Below, piece by piece: positions 1 to 64,000 of a DNA stretch of 64,000 nt (its first letter is position 1; each line of letters opens with the position of its first letter). Position numbers and translations under genes: made by a program. Source of the stretch: Candidatus Micrarchaeia archaeon (lineage in GTDB: Archaea > Micrarchaeota > Micrarchaeia > Burarchaeales > JAVZCV01); the NCBI GenBank assembly GCA_038874215.1, contig JAVZCV010000001.1:2738-66737 (forward strand). The letters are read 5' to 3'. The notes beneath the pieces are model-generated. The model did no database searches. It saw only the letters and a program-made list of their open reading frames with translations, and was not told the origin of the DNA.

Positions 1-257
1 GTGAAAGTGAGAGGGAGATGAAAAGGAAGGCGATATTGCGCTATGTAGACCAGCTTGTCGGCGATCTGTCTGAACTGGCAGAGTATAGGGGGAAAGAGAA
101 ACTGAAGAAAATGCTTCTTCAATTAGTAGAAGAGAAGTATAGCAAAGCAGATGCTATAGACGAGGATGAAGTTGAAGAGGAGGTAGAGGAAATAGCGGGT
201 GAAGGAGAGCTTGAAGCTGAGGAGTATGATAGTGAGGAAAGGAGCGATGTTGAGTAG
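1..257 (+). CDS. top6B: DNA topoisomerase VI subunit B, C-terminal fragment (5' truncated by window)
   Basis: Frame is open from position 3. The KRKAILRYVDQLVGDLSEL helix plus acidic tail resembles a Top6B C-terminus, and it lies directly upstream of top6A. Confidence 0.65.
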   Translation, partial: ESEREMKRKAILRYVDQLVGDLSELAEYRGKEKLKKMLLQLVEEKYSKADAIDEDEVEEEVEEIAGEGELEAEEYDSEERSDVE

Positions 258-268
258 TAGGTGGTTTT

Positions 269-1366
269 GTGGGAAAAGAGGAAACGCTTGAAAAATTGAA
301 AGGGCTTGGAAAAAAGTTGGTTGATGAAGTTGAGAACCACAAATCGCCAACTTTTGAATGTCTTGTGAGGACAAAGAGCAATACGCATTACGATGAAAGT
401 GTTGGTTATATAACTCTTGGTGATAAGGTAGAAAAGAGGACTTTCGTGAATGTAGGGCAGGCAAAGAAGTTCATGCAGACTATAGCGATAGCCGCGAAAT
501 GCAAGAAGTTTCTTGAAGAAGATGCGCACACGAGCATAAGGGGCTTATTCTACCAGTTGAAGTTTACTCTTGGAGAAAATATAGACGAGGAATTGTTCTC
601 TGAGCAGACCGAATCAAACCCGCTTATAGAGGATTTAGAAGTAGCGCTTAATGTAAAAAGAGAGGATTTAAACCTCAATACGGATAGGAAGGGGGTTGTT
701 GCAGGTCCTATTGTTATACGGGATAGGTTTGCAGGTGAGGAAGTAATAATTGATGGGACTAAACAAGGGCGCAGCGGCTGGATGATACCGAGTGACGTGG
801 ATAACGGAATGGATTTTATAGAGATAAACGCGGACTATGTGCTAGTTGTGGAGAAGGATGCGCTCTGGCAGAGGCTAAACGAAGATAAGTTCTGGAAGAA
901 AGAGAACTGCATACTGATAACCCCAAAGGGGCAGGCATCCAGAGGTTGCAGAAGGCTTATAAGAAAACTGGCGAGCAAAAAACTTCCTGTTTACTGCTTT
1001 ACTGACTGCGATGCGTGGGGTTGGTATATATACTGGACGATAAAGACAGGTAGTATGAACTTAGCATATCTAGCACAGGACATAGCAACTCCAGAGGCGA
1101 AGTTCATAGGGGTTACTATGAAGGATATAAAGGATTACGAATTTCTGAAAAAGCTTACAATACGCGCGAAGGAGGTAGATTTGAAGAGAGCTGAGGAGAT
1201 GCTTTCTTATCCGTGGATAAACACGCATCCAGAATGGGTTGCAGAGTTAAAGCGAGTCATAGAAACGCAGAAGAAGCTTGAACAGGACGCACTCCAAGGC
1301 CCCAGATTATCTTTTGTTGGGGACTACCTGCGTGAAAAGATAGAGAGAGAAGATTTCTTGCCGTAG
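269..1366 (+). CDS. top6A: DNA topoisomerase VI subunit A
   Basis: SIRGLFY (catalytic Tyr), EQTESNPLIEDLE, VVEKDA TOPRIM motif, TDCDAWG, KLEQDAL. GTG start after GGTGG. Confidence 0.97.
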   Translation: MGKEETLEKLKGLGKKLVDEVENHKSPTFECLVRTKSNTHYDESVGYITLGDKVEKRTFVNVGQAKKFMQTIAIAAKCKKFLEEDAHTSIRGLFYQLKFTLGENIDEELFSEQTESNPLIEDLEVALNVKREDLNLNTDRKGVVAGPIVIRDRFAGEEVIIDGTKQGRSGWMIPSDVDNGMDFIEINADYVLVVEKDALWQRLNEDKFWKKENCILITPKGQASRGCRRLIRKLASKKLPVYCFTDCDAWGWYIYWTIKTGSMNLAYLAQDIATPEAKFIGVTMKDIKDYEFLKKLTIRAKEVDLKRAEEMLSYPWINTHPEWVAELKRVIETQKKLEQDALQGPRLSFVGDYLREKIEREDFLP

Positions 1367-1371
1367 GTGTT

Positions 1372-2694
1372 TTGTTGTATTCTTCATCAAGCCTTATTGC
1401 TCGGGCGAATAGGTACATGGACTCACTCACAATTACGAATAGTGTCTCTAGGCTTAGTAAGAGAATAGCGAAGCTCGTTGAACTAAAGAATGAGATGCTA
1501 CGTATGGGATTCAACACCCCGTTTCTAGGGCTTGTTGCCAGAACAAGGCGGGAGCTTGAAGAATCCTCGGAGCTGGAAGCGCTTGATTTGGCAAAACAGA
1601 TAGAGGCGATAACGAATCTCGCAAGCTTGAAAAAGATTACTTTGAACCGTGCGAGAATGGCACTCGCTGCGAACAGGCTGGCGTTAGAGATTTTGGAGAA
1701 CGGATTGTTAAGAGATGAATTGCTATCAGTTATGCCGCTTGACGGGAATTACATTGCAACCCTGGTAAATTCGGGTGAGCACGGAATATGCGCATATAGG
1801 GAGGTTATGGATATATTGGAGCAGAGGACGAACCCGAAAATGGTTGTTGATGTTGAAGTGGAGTATTATTTGGATGGGAAGAGGAGGAGGTCCAGACTTA
1901 AGATTGAATCTGGGAGGAAGGGAGCCGAGGAGCGTATTAGGGAAATATACGGAGATAATGCGATGATAGTCTCATCAAGAGTGGCAGTAGTATACGTCCC
2001 GCTCATAAAAAGAAGAAGCGTTCGCGTTTGCCTTGCGTGTTCATATGCGGCGATTGCATCTAAAAACGTGAAGATAGAGCCAAGCGATTTACTAAAAGAG
2101 TATTTTGGAGTAATGTCAAAATTTGGGCTTGAGAAAACGATACGGCTAGATGCCATAGATGACGAGGAAGAGAGGTATTCAGAAGCGAGGAAAATGCTTG
2201 GGGAAAAAGGATTGCTTGAAGAGGACGGTTCGGAAAGATTGAAAGCAGAACTTTTGAGGGAACTCTCACGATATAGGAACAGGCTTGCAGATGAGTGTAT
2301 AAGAAAGGCAAAGGATATGCTTGCTATGGATGTTTTCAGGCTCATGCTACGCTCTCGGAAAGCAAGGAGCAAGCTAAGAATTGAGCCGAAAGACAAATCG
2401 CAATTCGAGTTTCTTTCTGTTTTGAAAGAAGCTATCGGACTTGAAAATGCTCCCGCTGTAGTTTGGGATAAAATAAACGCAGAACACGTTTATGATAAAA
2501 TCAGGGTTAATGCCGATGCTTTCGGCGCCGCTTTTGTGTATCTTACTACTGATGTGAGTGCAGACTGGTGTACAAAATATCTGGGATGTGATAAGGATGA
2601 GATGATGCGCACTGCCGTCTCAATAGCACAGTTTGTGAATGCACGAGAGGATAAATTGAGTGAGTTGGGCGTGACGATACGGCATGGTGCATGA
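1372..2694 (+). CDS. Conserved archaeal protein, DUF530-like
   Basis: SSSLIARANRYMD N-terminus, LRMGFNTPF and KKITLNRARMALAA resemble DUF530. Co-oriented with top6A. Confidence 0.5.
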   Translation: MLYSSSSLIARANRYMDSLTITNSVSRLSKRIAKLVELKNEMLRMGFNTPFLGLVARTRRELEESSELEALDLAKQIEAITNLASLKKITLNRARMALAANRLALEILENGLLRDELLSVMPLDGNYIATLVNSGEHGICAYREVMDILEQRTNPKMVVDVEVEYYLDGKRRRSRLKIESGRKGAEERIREIYGDNAMIVSSRVAVVYVPLIKRRSVRVCLACSYAAIASKNVKIEPSDLLKEYFGVMSKFGLEKTIRLDAIDDEEERYSEARKMLGEKGLLEEDGSERLKAELLRELSRYRNRLADECIRKAKDMLAMDVFRLMLRSRKARSKLRIEPKDKSQFEFLSVLKEAIGLENAPAVVWDKINAEHVYDKIRVNADAFGAAFVYLTTDVSADWCTKYLGCDKDEMMRTAVSIAQFVNAREDKLSELGVTIRHGA

Positions 2695-3070
2695 TATGCT
2701 CGTTATAGAGGGAGGAAGGAATGAGATTTTTAGAAAGTTAAGGGAAGGGAAAAATGAAGAGGAAGTTCTGATTAAAGTAAAACCAAGCATGGCTCTCTTT
2801 ATGCAGATATTAAACATGACTTCGGCAAAAAGAATTTGCTGCACGCCGGGTATTTTTCGCACGATAAAACCATACGTATTGTCATATATGCGAGATAGGG
2901 GTATAAGCATAGAGAAGGTAGAAGTTTTAAGAAAGTCGAAATATGCAGGGATTATGAAGGAGATATGCAGAACTGATGTGGACGCAAAGTTTATCTCTAA
3001 AAAATATAGTGTCCCTCTTCGCACGGTTTACTATCACAGGAGAAGAAAGGCATGTCAGTCTCGTACGTAG
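2684..3070 (+). CDS. Hypothetical protein, DUF1699-like N-domain with C-terminal HTH-like segment
   Basis: EEVLIKVKPS...RTIKP...MRDRGISI; ISKKYSVPLRTVYYH is HTH-like. Start may be 2696. Confidence 0.45.
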   Translation: MVHDMLVIEGGRNEIFRKLREGKNEEEVLIKVKPSMALFMQILNMTSAKRICCTPGIFRTIKPYVLSYMRDRGISIEKVEVLRKSKYAGIMKEICRTDVDAKFISKKYSVPLRTVYYHRRRKACQSRT

Positions 3071-4383
3071 GAGCCATAAGGGCCTTTTCTGTATGTTGTT
3101 TCAAGACATTCTTTAACTTCTGGTATTTTTAGTATTGTTTCGCCCCAGACAAGCGTTAGCTCTCTTTTCTCGCATTTTTTTGTGAGAGGGCTGGCATCCC
3201 ATATTCCCTGTTCGAAGAGATATGTAAAGACCTGTATGTCGTTATACAGTACCTCCTTTCCCGCCATCATCGGATAATATGCGCCCTCAACAACCATTGG
3301 ATTTTCGAAATTTTTAACATAGATTATTTCGCTTTGGCATTGGGGGAGCGGTTTAAAAACGGGCGAGAAGCCTATCGCGTGAGTTATAAAGAGCAGTTGA
3401 GAGAGTATTAGGAATGCTGTAAAAAGCTTGTTGCCGTTCATTTTTTTATAGGAGATAGGAACCATAAGGCAGAGCGTTGCGAGAGGCTCCAGCCACTGAT
3501 TGTACGTCATTCCAGCTCTGCCCATCAATAGGATAGACAGATGGGAGACGAAAAAGTAAAGCGATAATAAAGATGCATCCCTTATTGTCAGGAAAGAAAT
3601 GACAAAGAGGGCGCCATATAGGCAGAGGTATTCCTTTGCGAACATCAGAGACCTGCTTAGGCTGAATGGTTGCATTAAGTTATAATAGAGGATATTTAGC
3701 GAAAACTTACCGTTTGTTATAAAATCTATCAGAATAAAGGTAGTTGTAAGGAAGAAAAGAAACAAGAAAACAAAGTAGAAAGCCTGCTTTCTATTTTTAA
3801 ATAGTAGGGATACGAAAATTCCGACGGGTGCTGCAAGGGCAGTTTGTTTTGTATAAAAAGCGGTTAGAAAAACGGGGATGGCAAGCATATACTTCTCATG
3901 CAAGGATAAGTGTATACCGAGAAGGGATAGGAGGAGGGCAAGCATATCCGGTCTGAATTGTGGACCCCACCATAAAACATGCGGCAAAGAAAAAAACAAT
4001 AAGGATGAAAAAGCCGCCGTCCTTCTGTCACCAGTTTTTGTTTTTATTATTAGATATAGAAGAAAACCTGATATTAGAGATGAAAGGAAGGAGAGTATTC
4101 TTCCCGCAGAAAGTGATAAGCCGAGGACTTTTATGCTAAACGCCGCCAATATGAAATAAAGGGGTGTGTAGAGCATTACTCTAAAAGGGTACTCATGTAT
4201 TTCCATGTAAATGGGTTTTCGTTCTAAAAACCTGTATGCGCTGTTGAGGTTTATCCCTTCAACATAATCAAGAGGACATTGGTGGAGTAGGAAAATTAGG
4301 GAGCTCGCATTGAAAAGAATAAAAGAAATGAATAAGATAAAAAACAGTAAATTGTTCAGAGTGGGGGGGTTTTTATTTTCCAA
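3055..4383 (-). CDS. Multi-pass GT-C glycosyltransferase (ArnT/PMT-like)
   Basis: Many TM helices; DYVEG, YTPLYF, GRILS, RPDMLALL and FYTKQT motifs. Coupled to the GT2 gene. Confidence 0.75.
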   Translation of the reverse strand: MENKNPPTLNNLLFFILFISFILFNASSLIFLLHQCPLDYVEGINLNSAYRFLERKPIYMEIHEYPFRVMLYTPLYFILAAFSIKVLGLSLSAGRILSFLSSLISGFLLYLIIKTKTGDRRTAAFSSLLFFSLPHVLWWGPQFRPDMLALLLSLLGIHLSLHEKYMLAIPVFLTAFYTKQTALAAPVGIFVSLLFKNRKQAFYFVFLFLFFLTTTFILIDFITNGKFSLNILYYNLMQPFSLSRSLMFAKEYLCLYGALFVISFLTIRDASLLSLYFFVSHLSILLMGRAGMTYNQWLEPLATLCLMVPISYKKMNGNKLFTAFLILSQLLFITHAIGFSPVFKPLPQCQSEIIYVKNFENPMVVEGAYYPMMAGKEVLYNDIQVFTYLFEQGIWDASPLTKKCEKRELTLVWGETILKIPEVKECLETTYRKGPYGSYVRD

Positions 4384-5083
4384 GAAGCCTCAACTCCACG
4401 AAAAGTTTTAGTAGATAGAAGGCGGTCGCCGGTATATCTTGTATGTAGCTGAAATTTGTATGCCTGCCTGCTGTCCATTTTATCGGTATCTCCACTATTT
4501 TCATGCCTGCTCTTCGTGCTCTTATGAAGACTTCGGCGTCCCAAGCAAGACCGTTGTTCTTTTCCAGACCCATTTCGGTTATTATTTTTAATATCGCATC
4601 TCTTTTGAAGGCCTTGAAACCGCATACGTGGTCTGTGAGATTTGTGGAGAAGAGAAATGCAACTATCTTGTTGTAAACATAGCTAATGAATTTTCGCTGG
4701 ATGCTCCGTTTTACAACAGAACCTTTTAACCATCTGCTACCCGTAGCTATGTCGGCTCCGTTCTTTATAGCCGAGACGAGAGTACCGAAATCGGATAGGT
4801 CGGTAGAGAGGTCAGCATCCATAAAAACCACTATTTCGCCATGGGTAGTGGGGATAACCTTGTTCAAGATTTTTCTTCTCGTTCTTTGCTCGTCGTTATT
4901 GAAGACGTATGTTCTTTGCCCAGCGTGCATTTTCGCAATCTCGGCGGTTCTGTCTGTGGAACCGTCGTTCGCTATTATGAGCTCGTATTCATAGCCGTTG
5001 CTTTCCAGGTAGGATTGGATGTGGTCAATAGTAGTACCGATTATTTTTTCCTCGTTATAAGCTGGGATTATAACGCTTATCAT
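4373..5083 (-). CDS. GT2 dolichyl-phosphate glycosyltransferase
   Basis: SVIIPAYNEE, NDGSTDRT, FMDADLS, TGSR, TDHVCGFKAF. Confidence 0.9.
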   Translation of the reverse strand: MISVIIPAYNEEKIIGTTIDHIQSYLESNGYEYELIIANDGSTDRTAEIAKMHAGQRTYVFNNDEQRTRRKILNKVIPTTHGEIVVFMDADLSTDLSDFGTLVSAIKNGADIATGSRWLKGSVVKRSIQRKFISYVYNKIVAFLFSTNLTDHVCGFKAFKRDAILKIITEMGLEKNNGLAWDAEVFIRARRAGMKIVEIPIKWTAGRHTNFSYIQDIPATAFYLLKLFVELRLLGK

Positions 5084-5150
5084 ATCAACCCGCGATGGCG
5101 TTCATCAGATAACACTTAAAATTCTTAGTAGTATAAAATAATAAAAAGCT

Positions 5151-5335
5151 GCCCTGATAGCTCAGTTGGTAGAGCGACTGGCTGTTAAACTTTGTAAAAA
5201 GTTTAACTAAAACGGGTACAGAAACCAGTAGGTCGGAGGTTCAAGATGAGGGCGGCGCTCTGCTCCTCCCTCATTCACCCAACCCCAAAATAAAGCTCTT
5301 GGCACGGTTGGGCTGTGAAAATCCTCCTCAGGGCG
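5151..5335 (+). tRNA. tRNA-Asn(GTT) with two introns (5188-5223 at 37/38; 5246-5321 at 59/60)
   Basis: Stems: acceptor GCCCTGA/TCAGGGC+G73, D GCTC/GAGC, anticodon ACTGG/CCAGT with CT-GTT-A|A, T GGAGG/CCTCC. BHB central helices are CTGT/ACAG and TTCA/TGAA, each with 3-nt bulges. Confidence 0.92.
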
Positions 5336-5342
5336 CTTTGAA

Positions 5343-6194
5343 TTAAAATGATTCGTGAGAGGACGCAGGGGTATTGTCCGAATACCCATCAAAGCCTTTG
5401 CTACTTTTTTGCGTATTTATAAAGCCTTTCATCGCTTCCAGAACCTCTATTGGTATAAGGAACACTATCGTATTGCTTTGGTCAGCAGATACGTCGGCAA
5501 GAGTCTGCAAAGTCCTGAGATGAAGAGCGCCAGGCACCTGCGAGAGAGTCGTAGCTGCATCTGCGAGGTTCTGCGCTGCTGCTTTTTCGCCGCTACTAAT
5601 TATTATGGTCGCACGCCTCTCACGCTCGGCTTCTGCCTGTCTCGCCATAGCTCGTTTCATGTCTGCTGGAAGCTCAATGTCCTGCACTTTTATACCCGTG
5701 ATATCAACGCCCCATTCAGTTGTTTCTTTGTCAACAAGCATCTTAATTTCATTTGCAACTTCCTCGCGGTTTGATAGGATAACGTCAAGTTCTTTGTTTC
5801 CAATCACATCACGAAGCGCAGTTTGGGCATACATTGAAACCGAATTCTTGTAGTCCTGTATTTTGAGAATGGCTTTCTCCACATCCTCAACACGGAAGAA
5901 AACAACGCCATTCACCATTACGGGTACATTGTCCTTAGTCATAACCTCTTGTTTGGGGATGTCAATAGACAGGATACGGGTGTCTATTTTGCGCATTTCC
6001 TGCAAAAAAGGTATTATGAAATGCAGGCCTGGATCAGCAATTCTCTGAAACTTGCCCAGAGTAAATACGATGCCTTTTTCGTACTGCATCACAATCCGTA
6101 CGAATAATGGGATGACAATAGTAAGGACAAAGAGGACAAACGGCAAGATGCCACAACAGAGGGAATCAGAAAGCGAGAATATCATTATGATCAC
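5343..6194 (-). CDS. SPFH/stomatin (band 7) membrane protein
   Basis: N-terminal TM, IPKQEVMTKDNV, AQTALRDVIG, RAMARQAEAERERRA, LHLRTLQTL. Confidence 0.95.
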   Translation of the reverse strand: MIIMIFSLSDSLCCGILPFVLFVLTIVIPLFVRIVMQYEKGIVFTLGKFQRIADPGLHFIIPFLQEMRKIDTRILSIDIPKQEVMTKDNVPVMVNGVVFFRVEDVEKAILKIQDYKNSVSMYAQTALRDVIGNKELDVILSNREEVANEIKMLVDKETTEWGVDITGIKVQDIELPADMKRAMARQAEAERERRATIIISSGEKAAAQNLADAATTLSQVPGALHLRTLQTLADVSADQSNTIVFLIPIEVLEAMKGFINTQKSSKGFDGYSDNTPASSHESF

Positions 6195-6236
6195 CGTAAT
6201 TTATCGATGAATTATTAAATAAAAATTTTTGGTGAG

Positions 6237-7055
6237 TTAGGAGTGATAGGATAACAGCTCTACAAGCCGTATAAAAACTCTCTCTGGGAGAACTCTGCGC
6301 ATAAGTAGAAGGAGAGTCGTGTCGATGCCTACAGGATAGCGCAATCGCCAGTTTTTATCATTAGCCGCGCGAAATATCGTTTTTGCGACGTCGCGCGGGT
6401 GGGAGGAACCCCACGTATACTTGCCTATTCGTTTAATTCTTTTTTCTAAAAGATTTTCGTATTGTGGTATGTTGCATTTTACAAAATCCATTGAGTTATG
6501 GAAGTTTGTTCTTGCCAGGCCCGGTTCTACTATTTTTACACGTATGTTAAATGGCTTCAATTCAAAGTAGAGGGATTCACTTAAACCCTCAACCGCCCAT
6601 TTCGTGCTGTAGTAAAGGCTTAGGAAAGGCGCTACTGCCGCCATGCCGCCAACAGATGATACCATTATGATTGTGCCATCCCCTCGTTCTCTCATGCGGG
6701 GGATAACCTCGCGTGTAACCGCCATAAGCCCAAATAGGTTGGTTTCAAACTGTTTTCTTATCTGTTCTTCGGTTGCGGCTTCAAAAGGACCGAAAACAGC
6801 ATAGCCCGCATTATTTACTATTGTGTCTATCCTACCGTAGGTTTCTATTGTATATTTGACAGCATCCCGTATTGATTTCTTATCAGTAACGTCTAGGGGA
6901 ATTATTTCTATGTTTGGCTTATTGTTAAGCCCATGGTCTCGGCTTTTAGGATTGCGCATCGTTGCGAGCACATTCCAGCCTTTTTCTGAAAAATAGAGAG
7001 CTGTTTCTCTTCCTATTCCTGATGATGAGCCAGTAATCATAACTGTTTTTTTCAT
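6237..7055 (-). CDS. Short-chain dehydrogenase/reductase
   Basis: TGSSSGIG, NNAGY, YYSTK (YxxxK). Confidence 0.95.
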   Translation of the reverse strand: MKKTVMITGSSSGIGRETALYFSEKGWNVLATMRNPKSRDHGLNNKPNIEIIPLDVTDKKSIRDAVKYTIETYGRIDTIVNNAGYAVFGPFEAATEEQIRKQFETNLFGLMAVTREVIPRMRERGDGTIIMVSSVGGMAAVAPFLSLYYSTKWAVEGLSESLYFELKPFNIRVKIVEPGLARTNFHNSMDFVKCNIPQYENLLEKRIKRIGKYTWGSSHPRDVAKTIFRAANDKNWRLRYPVGIDTTLLLLMRRVLPERVFIRLVELLSYHS

Positions 7056-7103
7056 AAGTTAATGTAGACCGTAAGATTTAAAGTTTGGTGATAGTGCGGG
7101 TTG

Positions 7104-7409
7104 CTACTGACGGCAGGAATCTTCAACCCATTTAGAGAACTCGCGGCTTGCAGTAACAGGTATGAATATTATGGCGGGTAGTTGGTAGGGATGCAGTTGT
7201 TTTAATCTATTTTCCACCAATGCTTTTTTATTGCGCGAGGTTTTGCAGAGAAGCACAAACTCTGGCTCACGTTTTAGCTTTTTCTCCCAGACATATAGTG
7301 AAGTGATTTCAAAGATGTTTGCACACGCAACCATCTTTTCTTTAAGAAGCTGTTGGGCGATTTTCTCCGCATCCCTTCTTTTTGGAAGTGTTGTATAGAC
7401 GAGTAGCAT
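7104..7409 (-). CDS. cutA: Divalent-cation tolerance protein CutA
   Basis: VACANI, SLYVWE, LHPYQLPAII. Likely start is MLLVYTT at 7409. Confidence 0.9.
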   Translation of the reverse strand: MLLVYTTLPKRRDAEKIAQQLLKEKMVACANIFEITSLYVWEKKLKREPEFVLLCKTSRNKKALVENRLKQLHPYQLPAIIFIPVTASREFSKWVEDSCRQ

Positions 7410-7474
7410 AAACCGATATAGATTTTGTTTATTAAATTTTCTCCGTGAGCTAATAGGTTTGGGTGGTGTATTGC

Positions 7475-8245
7475 ATGGATTCGCCGTTGAGAAAGTTTTC
7501 GGGTATAATATTGGATCTGGATGGGGTAGTTTATCGCGGTAACACGCCCGTGAAGGGAGTGCCCGATGCAATAAACAAAGCGATTAGGGATGGTAAAGAG
7601 GTTTTTTTCTTAACGAACTTATCGGCTCGCACAAGGCGCCAGTATGCAATAAAACTGCGACGCATGGGGGTAGAAGCAAGCGAGAATCAAATATACAGCT
7701 CTGCTTATGGAGCGGCATCTTATATAACTTCTATTAAGAGGAATCCAAGAGTTTTTGTTGTTGGGGAAGACGGATTGAAGAAAGAGCTTATGAAAGCAGG
7801 GGCGGTGATGTGCAAGGAGAAAACTGATTTTGTGGTAGTTGGGCTTGACAGAAAGCTGACTTATGAAAAGTTGAGGATTGCGATGGGGGAGATAAGGAGG
7901 GGAGCGCGTTTTGTGGCAACGAACACAGATCCGACTTACCCAATAGAGAATGGGCTGATACCCGGTGCGGGTGCGGTTGTTAGCGCTGTAGAAACCTGCG
8001 CAGGAATGAAGCCCGAGCTCATAGCGGGAAAACCCAACACGTTTTTGATTAACCTTATAATTAAGAAAAGCGGTCTGAAGAAGAGCGAATGCATTATGGT
8101 TGGGGATAGGATTGGGAGCGATGTGATTGCGGGAAAAAGGGCAGGTATCTCAACTATGCTCGTCTTTAGCGGAATTGACACAAGAGATGCTCTCCACAAA
8201 TCCAAGATAAAACCCGATTATGTTGCTGAGAGAGTATACTATTGA
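7475..8245 (+). CDS. HAD-IIA hydrolase (NagD-like)
   Basis: DLDGVVY, LTN, GKP, MVGDRIGSDV. Confidence 0.93.
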   Translation: MDSPLRKFSGIILDLDGVVYRGNTPVKGVPDAINKAIRDGKEVFFLTNLSARTRRQYAIKLRRMGVEASENQIYSSAYGAASYITSIKRNPRVFVVGEDGLKKELMKAGAVMCKEKTDFVVVGLDRKLTYEKLRIAMGEIRRGARFVATNTDPTYPIENGLIPGAGAVVSAVETCAGMKPELIAGKPNTFLINLIIKKSGLKKSECIMVGDRIGSDVIAGKRAGISTMLVFSGIDTRDALHKSKIKPDYVAERVYY

Positions 8246-8249
8246 GGGA

Positions 8250-8663
8250 TTAGCCTGCCTTGAGCTCCTTCAGCTTCTCTTCTAGAGCCTGAAGTTGTTT
8301 GTTCATCTTTTCTATTCCCCTTCTTATGCCCGCTATCTCAAATGAAATTGTTTGAAGATAGACCTTGTCGGGTATTTTCGGTTTTGGGAGTTCTATTATT
8401 GTACCTACGGATTTAGGTTCCGTAGGCTCCGCGCTAATTGCGGCTTTATCAGTAGGGGTTTTTGGTTGCTCTTTCGCCTCTTTTTTAAGAGCTTTTTTCG
8501 CTTCTTTAACCCATTTTCGTATTATTTTAAAGGAGGAGTACTTGTGCTTGCCTGTCTTTTTGCCTATAAGTTCCCTAAGAAGTTTTAACTTTTCAAGATT
8601 TATCGTTTCGCCTTCCCATTCCTTTAGCTTCGCCTTAACGAGAGGTAAGATTTCATCTTCCAT
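8250..8663 (-). CDS. Hypothetical protein with C-terminal coiled coil
   Basis: Lys/Glu-rich ORF with an upstream GGTGGG SD-like motif. Confidence 0.6.
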   Translation of the reverse strand: MEDEILPLVKAKLKEWEGETINLEKLKLLRELIGKKTGKHKYSSFKIIRKWVKEAKKALKKEAKEQPKTPTDKAAISAEPTEPKSVGTIIELPKPKIPDKVYLQTISFEIAGIRRGIEKMNKQLQALEEKLKELKAG

Positions 8664-8731
8664 TCGCCCACCTTCCGACTACTGCGTATATCCAACCATG
8701 GTCTTTTTAATCAATTATGCATCTTATCCTT

Positions 8732-9433
8732 TTATAACTTCTGTTTTTCATCGGCTTCTATATATTCGCAAGTAAGCAGACGGCGTATGAGCTTCGCACG
8801 CTTTCTCCCCAGGCCGTCAACCGCCATAAGCTCTTTCTCGCTTGCCTTGAATATATTTTCAACAGTGCCGAAATGCATGAGGAGCTTCCGAGCGAGGGTT
8901 GGACCGACTAAAGGCAACCCCTCAACTATCATCTGCTGGTATTGAGGGATGGTAAGAGCTTTCTTATCCCCACGTAATCTGACGGGTGTGCGCTTTTCAG
9001 TCTGCTCTCTCTTCGCTATGGCAAACAAAAGTTCGGCTGTTCTTTCCGTATTTCTTGTGAAAATTAGTGATACCCCGATATCAACAATCATTGCTGAAAG
9101 AGCACCGAGAAGAGCGTTTCTGCTCAAACGATTTTCAAATTTTTCTCCCTCTACAACGAGGATTACGCAATCAAAGTTGGATTTTAGGCGCGTCAATTGT
9201 TCAAAAATCCTACCGTCTATTATTGATGATTCAAAGTCTTCTCGTGTTTTCCTCTCAACCGCTACTCTTTCGGAGAGCAGATAATCGCCAGCGGGGAGGC
9301 TTTCGGATTTTACGACTGCACCCCCAGCAACCAACATGTCTTTGATTTCCTGCGGCTCCCGAACATCCATAAGGATTGTTATCTGAGGTGGATTATCTCC
9401 GATAAACCTTTGTAGGCATGTTTGTTTTGACAT
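8732..9433 (-). CDS. xpf: Stand-alone XPF/ERCC4 structure-specific endonuclease with HhH
   Basis: DVRE, GDYLLS, VERKT, SIIDGR, two HhH motifs (LPLVGP, VDGLG). Confidence 0.92.
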   Translation of the reverse strand: MSKQTCLQRFIGDNPPQITILMDVREPQEIKDMLVAGGAVVKSESLPAGDYLLSERVAVERKTREDFESSIIDGRIFEQLTRLKSNFDCVILVVEGEKFENRLSRNALLGALSAMIVDIGVSLIFTRNTERTAELLFAIAKREQTEKRTPVRLRGDKKALTIPQYQQMIVEGLPLVGPTLARKLLMHFGTVENIFKASEKELMAVDGLGRKRAKLIRRLLTCEYIEADEKQKL

Positions 9434-10182
9434 TATCTAACCCCAAGCATGTATTTTTGTATTTCTTCAAAACTTATGCTACAACCAGCGAATTTTAAGC
9501 GATAGAGCGAAGCTTCTATTATTTCGCGCGCAAGGTCCCCATAATCATCAAAGAAACCATGCTCGTATGCAACAATCAAAAGCTCGCTACTGCGGAATAT
9601 GTTAATATCGCCAAACTCCCTTTGGAATTTCCTCAGGTTCTCATGGTTGATTTGCACTTTATGCCCAAATTCTTTTTCTAGGTGTTCGGCAAGGCTGTAG
9701 GGGTCTTCTACAAGTATCCGCGTTGTACGCTCGTCCATGAGTATGTTTTTTGTGCCGATTATGCGGGAAAGCGCAAGCATCTCCCCCTCGCCTTTATGAA
9801 GAATCTTCATCGGCTTCCCTTTTATGAAGAATATTCGGTTGGCAACATCAACTACCTTACTGGTGGCACGCTGAATTTCTGGGTGCTCAACAACATGAAT
9901 TGCTCCGCTGTCAAGCGCTTTTTTAAGCCGAATTGCACTCAGCGCATATTCTTTTATTTCTCTTGGATGCTCTATGCATTCGTAGAGAACGCTCTTGGGT
10001 ATCAGCAGCCTACCCTGCAGATACTCTGGAATTTTCATTATTAGCTCTGTGAAGCATGCCTCTGTCAGCGAGATGAGTGAGCTTGAGTCGCATACTACAT
10101 CGTAATCTCGCCATGGCATGTATTTTTGAAGTTTTTCCGTTTGGTTTTGAAAGCTATTTCTTTCTAAATAGTTCTCGGACAT
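9433..10182 (-). CDS. PIN-domain protein
   Basis: VVCDSSSLI, HKGEGEMLAL, LMDERTTR. Confidence 0.75.
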   Translation of the reverse strand: MSENYLERNSFQNQTEKLQKYMPWRDYDVVCDSSSLISLTEACFTELIMKIPEYLQGRLLIPKSVLYECIEHPREIKEYALSAIRLKKALDSGAIHVVEHPEIQRATSKVVDVANRIFFIKGKPMKILHKGEGEMLALSRIIGTKNILMDERTTRILVEDPYSLAEHLEKEFGHKVQINHENLRKFQREFGDINIFRSSELLIVAYEHGFFDDYGDLAREIIEASLYRLKFAGCSISFEEIQKYMLGVR

Positions 10183-10714
10183 TTTTCAGCCTCTCATCAA
10201 TTGTTTTTTCGGTTTTAACCCTATCGGGAATCATTGTTTTGCCGACATAATCAAGGATATCCCTTCTGCTTACGCCGCTTATCTCAGAAGCATAGCCAAG
10301 GGAGAAACCTTGCGCATATATCGTAGATGCGAGTTTAAGTCTTGCCTTATCAAAAATTATACGGATATAGCGCCTGTCAGCGCTCTCCATCTTTGTTGCG
10401 GCTTCTGTTATCTCCTTTATCGCCCTATTGTATTCGTTCATTTCGTTGGTTTTAAGTGCCTGTGCAACGCGATCCAGGTTATCCTCTAAAATCGGGGCGA
10501 ATTTTTTTATGTGGATATCACGATAGCGCGGTTTTTCTATCAACTTCGCAAGGGCGTATGAAATTAGCGCCATATCAAGCAGAATGGGATTGTTGGTTAA
10601 AACGAGCTCTTTTGTGCATTCGTTGTGTATTTTGCGCAACTTGTGAATCTTGCCTTTTTTGAAAGCATTTTTTATACGCAATACTATATCTATGATTTCT
10701 TCAGTTTGCGGCAT
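10154..10714 (-). CDS. Conserved hypothetical protein
   Basis: Helical ORF overlapping the PIN gene, with a C-terminal HTH-like segment (GFSLGYASEISGVSR). Confidence 0.7.
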   Translation of the reverse strand: MPQTEEIIDIVLRIKNAFKKGKIHKLRKIHNECTKELVLTNNPILLDMALISYALAKLIEKPRYRDIHIKKFAPILEDNLDRVAQALKTNEMNEYNRAIKEITEAATKMESADRRYIRIIFDKARLKLASTIYAQGFSLGYASEISGVSRRDILDYVGKTMIPDRVKTEKTIDERLKNVRELFRKK

Positions 10715-10868
10715 AAAAAAAGTTTGCTTGAGAGTTTTAATAAGCATTGCCCAATGAGCGGCTTTTGCGTAGGGAGGTTATAGTTTTTGGCCGTTGCATG
10801 CTCGGAAAGCGCATCTCGTAGCAACGTCGTGATTTCTTTTCAAATTTTTCACGTCGTAAAAACAAAGG

Positions 10869-10917
10869 TTTATATATCCCTCTGTATATCTAAATCATGT
10901 CATGATATGATCATGAC
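10869..10917 (+). promoter_or_regulatory. TATA box plus operator-like palindrome
   Basis: TTTATATA at 10869-10876. Perfect inverted repeat GTCATGAT-atg-ATCATGAC at 10899-10917, 16 nt before the ATG at 10934. Confidence 0.6.
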
Positions 10918-10933
10918 TTTATCAAGTGATTAT

Positions 10934-11434
10934 ATGACGCATGTAGACATAGATGACTTTGCGGTTGACCCTGAAATAAAGGAGCTTACAGATGTATCAG
11001 CAGAGTTTAAGAAAAACATCCTTAAGCTGAAGGATCCCACTGTTATGTCATCACTTGTTCATAAAGCTCTAAGCGAAAGAAAAAGGACAAACATGCTTCT
11101 AGAAAGAATAAGCAAACAACTTGCCAAAATAGACGACATAGAGAGAAGGCTAGCGGCTCTTGAAGAGAAGTTTGGGGTAAAATCGCGTGGCAGAATAATA
11201 CTATCAGATATTGACGAGAAGATAGTGGATATAATAAGGAAAGCGGACCGCGTATGCGCTGAGGACATACAAAAAGCCTTCAACTACCGTGGAAAGAATG
11301 CGGCGAGCGCAAGGCTTAATTCACTCTACCAGATGGGTTTGCTTGACAAACAGCAGGTTGGTAAGAAGGTGTATTACTTCCTGCGGGATAACGAAGCAAG
11401 CAGGTATGAAGTAGAGGAGATGATAAGGCGGTAG
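10934..11434 (+). CDS. Coiled-coil plus winged-helix DNA-binding protein
   Basis: Central heptads; C-terminal LSDIDEKIVDII...NAASARLNSLYQMGLLDKQQVGKKVYY wHTH. Confidence 0.75.
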   Translation: MTHVDIDDFAVDPEIKELTDVSAEFKKNILKLKDPTVMSSLVHKALSERKRTNMLLERISKQLAKIDDIERRLAALEEKFGVKSRGRIILSDIDEKIVDIIRKADRVCAEDIQKAFNYRGKNAASARLNSLYQMGLLDKQQVGKKVYYFLRDNEASRYEVEEMIRR

Positions 11435-11588
11435 GTTGCCACGATGTGGCAATCATTATGCTCCAGCATGAAGCGCTGGCAAGGCGACCATGGTTCTCGC
11501 TTTGCCGAGAACCAATTATCGTTGTGGGGCAGAGGGTGGTTCGGCCATAATTCACCTCCCACGTGTGGTATTCCCCACCCCTCCCCCA
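11435..11588. ncRNA. Candidate structured RNA (four or more stems) between convergent genes
   Basis: Stems GTTGCCAC/GTGGCAAT, CCAGC/GCTGG, TGGTTCTCG/CGAGAACCA and GTGGGG/CCCCAC. GC-rich relative to other intergenic spacers. Confidence 0.45.
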
Positions 11589-11597
11589 TGTTATTTT

Positions 11598-12590
11598 TTA
11601 TTTGATTATAACTAGGTCTTCGTAGCGGATTCCGTATTTTTCGCAATAAAAAGCTGGTTCAAGCGATATGGTATTCCCGCTTTTCAATATGTGCTTGCTA
11701 TTTAGCCCCACATAGGGATACTCATGAACATCAAGCCCTATGCCGTGCCCCTGCGAATGTATCATCTTTTGCATCACCACCCCAACCACAGACGTATCAA
11801 TGAAATTTGCAAGCGTGCGTGCCCGCATGTTTTTCTTAGAAAATTCTTTTGCGCGCTCAAATATCCCCTTGAGCTTTACGTACTGCTCTTTTTTTTCTCC
11901 ACTTTCAAAAAAGAAGCAACGGGTTATGTCGGAGCAGTAGTCTTCGTATTTTATCCCTAAATCTACAAGAACCATTTTATCAATTTTCTTTTTGCTTGCT
12001 TCAGCGTGCGGAAAGCGGGAACGCTCGTCAGCCGCAATTATTGGCTCAAAGGCGGGCTCAAGTCCTTCTTCAATAAGCAGACGAAGCAGGTCTTTCCTAA
12101 CTTCAAGCTCAGACTTGCCTTTTTTTATGTCTATTTCATCCATTAGATTGCGGGCGATCTGATAGGCTTTTCTAATTTTTGAAATTTCTTCTTCTGTTTT
12201 AACCGCCCGCAGGGACAGGAGCAAATCCGTTATGCTGCGGGTTTTTATTTTGAGCGAGTAAAGCATATGCAGCAATGAAGCCGTAGCGTAGGCCATGTTC
12301 AAGCCTACCTTTTTGCCTTTGAGTATTTCTTTGAGTAGCTTGGGGACATCGCCCCTTTTATCGTATATCCATATATCCGCAAGTGCTCCAATTCTTTCTT
12401 TAGCCTCCGCAAGATTCATCCTGCTCACTATGACGCTTATGCTATTTTCGCAAAACAGGAATAGGGAGTTGCGCATGCTCACTCCAGAAAGGTATATTGT
12501 GTTCGGGTCGCAGTGATCGCCATTCTCAATAAGTATCACATCAATATCAGATGATGACAGTAGTGAGCGTATCTTAGTTATTTTGCTCAT
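11598..12590 (-). CDS. Xaa-Pro aminopeptidase (M24)
   Basis: LRAVKT, FPHA, VDLG, SDITR, HSQGHGIGLDVHE, LEP, GIRYED. Confidence 0.93.
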   Translation of the reverse strand: MSKITKIRSLLSSSDIDVILIENGDHCDPNTIYLSGVSMRNSLFLFCENSISVIVSRMNLAEAKERIGALADIWIYDKRGDVPKLLKEILKGKKVGLNMAYATASLLHMLYSLKIKTRSITDLLLSLRAVKTEEEISKIRKAYQIARNLMDEIDIKKGKSELEVRKDLLRLLIEEGLEPAFEPIIAADERSRFPHAEASKKKIDKMVLVDLGIKYEDYCSDITRCFFFESGEKKEQYVKLKGIFERAKEFSKKNMRARTLANFIDTSVVGVVMQKMIHSQGHGIGLDVHEYPYVGLNSKHILKSGNTISLEPAFYCEKYGIRYEDLVIIK

Positions 12591-15500
12591 GTCAATTCCA
12601 CGCCAACTGCCTTTGAACCGTCGGGCGTTTTTGTTATTCCTATGACTGAATCGGCAGAGGATAGAACGACGTCGTTGTGCGTTATAACAAGAAACTGCGC
12701 TGTCTTTGATAATTCTTTAATCAACTCGCTGAAACGCTTGCTGTTTTCCTTGTCAAGCGCAGCGTCAGACTCGTCAAGAATGTAGAAGGGGCTCGGCTTC
12801 TGCATTTGTATGGAAAAAATGAAAAGTAGCGCAAGAAGGGATTTTTCTCCTCCGGACATGCTATCAACGTTCTTCTCAACGCCATTCTCCTTCACTTTTA
12901 TATGAAGACCGCCTTCAAACGGATTGCTTGGATTGTCAAGGTATAGGGTTGCTTCGCCATCAAACGCATGTGAATAAAGCCGCTTAAAGTTCTCGTTTAT
13001 GCCTCTAAGCGTTTCCAAGAATATGTTTGTTTTCTTTCTGTCTATCTCTTCTATCATGCGCATGACTGCCCTTTTCTCTTCATCTAACTTCTCAACCCTC
13101 CCCTTTATCTCCTCAATCTCAGATTTCCGCTGCTCGTAAAGCTCTGGGGCTTTCATGTTAACATCACCAAGTGCAGCAAGTTCTGCCTGTAGTTTTCCGT
13201 GCATTTCTTCAAGCTCCTCCTTACTCAAATCAAGGGGAGTTATGTCCTTGAATTCCTCAAACTCTGCCTTTAAATCTGAAAGCTGCGTGTCTATGTTTTC
13301 CTTCTGAAGCTCTATCCTGTACACCTCTTTTTGAACCTTGTCATGTCTCTGCTCTATCTCGCCTTTTTCACGAGCAACTTTTTCCAATTCCGCATCTATT
13401 CTATCCCGCTCTTCCCATAAACTCTCAAGCTCTGCGCTTACCTTCTTTAATTTCTTTGATTTTTCTTCAAGCAATTTGTTAGTTTCCTCAATCTGGCGTG
13501 TGAGCTCGTTTAGTTCTACTTCAATATGAGACGCTTCTGTTTTCTTTAAGCGGATTTCTTCTTCTTTCCCTACAATCTGGGTTTTAAGCATTTCCCACTC
13601 CTTCGCGATTCCTGCAAGCTTTGCTCTTAGCTCTGCTTCTTTTTTCTTCATCTCTGCGAGTTGGCTCTCGTCATGCCCACGCGCATCCTCTTCACCCGCG
13701 GATTCAAGGAGTTTCGCAAGAGAGGAGACTTCGTCTGAAACACGCTTTATTTCTGTTTCTTTCGCCGTTTTTTCAGCATGCTTTCCTGAGAGAATCTTTT
13801 TTATTTCAGCTATCTTCTTTTCTATGCTCTTTGCCTCTGCTTCTTGCTCGCTTATCCCCTTCATTGCAGTTTCAATTCTGCCTTTCATCTCCGCAAGTTC
13901 TATCTCCTTGTTCTTCAGCTCAACCTCTATCCTCGAAATCTCCTTTCGCTTGCCCGCCATCATTTCCCGCACTTTGTGAAGCTCTTTCTCAATTTTGTCC
14001 CTCTCAATCCGTGCATTTTCAAGCTCTACTTCAATTCTCTTGGCTTCTTCTTTTACACGGAGCGCACTCGGGGATTTTGAATAGCCGCCGAACACAACAC
14101 TGCTCTTTTCTATAAGTTCGCCATCCTTTGTGACCATCCTGTATTTTCCTGCATATTTTTTTGCTTCTTCAATACTCTCAAATAGGAGTGTATCACCAAA
14201 AACATAGTGGAAGACTCGTTCAAGCTTCTTATCAAATTTTACAACGTCAAGCACTTTTCTGAAATGTGGTGGTGAATCCTCGGTATGCACTACGAGCTGC
14301 GCAATGGGTATGAAAGCACACCTTCCTGCCTTTTGCTTTTTAAGATACTCTATGACTTTTGTCGCTACGTCTATGTTCTCAACAACTACGTAATCAAGAC
14401 GGGGACCTGCCGCAGCCTCTATCGCATCAGTGTAGGCTGCATCAAAAGTGCAAAGTTCGCCAACTGTTCCACATATGCCCTTTATCTGCCCATCATTTTT
14501 GAGTTTTAGCACCACGTCCAATGCGCTGCTGCCCCTTCTCGGTAGGCTCACCAATTTTTCCCTTAAGCTCAATATTTTCTTGTCCAACTGCGGGAGTAGT
14601 TTGTTTTTTTCGCTCTCCAAGAGGAATAGGGCATCAATCTCTTCTGAAAGATTATTTTTCTTTTTTGTTAATTCAGAGATTTCTCTCTCAATCTCCGTTG
14701 TGTCAAATTTCCGCCTCTCCTGCAAGTTAAGTAGTAATTTTTTAAGTTCGTTTTCAAGTATCTGAATCTCGTTTTCGCTTCTGTATATTTCTGCGTCTAT
14801 GGTGTGGAGATCTTTTTCAAGGCCCCGAAGTTCTTCGATCTTTCCGAGCCACTGCTCTCTCAGAAGTCTGCTTCTTTCGGCCTTTTTGCCCGCCTCCTGC
14901 ATCAGCAGCCTGTTCTTCTCCTCTATTCCCGATATTCGGGAGAGAAGTTCTGAAAGCTCTTTTTCAACCGAATTCCTTTCTGAGACGAGGTCTGCAAGTG
15001 AGCGGTTGGCTACCGTGCAGGCTTCTTCAAGCTTTTTGATTTCAGAACCAAGGCGTACAAGGAGCGAGCGCCTCTCCAAGAGCTTCGTTTCGTTTATTTT
15101 TATTGCGGTTTTTATATCCTCAACTTCTCTGCTGAGGTTATTTTTTTCTGTAAGCTCGTTTATTTTTGCTACTATGTCGTTTTTCTTTTTTGTTATATTC
15201 TCTATTTCGCGCGATAGGCCTTCAAGCCTTTCTGAAAGCTCCTTCTCCTGCTGCTTCAGCTCTATGTGCTTTTTTGATATGTTTGTGTGTTCTTTGTCAA
15301 CGTTCTTCATCTTCATGTATATAAGAGAGCCCTTTACCCTACGAAGTTCGCCATTTATTTCTTGGTATCTTAGCGCGTCCGCTCTCTCTTTTTCAAGTTC
15401 GTTTAGCATTCCCTCCCTTTCACGCAAAATTATCTTGGCATCGTTTATATTCTGCTCAACCTTTGCGAGTTCGCCGAGCGCTTCTTTTTTCTTTTCTTCA

Positions 15501-15970
15501 AATTCAGATATGCCCGAGGCGCGCTCTAATACTTCCCTGCGTTCCTGTGGGTTCATCTCAACTATTCTCTGCACCTGCCCCTGCGCTATTATGTTGTGGT
15601 GGCCAGTTTCAAAACCACACTTTCGCAGGAACTCTACTACTGAGGTGCGGGTTGTAGTCTTCCCATCCAATTTGTATTTTGTTTTACCATCCTTCCGTAT
15701 GATTCGCCTTATCTCGTGGGTTCCATCGGTTTCAAGGACTATTGTTATCTCCGCCCTATCAGTTCCTTTGTATATAAGGTCAGAAATCCTGTTTGCCCTA
15801 AGTGCTTTTAGGCTGTTTTCTCCAAGGATGAATCTTATTCCATCGCAAACATTGCTTTTTCCGCTTCCGTTTGGACCTGCAACGCATACGAAGCCGTTGT
15901 TAAGGAGTATTTCGGTATTCCTAAAAGACTTGAAACCTCTGAATAGTATGCGATTTATGAACGCCACCAT
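12587..15970 (-). CDS. smc: Chromosome segregation protein SMC
   Basis: Walker A GPNGSGKSN, coiled coils, hinge (GRCAFIP), MSGGEKS signature, ILDESDAALD. Confidence 0.98.
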   Translation of the reverse strand: MVAFINRILFRGFKSFRNTEILLNNGFVCVAGPNGSGKSNVCDGIRFILGENSLKALRANRISDLIYKGTDRAEITIVLETDGTHEIRRIIRKDGKTKYKLDGKTTTRTSVVEFLRKCGFETGHHNIIAQGQVQRIVEMNPQERREVLERASGISEFEEKKKEALGELAKVEQNINDAKIILREREGMLNELEKERADALRYQEINGELRRVKGSLIYMKMKNVDKEHTNISKKHIELKQQEKELSERLEGLSREIENITKKKNDIVAKINELTEKNNLSREVEDIKTAIKINETKLLERRSLLVRLGSEIKKLEEACTVANRSLADLVSERNSVEKELSELLSRISGIEEKNRLLMQEAGKKAERSRLLREQWLGKIEELRGLEKDLHTIDAEIYRSENEIQILENELKKLLLNLQERRKFDTTEIEREISELTKKKNNLSEEIDALFLLESEKNKLLPQLDKKILSLREKLVSLPRRGSSALDVVLKLKNDGQIKGICGTVGELCTFDAAYTDAIEAAAGPRLDYVVVENIDVATKVIEYLKKQKAGRCAFIPIAQLVVHTEDSPPHFRKVLDVVKFDKKLERVFHYVFGDTLLFESIEEAKKYAGKYRMVTKDGELIEKSSVVFGGYSKSPSALRVKEEAKRIEVELENARIERDKIEKELHKVREMMAGKRKEISRIEVELKNKEIELAEMKGRIETAMKGISEQEAEAKSIEKKIAEIKKILSGKHAEKTAKETEIKRVSDEVSSLAKLLESAGEEDARGHDESQLAEMKKKEAELRAKLAGIAKEWEMLKTQIVGKEEEIRLKKTEASHIEVELNELTRQIEETNKLLEEKSKKLKKVSAELESLWEERDRIDAELEKVAREKGEIEQRHDKVQKEVYRIELQKENIDTQLSDLKAEFEEFKDITPLDLSKEELEEMHGKLQAELAALGDVNMKAPELYEQRKSEIEEIKGRVEKLDEEKRAVMRMIEEIDRKKTNIFLETLRGINENFKRLYSHAFDGEATLYLDNPSNPFEGGLHIKVKENGVEKNVDSMSGGEKSLLALLFIFSIQMQKPSPFYILDESDAALDKENSKRFSELIKELSKTAQFLVITHNDVVLSSADSVIGITKTPDGSKAVGVELT

Positions 15971-16039
15971 AACACCTGTGGTCGCCTTTCGTAATTTTAG
16001 TAATATGATATCGCTGACTAATATATAAATTTCGCCTGC

Positions 16040-16702
16040 CTATTCAGGCTCAACCTGCGTGTAGATATACCCTGTTATAATATGTGCCGTCCCTGCATCG
16101 CATTTTGCCGCAGTTCCGTCATAATCGCTGTCGGTCTCACAATTCATGTATTCAAGGGATACACGTATCGTTTTGGCAGTACCGATAGAGGGTTGCGATT
16201 CGGTTGCCCCCAGAGTCATTAGCATGTCAACTCCCTCTCCTTGCTTTAGAAGAAAATTCCCGTCAAAAACACTATGGGATGGATCTTCCTGTTTTTTTAT
16301 GGAGAACGTGCAATCACCCAGTGTTGTTGCGCATCCTTCGTCAACACATGTGACGCAACTCGTACCATCGGCTTTGTGTATCGTTTTCCCTCTATTCGCC
16401 AAGTTTTCGGTTGTGATGTTTACTTTCGTTATTTTTATATCAAAGCCGAGACCGTTGTAGTTCATAAATCGTATGTTGTACTTCCCAGCGGATGTGTAGA
16501 TTTTATAGCTCGAGCACTCAAAAGCAGGCATAAAAGAACATTGGCGCGGCATGTAGTTCTGAACATCAAAAATGCCTGTTGTATAAAGCACTACCATAAC
16601 GGCCATAAGTGCGACTATGGCCCAACCGTATGTAGTCAGATACTCAACTGCCATCTGTGCTTTTTTACCTGATCGTACTTGTATTCGGGACATTTGCCTC
16701 AT
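16040..16702 (-). CDS. Class III signal peptide pilin-like protein
   Basis: KKAQMAVEYLTTYGWAI followed by a hydrophobic helix; paired Cys residues. Confidence 0.85.
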   Translation of the reverse strand: MRQMSRIQVRSGKKAQMAVEYLTTYGWAIVALMAVMVVLYTTGIFDVQNYMPRQCSFMPAFECSSYKIYTSAGKYNIRFMNYNGLGFDIKITKVNITTENLANRGKTIHKADGTSCVTCVDEGCATTLGDCTFSIKKQEDPSHSVFDGNFLLKQGEGVDMLMTLGATESQPSIGTAKTIRVSLEYMNCETDSDYDGTAAKCDAGTAHIITGYIYTQVEPE

Positions 16703-16739
16703 AAAATATCCACGCTGTATATTTAAATTCGTTCCTACT

Positions 16740-17288
16740 CTACTTTGCGCTACGCGTTATGGGTATTAGTAGTTCGGCGCTCGCAGTTTTTGATAGCCGG
16801 GTGTCCTTTTCAATGTATCTAATATAAAATTTTCCCCGGTAGGATAGGCCTGGATTGCCGTAAGCTGGTACTCCGTCCTCAAAGCAACACTTCAATCTTT
16901 CGCCAGTCATGGGATTGGTACGTATAACTGTCTTGTTTCCATGTTCAAGTACGATTCTTTTACCAGCAGGTAAATTAAGAACCCTGCATTTGTTATTATC
17001 TATGAGATTCCATCCAACAGACGGCCCAGGTGTCTCTATTCTTTCGGCGGTACACGCAAAATCTGTTATTTCTATTTTATGCCCTGTTTCTTGTCGTATT
17101 TCCAAACTTAGGTCGCCTTCCGTATTTATGGAATAGTCAAGACAAACAAACCCTTTTGAAAACTCACATTTAGAAGTTCCCCACGGGTTTGCTGTTTCTA
17201 GGTAGTACATGAGGGCAACTATAACTCCGATAACGAAAATTGCCCATCCGTATTTGTTTATATCTTCAATTATGGATTGGTCAATCAT
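16740..17288 (-). CDS. Pilin-like paralog with degenerate class III signal
   Basis: YGWAIFVI helix, C-x7-C, LKCC and YRGKFYIRY shared with neighbours. The basic leader and Q-x-x-x-E motif are absent or degenerate. Confidence 0.75.
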   Translation of the reverse strand: MIDQSIIEDINKYGWAIFVIGVIVALMYYLETANPWGTSKCEFSKGFVCLDYSINTEGDLSLEIRQETGHKIEITDFACTAERIETPGPSVGWNLIDNNKCRVLNLPAGKRIVLEHGNKTVIRTNPMTGERLKCCFEDGVPAYGNPGLSYRGKFYIRYIEKDTRLSKTASAELLIPITRSAK

Positions 17289-17334
17289 CTATCCCCTATC
17301 TTTGTTCCACTATAAAAATATGCGCTTAGTAGTT

Positions 17335-17907
17335 CTATGGAACATCCAGTGTAGTGCTTATTTGTCCTATTGCGGCGCGTTTATTTCCGTCTTTATCTAT
17401 ATATTCTATGTAAATCGTTCCTCTATAATGTTGCCCTAAATAACCTGAAACTGGTCTTTCTTCACCAGTCTCAAAATTGGTAGTGCAGCACTTAAGTTTT
17501 CTGCCGCTTTTGGTTCCGTCGGAAGTTATAATAATTTCTTCCCCTCTCCGCAATATGAGCCCGCCGCGTAAGCCACCTGTCCATTCGGTGTTCGTTATTC
17601 TGCACTCGGGCCTTACTGAACCAAAATCAACAGTATCACGTAGGACGATATCCCTGCTTGTGCAGGCAACGTTCGTTATTGTGATTTGCTCGTGTGGAAC
17701 TTGTGCAAATTTGAGTAACAGGTTGCCGTCAACATCAAGCTTGTAAGCAGTGCAGGAAAAGCCCTGCTGGAATATGCAAAAGCGGGGCGGGGATGGTGTA
17801 AAAACCCCCAGATAGAACATTACCCCAAAAACAAGTATTATTGCAAGAACCGCCCAGCTGTAAACAAGCAGATATTCCATTGCTGCTTGTGCTTTTTTAT
17901 ATTCCAT
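17335..17907 (-). CDS. Class III signal peptide pilin-like protein
   Basis: MEYKKAQAAMEYLLVYSWAV (likely start 17907), LKCC, YRGTIYIEY. Confidence 0.85.
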   Translation of the reverse strand: MEYKKAQAAMEYLLVYSWAVLAIILVFGVMFYLGVFTPSPPRFCIFQQGFSCTAYKLDVDGNLLLKFAQVPHEQITITNVACTSRDIVLRDTVDFGSVRPECRITNTEWTGGLRGGLILRRGEEIIITSDGTKSGRKLKCCTTNFETGEERPVSGYLGQHYRGTIYIEYIDKDGNKRAAIGQISTTLDVP

Positions 17908-17953
17908 ACTGAAAACCCGGTAAAAATAAAAAAAGGAGAGAAAGAGGGGGGAT

Positions 17954-18499
17954 TTATGCTGGTTCAAGTTGTGCTGAGAGATCACCTATTGCTGCATGTG
18001 TGTAGCCCGTGTCTTTCTCAGCGTAGTAAACGTAGATCTTGCCCCTGTACCTGTCTCCAATACTACCCGATATTTCTGTCTCGGTAGCGCCTCTGCAGCA
18101 TTTCAGTTTTGTTGTACCGTCTATTATCTCTGCATCCTGGCCGTTCTGTATATCTATACCAGGACTTAGCTCTGTCCATGTAAAAACGCAATCGGCGTCA
18201 TCTACCTCATTATTCATATTGTCGTTCACTGTTGATAGCGTTTGGTCGGTACATGCGACCGCTCTTACAGTTATTGTTTTACCCGTCGCCTGTCCTATTT
18301 TAAGTGTTAGAGTGCCATCTGTTGCAAGCTTATACGCACTGCAACTTATGCCTGGTGTCTTGAACGTGCAGGCTATTGGCGCCTGCGGGTTAAAAACTCC
18401 GATATAGAACAGCACGGCTACTACAATTACGATCACCAAAATAGCCCAGCCATAGGTCATCAGGTATTCCATGGCAGCTTGACCTTTTCTAAAGTCCAT
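17954..18499 (-). CDS. Class III signal peptide pilin-like protein
   Basis: MDFRKGQAAMEYLMTYGWAI, strong GAGGTGG SD, LKCC, YRGKIYVYY. Confidence 0.88.
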   Translation of the reverse strand: MDFRKGQAAMEYLMTYGWAILVIVIVVAVLFYIGVFNPQAPIACTFKTPGISCSAYKLATDGTLTLKIGQATGKTITVRAVACTDQTLSTVNDNMNNEVDDADCVFTWTELSPGIDIQNGQDAEIIDGTTKLKCCRGATETEISGSIGDRYRGKIYVYYAEKDTGYTHAAIGDLSAQLEPA

Positions 18500-18650
18500 T
18501 TATAACCACCTCGGGAATTTTATTTAACACAAGAAAGTGTTATAATTTACTGCTTTTTAAATTTTTCTATCGTAAAGCAACTGCTAATTATTTAAGATTG
18601 TGTGTAGCATTATTAATTGCGAATTAGGGTAGGATGTGGGGGGTGAGATT

Positions 18651-20288
18651 ATGAATAATAAAATTCCGACAGAGGCCGCACTGAAAGAATTTTCTGCTGG
18701 GTTGAATAGTTTGAAAGATTCTGGTGGCGAAATCAAATTTGTGGTGATACCTGATATAGTGCTGGATGTGATGGTACCCGTCGGTCGGTCTTACTCGCAG
18801 TTTATAGGCGATCTTTCCGCAATTTACGGCAAGGGTGGGGGCTCAGTACCTTTGGAGATACCTGCGTATTTTAGTCTTGGCGGGAATGCTGCGAAGGTAG
18901 CTCTTACGATGGGTGTTATGGTGCCTGACGGTACTCTTAACGGCAGTATAACTTTTATAACAAGGACTGGGGAGGAATGTCGCGATATTTTTCAGGCTTT
19001 TCATAAAAGAGAGGTGGAGATCCCGCAACGAACTCCCGTTGAGCTCATTGTGGATGGAAGAGATATTGTGGTAAATGGCGAGCCTATTGCTGCGAAAAGT
19101 AGAATAAACACTGCGATAGAGCTTAGCACGAATAATATGCAGAAGGGTGCAAACATCATACTGAGCTATGGGGGAGATAAGGGGTATAAAGCAGACTGGC
19201 TTTTCACGATGCAGTCTGGTTCTAATGCACTTAGCGCTGTAAAAAATGCGACTGCTATAGCGTGCTGTTCTGCCGTTCCCGTAGTGTTTGAGTTGATTAA
19301 GAAAAAGGGACTCGGTGAAATATATGAGGAAACAACTGTATATTTTGATACGAGCTTCAGCATTTCAAAGCTTGAGAACAGCCCAAAAACAGGGGAGCAG
19401 ATCGTTGAGGCACTTGCGGTGAAAACTCCTTCTGGAAATCCCGCAGTAAATTATCTATCTGCAAACGAGCAGGAAATAATAGTCGTGGCAAGCGTTCTTG
19501 CGAAAAAGCGACTGGATGCAGGTGCATTGAGCCAAGAAGCTTACGACGGAATGGTGGGGAGCGAAAGTTATGGGGGTTATAAGGTCTTTCGCGGCACACC
19601 GTATGATGCAGCCCTGTACGTGCGAAGAGAATTGGGTGTAGGGGTGATACTGCACACATCAGACTACATGGTGATTTTTGAGACGGGTGCACAAGGAGGT
19701 ATTTCTAATGTTGTCCCGAGTTTTGAGATTGAGCCGAAGTTCAGAACGGGAGCGGGCGATACTTTTAACGGTGGGCTTTTCCTCGCTATGGAAGTAATGA
19801 GAAAAAAGGGGGCATTAACTCCTGAGGAATGCCTTCTCATCGGAACTGCGACTACCTGCTATTATATGGAGACTGGGAAGAGACCCCATGCTGAGGATTT
19901 GCGTACATTCGTGCAAACCCATAGGCTTAGGGAGCTAAGTATGGGGACGATGCAGGGCATCGCAAGCCCGCCGAATCAGCTTACACAAGACCAGATTAAT
20001 TGGACTAGGAATTTAATAAGAGCACATAACGCCAAACTCCCCGTAGCGCCGCAACCTTTCCCAGCGCTTGAAATTTATGATAGGGCACTAATAGGGCGTT
20101 TGAATGAGAAGGATGCAAGGATGATCATTGAAGCGTTAAGTGGGGGTCGTTTTGAATTGGAGGTTGCGGGGTTGCCTTCAGAAAGAGAGAGAAGGGAAAA
20201 ACTTGAAACTCTGAAAAACGTGATACGTCAAGAAGCCAGAACGGCTATGCGAAGCGGAGGAATGCGCAGGTTGGCAACAAACAGGTAA
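18651..20288 (+). CDS. Divergent PfkB/ribokinase-family kinase with C-terminal extension
   Basis: GGNAAKVA, SANEQE and TGAGDTFNGG PfkB motifs; about 120-aa C-terminal extension ending MRRLATNR. Confidence 0.8.
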   Translation: MNNKIPTEAALKEFSAGLNSLKDSGGEIKFVVIPDIVLDVMVPVGRSYSQFIGDLSAIYGKGGGSVPLEIPAYFSLGGNAAKVALTMGVMVPDGTLNGSITFITRTGEECRDIFQAFHKREVEIPQRTPVELIVDGRDIVVNGEPIAAKSRINTAIELSTNNMQKGANIILSYGGDKGYKADWLFTMQSGSNALSAVKNATAIACCSAVPVVFELIKKKGLGEIYEETTVYFDTSFSISKLENSPKTGEQIVEALAVKTPSGNPAVNYLSANEQEIIVVASVLAKKRLDAGALSQEAYDGMVGSESYGGYKVFRGTPYDAALYVRRELGVGVILHTSDYMVIFETGAQGGISNVVPSFEIEPKFRTGAGDTFNGGLFLAMEVMRKKGALTPEECLLIGTATTCYYMETGKRPHAEDLRTFVQTHRLRELSMGTMQGIASPPNQLTQDQINWTRNLIRAHNAKLPVAPQPFPALEIYDRALIGRLNEKDARMIIEALSGGRFELEVAGLPSERERREKLETLKNVIRQEARTAMRSGGMRRLATNR

Positions 20289-20374
20289 GGGTTTAAGAAG
20301 ACTGCAATGAGAAGAGACACATTTAAGTATATCTGTTGTTTTTTATTTTACAGATGATGATAAAGGTGATCCCA

Positions 20375-20426
20375 GAAACCCTTTTCTTTAAAAAAGAAAA
20401 GCGTTTCAACGGAAAAGAAACGCTTT
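20375..20426. repeat. Overlapping inverted repeats (REP-like hairpin element)
   Basis: GAAAC-C-CTTTTCTTT/AAAGAAAAG-C-GTTTC (20375-20407) overlaps the perfect AAAGCGTTTC/GAAACGCTTT (20398-20426). Confidence 0.6.
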
Positions 20427-20521
20427 GCGAAAAATAAGGAATGGGTTGATGATGATAGACGGACGGGCTGATGTAAATTAGACTGAGTGGAAAGGAATGG
20501 GTTTTAAAAATTAAACCAGGT

Positions 20522-21529
20522 TCACTTTTTTATTTGCCTGCTCGTGCTAGAAATCTGTTTTGCTTGGATGGTTCTATCAATAATTTCGTCCTTGGCATTC
20601 TCGATTATCTTTAGTCCGCGGTCAATGGTTTCTGCTTTTTTCTGAACCTCCTCTATTAGTTGCATAAGAATCTGGAGGCTCTTTTTATATTCCCCAATGT
20701 CCCCCTCACAAATATGGCGCTTATACTCTTCATACAACAAGTATGCCGTGAGATATACGAACCCGTATGGCGTTAATAAGACATTTTTCTTTCTCGCATA
20801 TTCCATCAACTCTGGGAAATTCTCTGTTATTGCGGGGGGCACTGCAAGAATGCATTTATCTATCGTGTTTTGCTGATTTTGGTATTTCATCACTTCCGAG
20901 ATATATTTTTCGACCTTTTGTTTGATCTCTTTTTTTAATTGTGATTGTTTGTGTAGGTCATCGGTTTTCTCCAGTTCATCTAAGAAACTAAACACTTCGG
21001 GAACCTTGGATCTATCGGGATGAATTTCCCATCCCCAAGATCAAATGCGAACTCAACTACACCACCACCAGTAATAACATTTGTTTTGATTAATCCTATC
21101 TTTATCGGTTCTTTCAAATAAAACTTCAGAATTTCCTCACCAGCCATTCCGCGTTTCTTTACCCCGAGCATAAAACCTTGAAATTCCCTCACGGATGAAA
21201 ACATTTCCTGCATGATAACCTGATTCTGTTGTATAAACTCTTGCCATCGTTTTTCTCTCTCCTCTCTCATTTTTTCATTCTCTCTCCTCTCTCATTTTTT
21301 CACGTTCTTTTTCTATTTCTTCGCGACTTTTTTCCAGATCAAAAATCTGCGTTTTCATTTCTACTATCTGAGAGTTTAATTGGCTGAGAAGAGTGGTTTG
21401 GTTGCGTAGGTCTGCTTTCTCGTATACTCTTATTCTACTGGATAGGTAACCTAATATAAACCCGATAACTAATCCTACCACAAGAAAAACTGCAGAAAGA
21501 AAAATAGCCAATAAATCCAAAAGCGCCAT
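20522..21529 (-). pseudogene. rmuC: RmuC-family protein broken into three frames
   Basis: N-terminal TM plus coiled coil, KKRGMAGEEIL, VEFAFDL, IPIDPRFP. Disrupted by a 25-bp duplication and by an apparent 1-bp deletion near 20997. Confidence 0.75.
21253..21302. repeat. Perfect 25-bp tandem duplication
   Basis: TTCTCTCTCCTCTCTCATTTTTTCA x2. Confidence 0.95.
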
Positions 21530-21703
21530 ACAACCACCCCAACTTATCTTATGTTTCAGTATGTTAAAAATATGTGATACGGGCTATTAAATGGCTATGT
21601 GTCTCTTTTCCTTTGGGGAGCATCTCGCCACTCTTACTCTATAGCCACGTGATGTTTCATTAAGAAAACAAGCTGCGCATTGGTAGAAAAGCATTACGCG
21701 AGT

Positions 21704-23395
21704 TTAGCGACGCCTGATGAAAACCTCGTGAATATGCCTGGCTATGTCCCAAAGCAACAAGGCAGAGACAAAAAGTGGGATTATAGAAAGCTGCTTGAAA
21801 GCCTCAAGCCGTAGGATGGAGAGCAGGAAGGGAAGATAAGTAGCCCCTACAAGACAAAAGAGCAACAGTATCGCATTTCTCATTATTTCCATTCCGAGTT
21901 GCTTCCTTTTTCCCCGAGCATGGAGAAAAGAGTCCGCCAGCTCATCAAGAATGTTGTGGAGCGCATTAATGATTGTTATAAGCGGGAATATTGATGCAAT
22001 TACTATGAGCGCTATAAAGCCGTAGGCAAAAAAAATGTACGTGTTGTTTGGAGGCAGGTATGGAATTAGGGATAGGGTGAGGAAGATGCCGCCCCCCATA
22101 ACAACTAAAAGCGATGCATTCGCAACGAGCTTCTTTCCGTTGTGTATGAACGCAAGGAAGAACCTTCCGCCGGGCTCAAAGTTCCTAACTACGGCGCCAA
22201 AATACCGAGATATTTCGAGCATACGTAAGAGTAGTCCATAAGGCATCGCATTTATGATGAGTGAATGAATGAACTCTGTCCTATTTATTGCCTCAGAGGT
22301 TATAACTGCGCTCATTAGAACGATGACAGATGTTATCCCGACGATATCAAAAGAGACGAGCTCGCTTGCCTCGCGCGCAAGCAAAAGAGAGAATTCGCCA
22401 GTAGGTATCATGGCGAGCCCCGCAAAAACCGCTGATTTACCACCCAAGCCAACGAAATATGTGCTCAGGCCCATACCAAAAAACTTTGAGAGTGTAGTGA
22501 TGATGAGAAGTGTGAGAAGAAGAGGCAAGTTCTGGAGCAATAAAAGAGGCTTAACGAACATGCCCATCGTAAGAAAGAATAGGGCAGTAAACACAGATGT
22601 GAAAGGCTTTATCCTTTTTTCCATTTCCCCACCACTCGGCAGGGTCATTACTATGCTTCCTGCGACAAATGCGCCAATTGATGGAGCGAGGCCCAGAGCG
22701 GCAGCTGCATAGCTGAGCCCGATAGCCATCGCAACTGCGGCAAGCGAGAGAGATTCGTCTGTCCCATATTTCAATATCCAGCAGACAATACCTCTGAGCA
22801 CTCTTTGAAGCAAAACGTATACGAGAGCAAGAAGTGAAAGAGCGATTATGAATGGTAAAAACAAGTCCTGCGAGCTCTGGATGCTTGCAGAACCAGAGGA
22901 GAAGAAAGCAAGAAGGAAGATGGCGAATACATCTTCAAGAATGAGAGTTGCGATTAGCAGGTTTGCCTCCCTTCTATTTTTAATCCCCTTATCGGAAAGC
23001 ATGCGTGCAACTATTGCTGTGCTCGTAACAGAGAATATTGCACCAACTACAAGCGATTCAAAAAGCGATAGTCCTGCCAGCAATGCTGTTTCGTATGTAG
23101 CAACAAACACGATGGATATTTTCAATACGCTGACCAGTATTGCACGGAGACCGCATCGCAGAAGCTTGCCTAAGCTGAACTCAATCCCTATGGTGAAGAG
23201 AAGAAGCACGGCGCCTATTTCTGCCAACATGTTGATGAAATCCGTATGTGCAACCAAACCGAGCATATTCGGGCCTATGAGTGCTCCAGTTATGAGAAGG
23301 CCTAAAACGGTGGGCTGACCGAACCTGTTTGCTACTATGCCGCCAACAAGGGCGAAAACGGAGATTATACCCAGCTCCGCAATAAAGTCCACCAT
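21704..23395 (-). CDS. Cation:proton antiporter (CPA2/Kef-like)
   Basis: GLLITGALIGP, EIGAVLLLFTIGIEFS, TSTAIV, LILED, IGAFVAG, GEFS. Confidence 0.9.
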   Translation of the reverse strand: MVDFIAELGIISVFALVGGIVANRFGQPTVLGLLITGALIGPNMLGLVAHTDFINMLAEIGAVLLLFTIGIEFSLGKLLRCGLRAILVSVLKISIVFVATYETALLAGLSLFESLVVGAIFSVTSTAIVARMLSDKGIKNRREANLLIATLILEDVFAIFLLAFFSSGSASIQSSQDLFLPFIIALSLLALVYVLLQRVLRGIVCWILKYGTDESLSLAAVAMAIGLSYAAAALGLAPSIGAFVAGSIVMTLPSGGEMEKRIKPFTSVFTALFFLTMGMFVKPLLLLQNLPLLLTLLIITTLSKFFGMGLSTYFVGLGGKSAVFAGLAMIPTGEFSLLLAREASELVSFDIVGITSVIVLMSAVITSEAINRTEFIHSLIINAMPYGLLLRMLEISRYFGAVVRNFEPGGRFFLAFIHNGKKLVANASLLVVMGGGIFLTLSLIPYLPPNNTYIFFAYGFIALIVIASIFPLITIINALHNILDELADSFLHARGKRKQLGMEIMRNAILLLFCLVGATYLPFLLSILRLEAFKQLSIIPLFVSALLLWDIARHIHEVFIRRR

Positions 23396-23448
23396 GTTTT
23401 TATGTAAGATGCTGAATTTTTAAAAAGTCAAGGTAAAGCAATATTAAT

Positions 23449-23462
23449 TTAGGTATGCCTAA
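23449..23462. promoter_or_regulatory. DtxR/MntR-type operator palindrome
   Basis: TTAGG-TATG-CCTAA, 8 nt upstream of the DtxR-family ATG; resembles TTAGG..CCTAA DtxR-family boxes. Confidence 0.7.
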
Positions 23463-23470
23463 TATTCGGT

Positions 23471-24094
23471 ATGAAAAAAGTAAGCCCCGAGATGGAGGAG
23501 TATCTTGAAGCGATATACAGAAAAAAGGAAAAAGGAGAAACGGCGACAACCAAGGATATTTCCGAAGCACTGAAGGTTTCCAAGCCAAGCGTTACAGAAA
23601 TGTTCAGAAAACTCTCAGAGAAGGGGCTTATCAAATACGAACCATACAAGGGTGCCGTCCTAACAAAAGCAGGCGAGGAAATAGGTAGGGATATAACAAG
23701 GAAGCATAGGCTCATTGAAAAACTGCTTATGCTTCTTGGCGTTAGAAAACGAAGGGTACATGAAGAGGCTTGCGCTCTTGAACACGCCGTTTCTGATGAA
23801 GTTGAGAAAGCGATAGAAGCGTCAATGGTGCGTAGCGAGAATGATTGGACTCATGGGGAGAAAGTTAAGAGACTTGATGCACTTAGGGAAGGGGAAACGG
23901 GCAAAGTCGCATTTATAATGGCAGGGAGGAGCGCGACGCGGAGGCTTGCGGACATGGGACTTGTTCCCGGCACAACGGTTACTGTTACGAGACTGTCTCC
24001 AATGGGCGGACCGATTGAGGTATCTGTGAGAGGTACGGAACTCGCGTTGGGTAGAGGGTTGGCTTCAAGAATTTTTGTTGAGGTTGAAAGATGA
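23471..24094 (+). CDS. DtxR-family metal-dependent repressor with C-terminal FeoA domain
   Basis: EEYLEAIY, SKPSVTEM, RKHRLIE, EACALEHAVS; RRLADMGLVPG FeoA domain. Confidence 0.95.
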   Translation: MKKVSPEMEEYLEAIYRKKEKGETATTKDISEALKVSKPSVTEMFRKLSEKGLIKYEPYKGAVLTKAGEEIGRDITRKHRLIEKLLMLLGVRKRRVHEEACALEHAVSDEVEKAIEASMVRSENDWTHGEKVKRLDALREGETGKVAFIMAGRSATRRLADMGLVPGTTVTVTRLSPMGGPIEVSVRGTELALGRGLASRIFVEVER

Positions 24095-26019
24095 GGAAGA
24101 TTAGAGTCGCGCTCGCAGGAAACGCCAACGTTGGGAAATCGGTTATATTCAACTATCTTACGGGTCTTCATCAGCACATAGCAAACTGGCCTGGTAAAAC
24201 TGTTGAGAAAATGGAGGGAACGCTCAAATTTAAAGGGTATGAGATAGATGTTGTTGATTTGCCCGGTATATACTCGCTATCAACATACTCACAAGAGGAG
24301 TTAATTTCGCGGGAGTATATAGCATTGCAGAAACCCGATGTTGTTATAAACGTGGTTGATGCGTCTGCGCTTGAAAGGAATCTCATGTTCACCATTCAAC
24401 TTTTGGAATTGGAAACGCCATTGGTGATTGCTTTAAATATGATGGACGTTGCTGAGAGAAGAGGAATAGATATAGACCACGAGAAACTCTCAGCTATTCT
24501 TGGTGTTCCAGTCGTTCCCGTAATAGCCACGAGGGGTATAGGTATCTATGCATTGATAGAGAAAGCAATAGAATCGGTGGAGAAAGATGTGAAGGGTGGG
24601 ATGAAGGTGAGATATTGTAAGATGATAGAGGATAAGATTGGGGAGCTTTCTCCCCGTTTGGAAAATTTGGGGTTGCCTTATCCTGTTAGATGGGTTGCAT
24701 TGAAGTTGCTTGAAGGCGATGAGGAGATTATTGGTATGATTGAGGCGAAGAACAAGGAGGTTGTTCAGCTTGCAGAAAAAATGAGAGAGGAGATAGAGGC
24801 AAAAAACAGGCGAATGTGTTGTATGAGCATAGCAACAGAGAGATATGCAATAGTAAATAAAATTGTTGGGGAATGCCAGCAGATAAAACCGCTGAGTAAA
24901 CCATCTTTAGAGGATAGGATTGATGATTTTGTTCTTCATAGGGTGTTTGGGTATGTTCTACTTGCAATCGTTGTTCTTTCTATTTTTTACTTAGTTTTCG
25001 GATTGGGTACCTTTCTATCTGATATTTTTTCAGAGCTGGCAGGAAGTGTGCCCTCTGGAAGTTTGTTTTTTGGGGAAAGTTTTTGGGCCATTCTTTGGGA
25101 TGGTTTTTTTGAGGGCATCATCGCAGGCATCAGTATAGCAATTCCGTATCTAATCCCGTTTTTTATTATCTTATCACTTTTGGAGGATTCGGGATATCTT
25201 GCGAGAATGTCTTTTCTTATGGATAGGGTAATGCACCTTGTAGGGCTGCATGGCAAGGCATTCCTTCCTATGATGCTGGGTTATGGGTGTAATGTCCCAG
25301 CATGCTTGGGTTGCAGGATAATGGAAACAGAGGGGGAGCGTTTTCTTGCTGCTTTTGTATCAACTCTTGTTCCATGTGCTGCTAGAACTGTTGTAATTCT
25401 CGGGCTCGTTGGCACTTATCTTGGAAGTGGATGGGCTATGGGCATGTATGCAATCAATTTTGTCTTTATACTGCTGCTTGGCAGGCTCGCCTTCAAGATG
25501 CTTCCAGGAGAGCCCGTTGGCCTTATAATGGAAATGCCTTCGTATAAGATGCCGTCTGTAAGGGGTGTTTTTTTGAAAACGTGGTTTAAGCTTCAGGATT
25601 TTGTTTACATTGCGTTTCCAATACTGGTTGTATCTACGTTGGCGGTGAAGCTCATGGAGTTCGCAGGTCTGCTTGAGCCTGTATCCGCTTTCCTTAGTCC
25701 TATAACAGTAGGCTGGCTTGGTCTGCCTGCTTTCGCAGGTATAACGCTTATTTTCGGGGTTTTGAGGAAGGAATTAACGCTTGTTTTGCTCGTGGCGCTT
25801 TCTGGAACGACAAACCTGTCCGCTGTGCTCTCGCCATTGCAAATGGTCGTCTTCACGCTCGTAACTCTCTTCTATATCCCGTGCGTAGCTACGATATCAA
25901 CCCTTGTAAAGGAGTTTGGCTGGAAAAGAGCGCTTGCAATAACGCTTTTTGAAATAGCTTTCGCCATATTGCTGGGTGGTATTGCGCTACGGATTCTGCC
26001 TTATATGGGGCTTACGTAG
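24091..26019 (+). CDS. feoB: Ferrous iron transporter FeoB
   Basis: [42 protein letters not shown]. Confidence 0.97.
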
Positions 26020-26112
26020 AGACACATATTTATATAAGCTTGTAGGTGCATAATACTATTGCTAATTGGTTACCTGATGTAACCTTTAGAAAAAGAAAAA
26101 ATAGGTGTAGAA

Positions 26113-26289
26113 ATGGCTTTTGGAGATAGAGAAGACAGAAACGGTAGAAGAGGCCGCTTTGGTGGCGAAAGGGAAATGCACCCTGCAGTCTGCTCTGATT
26201 GCGGGCAGCAGACCGAGGTTCCTTTTAAGCCCACCGAAGGAAGGCCCGTATACTGCCGGGACTGTTACCAGAAACATAGAAGATACTGA
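26113..26289 (+). CDS. CxxC-x17-CxxC zinc-ribbon small protein (58 aa, not in ORF track)
   Basis: MAFGDRE...EMHPAVCSDCGQQTEVPFKPTEGRPVYCRDCYQKHRRY; AGGTG SD. Confidence 0.88.
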   Translation: MAFGDREDRNGRRGRFGGEREMHPAVCSDCGQQTEVPFKPTEGRPVYCRDCYQKHRRY

Positions 26290-26338
26290 TTCCTGTTTAT
26301 TTAATCATCGGGATCAGAATTCCTTTTTTAATTTCTTT

Positions 26339-26890
26339 TTATTTTTTTCTTGCTTTTTCTATAAGGAAATTGATAAAGCCCTCAAATGTTCCTTCTTTTG
26401 CATATAGTGCATTCCATTCTCGGCACCACTTCCCATACTCCGCCGCTTCTTCTTCATGTTTTTTGACAGCGTTTGTAAAATCATCCAACGTTTTTTTATC
26501 AAGTTCCCAGCGTGAAGGACAGCGGAAGTTTTTTTTGTATACAATGGATGAACCGCTTTTTTCAAAGGGGTATGCACGACATAGAAGCGGACGGGCTTCG
26601 TATACAGAGCAGAGGTTTTCATCGTTAAGAAAAACACAGCATTCCCTGTTATCCCTCTTTAAACATAGGAAAAATTCCACCGGCTTGCCTCTGTCATATA
26701 GAAAGAAGCCGCTCGTAGGGGGATTTAGGATAAGGTGGGAGGGAACCGCATCCGCCCATTCTGTGCTTTTGGTGTAATCAGCAAGACGCAGAAGGTCGTT
26801 AGCTGTTATGCAAACGATGTAGTTTTTACAGCAGTTGGCATCACATCTTGCACATGGCCCGCTCGTGGCATTACGATATTCGTATTCCAT
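26339..26890 (-). CDS. YkgJ-family cysteine cluster protein
   Basis: CARCDANCC, CVFL, CSVYEARPLLCRAYPF. Confidence 0.9.
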   Translation of the reverse strand: MEYEYRNATSGPCARCDANCCKNYIVCITANDLLRLADYTKSTEWADAVPSHLILNPPTSGFFLYDRGKPVEFFLCLKRDNRECCVFLNDENLCSVYEARPLLCRAYPFEKSGSSIVYKKNFRCPSRWELDKKTLDDFTNAVKKHEEEAAEYGKWCREWNALYAKEGTFEGFINFLIEKARKK

Positions 26891-26927
26891 AACCAGAAGT
26901 AGAAGCTAATCATTAAAATTTTCATCT

Positions 26928-28010
26928 TCAATCAACTACGCCTTTCGCCGCTGCAATGACGCCTTTTCTATACGGATTTATAAGGAACGAATTGCGTATG
27001 GCATTTCCCATGCACGGGAGTGCCTTACTGATCGCATTTTCGGCTTTTGTTTTTTTCCGCACCCAAAGATGAAGCGTGGCACCAGAGCCATTTGATATGC
27101 CCATGAGAAAATCGTCTATATCCTCTGCTCTGCCGCAGAAAATATCAGTTTTAGAGAAAGGAATGTTTGAGTGGAAGCTTGGCCGTCCCTCAAAGCTTAT
27201 TGCTGCGAGGGTGATTGGAGTGATACAAAACCCATAGCTTTCTATACCAATTTCAATCCCGTCACGCAGCATTTTTTTCAAGGCAATTCCGATCGTTATC
27301 CCAACATCTTCAAGGACGGCGTGGGAGAGGGCGTAGGTTTTAATCCTGCTGTTTATAGAGCAGGAAATGGGAGTAGAGGAAAACATCGCACTAACCAGCT
27401 TTTCTAAACGATGGCTAAAAGGAGAGGGTGCATGGACCGAGATGCCGCTTTTCCCAAGGCATAGCGATGCGTGAATTTTCGTTTCTGCCGTCTCTCTTTC
27501 CGCGGTAGAAGTGAGGGAAGGGGCTCTGTTTTCTCTCCCCCTAAGCTCACGTATCGCTTCTCCTACGCCCCTGAACACACTTTCCCACATGTGGTGGGGG
27601 TCGTTTCCGTTAATTACTTCTATGAACATTCCCATCCCCATACCCATACATAGTCCTTCAACAAGCTCAGATAGCTCCGATGCGTTTGTATCCTCTACTC
27701 TGCCTTTAAGAAGCTCTCCCTCATTTTTTCCTGCCTTTATTTTCAGCTTCCTGCCTCCGCCTATTGAAACGACGCATATTGATTCGTCTATTATGCCCAG
27801 GGCTTGTGCCTCGGCATGTTTAAGGAAGGGTTTCAGCGCCTTTCCGACTTCCTCGCCCAACTCACGCATGCGCCATTCGCCAGATATCTCTGCGTTGAGG
27901 CACGCCCTTAGAAAAACATGCTCAAGCATGTGTCTTGTGAATGCAGGTGAATCTATCTGAAAAACAAGAGGTACTCTTTCGCCTTCGTATATGCGCATAG
28001 ATTTTTTCAT
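26928..28010 (-). CDS. Tandem-duplicated imidazoleglycerol-phosphate dehydratase (HisB)-like protein
   Basis: Repeat 1 has RHMLE, IDE and DPHHMWESVFR. Repeat 2 has RETAETKI, HAVLEDVG, TLH and AAKG. Confidence 0.7.
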   Translation of the reverse strand: MKKSMRIYEGERVPLVFQIDSPAFTRHMLEHVFLRACLNAEISGEWRMRELGEEVGKALKPFLKHAEAQALGIIDESICVVSIGGGRKLKIKAGKNEGELLKGRVEDTNASELSELVEGLCMGMGMGMFIEVINGNDPHHMWESVFRGVGEAIRELRGRENRAPSLTSTAERETAETKIHASLCLGKSGISVHAPSPFSHRLEKLVSAMFSSTPISCSINSRIKTYALSHAVLEDVGITIGIALKKMLRDGIEIGIESYGFCITPITLAAISFEGRPSFHSNIPFSKTDIFCGRAEDIDDFLMGISNGSGATLHLWVRKKTKAENAISKALPCMGNAIRNSFLINPYRKGVIAAAKGVVD

Positions 28011-28062
28011 GAGTTGATATGGCAGGGCATGTTTTTATGCCTTCCGAGAAAAATAACCTTCC

Positions 28063-28860
28063 ATGAGAATGGCTGTTTTGCTTTCTTTTGCATCTGTGCT
28101 CCTCGTTGCTCTTTTCGCTTATTCCGTGCTCTACGAGCCAGAGAACATAAGGGTTGAAAAAGTGGAGATAAGAGATGGGAGGGTGCCGGAGGGATTTAGG
28201 GGAAAAACGTTCGTATTCATGTCGGATTTGCATATAAGAAAGTTCGGTGAGAGGGAGGAGCGCATTCTTGGGATTGTTGATGAACTGAAACCAGATTACA
28301 TACTACTCGGCGGGGATTATGTGGTTAAGAACGAAACTGATGTGAGGGAATTGGAATTTTTTAGGAAGCTTGTAGAGAACCGGACTGTTTTTGCGGTGCT
28401 TGGAAATCATGAACATGTCCATTCAGATACTGAGGGCATAGTGAGAGCAATGGAGCGCTACGATATTATCGTATTGAAAAACGGACATAAGCGGATATGC
28501 GAGAGAAGCGGTTGTATCGGGATAGTTGGTGTTGATGACCCGTATCTTGGGTATGATGATTTAGGGAAGGCGAGGGAAGGCCTCAATTCATCTTACACAA
28601 TCCTGCTTGCGCATACGCCAGACATTATTGATAAGGCGGCTGGCTCTTTTGGTCTTATTCTTTCGGGCCATACGCACTGCGGGCAGCTGAATATGCCATT
28701 TCTGCGAGGCCTCTGGATACCTTCAAAATACGGAGAGAGTTATGCATGCGGGCTGTTTGAAGTGAATGGTACAGTCCTTTATGTTTCAAGGGGGGTTGGG
28801 CATGAAATTCCTATGCGGTTTTTATGCCCGCCTGAGATAACGGTTGTGCGGTTTGCTTAA
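28063..28860 (+). CDS. Metallophosphoesterase (YkuE-like)
   Basis: SDLH, GGD, LGNHE, LAHTP, SGHTHCGQ, VSRGVG. Confidence 0.95.
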   Translation: MRMAVLLSFASVLLVALFAYSVLYEPENIRVEKVEIRDGRVPEGFRGKTFVFMSDLHIRKFGEREERILGIVDELKPDYILLGGDYVVKNETDVRELEFFRKLVENRTVFAVLGNHEHVHSDTEGIVRAMERYDIIVLKNGHKRICERSGCIGIVGVDDPYLGYDDLGKAREGLNSSYTILLAHTPDIIDKAAGSFGLILSGHTHCGQLNMPFLRGLWIPSKYGESYACGLFEVNGTVLYVSRGVGHEIPMRFLCPPEITVVRFA

Positions 28861-28903
28861 TAGAGGGGAGAGTTTTTAATTATCGCAACTACAATCACTA
28901 ATT

Positions 28904-30574
28904 ATGCGCATTAGAGTAGCGATGGCGCAGATGAACGCAACCGTTGGGGATTTTGAGGGGAATGTGAGGGGAATAACCAAGTTCATCAGAATGGCGGAGG
29001 AGGGAGGAGCCGACATCGTTGCGTTTCCTGAGCTCGCCATTACAGGGTATCCGCCACAGGATTTGCTGCTTGAACGTGCTTTTGTAAGGAGGAACTACGA
29101 GGCGCTTAGGAAGATAATGAAGCGCCACCACAAGATAGTCGCAGTCGTTGGTTTTGTTGAAGAGAGGGGCGAAAAACTTTACAACGCTGCTGCGGTTTTT
29201 AGAGGGAAAGAACTTTTAGGAATTGCACGGAAGGCGCTGCTTCCCACATACGATGTTTTTGATGAGGCGAGGTATTTCAGGGGAGCGGATGAGAAAGAGA
29301 TAAAGCCGATAGCCGTGTCCATAAGGGAAAGAAAAATCAATCTTGGCGTTGAGATTTGCGAGGACTTGTGGAATAAACGTGACGAATTAGCCGTCACAGA
29401 GCTTCTTGCGAAGAGAGGGGCGGACATTGTGATTAATATTTCAGCATCGCCGTTTTATGTGGGCAAGAGGTTTGAGCGTGAAAAATTACTATACAACCAC
29501 TCCCGTAAAAACTGTGTGCCGATATTTTATGTGAATATGGTTGGCGGACAGGACGAGCTCGTTTTTGATGGGCAGAGCCTTGCAATGGACAGGTTTGGGC
29601 ATATCATAGGGATTGGAAAGCAGTTTGAGGAGGATCTCATATTTACCGATATAGATGTGGATAAGGGGACTGCTAAAAGAGTTGAGCCCCCTCTTTACAG
29701 GCGGGAGGAGGAAATGTTCGGTGCTCTCGTGCTGGGAATACGCGACTACTTTAGAAAGACGGGCTTTAAAAAGGCAGTAGTAGGGCTCAGCGGCGGGATA
29801 GACTCCTCTCTAACAGCATGCATAGCCGTTGAGGCGCTTGGAAAGGAAAACGTGATTGGAGTTTCAATGCCTTCAAAATATTCAAGCGATCACGGAAAGG
29901 AAGATGCGCAAAAACTTGCCGAAAATCTTGGGATACTTTTTATACGTATACCCATACAGGAAGTGGTTGACAGCTACAAAATGGTGATGGAAGAGTCGCT
30001 TGCGAGAATAAGGGAGAGGTTTGGGTTAAAAAAAGGGGAAGAGGATGCAGTTGCTGATGAGAACATACAGTCAAGAGTTAGGGCTAACTGCCTCATGGAC
30101 ATATCAAACAGGTTTCGGAAGCTTGGGATACTTGTGATTAATACTGGGAATAAAACAGAGCTTGCTCTCGGCTACTGCACGCTTTATGGGGATATGGCAA
30201 GCGGTATAGGTGCGCTCGGCGATGTGAGCAAGCTTGAGGTGTATAAGCTCGCTGCCTATGTCAATGAGAGAGCACAGAGAGAGGTTATACCAGCGCGCGT
30301 ATTTTCTAAGCGCCCATCGCCCGAGTTAAGAGAAGGACATTTCACACCGTTTAATTTTGAGATCGTCAGCCCGATTGTAGATGAGATAATGAGCGGGAAG
30401 AGTAGAAGGGAAATCTTGCGCATGGGTTATCCTAAGAAAATCGTAGATGACGTTTATGAGAGATTTAGGAAAGCAGAGTTCAAAAGGAGACAAGCGGCGC
30501 CTTTTATAAAGATAACGCGCAGGGCTTTTGGAATGGGCTGGAAAATGCCGATAGCTAACAAATATGATGGATGA
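28904..30574 (+). CDS. nadE: Glutamine-dependent NAD+ synthetase
   Basis: Nitrilase domain (FPEL, ICEDLW) plus synthetase domain (GLSGGIDS, TGNKTE, GYCTLYGD, PSPEL, EFKRRQ). Confidence 0.97.
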   Translation: MRIRVAMAQMNATVGDFEGNVRGITKFIRMAEEGGADIVAFPELAITGYPPQDLLLERAFVRRNYEALRKIMKRHHKIVAVVGFVEERGEKLYNAAAVFRGKELLGIARKALLPTYDVFDEARYFRGADEKEIKPIAVSIRERKINLGVEICEDLWNKRDELAVTELLAKRGADIVINISASPFYVGKRFEREKLLYNHSRKNCVPIFYVNMVGGQDELVFDGQSLAMDRFGHIIGIGKQFEEDLIFTDIDVDKGTAKRVEPPLYRREEEMFGALVLGIRDYFRKTGFKKAVVGLSGGIDSSLTACIAVEALGKENVIGVSMPSKYSSDHGKEDAQKLAENLGILFIRIPIQEVVDSYKMVMEESLARIRERFGLKKGEEDAVADENIQSRVRANCLMDISNRFRKLGILVINTGNKTELALGYCTLYGDMASGIGALGDVSKLEVYKLAAYVNERAQREVIPARVFSKRPSPELREGHFTPFNFEIVSPIVDEIMSGKSRREILRMGYPKKIVDDVYERFRKAEFKRRQAAPFIKITRRAFGMGWKMPIANKYDG

Positions 30575-30578
30575 AAGC

Positions 30579-31877
30579 TCATATCGGCTTAACGTGCCCC
30601 CATTTATCAAGGGCGAGCCTTAGCTCATCATGATTCTTTGCGTATTCTTCCAAGCTTATGCCTGTGCTGTAGGCTTCTATTGCCTGCATGCATGCCTTCA
30701 CGCCTGCTTCAACACCTTTCGGATGCCCGAGCGTTCCGCCTCCCACCTGGATTACGATGTCAGTCGTGCCATATATGTTGAAAATTTCAGGTAGTATGCC
30801 TGGGTGGAGCCCGCCCGATGCAACGGGAAGCATGGGCTTTATTTTTCCCCATTTCTGGGGCATTCGCATATTTTCTATCTCGCCGACCTCTTTCTCGCAT
30901 ATCATCTCCTTTATTGCGAGAATTTCGCTCTTTGCACCCTGGAGCTTGCCTATAACTGTCCCTATGTGAAGCTGATCTATTCCGATGAGGCGCATGAGCT
31001 TTGCAAGGAAAAGCATGCTCATCCCATGCTCCTTTCTTGTGAACATCGCATGCATTGCCCTGTGCCCATGAATCGCCATGTCAAGGTCGTGCGCAAGCTC
31101 TGTTGCTGTTTGGACGGCTGTGAAACCAGAAATAACAACATCAAGCATGAAATACCTGAATCCCGCATCATGCACTACTCGTATTCTTTTCTCAAGCTCT
31201 TTCAGATTTGGGGCAGTCACGTTTATGAATGCGTCCTTTATTTCTCCCGTCTCTCTTTCTGCCCTATCACGCATCCTCGCAAGTAACCTAACGCGCTCAG
31301 AAAGCCTGTTGAAATTCTGGCTTGTAAGGTTTTCATCATCTTTGACGCAGTCAAAACCGCCTTTCCAAATTTCATAGGCAACTTCCGCATGCTCTCTTGC
31401 CGTGAAACCCACCTTGGGCTTTGGGACAACAGAGGTTATCGGCCCTTTTTTCTTTTTGAAAATTCTTCTTATCGCATCCCTCCCATAGTTCGGTCCTCTG
31501 AAATTCTTTATGTATGTGAGGGGAAGCTCAGCGTCAAGAAGCTTTAAACTCGCAACGGCTTTCATGCCGAATATGTTTCCCCCTATTCCTGCTATGAGTT
31601 GCGGTATGCTGCCCTCTTCCCAGAGCGCAATCGGGTATGCGATTTTTACATAGTTTTTGTCATGCCAGTATGCATGTGCCTTGAGTTTTTCCATAAGCTT
31701 TGGCATGCGCGCCAGCGTTGTCCACGTGCCCGTTGAGCTTTCTGATGCGAGCCTGCCGACAACGTCATCAACAGAAATGCCATCAGACGGCTCAAAATAG
31801 AAAAGAGCTTTTATTTCGTTGCTTTTTGGTGCGTATTTCCTATCAACAAACTCAGAGTACCATTCAAATTTATCCAA
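30579..31877 (-). CDS. rbcL: RuBisCO large subunit, archaeal form III-type
   Basis: ESSTGTW, GNIFG, KPK, KDDE, HRAMH, HIGT-GKL, ASGG and GGG are all intact. TTG start. Confidence 0.95.
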   Translation of the reverse strand: MDKFEWYSEFVDRKYAPKSNEIKALFYFEPSDGISVDDVVGRLASESSTGTWTTLARMPKLMEKLKAHAYWHDKNYVKIAYPIALWEEGSIPQLIAGIGGNIFGMKAVASLKLLDAELPLTYIKNFRGPNYGRDAIRRIFKKKKGPITSVVPKPKVGFTAREHAEVAYEIWKGGFDCVKDDENLTSQNFNRLSERVRLLARMRDRAERETGEIKDAFINVTAPNLKELEKRIRVVHDAGFRYFMLDVVISGFTAVQTATELAHDLDMAIHGHRAMHAMFTRKEHGMSMLFLAKLMRLIGIDQLHIGTVIGKLQGAKSEILAIKEMICEKEVGEIENMRMPQKWGKIKPMLPVASGGLHPGILPEIFNIYGTTDIVIQVGGGTLGHPKGVEAGVKACMQAIEAYSTGISLEEYAKNHDELRLALDKWGHVKPI

Positions 31878-31974
31878 CCTGACACCCGTGTTGTATTTCG
31901 GATAATGAAATATTAAAATACAACATCACTCAACTGTATGCGATAATTTTAATTAGTATTGGAAAAATCATCTC

Positions 31975-34596
31975 ATGAATACGAGCGGTTGCCACTTTCC
32001 CGATAAAATTAAGATAGATGAAGCGGCAACATGGAGCGAGCCGATTGAGAACCTTTACTCACGCCTCTCAACTTCCCCGAGCGGGCTTTCTTCAAAAGAG
32101 GCGAGGGCACGACTGAAGGTGTACGGGCAGAACGCAATACCAGAAAAGGACCGAAGAACTGCTTTTGATGTTCTCCTCTCACAGTTTGCAAGCCCGCTTC
32201 TGCTTATTCTGATAATTGCATCGGTAGTATCTGCTTTTGTTGGGGAGATATTTGACACGCTGATCATACTTGTTGTCATATCGGTAAGTGTCGTCCTCGG
32301 GTTCGTTCAGGAGTATAAATCTGAGAGAGTTTTGTCAGAGCTCAAAAGGTATTTCTCGCACCGTGCAGTCGTTCTTAGGGATGGGGAAAAGATGCAGATT
32401 GATGTGCGCGAACTTGTCCCGGGCGATGTTGTTTTTGTTCGGTTGGGTGATATCATCCCCGCGGACTTGCGTGTGATAGAAACAGAGGGAATACGGGTTG
32501 ATGAAAGTGTGCTTACGGGGGAATCACGCGAGGTTGAGAAAACGGAAGCGCCGTCAAGGTCTGCAATGAGCCCTCAAGATATAACAAACGGACTCTTCAT
32601 GGGGACAACAGTCGTTGATGGATATGCAAGGGCTCTCGTCGTTGCAACGGGTAAAGATACGTTTTTCGGCAGAACAGCAACGATTTTCAGCTCAAAAGTG
32701 CCAGAGTCTGATTTTCAGATGAACATTAAGCGCTTCGGCAACCTGCTCCTAAGGATAATCGTCGTTCTAGCGATTTTTGTATTCCTCACAAACTTTCTCC
32801 TCGGGCATGGGGAGAAAAGCCCGCTCGTTGAATCTGCCCTTTTTGCGCTCGCGATAGCTGTTGGTATCACGCCCGAAGCCCTCCCAGTGATAGTTACAGT
32901 GACACTTTCGTGGGGAAGCATGCTGCTTGCAAAGAAGAAGGTTGTTGTCAAGAAGCTCGCTGCAATAGAAGACCTTGGAGATATGGATGTTTTGTGCACC
33001 GACAAAACAGGCACGCTTACCGAAGAAAGCATTCAGATGGATAGGTATGTTGACCTTGACAGTAAGGACAGCCATGATGTTTTTGAGTATGCGTTTCTTT
33101 GCAACGCTGCTGAGGGAACGACCCACCTGAGGGGCAGCGCAATAGATGTGGCGATAAGAAGGAGCGGTATTGCATCAAAAATTGATGTTTCTCGCTTCAA
33201 AAAAATCCAAGAGGTTCCGTTTGATTTTACGAGGCGCAGAATGTCGCAGGTTGTTTCGGAGAGAGGGAGGAGGATTATCATAACAAAAGGTGAGCCTGAA
33301 TCAATCCTATCAGTATGCTCAAAAGTTAAGATGGGCGGTAGATACTACGATGTATCGGAGAAGCGTGAATATATCTTGGGGATGATTGCACGTTATGCGG
33401 ATGAAGGACAAACAACAATCGGAGTCGCATACCGTGAGATAGATGAAAAGAGAGAGTATACGAAGGAGGATGAACACGGCCTGATTTTTATAGGGTTTGT
33501 TCTTCTGAGCAATCCGCCTAAGCATGGAGTTCGCCACACTATTGAGAGGCTTAGGAAGCTTGGAATAAGGCTGAAAGTAGTAACTGGGGATGATCCGAGG
33601 CTTACGCGAAGATTATGCTATCAGATTGGTTTCGCACCTGCTGAGGACAGAGTCGTTACGGGCAATGAGATACGAAATATGAGTGAAAAGGAGCTTGCAG
33701 AAACTGTTGAGAGGTTTGATGTTTTTGCACGTGTAACGCCCGAGCAGAAGCTTGCAATCGTAGAGGCGCTGAGGAAAAACGGGCATGTGGTTGGGTTTCT
33801 TGGGGATGGAATAAACGATGCACCGGCTTTGCGCGCAGCCGATGTGGGCATATCTGTTGATACGGCAGCTGATGTCGCAAAGGAGGCGTCGCACATAATA
33901 CTTCTCAACAAGAGCTTGGGCGTGGTTTGCGATGGGGTTGAGGAAGGCCGCAACATATTCGCCAATATAACAAAGTACCTGCTCAACACCATGAGCGCAA
34001 ATCAGGGGAACATGATAACCGTGAGCCTTTCCTCTCTCTTTCTGCCATTCATTCCCCTTCTGCCCGTGCAAATACTTCTTACGAACATGCTTTCGGATAT
34101 CCCGCTTCTCAGCATATCTACGGACAATGTTGATAGGCACTATACGGAAAAACCGCAGAAGTGGGATATGAACATGCTTTTAAGGTTCATGGTGTTTTTT
34201 GGTGCGATAAGCTCGTTTTTTGATATACTCTTTATCGCAATCCTGCATTTTGTTATGAAGGTTGATGTGGACGTGTTCCGCACCGCATGGTTCTTGCTTT
34301 CTGTTCTTTCAGAAATGCTCATTCTGTTTTCTCTAAGAACGCAGTTGCCGTTTTTCAGGAGCATGCCGTCCCGCATGCTCATCGCAACATCGCTTGTCAT
34401 GATGCTTGCCTCCGTTGCGGTTGTCTATATAGCGCCCCTCTCGGAGCTCTTCCACTTTGTACCGCTCGGGGTGCCTATTCTTGCCCTTATGGGCGCCGTC
34501 CTTATTGCATATTTCGTTGCGACAGAAGTTGGCAAGTTTGTTTTCTTCTCATGCATATGCCCATCGCCAACCCCAACGGCCAAAAGTAATAAATAG
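31975..34596 (+). CDS. mgtA: Mg2+-translocating P-type ATPase
   Basis: TGES, VGITPE, DKTGTLT, PFDFTRRRMS, GDGINDAP, MSANQGN. Confidence 0.92.
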   Translation: MNTSGCHFPDKIKIDEAATWSEPIENLYSRLSTSPSGLSSKEARARLKVYGQNAIPEKDRRTAFDVLLSQFASPLLLILIIASVVSAFVGEIFDTLIILVVISVSVVLGFVQEYKSERVLSELKRYFSHRAVVLRDGEKMQIDVRELVPGDVVFVRLGDIIPADLRVIETEGIRVDESVLTGESREVEKTEAPSRSAMSPQDITNGLFMGTTVVDGYARALVVATGKDTFFGRTATIFSSKVPESDFQMNIKRFGNLLLRIIVVLAIFVFLTNFLLGHGEKSPLVESALFALAIAVGITPEALPVIVTVTLSWGSMLLAKKKVVVKKLAAIEDLGDMDVLCTDKTGTLTEESIQMDRYVDLDSKDSHDVFEYAFLCNAAEGTTHLRGSAIDVAIRRSGIASKIDVSRFKKIQEVPFDFTRRRMSQVVSERGRRIIITKGEPESILSVCSKVKMGGRYYDVSEKREYILGMIARYADEGQTTIGVAYREIDEKREYTKEDEHGLIFIGFVLLSNPPKHGVRHTIERLRKLGIRLKVVTGDDPRLTRRLCYQIGFAPAEDRVVTGNEIRNMSEKELAETVERFDVFARVTPEQKLAIVEALRKNGHVVGFLGDGINDAPALRAADVGISVDTAADVAKEASHIILLNKSLGVVCDGVEEGRNIFANITKYLLNTMSANQGNMITVSLSSLFLPFIPLLPVQILLTNMLSDIPLLSISTDNVDRHYTEKPQKWDMNMLLRFMVFFGAISSFFDILFIAILHFVMKVDVDVFRTAWFLLSVLSEMLILFSLRTQLPFFRSMPSRMLIATSLVMMLASVAVVYIAPLSELFHFVPLGVPILALMGAVLIAYFVATEVGKFVFFSCICPSPTPTAKSNK

Positions 34597-34628
34597 GTGG
34601 AGGGGAAGATGAAAGTGGAGGTGAGTTT

Positions 34629-34892
34629 GTGGCTGCTGGAGAAATCATAACCAACCTTCTTCTTGCAGTTGTTTATACGGTTGTTGGGGCTGTTCTTGGG
34701 ATGTTATTTCTGAGTATTGCAACGCTCATTGTGCCAAGGATAGTTGACATGATTACGCCAAAGATAGATGACGAGAAAGAGATGCTTCGCGGAAACCTTG
34801 CTGTTGCAACCTATGTTGCACAGATAACGCAGGCAGTCATAATCGGCATGAGCATCATAATAGCCGCGGCGGTAATCGGGGGCATATTCTAA
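34629..34892 (+). CDS. DUF350-family small membrane protein
   Basis: DMITPKID...EMLRGNLAVA...IIGMSIIIAAAV; GGAGGTGA SD. Confidence 0.8.
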   Translation: MAAGEIITNLLLAVVYTVVGAVLGMLFLSIATLIVPRIVDMITPKIDDEKEMLRGNLAVATYVAQITQAVIIGMSIIIAAAVIGGIF

Positions 34893-34900
34893 GTGGAAAA

Positions 34901-37054
34901 ATGAAGCGTATATTGTTTTTTTTACTATTGGCTTCCTTTTTATTGTCTTTTTCTCCAGCATACGCGAGGGCGGGCGGGGGTTGCTTTCTTCCAGATACGC
35001 TTATTCTTGCGGCAAATGGGACGCTGGTTCCGATAGGTAGTTTGAAAAGTGGGGATGTTCTTCTTGCATTTACCGAAAATGAGCAGATAGTTAATGTAAG
35101 CGTAGATGAAGCGTACGGCATAGAGGTAGACGGGTATTACGTGATAGGTATAGAAAAAATAGAAGTGAAAGTTACGGGGGAACATCCATTCTACGTTGGA
35201 GATGGTAAATTCAAGGTGGCAGAGGAGATTGAAATCGGTGATTATGTTTTCGTTTTCAATGGAACAAGTCTTTCTCGGCAGATGGTTGTGGGAAAAAGAA
35301 AGGTGAATGAGAGCGGAGTTAAGGTATACAATTTGAGGACTGGCTGGCCGAACACATACTTTGCGAATTTTATTGCAGTGCATAATAAAGGGGGAGGAGG
35401 CGGGGGCGGTGGAGGGGGAGTTAGATCTTCATCTAGCAAGCACTACGAATCGCCATACAGAGAAGATACATACTGTGGAGCTGTAAAGACGTTTGAGCTG
35501 AAGAATGGGAGCAAGATAAACGGAAGCGAGTGCATCTACGTACATTACCACAAAACGCAAAGCCCACAGGCAACAAGGCTTTCAGACTGTGTTCGCACTA
35601 ATTCAGATTCATGGAAGCAGTGCGAGAGTCTTGCGGGTTTCGCTTTGAGTCATGAATTGCAGTTTAGGTGTGCAAACGATGAGGAATGCGCGGGTCTGGA
35701 TTATATTGAATTGAAGAATGGCATGCGTGTGAAGGTTATAAAGCCGCTAGTAACTTTTGACTGTTGTACTTGTTGCTGTGTTGGCATATTCTTTATGGCT
35801 TTTGGTTTGTTTTTTGTGGGCGGAATTGCAAATTCGGTCTTGTATGTTGTGAGTGGTGGGAGGTTGGGCTTCCGCCCATACCGCACTGGCGAAAATTTGG
35901 ACTATTGCTACTCCCCTGCACAGATTGATGCGAAGGTAGCGAGAACGAAAAAGCTGCTTGATTACCTCGCGGGCATTGACAGAATGTGGGAACCAGAGCT
36001 TCTTAAAAAGACTGCAAGGGAGACTTTTACCAAAATGCAGAGATGCTGGGAGGCACGCGATTACTCGGAAATGCGGCCCCTCATGATGCCGTACCTGTAT
36101 GCGCAACATGTAGCGCAGATAGAATCAATGAAGCGGAACCATGAGATAAACAAGCTTGAAGGGCTTGAAATTAGGAGAGTAGATATAGTGCATCTCAGGC
36201 ATTATGCGAAGAAGAACCAGCAGGAATTCACGGCGCTTGTAGAAGCAAGCGTTCGGGACTATTATGTTGATGACAGAACGGGTGCATTTCTACGGGGAGA
36301 CAAAGTTCCAGCAACTTTTCAGGAGTTTTTGGTTTTCCAAAGGCAGGAGGATAGATGGCTTCTGAGGGAGATAAACCAGACCCGCGAGTCAGATGCGCTT
36401 AGGGCAGAGAATTTCGTTGAGGAACTTACGCCGCTGCAGCTCCAGAACATATATGGTTCTGCTGCGCAAAAGCCAACCGAAAAAGCCCCATGGTTAGATG
36501 ATTCGCTCGCACAGAAGGGCGAAAAGGTACATAGAATGCTGAATTTCCTCTCAACAACAGACAAAAGCTGGGATGAGGATTTCATGAAGGAAAGCGCAAG
36601 AAGGATATTCGTTGAGGTTCTAAGCGCTTTTGAAAAACGGGATATTTCGGCTCTCGCGCCTTATCTTATGCCCGAGGCATTGGAGTTTTACAACGGGCAG
36701 ATTGGAAAAATGAAGGAAGAAAACAGGACTATTGAATACAGAAACATGTGCGTGAGGAAGGTTGAGATAATCCTTGTAAAAAACTTTGCTGACAGCGATA
36801 AAGACGAGTTCACGTGCAGGATAAGTGCGCACGCACAGAAGATAGAGAGAAAGGGAGGCGTGGTAGTTCATAGGGACCCTGATGTCGTGCCTTTTGAGGA
36901 ATATTTGACATTCCAGAAGCAAAAAGGCGAGTGGAAGCTTAGGGAAGTGCAACCGCCAGCACGAGCGCATGCAATGATAGTGGCGGAAAACGTGGATGAG
37001 GAGGTTTCAAAAGAACAGGTGCAGTGGTATTACACAAAGGATAGAGCGCTCTGA
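34901..37054 (+). CDS. Exported Hint-domain protein with TM segment and tandem Tim44-like domains
   Basis: Signal peptide (AYA|RAGGG), Hint domain, Gly10, Cys-rich region, TM. Then two repeats of LL.YL...D..W...AR..F ... F.E...F......W.L.E. Confidence 0.85.
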   Translation: MKRILFFLLLASFLLSFSPAYARAGGGCFLPDTLILAANGTLVPIGSLKSGDVLLAFTENEQIVNVSVDEAYGIEVDGYYVIGIEKIEVKVTGEHPFYVGDGKFKVAEEIEIGDYVFVFNGTSLSRQMVVGKRKVNESGVKVYNLRTGWPNTYFANFIAVHNKGGGGGGGGGGVRSSSSKHYESPYREDTYCGAVKTFELKNGSKINGSECIYVHYHKTQSPQATRLSDCVRTNSDSWKQCESLAGFALSHELQFRCANDEECAGLDYIELKNGMRVKVIKPLVTFDCCTCCCVGIFFMAFGLFFVGGIANSVLYVVSGGRLGFRPYRTGENLDYCYSPAQIDAKVARTKKLLDYLAGIDRMWEPELLKKTARETFTKMQRCWEARDYSEMRPLMMPYLYAQHVAQIESMKRNHEINKLEGLEIRRVDIVHLRHYAKKNQQEFTALVEASVRDYYVDDRTGAFLRGDKVPATFQEFLVFQRQEDRWLLREINQTRESDALRAENFVEELTPLQLQNIYGSAAQKPTEKAPWLDDSLAQKGEKVHRMLNFLSTTDKSWDEDFMKESARRIFVEVLSAFEKRDISALAPYLMPEALEFYNGQIGKMKEENRTIEYRNMCVRKVEIILVKNFADSDKDEFTCRISAHAQKIERKGGVVVHRDPDVVPFEEYLTFQKQKGEWKLREVQPPARAHAMIVAENVDEEVSKEQVQWYYTKDRAL
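34982..35386 (+). other. Hint (intein-like/BIL) domain, 135 aa, no endonuclease, +1 residue Lys
   Basis: Block A CFLPDTLI, block B VTGEHPFYV, block F VYNL, block G YFANFIAVHN, followed by K. Confidence 0.9.
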
Positions 37055-37058
37055 TGTG

Positions 37059-37457
37059 CTATTTTATTACTGAAAGCGCCATACTTTCAATGCGGGAATA
37101 GTCTTCTTTGCTTCTTTTTTTCAGCCTGCGCATTTTTTTTATCCCCAAGCGATTTATGGGAATCGGAGTTTCGCTAAAAACGATGAATTCCGAGTAGCTT
37201 TTTGCGCCAGCCTTCTTTACTGCGCTTTCAAAATTTCTGACGCCCGCAACACGCAGAAGCATCTCGTTTTCAAGTTTTCTGGCTATGTTGCAACCTTCTT
37301 CAAAGGAACGCTTTGCCTGAAAATATGCGAATTTTACCTCCAACTCTGAGCTTATCGCATTCTTGTCAAAAGCCTGCACTATTCCTCCACGGGCTTCTCT
37401 TATTCTTTTTAAGAATTCGTGTATTGGCAGGTCCGTCTCCACTACCCGTATGTGCAT
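37059..37457 (-). CDS. cgi121: KEOPS complex subunit Cgi121
   Basis: VQAFD, NIARKLENEMLLRVAGVRN..AVKKAG, ESMAL. Confidence 0.8.
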   Translation of the reverse strand: MHIRVVETDLPIHEFLKRIREARGGIVQAFDKNAISSELEVKFAYFQAKRSFEEGCNIARKLENEMLLRVAGVRNFESAVKKAGAKSYSEFIVFSETPIPINRLGIKKMRRLKKRSKEDYSRIESMALSVIK

Positions 37458-37515
37458 GTAAACAGCATTGAATCAAACTTTATATAGTTTCCTCTGTATA
37501 AATTTAACGATTTTT

Positions 37516-37896
37516 ATGGAGGAATTTCACGGAAGGTCTGGAAGGAAATCTTCGGGTACGGGTGGTAGGATAAAGAAACACAGGGACAAAAGGCTATTTG
37601 AGATAGGGGGAGTTTTCACTGCGACGAAGGTTGGGGATTCTGACGCGAGGTTTGTAAGCCGTACGAGAGGCGGTGGTACCAAGGTAAGGCTCAGGCAGGC
37701 TTCTTTCGTTAATGTGGTAACAAAGGATGGAATAAAACGTGCGAAGATACGCACTGTTCTGGAAACGCCCGATAACAGGCACTATGCAAGGCAGAACATA
37801 ATAACAAAAGGCACGATTCTTGATACGGAATTCGGGAAGGTTAGGGTAACGAACCGCGTTGGGCAAGATGGAGTAATAAACGGAGTGCTTGTTTGA
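37516..37896 (+). CDS. rps8e: 30S ribosomal protein S8e
   Basis: RTRGG, RQNIITKGTI, VTNRVGQDGVINGVL. Confidence 0.96.
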   Translation: MEEFHGRSGRKSSGTGGRIKKHRDKRLFEIGGVFTATKVGDSDARFVSRTRGGGTKVRLRQASFVNVVTKDGIKRAKIRTVLETPDNRHYARQNIITKGTILDTEFGKVRVTNRVGQDGVINGVLV

Positions 37897-37910
37897 ATCG
37901 TAGGGAGCGG

Positions 37911-38189
37911 CTATTTTTTCTTTCTTGTGTTGAACTCTATTCTGAGCAACACTTGGAGTAGGGTCATGGTTGATATGTAGAGAAGCGTCACGCCTACAAA
38001 TGCCATGTTTTTGATTATCCACTCAGTTGTTGTCGCAAAAAACATGTTCACAAGCGCTATTGCAAACATGAAGGCTACTAAAAGATTTCCTATCTCTATC
38101 ATGAATAACCAATTGTGCAGGTCCTCCTCGGTTTCAACGATAAGAAGACGATTAAGCCAGTTTTTCTTGGTTTCCTGCATGGAGACCAC
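37911..38189 (-). CDS. Small two-TM membrane protein
   Basis: Two hydrophobic helices and a basic C-terminus. Confidence 0.55.
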   Translation of the reverse strand: MVSMQETKKNWLNRLLIVETEEDLHNWLFMIEIGNLLVAFMFAIALVNMFFATTTEWIIKNMAFVGVTLLYISTMTLLQVLLRIEFNTRKKK

Positions 38190-38256
38190 CGTAGTTATAT
38201 CTCCCGATTATTTTTAAATTGTGTATGCCTACGTATTTTCCAGTTTGGTGAATTTT

Positions 38257-39045
38257 ATGAAAATCGGTACAGTTATGCTTGATGGAAAAAGAAGGGCGGC
38301 GATATTTGAGGGAAGCGTTGTGAAACTGCTTGATAGGGAAGATGCACGCAAGCATATTGAGAATCCAGGGAACTTATGCGAGGAAGTAAATGCTGGGGAT
38401 GTGGAGTTTCTTCCCCCCATACCAAACCCAGAGAAAATAGTGTGCGTAGGCCTGAATTATCGTGAGCATGCAAGAGAGCTTATAGAGAAGAAGCTTCTTA
38501 ACGAGATACCGAATGAGCCGACAATTTTTCTGAAGCCGCCATCTGCACTAATCGGGCATGAAGGAAGGATAATGTGGCCACGCTATCAAGAAGTTAAGAG
38601 GGTTGACTACGAGGCAGAACTCGCCGTTGTTATAGGGAAGAAATGCAGGAACGTTTCCCCAGAGGAGGCGGGGGAGTTCATCGCAGGGTTAACGTGTTTC
38701 AATGACGTTACTGCGAGAGACGTACAGAAGAGGGATGGGCAGTGGACGAGAGCGAAGAGCTACGATACGTTTGCCCCACTCGGCCCTTGGATAGTAAAGG
38801 GGGTTGATGCAGACAACCTCAGAATACGCTGCATTCTGAATGGCAAGGTAGTGCAGGACTCCAGAACATCTGATATGATATTCGGTGTAAACAGGGTAGT
38901 TTCATTCATATCCTGCGTGATGACGCTCAAATGCGGTGATATAATAGCGACGGGCACGCCGAGCGGAGTAGGAGAGCTCCACAAAGGCGATGTTGTTGAA
39001 GTTGAGATAGAAAACATAGGCATTCTAAGAAATCGGGTTTTCTGA
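38257..39045 (+). CDS. Fumarylacetoacetate hydrolase-family protein
   Basis: CVGLNY, DYEAEL, NDVTARD, WTRAKSYDTF, TGTPSGVG. Confidence 0.95.
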   Translation: MKIGTVMLDGKRRAAIFEGSVVKLLDREDARKHIENPGNLCEEVNAGDVEFLPPIPNPEKIVCVGLNYREHARELIEKKLLNEIPNEPTIFLKPPSALIGHEGRIMWPRYQEVKRVDYEAELAVVIGKKCRNVSPEEAGEFIAGLTCFNDVTARDVQKRDGQWTRAKSYDTFAPLGPWIVKGVDADNLRIRCILNGKVVQDSRTSDMIFGVNRVVSFISCVMTLKCGDIIATGTPSGVGELHKGDVVEVEIENIGILRNRVF

Positions 39046-40239
39046 TTGCTCGGTGCGCAGTGCAATCATGGGGGTTAGCATTTCCATGCGCACTACTCCC
39101 TGCCCAATGTATTCAACATTGGCGCTGACGTATATTGTGCTGTTTTCCGCTGTGGTATGTGGTACGAGCAGAACGCCAAAGCGCGAGCGGTAAGGAACGT
39201 ATAGTTCACCGAAAGGCGTTTCAATTCTGTGCGGGCTTCGGAGAATTGCATAGCGATAGAGGTCAATTTTTTTACCAGCGAAGATTTCAGTGAGAGGTTC
39301 CATTGGGGTTGTATTGTAGTCAAATGCAAACGCAAGAATGGACTCTGGGAATTCCATTGTCGCATTGAATGTTGAGAAGTCCTGCTCTATCCGCATTTTA
39401 TCTGTGAAATCATCGGCAATAATGAGAATATCGCCCGAAACATCTTTTACGTAGGATAGGTTTTTAGCGAATTCGGACATTTCTTTATTTTCACCCATTC
39501 CAAGTACGCGGACTGTGGAGATAGGCGTGTAGTTGAGAAGCGATACGTTTGAGAGGCTTTCCCCTAGTTTCCGTGCTATTTCTGGAAAATGAATGTTCCG
39601 CTCTTCCCACCCGAAGCTCACAATTGCCCCATATCTGTCTATTAGTCTCTCAACTCTCGCCTCTACGGGTAGGTTTGCTTTTTTCTGCCTAACAAGCGGG
39701 AGCAACTCCAATACTTCCTCATCGGAAACGAGCGCCCGTACTTGTATGGTTAAATTCGTTCCCTCCGCTGTAACAGGGTCTATTTCAATTTTCAGCGGGC
39801 GAGAGTATGATATCTTCCTCCCTTTTACATCCAAGCCTTCGGTTAGCAAAACTCTTGCCTTGCCCTTAACTGCAAAAGTCTCGTTGAGTGCGTAAAGCTC
39901 TCTTGCAATCTCAGTTATGTTTGAATCTCGTTCAAGCACAAGAGCAATTTCGCCTTTGCTGATGGGGTTTGCAAATGCAAAACGCGAATCGCGTGAGAGT
40001 TTCATGAGCAGCTCTTCGCTTCCATTCACAACCAAGATGTTTTCGTAGCCTATTACTATTGCGTTCAGCTCTGCAAAAACGGGTATGGTTTCGTTGAGAG
40101 TTTTGTTTTGTTCCTCACTACTTTGGCTTTGCCTTCCACCTAAAACAAGTGGTTCAAGTATAAACGCAAGCACTATGAGTACAACCACTATTTTTATTAT
40201 ATTTTCCTTTGTTAATATAGTCTCTCCATTATTCGCCAT
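39025..40239 (-). CDS. Membrane-anchored hypothetical protein
   Basis: Likely start MANNGE at 40239; N-terminal TM and several N-x-S/T sequons. Confidence 0.7.
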   Translation of the reverse strand: MANNGETILTKENIIKIVVVLIVLAFILEPLVLGGRQSQSSEEQNKTLNETIPVFAELNAIVIGYENILVVNGSEELLMKLSRDSRFAFANPISKGEIALVLERDSNITEIARELYALNETFAVKGKARVLLTEGLDVKGRKISYSRPLKIEIDPVTAEGTNLTIQVRALVSDEEVLELLPLVRQKKANLPVEARVERLIDRYGAIVSFGWEERNIHFPEIARKLGESLSNVSLLNYTPISTVRVLGMGENKEMSEFAKNLSYVKDVSGDILIIADDFTDKMRIEQDFSTFNATMEFPESILAFAFDYNTTPMEPLTEIFAGKKIDLYRYAILRSPHRIETPFGELYVPYRSRFGVLLVPHTTAENSTIYVSANVEYIGQGVVRMEMLTPMIALRTEQSENPIS

Positions 40240-40294
40240 GTGTGTTTTGGGTGAAAAAAAGGTTATAACATTAACGCAATCGGGGGTTTTTGGT

Positions 40295-41023
40295 ATGGCT
40301 TTGCAAAACGGTGATTTCGTAGAGATAGAATACACGGCAAAAAAGGCTTCTGATGGTGTCGTTTTTGATACGACAGATGAGGCAAAGGCGAGAAGTGCTG
40401 GGATATATGCAGAGAATACACGGTATGGTCCCTTACTCGTAGTGGTGGGGAAGGGGCATGTTGTAAGCGGGCTTGATGAAGCGCTTGTTGGCATGGAAGT
40501 TGGGCAGGAGAGGAGTGTTGAAGTTCTTCCTGAAAAGGGTTTCGGGAAAAAGGACCCGAAACTCCTCCGCGTTATGTCCCTTAATGAATTCAGAAAGCAG
40601 AGGATAGAACCATATCCTGGCATGCCAGTCACGCTTGATGGTATTTCTGCTGTTGTGAAGAGCGTGAGCGGCGGCAGGGTGATGGTTGACATGAACCATC
40701 CGCTTGCAGGTGAAAAGCTCATTTATGATGTAAAAGTTGTTAGAAAGCTTGAGACAGAGGAGGAGAAGATAAGGGGGCTCCTCTCCTCTGAGAAATTGGA
40801 TGGCGAGATAAAATTTGGGGATGTTGTTACTATAAGTATTAAGAATGCAAAAAATGATGTTTCGTATTTTATAGCGAAGTCAAACTTTCTCCGAAGGCTT
40901 TTTGAGCTTATGGACATGAAGAAGGTTAGAGTAGTTGAGGATTTCGTGAAAGACGAGAAAAAACCGACTGAATCGGAGAATGAAGAAAAGCAAGCTGAAA
41001 CAGAAAAAGAGAAGACGGATTAG
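40295..41023 (+). CDS. slyD: FKBP-type peptidyl-prolyl isomerase (archaeal long SlyD-like)
   Basis: FDTT, GLDEALVGM, PEKGFG, DMNHPLAG. Start MALQNG. Confidence 0.93.
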   Translation: MALQNGDFVEIEYTAKKASDGVVFDTTDEAKARSAGIYAENTRYGPLLVVVGKGHVVSGLDEALVGMEVGQERSVEVLPEKGFGKKDPKLLRVMSLNEFRKQRIEPYPGMPVTLDGISAVVKSVSGGRVMVDMNHPLAGEKLIYDVKVVRKLETEEEKIRGLLSSEKLDGEIKFGDVVTISIKNAKNDVSYFIAKSNFLRRLFELMDMKKVRVVEDFVKDEKKPTESENEEKQAETEKEKTD

Positions 41024-43500
41024 TTAGCAGTTGTTCTTCTTCCCATTGCATTTTTTTGCGCTTTTGCATTCGCAGGGTTGCGCTTGGGATATGGCAAGCG
41101 TTGCGCATTCCTTCTCAATTCCAGCTCCTCGGATGTCAGTGGGCTTACAGAGACGGCGCTTGTGGTTGCGGTTATCTCTTTTCCTCTCGCACCGACTATC
41201 ACCACGCTTTCTCTCGCTTTTATGCTAACATCTCCATCAACATTTTCATCAACATACACGGCGCTTTTTTCCGCATCTATCAGCAACCTGCCCTTCTCGG
41301 TCGGTTTTACGAGGGCTCCTTTCTCCTTATCTATAAACTCCCCCAATAGGTCCGTGTAGTCTGGGCCCATGCTTTCAAGAGCCCTCACTGCTTCAAGCGC
41401 GATATCCGATCCAAGAGGTATATCGTGTTTTTTAAATAGAATGACGATGTTGTTCGCTACATCGAGTTTTCTCTCATCACTTATATATCCTCTTGCACAC
41501 ATTTTTCCGAGAGCGCGGATTGCTGCAGCAACATTCTTCTCGTTTTTCGGCAGTTCGCCGCCATCCTTTGCCTCCCATTCTGCCCCAAGAACAACATCAA
41601 GCAGAGGCGCCCGCGCGTTCTCGCCCATACGAGAGGTAGAGATTGAAAGTAGTGAAAGAATTGTCTCATCACCTTCGTACCCAAGTCGTTTACATGCATC
41701 CTCAGCAACACGTTGGAATCTTTTGCCGAGCATTCCAAGAGCGCCCGCTGCCAGGACGGAGAAAAACTTGCGTTTATCATTGAAAAACTGTATTAGAAAA
41801 TCCATTTCCTGCGGCGTTCCGATTTCTCCCAGAAGAGGAAGCAATTTGTGCGAGCCTGCACTGCGTTGCACTATCTCGTTTCTTATTTCTCTTATGCTGT
41901 ATGGGGCAAGTGTTTTAAGCCCTTCGTATGCCTCCCTATGTACGTAGCGTTTAGAAGGATCAAGAAGCGCAATAATTAGAGGTTTAACCGCCTCAGAATT
42001 TCCACTTGCGCCGAGAGCAATAGCGGCGAATTTTGCAACTTCATGGCTGTATCCGTTTAGTAGTTTTATAAGATTATTCACATCTCTCAACCTGCCGAGG
42101 GCGCTTAGCGCATCTTCCTTATACGCATAGTTATCATCTTCTATTAGTTCAAGTAGTATTGGTATCGCATTTTCAGCGCAGTTAACAAGACCGTCAAATG
42201 CGGCTTGCCTTATCTCGTCGTCATTTGAACGTGTATATTGCAAAATTTCATTCGGTTCTCCTCTAAACGAGCGCAGCTCTTCGATTCCCCTTCTTCTTTT
42301 TTCCCATGGGTCACGGCTTTTAAGCAGAGTGTTTAGATTAACCTTGTCCCCGGTAGCTGCAATCTGAAGTTTTAGGCTATTTGCGTTTTTCCTTTCACTT
42401 TTAGGCGCCCGCCTCAAATCAATTTCACCTCTGCTGAAGCCCTTAGCCCGTGCGTATATGTCATTTATCCTCGGTTGGCTAGCTTCAAGGATCCTCGGTT
42501 GGCTAGCTTCAAGGCGGCAAGCACGGGAGAGATATGCAAGAATGAGTTGCTCTCCAAGAGTTATGTCTATCCCTTTTGTTTTTGCAAGGCGTGCGAGCAT
42601 GACCGTCGCGATTATGGCATCGTGGGAAACTACGGGCGGGACTGGTTCTGCCCTTCTAACCATCAGTATGCCGTCGTCTTTTCTTTTTGTTTTTTTAAAC
42701 GGAAGTGTGAAGGTTTGACCATTTTCGCATAGTGAGAGGTATTCTCTGCTAAAAAGGAAGAAACTGGTTTCAAATTTTTTAGAAAGTGCTTTGATCGCTT
42801 CAACCGCATTTTTGTGGTTCAAGTTACACATTTTTGCGAATTGGATTGCATCGTCTTTCTCTATAAAAACAAGCGCAACCCGACCCTGTAATAATCCTAA
42901 GTTGGTCATTTGGGCTATGTTTATATCGTTGTATTCTGCGTGGTATTCCATTGTTGCGAAGATGGGTGAATTAATCCCATTAGAAGCGTTGGCGATTTGC
43001 GAGGATATCGGTGCGCTCAGGCGCGTGAAAATTGCAGTCGCATTTTTCAATTTTCCAACATGCCCCATAACTTCTTCTAACGATAACTCGTCTCGGGGTG
43101 TGTCAAAACGAGCGTTTTGTTTTCCGCTTATGACAACTCTTGTTATTCCCTTGCCACGTGGTAGAATGAGCTCTATTGCCTTTACGCCTTCCCTTGGTAG
43201 TTTGTGGGCTCTCGCATATAATCCTTCCCGCAGTTCATCGCTTGCCTTTGCCATTAATGTTATATCTATGCTTCCATTGCCTCGCAGGTATGCGAGTGCA
43301 AGAGCTACGCCAGCAGCGCCGCTTATATCCTCTGCACTCCTTCCGCTCATCGTTCCTGTTCCATGTGCCATCGCTGTATCAAAAGCATTAAGACCAACCA
43401 CATCAGGCATGCACACTATCTGGGGGCTTTCATCACTCCTTTGGTGTATGGCCTCTGAGAGTTTGAGGACGGCACTCACGGGGTCTAATACGGTTGGCAT
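41020..43500 (-). CDS. Degenerate PfkB-like domain fused to HEAT repeats
   Basis: N-terminal half aligns by eye to 18651-20288. HEAT-like repeats (IRQAAFDGL, DALSALGRL, AAIALGASG..AVKPLI, AAIRALGK). Basic C-terminal tail. Confidence 0.7.
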   Translation of the reverse strand: MPTVLDPVSAVLKLSEAIHQRSDESPQIVCMPDVVGLNAFDTAMAHGTGTMSGRSAEDISGAAGVALALAYLRGNGSIDITLMAKASDELREGLYARAHKLPREGVKAIELILPRGKGITRVVISGKQNARFDTPRDELSLEEVMGHVGKLKNATAIFTRLSAPISSQIANASNGINSPIFATMEYHAEYNDINIAQMTNLGLLQGRVALVFIEKDDAIQFAKMCNLNHKNAVEAIKALSKKFETSFFLFSREYLSLCENGQTFTLPFKKTKRKDDGILMVRRAEPVPPVVSHDAIIATVMLARLAKTKGIDITLGEQLILAYLSRACRLEASQPRILEASQPRINDIYARAKGFSRGEIDLRRAPKSERKNANSLKLQIAATGDKVNLNTLLKSRDPWEKRRRGIEELRSFRGEPNEILQYTRSNDDEIRQAAFDGLVNCAENAIPILLELIEDDNYAYKEDALSALGRLRDVNNLIKLLNGYSHEVAKFAAIALGASGNSEAVKPLIIALLDPSKRYVHREAYEGLKTLAPYSIREIRNEIVQRSAGSHKLLPLLGEIGTPQEMDFLIQFFNDKRKFFSVLAAGALGMLGKRFQRVAEDACKRLGYEGDETILSLLSISTSRMGENARAPLLDVVLGAEWEAKDGGELPKNEKNVAAAIRALGKMCARGYISDERKLDVANNIVILFKKHDIPLGSDIALEAVRALESMGPDYTDLLGEFIDKEKGALVKPTEKGRLLIDAEKSAVYVDENVDGDVSIKARESVVIVGARGKEITATTSAVSVSPLTSEELELRRNAQRLPYPKRNPANAKAQKNAMGRRTTAN
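42467..42514. repeat. Perfect in-frame 24-bp tandem duplication (LEASQPRI x2)
   Basis: ATCCTCGGTTGGCTAGCTTCAAGG x2. Confidence 0.95.
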
Positions 43501-43590
43501 GAGAACACCAGAATATGTATATTTATTTTAGTTTTTGGGATTTTTATTGGTTTCCCTGAGGGATAGGCGTAAGAAAGCAGTAGAGGGTTG

Positions 43591-44142
43591 TTACTCGGGT
43601 TCGTATCGCGTTGATAGTTCTGCGATTGCAACGTGTTCTAGTTTTGTTTCCTTCTCATCATAGTAGACGTAGATTTTGCCTTTGTAAGTTTCTCCTACGT
43701 TTCCGCTCGTGACTACTTCGGCGCCAGCAGAATCAAGCTCGCAGCACTTCAGCTTCGTTGTATCCGCCAGGATTTCAGCATCGCTTCCGCTTTGTATCGC
43801 TATTCCCGTTCCGCCTATCTCCGCCTCACTTAGGGCGCACTCATCTTTTAGGCCCTCTATGTTTTCTTTTGTAGGCTGGATATCTCTCTGCGTGCAACCG
43901 ATAGCCTTTACCCGTATCGTCTTCCCAGTCAGTTGTCCTATTCGCAGGCTAAGCTCGCCCTCTGTTGTGACTTTATATGATGCACAACTTAAGCCAGGTG
44001 TTCTGAAAGAGCATGCCAGCGGCTGGCTTGGATTTAAAACGCCTATATAAAAGAGAACTGCAATTACTATTATGAGAACCATGACGGCCCAGCCATATGT
44101 GGTTAGATATTCCAAAGCGGCTTGTGCCTTATGAAAACGCAA
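43591..44142 (-). CDS. Class III signal peptide pilin-like protein (paralog of 17954-18499)
   Basis: KAQAALEYLTTYGWAV, CSFRTPGLSC, TTKLKCC, YKGKIYVYY. Confidence 0.88.
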   Translation of the reverse strand: MRFHKAQAALEYLTTYGWAVMVLIIVIAVLFYIGVLNPSQPLACSFRTPGLSCASYKVTTEGELSLRIGQLTGKTIRVKAIGCTQRDIQPTKENIEGLKDECALSEAEIGGTGIAIQSGSDAEILADTTKLKCCELDSAGAEVVTSGNVGETYKGKIYVYYDEKETKLEHVAIAELSTRYEPE

Positions 44143-44228
44143 GTTACCACCCCACTGGTATTAGATTGTAATTATTCAAATCATCAGCCTTTTTTAAACT
44201 TTGCTGATAGGTTTATATAGGTGATCAA

Positions 44229-45833
44229 TTGAGGGGATTGCGCTCCGATAGGGTTAAGGTTGGAATAGAGCGTTTGCCGCACAGGGCGCTTTTCAAAGCG
44301 CTCGGTGTTGTTGACGATGAGCTTAAGCAGCCCTTGGTAGCAATAGTTAATTCATGGAGCGAGGTTGTGCCAGGGCATATACATTTACAAAAGCTTGCAG
44401 ATGCGGCAAAGCTTGGCGTTGCATACGCAGGCGGAACTCCGCTTGAATTCAACACGATAGGTGTTTGCGATGGGATTGCGATGGGCCACACAGGTATGTT
44501 TTACTCTCTCCCAAGCAGGGAGCATATTGCCGATTCTGTTGAAATAATGCTCAACGCCTATCAGTTTGATGCTGCCGTTTTCATACCTTCATGCGATAAG
44601 ATAGTCCCAGGCATGCTCATGGGTGCTGCACGCGTGAACATACCTTCAATTTTCATAACGGGCGGGCCGATGATGCCTGGCTATTTAGGGAGCAAGCCGC
44701 TTGATGTAATAAGCGCTTTTGAGGCTGTTGGGGAATATAAAGCAGGCAGAATAACAAAGGAGGAGTTGCTTTGCGTTGAGGACAACGCATGCCCTGGTGC
44801 GGGCTCTTGCGCTGGGCTTTTCACTGCAAACACGATGGCTTGCATGACTGAAGCGCTTGGTATGTCCCTCCCTGGTTGCGCTACGTGCCATGCTGTTGAT
44901 GCGAGGAAAGTGAGGTATGCGAAGGCATCTGGGGAGCAAGTCGTTCATCTTCTACGTAAAGGAATAACACCGCGGAGAATAATGACGAGGTATGCGTTTG
45001 AAAACGCCATAACGGTTGACATGGCGATAGGCGGCTCTACGAATACAATCCTACACCTTCAGGCGATAGCAGAGGAGGTTGGGGTAAAACTTCCATTGGA
45101 GCTTTTTGATAGGATAAGCAGAAAAACTCCACACCTAATCAACCTCAGGCCTGGTGGGAAGCACACGATGCTTGACTTTGATAGGTATGGGGGCATTCCT
45201 GCGCTTATGCAAGAGCTAAACCTCCACACGAGCGCACTCACGGTTACGGGAAAGACTGTTGGGGAGAACCTGCGCGCATGCCAGATAAAGCCAGATGGGG
45301 AAGTAATAAGGTTTAGAAAAAATGCATATTCAAAGGAAGGGGGAATTGCCGTTTTGAAGGGAACGCTTGGCCCCGAAGGCGCAGTTGTTAAGCAGACTGC
45401 CGTCTCTGAAAGCATGATGCGTTTCGTGGGTAAAGCGCGTGTTTTTGACTCAGAGGAAGAGGCAATGAAGGCAATAATGGATGGAAAAATAGAGAAGGGG
45501 GATGTTTTGGTAATACGCTATGAGGGGCCTTCGTATGGAATGCGTGAGATGCTATCGCCAACATCGGCAATAGTCGGGGCTGGCCTCTCTTCGCATGTCG
45601 CTCTTATAACAGATGGTAGGTTCTCAGGTGGGACGAGAGGCCCGTGCATCGGTCATGTTGCGCCTGAGGCGGCAAAAGGGGGACCGATCGCACTCGTGCA
45701 GGATGGCGATGAGATACTTATAGATATAAAAAGAAGGAAGCTGGACCTGCACGTTCCTGAAAGCGAGCTTGCTAAGCGCTCTCCGAAGATTCCGAGAGAA
45801 CCGCTTCCATTAATAAGGCGCTATTTGGGCTAG
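44229..45833 (+). CDS. ilvD: Dihydroxy-acid dehydratase
   Basis: [45 protein letters not shown]. Confidence 0.97.
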
Positions 45834-45845
45834 CGCCAATTTCCC

Positions 45846-47288
45846 TTATGGGTTTAGCCTTCCCGTCTGTATTACCTGCTGTGTCAACTGCCTGCTTATC
45901 TCCTTGCTTCCTTCCACGTCTGGCTGGTCAAATGGGTTCACGTTCCTGAGAAGAGCCGGATAGACTCCGAAGGCATAGTGAAAGAATGCAAGAAGTTCAC
46001 CAACGCTTTTTTCTGTTATTTCGTTAATTTCCACTGTTATTGTCGGTATGCCGCGATTGCGTGCATCTCCACGTGTTCCTAAATACTCAATTTCAAGAGC
46101 CTGGCCATACGTGAGTTTTTTCATATCGCCAAGCCGTGTCCCAGAGACAGTCAAATTTTCAATTTGTTGTGGCGCTGAAATCGGAACGTCTACATCCCTA
46201 TTTTTAACAACAAAAAACAGGCCAGCCATGTTTCTCTTCCCGCCAAGGAATCGTGTATTCGTGTGATGCTGCGATTCTGGCCCTGTAACGCAGAGTATCG
46301 TCTGGCCTCTTTCGAGTTTCGCAGAACTTTCATGCATGAGTTGCATTATGAGAGTTGCCGCCTCATCAAGCTGATGAGAGTACATGGGCGTAAAAATGGT
46401 ATCTATTTCGTTTTTAATTTCAAGTGCTCGTAAAGTTGCGGCAAGCTGGAGCGCTGGGTTCTCATCAAATGGCGATGTTGGACCCACGCGCTGGTACATT
46501 TCTCTCGCACCCTCGTCAATTTGCTGTATGTCAAGCCCCATCATTCTTGCGGGGAAATATCCGCATGGGGTTCTTCCTGAATAACGCCCACCGATGCCGT
46601 CGGGTATTTCCAGAATATCTGATGCGACACCCATTCTTACTGCAATATCATACAGCGTTCCCTTTCCCCTTGTTGTTATCGGAACGAAGGGGTAGCCATC
46701 TTGTAAAAATGCCATAGAAGTCTGCAGAACGCTTACGGTAGTTCCTGATTTGCTTACAGGAATAATTAGCGTATTTTCTGGTTTACAGTTTCTCTTAACG
46801 TAGGCGATATCAATTGGATCAACAGTATCCAAGAAGTAGGCCTTTCTTTCTCCGCCGATAACACCGAGCGCGCGGTAGAAGAACTTTGAACTCGTTACAG
46901 AGCCACCGTTCCCTATTACAACTATGTTTTCAACATAATCGTATTTGCGTGCCAGTTCTTCAATTCTCTGAAAATCGCTTTTACCCCCTTTTAATTCCAG
47001 CGGACTGTAGAGCTGGAAAATTGGAATTCCATTTTTTACGAAGTTGTCAACCTCCTCGTATCCCTTCGCGCCATGCCCGTCAAATTTGTATCCTGCTGAG
47101 AGCTGTTGGGGTATGAGGCTTATTTCGTTTCGGAGCAGTCGTTTTACCTCCGCAATTGGAATGATGGCGTCGCTCAAATCAACGCGCAGAGATATGCGCC
47201 TTGTTGGGAATTGGATGTGGGAAAACTCGTCTGCGCGTCGTTGGGCGGTTCGCCCTCCTGCTTGTGTTCTTATTGGTTGCAATAACAT
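45846..47288 (-). CDS. pgi: Glucose-6-phosphate isomerase (archaeal type) with N-terminal extension
   Basis: IGNGGS, SKSGTT, GGRYS, QLMHES, GPESQHH, NPFDQPDVEGSK. Confidence 0.88.
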   Translation of the reverse strand: MLLQPIRTQAGGRTAQRRADEFSHIQFPTRRISLRVDLSDAIIPIAEVKRLLRNEISLIPQQLSAGYKFDGHGAKGYEEVDNFVKNGIPIFQLYSPLELKGGKSDFQRIEELARKYDYVENIVVIGNGGSVTSSKFFYRALGVIGGERKAYFLDTVDPIDIAYVKRNCKPENTLIIPVSKSGTTVSVLQTSMAFLQDGYPFVPITTRGKGTLYDIAVRMGVASDILEIPDGIGGRYSGRTPCGYFPARMMGLDIQQIDEGAREMYQRVGPTSPFDENPALQLAATLRALEIKNEIDTIFTPMYSHQLDEAATLIMQLMHESSAKLERGQTILCVTGPESQHHTNTRFLGGKRNMAGLFFVVKNRDVDVPISAPQQIENLTVSGTRLGDMKKLTYGQALEIEYLGTRGDARNRGIPTITVEINEITEKSVGELLAFFHYAFGVYPALLRNVNPFDQPDVEGSKEISRQLTQQVIQTGRLNP

Positions 47289-47412
47289 CCGACCACCCCC
47301 GAATTTATAGAAATTGACAAATTGATGTTTCTATAAATTTTTATAAAGGAGTGGCTTTCGTTTTTGCGCGAGAATGCTGACGTTATTTAAAATTTTCTGC
47401 AGAAGTAGGGTT

Positions 47413-47946
47413 ATGCTTAAAAAAATATCGGGGAGGGTTTACAGGTGCGGCGACAACATAGACACGGATGTGATAATACCCGCACGTTACCTTAACATTA
47501 CAGAGCCGTCAGAGCTTGCTAAGCACGCAATGGAGGACCTGGATACGGATTTTGCAAAGAAGCCGCATGACATAGTTGTTGCGGGCGAAAACTTCGGGTG
47601 CGGTTCTTCTCGGGAGCATGCGCCGATTGCACTGAAAGCGAGTGGCGTGAAGGCGGTTATTGCCAGATCTTTTGCACGCATATTTTTCAGAAATGCGATA
47701 AACATAGGGCTTCCTGTGATAATGTGCGAGATGGCTGGTGAAATAGGAGAGAGCGCTGAGATAGATTTTGAGAGGGGGGAGATAAGAAGCGGGGGGAAGG
47801 TTATTCGGTTCGGAAAATTTGATAGGAGCGTTGAGGAGATAATAAGTGCGGGCGGGCTCGTTGAGATGTTAAAAGCCAAGCTGAAAGGTGGAGAGAAGAA
47901 GGCATGCGCCCGCCAGAATAAGAAGCATTCCCGAAGCACGGACTAA
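47413..47946 (+). CDS. leuD: 3-isopropylmalate dehydratase/homoaconitase small subunit
   Basis: DNIDTDVIIPARYL, NFGCGSSREHAP, SFARIFFRNAINIG. Confidence 0.93.
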   Translation: MLKKISGRVYRCGDNIDTDVIIPARYLNITEPSELAKHAMEDLDTDFAKKPHDIVVAGENFGCGSSREHAPIALKASGVKAVIARSFARIFFRNAINIGLPVIMCEMAGEIGESAEIDFERGEIRSGGKVIRFGKFDRSVEEIISAGGLVEMLKAKLKGGEKKACARQNKKHSRSTD

Positions 47947-48489
47947 GAAGCGGTACCACGCTGTATGAATCGGCTTTTTGCCGAGTTCTATGAAAATGAG
48001 AAAAACGCCCTCTACAAACAGCATGGCAGACCAGAAGCCGAGTGGGAAGAGTGCGGAGCAGAAAAAAGAACAAACCGCATGGGCGTTCAGCATGAACGCT
48101 CCCCCCGCGCTTGCCCAGAGAATATAAACAAAGGGGTTGAGAAGGTGGACTGTGAGGCCTCGCATGAAAGAGCTTTTTGCGTGTTCTATGGGGGGCAATG
48201 CGTCATTCTTTTCCTCGGCTTTTAGCGTTTTGAAACCCAGTTGCATCAGATATAAGGCGCCGATGAAACCGAGAATGGATTGTAATATGCGGGGTGTGGC
48301 TTGAAGAACAAACGCAATAGGGATGATGACGAATAAATCAGCAAATATTTGCGAAAGAATGACTGCAATTCCGGAACGCCAGCCGCGATGGGCTGATTCG
48401 GAAATAAAGAAAAGCAGGCTCGGGCCTGGTGTAGAGACGATGCTAAACCCAACAAAAAAGCCGAGCGTGAAGAAAGTGAGCAAGTGCAT
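47869..48489 (-). CDS. LysE-family amino-acid exporter
   Basis: TPGP, GALYL, GLTVHLLNP..ILW. Start MHLLTFF. Confidence 0.82.
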   Translation of the reverse strand: MHLLTFFTLGFFVGFSIVSTPGPSLLFFISESAHRGWRSGIAVILSQIFADLFVIIPIAFVLQATPRILQSILGFIGALYLMQLGFKTLKAEEKNDALPPIEHAKSSFMRGLTVHLLNPFVYILWASAGGAFMLNAHAVCSFFCSALFPLGFWSAMLFVEGVFLIFIELGKKPIHTAWYRFLVRASGMLLILAGACLLLSTFQLGF

Positions 48490-48554
48490 GTGGCGGATGT
48501 AGGCTATGTAATTTAATAAATCGTACAGTAGAAATTTATGAGCAAGGTGGTCGG

Positions 48555-49814
48555 ATGCCAACGATAACCGAGAAGATACTCTCAGAGGCAAGCGGAGTAG
48601 AGGCGAGAGCGGGCGATATAATAACTGCGAAAATAGACTATTCGCTCGCAAACGATGTGACAGCGCCGCTCGCTATTGACAAGTTTGAGGAGCTGGAAAA
48701 AGCTGGCGCTAAAATATGGGACAGGAACAGGATCGTGATAGTGCTTGACCACTTCACCCCTTCAAAGGATATAAGGACGGCTGAGATATGCAAAAAGGTT
48801 AGAGAATTCGCACGAAAGCATAGGCTTAAGCATTTTTATGAAGGCGGGGAGGCGGGCATAGAGCATGAGCTGCTCGTTGAGAAGGGGATAGCGGCACCTG
48901 GTAGGGTAATCGTAGGCGCTGACTCCCATACATGTACGTATGGAGCAGTCGGCGCTTTTTCAACGGGCATAGGAAGCACTGAAACAGCGGGTGTTTGGGC
49001 AACTGGCGAGCTCTGGTTCCGCGTTCCAGAAAGCATAAAATTCGTATACGAAGGGAAACTTGGGAAGCATGTTTATGGGAAGGATCTCATACTTTACACG
49101 ATAGGGGAGATTGGAGTTAACGGTGCGCTTTACAGGGCGATGGAATTTTCTGGAAGCGTTATAAAAAAACTTTCATTGCCGCAGAGGCTTACTATGGCAA
49201 ACATGGCGGTAGAGGCTGGGGCGAAGAACGGCATAATAGAGGCTGATGAAAAAACGTTCGCATACATCGGCATGAAGCCGAATAAGAACAGCGTTTTCAG
49301 GAGCGATGAGGATGCGGAGTATCTGAAAACATATGAATGGGATGTAGGCGAAATTGAGCCACAGGTTGCATTTCCGCATTTGCCGAGCAACGTCAAACCA
49401 GTCAGCGAAGTTGGTGATATACCAATAGACCAAGCAGTCATAGGCTCATGCACGAACGGAAGGCTTGAAGACTTGGAGGTAGCCGCACGCATACTGAAAG
49501 GCAGGAAAGTAGCACGGGGGGTTAGGCTACTCGTTTTTCCCGCTACTCCGAGAATATATCGCGAGGCTGTTAGGAAGGGCCTTTTTGAGATATTCCTAAA
49601 AGCGGGTGCGGTAATATCGCCACCCACGTGCGGCCCTTGCCTTGGCGGGCATATGGGCATTCTTGCATCTGGCGAGGTTGCGATAAGCACAACGAACAGA
49701 AATTTCGTTGGGAGGATGGGGCATCCAGAAAGCAAGGTTTATCTGGCTTCGCCCGCAACCGTTGCGGCAAGTGCAGTGATGGGAAGGATAGCAGACCCAA
49801 GAGGATTTGGGTGA
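48555..49814 (+). CDS. leuC: 3-isopropylmalate dehydratase/homoaconitase large subunit
   Basis: DSHTCTYG, GSCTNGR, CGPCLGGHMG, TTNRNFVGRMG. Confidence 0.95.
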   Translation: MPTITEKILSEASGVEARAGDIITAKIDYSLANDVTAPLAIDKFEELEKAGAKIWDRNRIVIVLDHFTPSKDIRTAEICKKVREFARKHRLKHFYEGGEAGIEHELLVEKGIAAPGRVIVGADSHTCTYGAVGAFSTGIGSTETAGVWATGELWFRVPESIKFVYEGKLGKHVYGKDLILYTIGEIGVNGALYRAMEFSGSVIKKLSLPQRLTMANMAVEAGAKNGIIEADEKTFAYIGMKPNKNSVFRSDEDAEYLKTYEWDVGEIEPQVAFPHLPSNVKPVSEVGDIPIDQAVIGSCTNGRLEDLEVAARILKGRKVARGVRLLVFPATPRIYREAVRKGLFEIFLKAGAVISPPTCGPCLGGHMGILASGEVAISTTNRNFVGRMGHPESKVYLASPATVAASAVMGRIADPRGFG

Positions 49815-50721
49815 GAGTTTGAGAAGCCCAACCGCATTGCTTTTCGCTCTTTTGATTTTATCCATTTACATTAGCGGATGTACTGGCGGGGAAGATGCGA
49901 TGGATCTCGTACCGGCAACGGCAAAAACAGTTGTTGTTTTCCGCCCCAAAGAGCTCTTAGAAGACCCTTATTTTAGGATGTTTTACAACGCTAAGAGTCG
50001 GATGTCGCTTTCCATAGATATTGAGAATTTTGAGACAGAGAGGGGCATAGATATGGGTAGCGTTGAGAAAGTCATCATTTTCAACGATAGGATAAGGACG
50101 CCTATGAGCGATGCAGACGGTTATGGGGCTACTATAATTAGGGGCGGAATAAATATAGATAGGATAAAGGGGAAAATGGAGGGCAAGGGTCTATTGGGCT
50201 CTGAACAATACGGCTCTTATACGCTATATTTTGTTATGCAGACGTATTTCGCATTCGTAGATGATAACACGGTTGTCGTTGGCTCTAAGGATGCTGTTGT
50301 TGATGTCCTTGATGTTAAAATGCGCAAATCTGTTGGACTAACGAAAACGTCTGTTTATTCGTCTGTTTTTAAGACTATCAACAAGGGTGCGCCGATACAG
50401 GTTTTGGGCTCAGCTGAGAGGCTGGCTGATATCGGTTTGAGCTTGCCTTCCGATGGGCCGAAACATGCTTTTGATTTTTTTGCGATAACTGCAGAAAGAG
50501 AGGGTGGCGATGTGGTTTTCACTTCTCGTGTCTTCTGCCTTTCAGCGCAGGAGTGCTATCGGTCAATCTCGGATTATAGAAATGAGGTTGCGGGCAACAA
50601 CAAATATGCGAGCATAGCGGAGCGTTCCTCTATTAGTATTGATGATGAGGGTATAATCACGGCAACAGTAAGGGCTAATGTTAATGAAGTTTTAGAATAC
50701 CTGAAGCAAGCTCCCACATGA
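49807..50721 (+). CDS. Putative lipoprotein
   Basis: Hydrophobic leader with ISGC lipobox. Confidence 0.7.
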   Translation: MGESLRSPTALLFALLILSIYISGCTGGEDAMDLVPATAKTVVVFRPKELLEDPYFRMFYNAKSRMSLSIDIENFETERGIDMGSVEKVIIFNDRIRTPMSDADGYGATIIRGGINIDRIKGKMEGKGLLGSEQYGSYTLYFVMQTYFAFVDDNTVVVGSKDAVVDVLDVKMRKSVGLTKTSVYSSVFKTINKGAPIQVLGSAERLADIGLSLPSDGPKHAFDFFAITAEREGGDVVFTSRVFCLSAQECYRSISDYRNEVAGNNKYASIAERSSISIDDEGIITATVRANVNEVLEYLKQAPT

Positions 50722-50768
50722 AGGGTACGTTTATAAATACGGGCTACGTTTTCTCTAACGATGGTCTC

Positions 50769-51635
50769 ATGAGATTATTCGCGCTTATTTTTGCTATCGC
50801 TCTTTCAGGGCTTGCCCTCGCTGGCTCTTGCCCACCTGGGATGAAGGACTGCTTTCTTTGTGGGGGCGTCGGCGGCATACCATGCACAACGAATTGCACT
50901 GGAAAACATGTGCCTGGGGTTGGGAACGTTGCTTGTGAATGCCCTCAGGGAGAGCCTTGCGTATGCCACTGCCCTGTCGGGGGTGGTGGAAGTGTGGCGG
51001 GGGTAGGTGAGGGTGGCATGCCAAAGGCGGGTGCAAGGCTAACATACTTCACGGGGGAGGTTTATGTGCGGATGTCAGGTGGTGGATGGGCGAGGGCTAC
51101 GGAAAACATTCCCATTTCCGAGAATTCGGCAATAAAAACAGGTAAAAATGCAAGGGCTACGATAATATTTGACGATGGTTCAAAGGTGTATATGGATGAG
51201 AATGCTGAGATTGCTATGAAGGAGCTGGAGAGGCCAGCCGGAAAAAGCACTCTAAATATTGTTGTAGAGCTTGTGAAAGCGGCGATATTCTCTGATGTTA
51301 CGAGGAGAGATGGGACTAAGTTTGAAGTAAAAACGAGTGTTTCCGTACCCGCTGTTAAAGGCACAAAGTTCTCTGTTTATTATGATGATGTTGGAAAGCA
51401 GGCGGTCGTGAAAAGCATTGAGGGCACAGTAACTGTGCCAGACAGGTATGGTCATTCAGTAGAACTCAAAGCAGGCGAGATGGTGGCGGTGACGGAAAAG
51501 GGCGGTTTGGGCGCAGTTGAAAAGTTTGATATGGAGGCAGAGGCAGGAAAATGGGGCGTATCTAAAGGAGGTTGCTGTTCTTCTGCTTTGATACTGCTCC
51601 TATTTGGGGTTTTAGCGGCATTGCAACGCTTATGA
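50769..51635 (+). CDS. Secreted FecR-domain protein with Cys-rich N-terminus and C-terminal anchor
   Basis: Signal peptide; IKTG...A.I.FDDGS.V.MDEN and AVKGTKF FecR motifs; ends GGCCSSALILLLFGVLAALQRL. Confidence 0.8.
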   Translation: MRLFALIFAIALSGLALAGSCPPGMKDCFLCGGVGGIPCTTNCTGKHVPGVGNVACECPQGEPCVCHCPVGGGGSVAGVGEGGMPKAGARLTYFTGEVYVRMSGGGWARATENIPISENSAIKTGKNARATIIFDDGSKVYMDENAEIAMKELERPAGKSTLNIVVELVKAAIFSDVTRRDGTKFEVKTSVSVPAVKGTKFSVYYDDVGKQAVVKSIEGTVTVPDRYGHSVELKAGEMVAVTEKGGLGAVEKFDMEAEAGKWGVSKGGCCSSALILLLFGVLAALQRL

Positions 51636-51686
51636 GGAACTCGTGAAGCATATGATTAATAAGCAGGTTTCACATATGGGGTCATT

Positions 51687-52538
51687 ATGAGATACGCCAT
51701 ATATTTTTTTCTCGTATTCATTCTGCTGGGTTGCTTATCCCAACCAGTTCAAGAAAAGTCAGGATATGTCTGCCCAGACGGCAGAGAAGTTAAAAACCCT
51801 TCGGAATGTGTGCCAGTTTCTGTATATACCTGCCCGAATGGAGTGGTTGTTTCTGATCCTTCAAAATGCCCTAAGGAAATTTACACATGCCCTACGGGAG
51901 AGAGGGTTGCCGACCTTTCTCTCTGCCCGCCGAGATGCAGGGAGAAAGGTTATAGGTGCGATACTGATCTTGATTGTTGTGAGCCCTTGCGTTGCATGCA
52001 GGGATACTGTGAGCTTATTGAAGTGCGCAAACCCTCCGCAAACCAGACAGCAAACAAGACAATAGATGTGGTAGAAGATATGAAGGAGAGAATAGCGCTC
52101 GCATTCGCGAACTATTCGCTTAAAGTTTCTGATGAATGGGGGCAGGCGGATGAGGGCTCGCCTCTCCTTGTAGGTGTTGATTTACGCGGTACGAGGTATG
52201 CGCGGTATTTTGCAGAGGTTTTTAATAGAAGCAATAAAGTCGGGGAGGTTCATTTGATTATATACCGAGAAAATGCGCCAAGCATACAGAAGGTAGAGGA
52301 GAACCATCGTGTCTATTCGCCCTCTATAAGCACTGATGTGGGCTATGCAAAAATAGGTAATAAAACTGCCCTGATTGTTATTAAGCATTTTTCCGCACCT
52401 CTGGGAAGGAGGCTTTACACTAGAACTACCGACGTTCTATTCGGTAATTTAAGGGTTGTATATATAACGGAGAAAAGTGGTGAAACGCCAACGCAGTATG
52501 TTCAGCCGCTTGATGTTTATCTTGCTTCGGCCTGTTAA
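51687..52538 (+). CDS. Lipoprotein with three YxCPxG repeats and a cystine-knot-like motif
   Basis: LLGC lipobox; YVCPDG/YTCPNG/YTCPTG; C-x6-C-x5-CC-x4-C-x4-C. Confidence 0.75.
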   Translation: MRYAIYFFLVFILLGCLSQPVQEKSGYVCPDGREVKNPSECVPVSVYTCPNGVVVSDPSKCPKEIYTCPTGERVADLSLCPPRCREKGYRCDTDLDCCEPLRCMQGYCELIEVRKPSANQTANKTIDVVEDMKERIALAFANYSLKVSDEWGQADEGSPLLVGVDLRGTRYARYFAEVFNRSNKVGEVHLIIYRENAPSIQKVEENHRVYSPSISTDVGYAKIGNKTALIVIKHFSAPLGRRLYTRTTDVLFGNLRVVYITEKSGETPTQYVQPLDVYLASAC

Positions 52539-52657
52539 TGGACTCGCCGGGAATTGAACCCGGAGTCTCTGCCTTTTGCTAAACTTTTTTGAGCAGTTTT
52601 TGATCAACCCAAAAAAGTTTGTGCGAAGGCAGCGTCTTACCATTCGACTACGAGCCC
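52539..52657 (-). tRNA. tRNA-Ala(CGC) with 47-nt intron (52575-52621)
   Basis: Acceptor GGGCTCG/CGAGTCC with G3:U70 and A73; anticodon stem CTGCC/GGCAG; loop TT-CGC-A|A; T-arm CCGGG-TTCAATT-CCCGG. Confidence 0.92.
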
Positions 52658-52684
52658 TGATGATTGTATTTATGTGGTTAAATT

Positions 52685-53182
52685 TTAATCACTACCATTA
52701 TGGTTGCTCGCTATCTTTTTGGCGGGTATGCCGCCTACAAAGGAGTTGGGCTCTACATTTCTGTTTACAAGCGAGCCTGCCGATATTATTGCATTATCTC
52801 CGATAGTAATGCCAGGCAGGACTATTGAGCGTGCCCCTATCAGGACGTTTTTGCCTATTTTTACCCTCCCCGCCCTCCATTCGTTGGGAAGAAATTCGTG
52901 CGTTAGGATGAGCGCATCGTAGCCTATTATCGTATTATCTCCGATTTCAATCAGTTCTGGGAAGAAAACGTCAAGCTGTGCGCAAAGTCCGATTGCCACG
53001 TTTTTGCCAACTTTAACTCCAAGAAGAGTGTAGAGAGCATTCTTAACTGCGAGGGACGGTATGTATTTGCAAATCTCTAGAATGATGAAATTTATACCGA
53101 GCCGAATGGGATTTCTTACTCTCCACCATTGCCACAGCGAATTTCTACCTTCTGTCCTATGGCATTCTATATTCCTTCGCAT
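52685..53182 (-). CDS. Hexapeptide-repeat acyltransferase (YvoF-like)
   Basis: Left-handed beta-helix repeats IGDNTIIG, IGKNVLIG, LPGITIG; LTHE. Confidence 0.88.
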   Translation of the reverse strand: MRRNIECHRTEGRNSLWQWWRVRNPIRLGINFIILEICKYIPSLAVKNALYTLLGVKVGKNVAIGLCAQLDVFFPELIEIGDNTIIGYDALILTHEFLPNEWRAGRVKIGKNVLIGARSIVLPGITIGDNAIISAGSLVNRNVEPNSFVGGIPAKKIASNHNGSD

Positions 53183-53194
53183 CCGCTTCCCTGT

Positions 53195-54538
53195 CTATTT
53201 CTTCTTTAAGCCTCGCTCTATGAAAACTTTGTGCAGTTTTTTTACAGCGCTTGGCACATCTTTGTTCTCTATAACCACAGAGATGTTTCGCTCTGATGCA
53301 CTCTGGGATATGCCTATTACGTTTATCTTTTCTTCTGCAAGGGCATCAAAAACGCGTGCCGCTGTTCCTACTTTTCCCTTCATTGCGCTCCCTATAACGG
53401 AAACAACGCCAACATCTTTCTTTATTTCTATGTTCCGTTTCCCGTTCGTGTCTTTTATTATCCGCTCAACTTTTTCAAGATGCTTTGAATCAACAACGAT
53501 AGATATCTCCCCGAATGAGGAGGATTCAACAAGAAGAAGCGGGTATATGTTCAGCCTCCCGAAGCCCGCTATCATCGTCGCAAACTCCGCCATCATTTTT
53601 TCGGAGTAGCCGAACATGTCTATCATCGCGGCGTTTTTCACTGCGCTGACCACAAGGGTATCCGTCTCATCGTTGCATATCATCGTCCCTTTACCGTGTC
53701 CATGGAAGTTCTTTATGAGTATGGGGATGTTTGCTTCAACTGCGGGTGCTATCGCTTTTTCATATATAACCTTTGAGCCGTAGTGGGCTATCTCAAGCGC
53801 ATCGTTGTAGTGTATTTTTTCAACAATGCGAGCATTCTCAACCAGCTTCGGGTCTGCCGTCATAAGACCATCAACATCTTTGTACAATGTAACCCCGCAC
53901 TTAAGTGCGGCTGCAACATACGTGGCCGTGTAATCTGAACCTCCCCTGCCGAGGGTTGTTATCTTTCCCTCCTTGCTCACCCCTACAAACCCAGGGATGA
54001 CTGGAACGCCGTCAAATCCAAGAACTTTTTTTCGTATAAGAGGCTTGCTTTCGTCCAATATTGTGGCATCCTTGTAGTTGTTGTCTGTTATTATGTACGA
54101 GCCTATGTCAGAGAAAGCCTTTGCATTTATTCCTGCTTCGTTCAGGTATGCTGCCATTATCTCAACAGAAAGCCTTTCCCCAAAAGAAACGATTTTGTCG
54201 TGTATGCTCGGAGTCACCTCCCCGAGATATCGTATTCCCGTAAGCGTGTTTTTTATCTCGCTGAAATGAGCGTCAAGCCTCTCTATAACATCCTGTGGCT
54301 TTTTTAGATTCCCGAGTGCAGAGTAGTGCTTCATCTCTATGTCCCCTATTTCAACCTTTCCCGCAAGCGCTTCGTTTATTTTCTGTATGAGAAGGTCGGT
54401 AACGCCTTTGAGCGCTGAGAGAACGAGGACAGGCCTTTTTGTGCTCCGCACTATCCGTATTGTTTTTGCCAAATCCTCTTTATCAGTAAGGCATGAGCCT
54501 CCGAACTTCAAAACCTCCATTGCTCCACCTCCAGCCAT
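53195..54538 (-). CDS. lysC: Aspartate kinase with ACT domains
   Basis: KFGGS, SFGERLS, TTLGRGGSDYTA, DVDG..TADP, SASERNIS. Confidence 0.95.
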   Translation of the reverse strand: MAGGGAMEVLKFGGSCLTDKEDLAKTIRIVRSTKRPVLVLSALKGVTDLLIQKINEALAGKVEIGDIEMKHYSALGNLKKPQDVIERLDAHFSEIKNTLTGIRYLGEVTPSIHDKIVSFGERLSVEIMAAYLNEAGINAKAFSDIGSYIITDNNYKDATILDESKPLIRKKVLGFDGVPVIPGFVGVSKEGKITTLGRGGSDYTATYVAAALKCGVTLYKDVDGLMTADPKLVENARIVEKIHYNDALEIAHYGSKVIYEKAIAPAVEANIPILIKNFHGHGKGTMICNDETDTLVVSAVKNAAMIDMFGYSEKMMAEFATMIAGFGRLNIYPLLLVESSSFGEISIVVDSKHLEKVERIIKDTNGKRNIEIKKDVGVVSVIGSAMKGKVGTAARVFDALAEEKINVIGISQSASERNISVVIENKDVPSAVKKLHKVFIERGLKKK

Positions 54539-54576
54539 TGGTTGAGATTTTCATTTGCTTAAAACAGTTTAAAATT

Positions 54577-55311
54577 TTATGGGTATACAACTCCTCCCTG
54601 CGATTTTCTTATTGCGTGCGATATGAACTTCTCTGCAAGCTCTACTGTTCGCATGGGGCCGTATCCTTGTGAAAGGTATGATGCTATTGCAGACGCAAAA
54701 ACGCACCCTCCTCCCCGCGTGCTCGTAGGGATGTATTGTTTACTAAAAACTTTGAAATTAGAACCATCGCGTACCACATCATAGATGCGTGCACCAGCTC
54801 GGATACCCTTTATAACCGCTGTTCTGCAAGGGAGTATAAGCGACGCTCGCTTTGCATCGTTTATGGATTTTACATCAATATTCGTAAGCCTTTTTGTCTC
54901 GTATAAATTTGGTGTTGCTACCATTACAAAAGGAAGGAGGTTTTTGCGGATTGCTTCCATGCACCCCCCTCTCATGAGCGCGCCGCCAGCCTGCGCACTC
55001 ATTACAGGGTCAAGGACAGAAGGGATTTGCTTTTCTTTCAGAAAATCAGCAACAACATGGACGATTCTCACCGTCCCGAGCATGCCTATCTTCACAACAT
55101 TTATTTTTTTTTCTTCGCAGACGGACTGGAGCTGCTCCTTTACAAAATTTGGAGTTAGAAATTTTACCCCTCTCACCCCATTTTTGTTTTGTGCCGTTAT
55201 AGAAGTCAAAACTGTGCAGTAATCCACTTTAAGCTTCGTGAATGTCCTGATGTCGGCGCATATCCCCGCAGCACAGGAAGGATCAAAGCCCCCTATTGAG
55301 AGAACAGCCAA
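54577..55311 (-). CDS. thiD: Hydroxymethylpyrimidine/phosphomethylpyrimidine kinase
   Basis: GFDPS..AGI.AD, TAQN, KIGML, DPVM, TPNL.E, GGGCVFASA. Confidence 0.9.
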   Translation of the reverse strand: MAVLSIGGFDPSCAAGICADIRTFTKLKVDYCTVLTSITAQNKNGVRGVKFLTPNFVKEQLQSVCEEKKINVVKIGMLGTVRIVHVVADFLKEKQIPSVLDPVMSAQAGGALMRGGCMEAIRKNLLPFVMVATPNLYETKRLTNIDVKSINDAKRASLILPCRTAVIKGIRAGARIYDVVRDGSNFKVFSKQYIPTSTRGGGCVFASAIASYLSQGYGPMRTVELAEKFISHAIRKSQGGVVYP

Positions 55312-55324
55312 CTAATCCACCCTC

Positions 55325-55582
55325 TTATTTGCGAAAATAGAGGATGAAGAAGAGGAAGAGAATGAGCATGATAAATCCGAGGATTATGGCGATGAATGCA
55401 CTCCTTTGGCTCGTGCCGAAAACGATCGGTATGGGACCTATTAGTATTATGCCGCCAGCCTCTGCGCCTTCACCCTTGCCTGCGAGCATGGAGAGGAAAA
55501 CAAGGGAAAACCCGAGAAGGATGAACGCGATTCCCAAGGGAAGCATGTTTTGCTCAAACATGTGTTGTATTTGGATGTTCAA
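55325..55582 (-). CDS. DUF131 (TIGR00304-like) membrane protein
   Basis: GGIILIGPIPIVFG motif. Start may be downstream. Confidence 0.82.
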   Translation of the reverse strand: MNIQIQHMFEQNMLPLGIAFILLGFSLVFLSMLAGKGEGAEAGGIILIGPIPIVFGTSQRSAFIAIILGFIMLILFLFFILYFRK

Positions 55583-55625
55583 TTTTTTAAATTATGGGGG
55601 GATATTGTAGCAACTCGGTGGATTT

Positions 55626-55763
55626 ATGGCGGAAGAGAGGTCTTGGGACGCTTGGAAAAAAAGCAGGGAGAAGTTTGAGAGATTAAACGAGCCTGTGTAT
55701 AGGAGAAAAAAGGGCGCTTTGCAGAGGTTCATAGAAAGCATAAGAAAGTTTTTGGGGTTTTAG
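55626..55763 (+). CDS. Small basic protein (45 aa, not in ORF track)
   Basis: GGTGG SD; MAEERSWDAWKKSREK...LQRFIESIRKFLGF with an amphipathic end. Confidence 0.45.
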   Translation: MAEERSWDAWKKSREKFERLNEPVYRRKKGALQRFIESIRKFLGF

Positions 55764-55843
55764 GTTTCTCGTTTTTTGGTATGAAGAAGTATGAAAAAGT
55801 AGGATTTATATATTGGTATAACCTAACTATAATTGGGATTAGC

Positions 55844-56248
55844 ATGGGAATCGCTGCCAGCTTGCAAAGCGCAAACAGTGCGACGAAGAGACAGAATAAG
55901 AGGGTAGTGGGTGGAAGGTTGAGGTTTGCCGAAATTGAACCTCGTGGGTTTCGGAGGAAATTTTCAGTAGAGGGAGCAATAGAGGAATTCATGGCGGCTG
56001 GCGAGAAAGGCAGGAGGAAGATTGAAGAGATGGAAAGGATGGAGAGGGAGGAATTTGAACTGCAGAAAGTTGGGGAAAGAGGTTTTGGGGAGGTTACAGA
56101 AGTTATAGGAGTTCCGTCAGAACCGATGAGCCCACCAGTTGTTGGTGGTGGCGAGAGCCTGCTTGCCCAAGCATATTCTTTCGTAAACATTATCGCGGTT
56201 CTTGGCAGGCTTATGGGCGAGAGAAAAACTGAGAAGGCAAAGCCATAG
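55844..56248 (+). CDS. Hypothetical protein
   Basis: Purine-rich coding bias; TTTATATA upstream. Confidence 0.5.
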   Translation: MGIAASLQSANSATKRQNKRVVGGRLRFAEIEPRGFRRKFSVEGAIEEFMAAGEKGRRKIEEMERMEREEFELQKVGERGFGEVTEVIGVPSEPMSPPVVGGGESLLAQAYSFVNIIAVLGRLMGERKTEKAKP

Positions 56249-56262
56249 CTAATGGTTTGTAC

Positions 56263-57003
56263 TCATATTGGCATTATCCTTCCGCCATCAACAACTATAA
56301 CCTGCCCTGTTATATAGTCGTTGCATGTTGCAAGAAAAAGCGCAACCTCTGCCACATCTTCGGGAGTTGCAAACCTGCGTGCGGGTATCGTTTCTATAAC
56401 CCGTTTTCTTCTTTCGCCTTTCAGGTGGTTCTGCATCTCCGTGTCCGTATAACCAGGGGCGATTGCGTTAACCTGAATTATCGGTGCGAGCATGTTGGCG
56501 TATGTGCGGGTTAGGGATATCACGCCAGCCTTTGAGGCGTTGTAGTGAAGCGCTGCTGAAGAGCCCTTTATGCCCGCTGTTGATGCGATATTGATTATTC
56601 TACCCCCTCCCTGTTTTTTCATGATTGGGAAAGCGATGTGCGAGCAGAGGAAAACGCCCTTCAGATTAACAGCCATTATCCTATCCCAGTTCTCCTCATT
56701 TACTTCTTCAAGGGACTGGGCCCAGTGCGCAATTCCTGCGTTATTTACTAGTATATCAAGCCTTCCGCAGTCTCTGAGAACGATATCAAACATGTTTTTT
56801 ACTTCTTTGCTTTTTGAAACGTCAGCCTTTATCGGTATTCCGCCTATTCTATCGGCGAGTTCTTTCGCTTCCTTCTCTGATTTGTTGTAGTTTATGATTA
56901 CTTTTGCCCCTTCTGATGCGAATTTCTCCGCTATCGCTTTCCCGATCCCCCTGCTTGCGCCCGTTATTAACGCAACTTTTCCAAGAAGTTTTTTTCCTGC
57001 CAT
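56263..57003 (-). CDS. FabG-like SDR oxidoreductase
   Basis: TGASRGIG, NNAG, YNASK, NAIAPG, ITGQVIVVDGG. Confidence 0.93.
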   Translation of the reverse strand: MAGKKLLGKVALITGASRGIGKAIAEKFASEGAKVIINYNKSEKEAKELADRIGGIPIKADVSKSKEVKNMFDIVLRDCGRLDILVNNAGIAHWAQSLEEVNEENWDRIMAVNLKGVFLCSHIAFPIMKKQGGGRIINIASTAGIKGSSAALHYNASKAGVISLTRTYANMLAPIIQVNAIAPGYTDTEMQNHLKGERRKRVIETIPARRFATPEDVAEVALFLATCNDYITGQVIVVDGGRIMPI

Positions 57004-57118
57004 GATATTAAGAAGAGGTGGGAAGGTTTATCTGGTTTGCTATTCACTGGAAAATTACTCTTTCACCGCATTTTTATACCAAGAAAACAGCAACGACTAC
57101 GCCGTGGAGCGTGGTGAT

Positions 57119-57331
57119 ATGAGCATAAGGATAAACATCGGAAATTTACGGTATGCGGATGTTGAGGAGATTGCAAGCGCATTCGGTGAAAACAAAAATA
57201 TCTATATCAGAAAAGCGGGAGAGAATGTTGTCTTTGAGGTAGAGAAAGAGAGTGGGGTTTCTTCCAAATACGCCGAGGAGCTTGAACCTATCGAGTATAT
57301 ATCTGCAAGAAAAACAAGAGAAGGAGAATAG
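57119..57331 (+). CDS. Small hypothetical protein
   Basis: GGTGAT SD before ATG; MSIRINIGNLRY... Confidence 0.5.
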   Translation: MSIRINIGNLRYADVEEIASAFGENKNIYIRKAGENVVFEVEKESGVSSKYAEELEPIEYISARKTREGE

Positions 57332-58409
57332 AAACCGTCAGCGGGCAAGCCCTTCCCCCTTCCTTTTTGCCATCGCCCACCCCCCCATCAACACATTGAT
57401 TGTTAACACAGCTCTTCCCTGAGGGGCATGGGGGGTTGTTGTAAGCGCAACCTTCTTTTAGGACGCAGATGTTGTTTATGCATTCTTCGTTTGAAGCGCA
57501 CGGCGGATTATCGTAGGCACAGCCGTGCAGCCTAACGCAGATGTTGTTTATGCACTCGGAGCCATACGGACATGGGGGATTGCCGTAAGAGCAGCCTTCT
57601 TTTAGGACGCAGATGTTGTTTATGCACGTGTGGTTCTCATCGCATGCAGGGCTGTTGTAGGCGCAACCCAAGTACTTCATGCAAGTGTTATTCTCGCAGT
57701 AGTGGTTTGGCGGGCATGGGGGGTTGTTGTAGGCGCATCCAACTTTTGCGATACACTCATTCAGCCTGCATGTTTCGTTTTCATTGCAGGGAGGATTCTT
57801 GTAGTAGCAACCCCTGTTCCCAACGTTTGATGCGTTGAAGGGAAATCCCTCGCTTATCACCCCACCTCTTACGATATCTATCAACTCCCTCAATGTCTGC
57901 TCTGTAAAAACACACTTATTTGACCTCAGAATATTGCAGCAAACCTCTATTCGGAATTTGGGGGCTTTGCTTGCTACTGCACTCTCAAGCTGTTGTGAAA
58001 GCTGTTCCCTGCATTCGTCCGCATTCACTATGTTGTTCGTTGGATCATGCGCATCTGCGTAGTAGGCTGATGCAACTGCGAGTGCAAACGCCTGCTCGCA
58101 TCCGTGCTTCCCCTTTGCGATAAGCCTCCAATTTGCCCCTTCTTCCCATGCAGGGCAAGAAAGTGTCTGGCGGCAGTATTTTCCGTCTATCGCAGGGCAG
58201 CCTTGGAGCGCATCAACGCAGAAGCGCCTATGGGTATCGTTTAGCACAAAGTCGGGGTATGATGCGCCCTCGTCTATTCGTTCTTTGCATTCTGATGGGT
58301 AATATGTTAGGAGTATTGACTCGGCGATATACTGTTTAGTTATAGGTCCGTATGCCGATGCGGCGTAAAAAAGCGAGAGAAGAAGCAAAAGCGCAAGAGA
58401 GTTTCTCAT
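57288..58409 (-). CDS. Surface protein: degenerate Zn-phospholipase C/S1-P1-like domain, six Cys repeats, C-terminal anchor
   Basis: Signal peptide; YGPITKQYIA, GASYPD, AYYADAHDP; six 24-aa GCxYxxPxC..C..N.C repeats; ends ACPLTVSILLLLFFLQIYTR. Confidence 0.7.
   Translation of the reverse strand: MRNSLALLLLLSLFYAASAYGPITKQYIAESILLTYYPSECKERIDEGASYPDFVLNDTHRRFCVDALQGCPAIDGKYCRQTLSCPAWEEGANWRLIAKGKHGCEQAFALAVASAYYADAHDPTNNIVNADECREQLSQQLESAVASKAPKFRIEVCCNILRSNKCVFTEQTLRELIDIVRGGVISEGFPFNASNVGNRGCYYKNPPCNENETCRLNECIAKVGCAYNNPPCPPNHYCENNTCMKYLGCAYNSPACDENHTCINNICVLKEGCSYGNPPCPYGSECINNICVRLHGCAYDNPPCASNEECINNICVLKEGCAYNNPPCPSGKSCVNNQCVDGGVGDGKKEGGRACPLTVSILLLLFFLQIYTR
57381..57812 (-). repeat. Six 72-bp coding repeats
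   Basis: GCAYNNPPC...CINNICVLKE-type units. Confidence 0.9.
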
Positions 58410-58585
58410 TTTGCCATCCTCTTAGCAAGTTTTACTATTTTGGCGGCGATTTTGTTTATTTGGTATTTGGAGAGTGGAAGCCTCATCTTTTTCAGTATTT
58501 CTTTGTTTTTGGAAAAATCAGTGCTGAATTCGCTGTTCATTTTTACGAAATCCTTTGCGAGCGCCATTGCGATGTTTCTGCTCAT
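58406..58585 (-). CDS. rps17e: Divergent 30S ribosomal protein S17e-like (59 aa, not in ORF track)
   Basis: MSRNIAMALAKDFVKMNSEFSTDFSKNKEILKK...SKYQINKIAAKIVKL matches the F-x-x-DF-x-x-NK and SK...N.IA pattern. GGAGGTGA SD; ATGA overlap with the next gene. Confidence 0.7.
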   Translation of the reverse strand: MSRNIAMALAKDFVKMNSEFSTDFSKNKEILKKMRLPLSKYQINKIAAKIVKLAKRMAK

Positions 58586-58603
58586 CTGATCACCTCCATT
58601 ATT

Positions 58604-59191
58604 CTATATAAACCACTCTGGCTCTGGAAGTATTTCCTTTTCAGCATCCTTAATGCTAACCTTCTTTCCGTCCTTTACAACATATCTTCCAAGCTCGGCA
58701 ACAACGGTTGAATTCGGCGGGACATCCTTTATAACGAGAGCACCCGCACCTATTCTGCTGTTATCCCCTATTTTAACAGGGCCGAGGATTGTGCAGCCCA
58801 CTCCAAGCACGACGTTGTTGCCTATTGTTGGATGGCGCTTTTTCCCCTTCTCATCAACCCACCAGCCATGCCCTCCAAGCGTAACGCCGTGATACATCAT
58901 CACATCGTCCCCTATCTCTGTTGTTTCCCCTATCACTATTCCCATCCCATGGTCTATGAAGAACCGCTTGCCGATTTTCGCACCTGGGTGGATTTCTATG
59001 CCTGTTAGAAAGCGGTTTATCTGCGAAATAAGGCGGGGTATGAACGGAATGCCTAGCTTGTAAAGAAAGTGGGCAATTCTATGGAGGAATATTGCATGTA
59101 TCCCTGGGTAGAGAAGAACCTCAAGCGAGTTTATGCCGTATTTCAGGGCAGGATCCTTATTGAAGGCAACCCGTATTGAATCAAGAACCAT
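58604..59191 (-). CDS. cysE: Serine O-acetyltransferase
   Basis: [33 protein letters not shown]. Confidence 0.95.
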
Positions 59192-59472
59192 ATGGTTAAT
59201 TTGCGCATTAGTTATTTAAATTTCAGTGCAAGCGCTGGGGCGGGCTTCCGATGAAATTTCAGAGCACAAGCTTACAAGCACAGAGGAGATAATGATCGTG
59301 TCTGATGCGGCAAGGACCCACTCGAGCGAAGTTTATGTTATTTTCGGTAGAATTGTGCTATCGGCAGATGTGATTGCGCCAAACAAAAGGAGGATAAGAA
59401 GCTCGGGATAAGCGACCATATGCAAATTCTACTGAAGCGAAAATAATAAACCTGAGGATTGTTTTGGTATAT

Positions 59473-60555
59473 ATGCGGGAGCGCATAATACTCCACGTTG
59501 ATATGGACCAATTCTTCGCAGCTGTTGAAATGAGGGAGAACCCAGCGCTCGCAGGAAAACCAGTTGTCGTTGGGGCAGACCCGAAGGGAGGGAGGGGGCG
59601 GGGGGTTGTTTCAACATGTAATTATGAAGCGCGCAAATTCGGCATAAGGTCTGGGATGCCAATCTCAGAGGCATACCGCCTCTGCCCGAATTGTGTTTTC
59701 CTGCCCGTTAATGCGGAGTTGTATTGGAGGGTTTCTGGAGAAGTTATGGAAATTCTGAAGGAATATGCGGATAGGTTTGAGCAGATTTCGGTTGATGAGG
59801 CATGGCTTGACATAAGTTCGCGCGTTGGGAGTTTTGAAGAGGCGGAGGAGTATGCGAAAAGAATTCAGAGGGATGTTTTTGAGAAAACGAAGCTAACATG
59901 CTCCGTTGGGATAGGCCCGAATAAGCTCATAGCGAAAATGGCAAGTGGAATGAAGAAGCCTAACGGAATAACTGTTGTGCCGCCCGAGAAGGTGCATGAA
60001 TTCCTTTACCCTCTGCCGATTGACAACTTGTGGGGCGTCGGAAAAAAGACTGCAGAGATGTTTGAGAGGATGGGAATAAAAACGATAGGGGACCTTGCGA
60101 GATACGATGCGGCAAGGATTGTTGAGGAGTTTGGCGCATGGGGCGGTCAGCTGAAACTCTTCGCACAGGGAGTAGACAACAGTGAAGTTGGCGAAGAGTA
60201 TGAACGCAAATCGATAGGAAGGCATCATACTTTTGAGAGGGATACGAAAGATGAGAAGATGATAAAAGAAGCTGTGGATGAGATGTGCAAGGATATAATA
60301 GGGGAGGCGCTCGCAAACGGTATTCTTTTCAGCAACATAACCATCATGGTGCGGTTCAGCGACTTTGAAACACATACAAGCTCAAGGACGCTCAAGATAC
60401 CAACGAACGAATTGCAGGTTCTGAGGAAGAATGCGTGGGAGCTCTTTGCGCCTTATTTGAAAGATAGGCGATTAATAAGGCTCGTGGGCGTTCGTATTGC
60501 TAAACTTTTGCATGGAAAAGGGCAGAAGAGGCTTGGGGAATGGGTGTCGGATTAG
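59473..60555 (+). CDS. dinB: DNA polymerase IV (DinB/Dpo4)
   Basis: HVDMDQFFAAVE, NYEARKFG, SVDEAWLD, AKMAS..KKPNG. Confidence 0.97.
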   Translation: MRERIILHVDMDQFFAAVEMRENPALAGKPVVVGADPKGGRGRGVVSTCNYEARKFGIRSGMPISEAYRLCPNCVFLPVNAELYWRVSGEVMEILKEYADRFEQISVDEAWLDISSRVGSFEEAEEYAKRIQRDVFEKTKLTCSVGIGPNKLIAKMASGMKKPNGITVVPPEKVHEFLYPLPIDNLWGVGKKTAEMFERMGIKTIGDLARYDAARIVEEFGAWGGQLKLFAQGVDNSEVGEEYERKSIGRHHTFERDTKDEKMIKEAVDEMCKDIIGEALANGILFSNITIMVRFSDFETHTSSRTLKIPTNELQVLRKNAWELFAPYLKDRRLIRLVGVRIAKLLHGKGQKRLGEWVSD

Positions 60556-61205
60556 CTCTTCTTTTTACGAAGAGTTATGAGAATCGCAGCGGCGATGAGA
60601 AAGGCGGATGCAAGAACCACGACTGCAATGAGTAAAAGAGAGGGGGCGGGGGCAGTCTCGGGCGGTTTCTCTGCTGGTTGTGAGGCGCTTTCCTGCTGTT
60701 GCACTGTTTGCATACACTCTTTATCGGCAGGATGCTGAGAGCAGAAATCGCGCACAAGCGGTTTTAAGTCTGCCCGCAAAAGCTCTTCATCCGTCGTGTA
60801 GTTGTGAAGACTCACGGCAGATAGATTGGAGTAGAATGGGAAAACCAATGTGAGGTTTTCTTCGTCAACAAAAACGGCTTTGAAGCCTTCGGGATTCCCG
60901 AATTCGCTGCTTTCTTCATCGGCGGGTAGAGTTTCGTAGAAGCGTATTCTGGGGTCGCGAATCCCGTATGCATTTATTATTCCTCCATCGGAATGGATTT
61001 TAAGCCTGAAATCTTTCCACTCCACTATGTGCTGTGGCGCATAGCCATATACTATCTTCTCGCTCAATATTGTGAATGTGTCGTTTTTTATGTTGATGCG
61101 CACTATTACGGCTTTTGGCGATTCGCTTGCATTCGTGTCCGCATACGCTAAGCTCGTGCAAATCATTATTCCGAATATCACAAGTGCAGCTTTTGAGAAA
61201 TTCAT
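60552..61205 (-). CDS. Secreted/membrane-anchored protein, possible partner of the upstream peptidase
   Basis: Signal peptide, Pro/Gln-rich linker, C-terminal TM plus RKKK; 3 nt downstream of the peptidase stop. Confidence 0.7.
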   Translation of the reverse strand: MNFSKAALVIFGIMICTSLAYADTNASESPKAVIVRINIKNDTFTILSEKIVYGYAPQHIVEWKDFRLKIHSDGGIINAYGIRDPRIRFYETLPADEESSEFGNPEGFKAVFVDEENLTLVFPFYSNLSAVSLHNYTTDEELLRADLKPLVRDFCSQHPADKECMQTVQQQESASQPAEKPPETAPAPSLLLIAVVVLASAFLIAAAILITLRKKKS

Positions 61206-61208
61206 AAA

Positions 61209-64000
61209 CTACCTCCTTCCAGAAGCATATTCGCTAAAAACCCACCTCACGCGCCTTGCTCCGTACTCGTTGTACGGGCATACGCCATTTGGGTATGTAC
61301 CGCAATCGCACTTCATCACAAATCCCTTTGTCCAATGCATCCAGAAACCTCCACCGCAATTTTCTCTTCTTTTATTATCAAGATTCCATTCTCGTGTTCC
61401 GAGCCCAAAATAGACATTATCGTCTGTCCCAGCATCGCGCACGTCTTTCGTCTTAACAATAACCATGATGGTCTTCCACTCACCAGGCGTGGTGGAATTC
61501 GGAAAATCGGGAGCATACCAGTATTTGCCCCAATTGCTTGCTTCTTCCCCAAGCCCGTAGGGAATCTCAGGGACATAGTTAATGCTGTCGTAGAAGAGTA
61601 AACTATTTACGTATACGCGCAGCCTTTTGGGTCGCCAGTAGTCGTCCCCGCCAAGCCGCAGGCCTATCTTCTTTATCTCTCCTATTGTGATGTTGCCCGG
61701 CGTGAGGTCAAACGTATCAGTTGCGTTTTTCCTGAACTTAGTTCCATCATCCCTAAGCCGCCATTCCTGCGTGCCAATATCAAAGAAAACATCGGAACTT
61801 GTGTCGTCTTCTTTACCTCCGCCCGTAGTTGTTATAACACGAAGAGATGTTATCCGAACATTGTTTGTCACAGGATCTGGATAGTCGGGGGCTATCCACT
61901 TCTCGCCTGAATCACCAGATTTGCCGAGGGTTGGGAGGAGGGGAATTCTTCTTGAACTGTTGTATATAAGTCTTCCATTAACGTAAACGCGTATCCATTC
62001 TGGCTGCCAAACTTTGTCGCCTATGTCAGTCAACAGACCTATTTCCGTTATCTCGCCTTCTTTCAAACCACTTGGTTCAAGTTCAAAGGTGTCAATCTGG
62101 CCGTTTTTGAATTCGTCAACTCCATCAGAATCAAGCTCCCAGTCGCGTGTTCCAACAGTGAAATAAACGTGCCCGCTATCCAAATCGTTGTTCGTTGCTG
62201 TGAGAGTTTTCACCTCAACACGAAGAGATGTAACGGTTGCCCCGAGTGAGCGCGGGCTCGGATAGTTTGGTGCAACCCATCTCTTTCCCCATCTGTTCCC
62301 GTCATCGTCAAGCCATATCCCTATATCGGGTTTGTATCCCTGCGAGTCGTATATAAGGTTGTAATCGGCATACACTTTTATCCACTCAGGGCGCAGTCCA
62401 TCGCTTCCCTCCTTCCTAAGCGAGATGCTTTTTATTTCATTTTCGCGAATGTGTGTGAGGAGGTAGAAGCGGTCTTCTGCCCCGCGCTCAAAATCATTCT
62501 TGTCTCCGGGGCAGAACATCCAGCAGTTTTCAGCGTCCCATCCCTCGCGTCGCGAGTCGCTCTGGCAGTTTGATAGCGAGGAGTAGATGTTTGGGTATGG
62601 GTCTGGCTGCCAGTAGTGGGAATCGCAACAGTATTCGTCTGCAAGCCCGAAAAGCCCGTGCCCGCTCTCATGGACGAGCGTTCCGAGGCTACCAAATTCT
62701 GTTGAGAAAACGTTTCCGCTCGCATAATCCCTGCAACCCTCCCTATGGACAATAACGCCCCCATCAGCGTGTGGGCATACTTCGTTCCAGTCATCTGGGG
62801 CTCCCCAACTGCACTCGCCCTTGTCGTTTACGCTGAAAGAGGCGAATCGTGTGGTGTTGTAAACATAGAAGTTCATGTATCTCCTGCTTGCATTTATAGT
62901 CGGCTCTGCGAAGTAGCCGTTGTTTATCATGTTCTCGGCATCGGAGATAAAACCGCTCAGATTGCCAGAATACTCCCGTGTAGGTATAAAAACAACATCA
63001 ATCGCCCTATCAGGCGTGCTTCCTATGTAAAGCGGGATGCATTGCGGGCAGGCTGGGCATGGTCCTCCGCAGTCTACGCCAGTCTCGTTCTGGTTCTTTA
63101 TTCCGTCGTAGCATGTGGGGCATGGTTCGCATGGCCCTCCACAGTCTACGCCAGTCTCGTTCTGGTTCTTTATTCCGTCGTAGCACGTAGGCCGCATGCA
63201 CCTGCCTCCTTCGCATCTCCCTTCGCATCTGTACGTCTCATGCAGTACGGAGCATGAATAGGGAGTGCCAAAGCCCCTTCTAATCTCTATATAATATTCC
63301 GTGAGATCTCGGGGTGGCGAACCACTGCAGTAGTCATCAAAACGAAGATTGACGGTCCCTGCAACGGCGTAGTTTCTGCCGCCGTCGCTGTCAACGCATA
63401 TGCATGCACCTTCTCTACAACCATAATCGCAATGTATGGATGTGTTGGAAACCTGATTCTCTTCATCACAGTAGTATTCGTTCACGAAATCGTTGGTTAA
63501 ACAGTAATCGGTGAGACCTCCCGAAGCATGGCCCGCTTCAAATTGGTTCAGGCCCTCATCAGAGTCTATGCAGGCACAGTGATCGCCTCGCACGCGCATG
63601 CTTCCGTTCAGCGTGAGCATTTGGGGGGCTCTGACACACTGCGCACACTCGTATGTCCTGTTCCGCACGATATTGCCGTCGCAGTAAAATTCTGCTATCG
63701 CAGTTTCGTTAATACATGTATCAAAATACTGCAGAGGTAGCGTTATTGTGCGGTTTTCATAGTCTATTACAGTAGAACCATTTACGGCGAAACCTGATAG
63801 GAAAGGCTTTTCTCCTCTATCGCTGTCGTGGCATCCTTTCGGCACATCAAGGCCCGGAATGCCAAAACTTCCTTCTACAGTGGTGTCATGATATCTGTCA
63901 AGTACAACAGCTCCGATATCAACGGAGCGGGAGGGTGCAACCATATCATAGGAGCAAGGTGATGAGTAACAGCGCGCAACAGCATTGCTATCTATGAAGA
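61209..64000 (-). CDS. Large Cys-rich surface zinc metallopeptidase (M64-like) with PLAT-like repeats; 5' truncated
   Basis: Frame is open to the window end. C.DSD.G repeats, CYDGIKNQNETGVDCGGPC x2, IDVVFIP, HESGHGLFGLADEY; PLAT-like T.....GTD..VYF / F..G..D.F / W.PEWI.V. Confidence 0.8.
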   Translation of the reverse strand, partial: FIDSNAVARCYSSPCSYDMVAPSRSVDIGAVVLDRYHDTTVEGSFGIPGLDVPKGCHDSDRGEKPFLSGFAVNGSTVIDYENRTITLPLQYFDTCINETAIAEFYCDGNIVRNRTYECAQCVRAPQMLTLNGSMRVRGDHCACIDSDEGLNQFEAGHASGGLTDYCLTNDFVNEYYCDEENQVSNTSIHCDYGCREGACICVDSDGGRNYAVAGTVNLRFDDYCSGSPPRDLTEYYIEIRRGFGTPYSCSVLHETYRCEGRCEGGRCMRPTCYDGIKNQNETGVDCGGPCEPCPTCYDGIKNQNETGVDCGGPCPACPQCIPLYIGSTPDRAIDVVFIPTREYSGNLSGFISDAENMINNGYFAEPTINASRRYMNFYVYNTTRFASFSVNDKGECSWGAPDDWNEVCPHADGGVIVHREGCRDYASGNVFSTEFGSLGTLVHESGHGLFGLADEYCCDSHYWQPDPYPNIYSSLSNCQSDSRREGWDAENCWMFCPGDKNDFERGAEDRFYLLTHIRENEIKSISLRKEGSDGLRPEWIKVYADYNLIYDSQGYKPDIGIWLDDDGNRWGKRWVAPNYPSPRSLGATVTSLRVEVKTLTATNNDLDSGHVYFTVGTRDWELDSDGVDEFKNGQIDTFELEPSGLKEGEITEIGLLTDIGDKVWQPEWIRVYVNGRLIYNSSRRIPLLPTLGKSGDSGEKWIAPDYPDPVTNNVRITSLRVITTTGGGKEDDTSSDVFFDIGTQEWRLRDDGTKFRKNATDTFDLTPGNITIGEIKKIGLRLGGDDYWRPKRLRVYVNSLLFYDSINYVPEIPYGLGEEASNWGKYWYAPDFPNSTTPGEWKTIMVIVKTKDVRDAGTDDNVYFGLGTREWNLDNKRRENCGGGFWMHWTKGFVMKCDCGTYPNGVCPYNEYGARRVRWVFSEYASGRR
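63057..63188 (-). repeat. 72-bp near-identical coding repeat x2
   Basis: TCYDGIKNQNETGVDCGGPC encoded twice with only a few synonymous differences. Confidence 0.9.

Follow-up and report, generated by a model that had tools for sequence, protein, structure and literature searches.

[quoted passage not shown] Those known so far belong to variable proteins of a toxin-like kind, and for the most part they do no more than cleave. The window analysed here, a 64,000-nucleotide stretch of DNA from a Candidatus Micrarchaeia archaeon, contains a related Hint domain in the Gly-rich tail of a membrane protein, and raises the question of what such a domain does there. We lean towards an answer drawn from sequence comparison. 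The two genes of the locus represent, in an archaeon, a conserved membrane module that consists of a DUF350-like two-helix protein and a putative type I membrane protein, and in which the Hint domain would rejoin the pentapeptide RAGGG to a Lys-Gly10 segment.

Architecture of the two-gene locus

The upstream ORF encodes 87 residues and has a GTG start, with a Shine-Dalgarno-like site (GGAGGTGA) on its 5' side. A gap of 8 nt (34893-34900) separates it from the 717-aa ORF, which starts with ATG. The features are listed below, with the supporting evidence in brackets.

34629..34892, + strand: DUF350-like small membrane protein, 87 aa (ORF, Pfam, alignment, locus counts, hydropathy)
34901..37054, + strand: Hint/Tim44-like membrane protein, 717 aa, stop included (ORF, Pfam, homologues, AF2)
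34901..34966, + strand: predicted signal peptide, residues 1-22, ending in A-Y-A (hydrophobic core, -3/-1 rule)
34967..34981, + strand: N-extein RAGGG, residues 23-27 (family leader comparison)
34982..35386, + strand: Hint domain, type A BIL-like, family type B, residues 28-162 (Pfam PT-HINT, 2LWY, Foldseek, pLDDT, clade B)
35387..35419, + strand: Lys163 (+1) followed by ten Gly, residues 164-173 (translation, family count of Lys at +1)
35453..35740, + strand: Cys-rich ectodomain, residues about 185-280 (alignment, AF2 pLDDT 91)
35762..35860, + strand: CCTCCC cluster and TM helix, residues 288-320 (hydropathy, AF2 helix)
35915..36379, + strand: Tim44-like domain 1, residues about 339-493 (Pfam Tim44 at 355-493, AF2 helices and sheet)
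36482..36952, + strand: Tim44-like domain 2, residues about 528-684 (second Pfam Tim44 stretch, NCBIfam match below cut-off, AF2)

A sequence-only reading of the locus had proposed this order of signal peptide, RAGGG, Hint, Lys-Gly10, Cys-rich ectodomain, CCTCCC-TM segment and two Tim44 domains, and translation, Pfam and AF2 bear it out. These features lie far beyond chance. The profile searches it had called for place PT-HINT and Tim44 above their cut-offs and DUF350 just below.

The Hint domain comprises 135 residues (28-162), is endonuclease-free and carries no insert. Its catalytic residues can be read from the translation: Cys28, a block B TGEH (T-G-E-H-P) and His161-Asn162. The Pfam PT-HINT model matches residues 35-156 (E 9e-9, 36.1 bits, cut-off 27.7), in agreement with a genome-wide search that finds a single Hint copy in this genome. 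The Pfam Hint model (22.8 bits, cut-off 29.7) and NCBIfam intein_Nterm (21.3 bits, cut-off 24.5) stay below threshold. The AF2 model of the domain has a pLDDT above 90, and its top Foldseek match is BIL2 (6Y75; E 1.3e-10, TM 0.83, 20% identity). The solved BIL domain 2LWY is matched end to end by sequence (E 2.3e-10) as well as by structure (E about 1e-10, TM 0.88, rmsd 1.9, 32% identity). DnaB mini-inteins (E about 1e-9) and the Hedgehog structures 6TYY (E 5.6e-9) and 1AT0 were also matched. Among solved structures, the nearest relatives of the Hint are BIL domains, namely 2LWY from C. thermocellum and BIL2 from Tetrahymena.

Signal-peptide cleavage is placed after AYA, since the -3/-1 rule fits this site. 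The rule is obeyed in all 66 family leaders, with A (56), G (9) or S (1) at position -1 and A (31), V (15), S (12), L (7) or G (1) at position -3. The N-extein that follows is RGGGG in 64 of these leaders and RAGGG in the other two.

The Cys-rich ectodomain contains six invariant Cys residues (192, 211, 230, 241, 257 and 263) and, according to the alignment, is present only in the Micrarchaeia members of the family. Searches for its fold gave a best E of 0.14 with Foldseek, a best Z of 3.7 with VIA-align (T-fold enzymes; stomatin/flotillin at Z 2.8-2.9) and TM values of at most 0.43 against the structure atlas, and Pfam returned no match to it. In view of these results, any fold assignment for the ectodomain was dropped. 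The CCTCCC cluster (residues 288-293) lies at the start of a hydrophobic stretch (about 283-320), in which AF2 models a helix at 293-317. The cluster is not present in the seven close homologues that were aligned.

The Pfam Tim44 model matches two stretches (E 1.1e-33, 116.8 bits, cut-off 29.6), which AF2 models as NTF2-like helices and a sheet. At 528-676, the NCBIfam Tim44/TimA adaptor model matches below its cut-off, and the TimA equivalog NF033778 reaches 26.4 of the 200 bits set as its cut-off. Similarity to the yeast and human Tim44 structures is weak (E about 0.03). We know of no link between this Tim44-like family and protein import, and none is implied here.

A complex prediction for the DUF350-like protein and residues 285-717 returned a score of 0.00 without a verdict, and no conclusion is based on it. 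PADLOC models of defence systems match neither the DUF350-like nor the Hint/Tim44-like protein. One DNA sequencing run, labelled as a hot springs metagenome, contains 0.97 of the words of the sequence; an RNA run containing it was not among the results of the sequencing-run search.

Gene pairing and Hint junctions across the family

The 87-aa protein matches Pfam DUF350 with an E of 4.1e-5 and 24.1 bits, against a cut-off of 26, and the match is confined to positions 4-66 of a model 133 positions long. The gene, which ends 8 nt upstream of the Hint gene, is described here as DUF350-like. Hydropathy and alignment indicate two hydrophobic helices joined by a conserved loop, TP.IDE.KE..RGN.AVA.Y, and the mean column identity among 42 aligned homologues is 68%. 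In 70 of 80 loci, bacterial as well as archaeal, a DUF350-like gene precedes the Hint/Tim44-like gene on the same strand, and nine of the ten remaining loci have no upstream DNA at all. The DUF350-like gene is a constant partner of the Hint/Tim44-like gene, and the recurrence of this linkage leaves the original idea unrefuted.

LemA was considered as a third core gene and rejected. It is adjacent in 31 of the 64 loci with room upstream, only in a deltaproteobacterial-type clade (19/19 in Thermodesulfobacteriota). It was found neither next to the PVC-group and archaeal loci nor in the 91%-complete source genome.

The Hint/Tim44-like family is large and comes mostly from bacterial MAGs, with one to four tandem Hints per protein. 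Among the matches listed, all 120 homologues combine PT-HINT with Tim44. A literature search found no paper on the Hint-Tim44 family. Junction residues were counted in 189 full-length Hints from 80 loci and the window. Cys1 is present in 188 of them, and the terminal His-Asn and the Lys at +1 in every one, so that the proposal of conserved junctions also withstands this comparison. Cys1 is the sole Cys in 141 of the 189, and only K-G(1-7) linkers separate tandem Hints.

The Hint tree resolves three position-specific clades, A, B and C (support 0.95-0.99), which share C1, T-x-E-H-P and VHN. Tandem copies are orthologous by position. The window Hint belongs to clade B, and only this core type has been kept. 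Across no fewer than 11 named phyla of Bacteria, as well as one archaeal order, the Hint is inserted at the same point and between the same flanks. Within the archaeal phylum the family occurs in 4 of 301 genomes, all from one order of Micrarchaeia; these members are monophyletic on a long stem and, in a tree rooted only at the midpoint, stand beside one Planctomycetota sequence.

Because relatives carry up to four Hints, the window protein is a reduced form, whose genome has lost two or three of the Hints that relatives kept. Given these losses and the variation from one to four copies, the role of the Hint does not strictly scale with copy number. The two-gene membrane module is widespread, and the locus is its shortest natural version. 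The archaeal clade, the minimal one-Hint form and an ectodomain without a fold match are new.

Of the 80 loci examined, 79 either carry one or more full Hints or are located at the end of a contig or at a frameshift. In L072, the exception, all that is left of a Hint is its last ~25 residues, joined to an unrelated N-terminal region. Nearly all close homologues that appeared Hint-less proved to be short-contig fragments or gene calls starting inside the TM segment, and L045, L051, L089 and L090 were rejected as Hint-less, their Hints being in a shifted frame or beside an N-run. Hint-less relatives include P0315, which reads A|RGGGGSGGSRSGGGG...TM...Tim44 x2, and P0222.

The sequence-only reading had also described a RAGGG-type leader as common in Tim44-type proteins, which holds in part. 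Such a leader occurs in P0315 and P0222/P0223 and partly in P0286 and P0288, but not in most of the 32 N-termini of Hint-less relatives. Among these, RGGGG is clear in one (P0315) and partial in two. Another fifteen carry a leader of the QAGR type instead, and the remaining ones begin at the TM segment or close to it.

Fate of the Hint domain

We infer from the sequence a topology in which the exported N-terminal tail bears a catalytically intact type A BIL-like Hint and the cytoplasmic part consists of the two Tim44-like (NTF2-fold) domains. Sec export and signal-peptidase cleavage would leave RAGGG as the N-terminus. The Hint would then fold outside the membrane and turn the Gly27-Cys28 peptide bond into a thioester, and cyclisation of Asn162 would cut the Asn162-Lys163 bond. 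Finally, an amine of Lys163 would attack and resolve this thioester, so that RAGGG becomes linked to Lys-Gly10 and the Hint is set free. Excerpts of two papers offer precedents for this last step: type A BILs can splice when the freed amino group attacks the thioester (PMC4031507), and BIL2 makes an isopeptide bond to a Lys ε-amine (PMC8616854). The amine acting here might be the α-amine, the route put forward for type A BILs, or the ε-amine, which serves in Tetrahymena BIL2. The mature protein would expose a short basic Gly-rich tail, followed in the archaeal lineage by the disulfide-rich ectodomain, while its two Tim44-like domains would work inside with the DUF350-like partner.

We think it likely, from the conservation described above, that the Hint is active and kept by the host, and it probably removes itself by a lysine-dependent reaction. 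Given an active, host-kept Hint, ligation seems a somewhat better guess than cleavage alone. Rejoining is favoured on indirect grounds, because the five-residue N-extein is conserved and matches the starts of Hint-less P0315 and P0222; an N-terminus of the P0315 type is the product expected after splicing. If ligation does occur, use of the ε-amine rather than the α-amine is plausible but doubtful. The full isopeptide reading, drawn by analogy, is rather unlikely: the ε-amine of the invariant +1 Lys would attack the Gly thioester, and each Hint would leave behind a (Gly)n-ε-Lys isopeptide and a free Lys α-amine. The invariant Lys could also serve otherwise, for example in setting the rate of Asn cyclisation or in recognition by another factor, and a thioester exposed outside the cell may simply be hydrolysed.

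Cleavage without ligation deserves serious attention, although we think it the less probable course. The Hint would cut itself at one or both ends, the RAGGG pentapeptide would be lost and the mature protein would start with a free Lys-Gly10, making the Hint a removable pro-domain or a released extracellular product. Only an intact Cys1 and His-Asn are needed for this, and both are present. Since published type A BILs give chiefly cleavage products (PMC4031507, excerpt; PMC7664689), ligation may be a minor outcome here too. Cleavage alone nevertheless leaves unexplained why the N-extein is nearly invariant, why it matches the start of Hint-less P0315, and why Lys is invariant at +1 across three anciently separated Hint types. 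The thioester at Gly27 might instead be attacked by an outside nucleophile, in the manner of Hedgehog or BUBL. Candidate acceptors are the head-group amine of a lipid, an amine of the cell wall or S-layer, and the Lys-Gly tail of another copy or molecule; the envelope would then be tagged with RAGGG (in relatives, with the upstream Hints), or copies of the protein would be cross-linked. Hedgehog Hint domains and Tetrahymena BIL2 do pass their N-extein to other molecules, BIL2 conjugating ubl4 to Lys of several substrates (PMC8616854, excerpt). BIL2 is moreover the top fold match of our Hint, and RAGGG terminates in Gly-Gly, like ubiquitin. We still regard such transfer as improbable: Lys-Gly directly follows the His-Asn, where an adaptor region, for sterol recognition or otherwise, would be expected, no use is apparent for a cargo of five residues, and the cis amine of Lys163 beside the active site should outcompete outside acceptors.

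Two further explanations were considered. A selfish mini-intein or decayed intein could persist in a tolerant Gly-rich linker, and both the mini-intein-like fold and the differing Hint number among relatives would suit it. The domain nonetheless has neither a homing endonuclease nor a Cys, Ser or Thr at +1 and is the only Hint of its genome. Its fixed insertion point in the Gly-rich tail across phyla, the positional orthology of the Hint types and the Hint content of the 80 loci likewise make a selfish element very improbable, and agree with the earlier view of a domesticated Hint. It is just as hard to credit a non-catalytic, structural ectodomain that merely keeps the Hint fold, when Cys1, the block B Thr and His, the penultimate His and the terminal Asn are kept in 188-189 of 189 Hints. 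Ligation through Lys163 is the reading we favour.

Relation to known systems and implications

The Hint resembles type A BIL/PT-HINT domains (2LWY) in its length of about 135 aa, the absence of an endonuclease, Cys1, the block B T-x-x-H and the C-terminal His-Asn followed by a residue other than Cys, Ser or Thr (here His161-Asn162-Lys163). The C. thermocellum BIL of Dassa 2004 reportedly has Ala at +1. The ligation mechanism published for type A BILs needs no side-chain nucleophile (PMC4031507, excerpt). According to the excerpted text of PMC7765530, the BILs described so far occupy hypervariable stretches of secreted proteins that are not conserved and often resemble toxins. Here, in contrast, one fixed site in a conserved membrane protein found across many phyla holds arrays of one to four orthologous copies with invariant flanks, GGG|C and HN|K. 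Lys at +1, the site in a Gly-rich tail and the 135 residues without insert also set the domain apart from canonical (class 1) inteins.

With BUBL BIL2 (6Y75/6TMM) the family shares tandem repeated BIL domains and an N-extein ending in glycines. The BIL2 reaction forms an isopeptide to a Lys ε-amine without ATP (PMC8616854, excerpt). The BUBL locus is eukaryotic and cytoplasmic, with ubiquitin-like domains as exteins, whereas the exteins here are RAGGG and Lys-Gly10, the reaction would take place on the outer side of the membrane, and it is the +1 residue that provides the candidate Lys. Translation and Pfam revealed no ubiquitin-like domain in the 717-aa protein, and BUBL-type alternation is absent. 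Hedgehog Hog has the same Hint fold, Gly|Cys N-terminal junction and secreted-protein substrate. Unlike Hog, which has a sterol-recognition region, the window Hint is directly followed by Lys-Gly10, and its C-terminal His-Asn provides a second cleavage site.

The N-terminal membrane anchor followed by a Tim44-like fold recalls Tim44/TimA-type proteins, from which the tandem duplication and the putatively exported Hint-bearing tail differ. The partner is small and hydrophobic and has Pfam DUF350 similarity, like YjfL/DUF350 proteins, but is half their size, has two helices and scores below the Pfam cut-off. In the excerpted text of PMC11237479, YjfL/DUF350 proteins occur in envelope-related operons and in 4TM and 8TM forms, and the contexts given for DUF350 are PspA/polyamine operons, not Hint-Tim44 genes. 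We suspect, with low confidence, that the module serves membrane or envelope maintenance.

The family provides a conserved, host-kept setting for BIL domains, with fixed junctions, a constant partner gene and a natural copy number of one to four. The window copy documents the module in Archaea, with an additional, predicted disulfide-rich ectodomain of no recognisable fold. Its minimal form, with one Hint, a five-residue N-extein and Lys-Gly10, makes the chemistry testable in one small reporter. If the isopeptide reading is true, the BIL2 reaction of Tetrahymena would have a prokaryotic counterpart that runs outside the cytoplasm and needs no energy input. In relatives with two to four Hints the product would be a short, branched chain of Gly and Lys on the outward-facing side of the membrane, and the one-Hint archaeal protein would be the simplest natural system for showing 'isopeptide protein splicing'. 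More generally, ligation through Lys, if true, would add a new reaction to the natural ways of ligating proteins, one that proceeds outside the cell without ATP and could serve as a protein-engineering tool.

Hint/Tim44-like protein and its surroundings

The 717-aa protein combines a Hint domain with two Tim44-like domains, and its ORF is separated by 8 nt from that of a DUF350-like partner.

Features of the locus (window coordinates, strand where assigned)
31975-34596: Mg-type P-type ATPase; Mg-transport neighbours (ATPase or CorA-like) also lie at 3-1172 in locus L009 and 2292-3278 in locus L011
34629-34892, +: DUF350-like ORF, 87 aa, GTG start, GGAGGTGA site ahead of the GTG
34901-37054, +: Hint/Tim44-like ORF, 717 aa
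35453-35740: Cys-rich ectodomain, about 105 aa, six invariant Cys, two NGS sequons, disulfide-type
37059-37457, -: CGI-121-like (KEOPS subunit) ORF, Pfam E 0.0028, below cut-off; divergent from S8e
37468-37896, +: ribosomal protein S8e ORF

In translation, a signal peptide with a putative cleavage site after AYA is followed by the N-extein RAGGG (residues 23-27), Cys28, T-G-E-H, His161-Asn162, Lys163, ten Gly, six Cys at 192-263 and CCTCCC at 288-293. A hydrophobic helix then leads into the two Tim44-like domains. Tim44, matched in two stretches (E 1.1e-33, 116.8 bits), and PT-HINT (residues 35-156, 36.1 bits, cut-off 27.7) exceed their Pfam cut-offs. The ORFs, junctions, domains and 8-nt gap described in the sequence-only reading are all found by translation and Pfam, while its DUF350 assignment of the 87-aa ORF scores slightly below the cut-off (24.1 bits against 26), with half of the model covered.

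The AF2 model has a mean pLDDT of 85. The Hint domain (28-162) is compact, with pLDDT >90. A disordered Gly linker separates it from the ectodomain, which is followed by a TM helix (293-317) and two NTF2-like domains. The CCTCCC cluster (window 35762-35779) borders the TM helix on its outer side and, among the aligned close homologues, occurs in this protein alone. One can guess at metal binding, acylation or disulfide formation as its role.

The source genome (1.13 Mb, 38 contigs, 91% complete) contains one Hint and one Tim44 protein only, as judged by genome-wide profile search. A search of sequencing runs turned up no RNA data for it. By Pfam, the upstream neighbour of the two genes is a P-type ATPase; downstream lie ribosomal protein S8e and a weak CGI-121-like gene. 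These neighbours mark the host as archaeal. The S8e start codon may be located farther downstream, since ~25 extra residues precede the Pfam match in the listed ORF. Immediately 5' of the DUF350 gene, the window and the related genome G007 have the Mg-type ATPase; in G004, a CorA-like Mg2+ transporter (Pfam E 1.4e-23) takes the upstream position. Chance may explain why related archaea have differing Mg-transport genes beside this module.

Hint arrays in the family

A whole-protein search gave at least 725 homologues, a lower bound, the 8000 candidates with the most words in common with the query being the ones scored. PT-HINT and Tim44 are both present in all 120 homologues among the matches listed; most measure 860-1150 aa, and the closest named relatives are Micrarchaeia. 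At E <= 0.001 the exhaustive search with the Tim44 half yielded 1251 representative clusters, of which 383 reach <= 1e-10 and 134 reach <= 1e-30. Scanning one genome per species identified 159 relatives, the best 80 of which were used as loci. Two of these are from Micrarchaeia and all others from Bacteria; a cultured organism is the source of just one.

We built a Hint HMM from 150 of 191 segments picked by pattern. In the best 80 loci it detects one to four back-to-back Hints per protein: among proteins with an intact leader (n=62), 7 have one, 14 two, 33 three and 8 four. Residue 1 is Cys in 188/189 full-length Hints and Gly in the remaining one, and all 189 end in His-Asn and have Lys at +1. 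The junctions noted in the sequence-only reading are thus conserved in homologues. Cys1 is the sole Cys in 141/189 Hints. The linkers between Hints are exclusively KG (57), KGGG (32), KGGGGG (13), KGGGG (5), KGG (4) and KGGGGGGG (2).

The leader is RGGGG in 64 of 66 proteins and RAGGG in two, with a signal-peptidase-type site directly ahead of it (-1 A/G/S in 66/66; -3 A/V/S/L/G). The last Hint is followed by K-G(2-13), a Ser/Arg/His/Gly-rich stretch, one TM helix and basic residues, after which the motif ENLDYCYP opens the Tim44 part. This order agrees with a membrane protein whose N-terminus is outside and whose C-terminus is inside. Loci L045, L051, L089 and L090 have arrays broken by a frameshift or N-run in or near the Gly-coding repeats. 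From such MAG copies gene callers produce 'Hint-less' Tim44 proteins beginning within the TM helix. Databases probably acquire false Hint-less family members in this way.

The tree of 189 Hints contains three clades. Clade A (53 Hints, support 0.95) is always first in the array, clade B (73, 0.99) is second in multi-Hint proteins, and clade C (61, 0.97) occupies positions three and four; two first-position Hints of Micrarchaeia contigs are unplaced. All three types retain Cys1, T-x-E-H-P and V-H-N. The clades are position-specific, and therefore the array is old and was inherited with its host gene. Type B is the sole Hint in 6/7 one-Hint proteins, including the window protein, whose nearest relatives have four (G007) or three (G004, G014). 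The window protein is a reduced form with the core type B Hint alone.

Partner genes and the archaeal clade

In 70/80 loci a DUF350-like ORF of the same strand precedes the gene, and 9 of the 10 misses have no upstream DNA, so the linkage seen in the window recurs. In archaeal relatives the gap is 8-12 nt. The partner has a mean column identity of 68% across 42 aligned sequences, with an invariant loop, TP.IDE.KE..RGN.AVA.Y, joining two helices. The tenth locus lacking the gene is L072 (4216-7155), from a Planctomycetota (Thermoguttaceae) MAG. Here, an unrelated N-terminal region with a signal peptide runs in frame into the final 25 residues of a Hint; HN|K is retained and Cys1 is gone. The fusion arose either by natural rearrangement or as a chimera of the assembly.

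LemA (E 7e-57) adjoins the module in 31/64 loci with room, including 19/19 in Thermodesulfobacteriota. It lies 11-154 nt 5' of the DUF350 gene in a deltaproteobacterial-type clade only (31 loci in L020-L091; e.g. L029, 3078-3689). As LemA is restricted to this one bacterial clade and was not found in the window genome (91% complete), we rejected it as a core part and regard it as accessory.

The Tim44-half search places the gene in 4/301 genomes of the phylum, 3/129 genera and one order only; the whole-protein search gave 5/41, one being a weak Hint-only match. Bacterial loci (best 80 of 159) cover at least 11 named phyla: ten among the loci listed (Verrucomicrobiota, Lentisphaerota, Kiritimatiellota, Planctomycetota, Thermodesulfobacteriota, Myxococcota, Nitrospirota, Chloroflexota, Acidobacteriota and Pseudomonadota) and Candidatus Deferrimicrobiota. 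An IQ-TREE tree was computed from 68 sequences, 12/80 loci having been missed by the anchor motif or by the length filter. It unites the five archaeal rows in a single clade (SH-aLRT 100) with a long stem, and one Planctomycetota sequence branches beside this clade (94). The narrow archaeal spread against that in Bacteria suggests that the gene may have been acquired from Bacteria; the tree is rooted at the midpoint only.

The ectodomain between the Gly run and the TM helix is seen in Micrarchaeia-type members only (matches listed, seven close homologues aligned, best 80 loci). Its fold is confidently predicted (pLDDT 91). PDB/structure searches found no convincing structural relative; weak look-alikes are T-fold enzymes and the SPFH/Band 7 core (Z <= 3.7).

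Related Hints and a proposed reaction

The window Hint matches the C. thermocellum BIL domain 2LWY end to end in sequence (E 2.3e-10), whereas inteins and hedgehog give E above 0.02 only. In fold, 2LWY (TM 0.88, 32% identity) and Tetrahymena BIL2 (6Y75; E 1.3e-10, TM 0.83) are the best matches, ahead of DnaB mini-inteins and hedgehog. Type A BILs, as treated in passages of PMC4031507 and PMC7664689, possess His-Asn and can splice, but predominantly cleave; in the proposed route a thioester forms, Asn cyclises, and the amino group thus freed attacks the thioester. For BIL2, section 2.4 of PMC8616854 describes an isopeptide bond to a Lys epsilon-amine, with a ubiquitin-like domain conjugated without ATP.

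The residues for both cleavage steps are invariant in family Hints. Inteins carry a second nucleophile at +1, where the family has its invariant Lys. From these residues we infer that the Hint would excise itself outside the membrane, with Lys163 providing the amine that captures RAGGG. Plain cleavage is the alternative, and rejoining is tentatively favored over it on indirect grounds: the five-residue N-extein is itself conserved, and some Hint-less tandem-Tim44 relatives, starting A|RGGGGSGGSRSGGGG (P0315) or TRGGGGGHSGGGG (P0222), resemble the expected spliced product. P0315 has Ser instead of Lys after RGGGG, suggesting that Lys is part of the reaction and not of the mature tail. The Gly-rich leader that the sequence-only reading ascribed to Tim44 proteins is present in relatives such as these, but most of the 32 Hint-less N-termini inspected differ from it.

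Of 16 single-Tim44 proteins inspected (224-315 aa; among P0309-P0358), which are distant relatives of the Tim44 half, 15, all but P0350, have another exported leader in common: a signal peptide, Q-[AP]-G-[RE]-[YFL], usually [IV]-P, Gly/His-rich stretches and a TM helix (P0347, QAGRLPVP). It constitutes a further conserved N-terminal tail in the Tim44 superfamily.

Our full-text literature search found no paper on the Hint, Tim44 and DUF350 architecture or on the tandem BIL/Hint form; passages of PMC11237479 place DUF350 (YjfL family) in PspA/polyamine operon contexts only. The present analysis contributes the clade in Archaea, the orthology of types A/B/C with B as the core type, the isopeptide precedent from BIL2 and the ectodomain.
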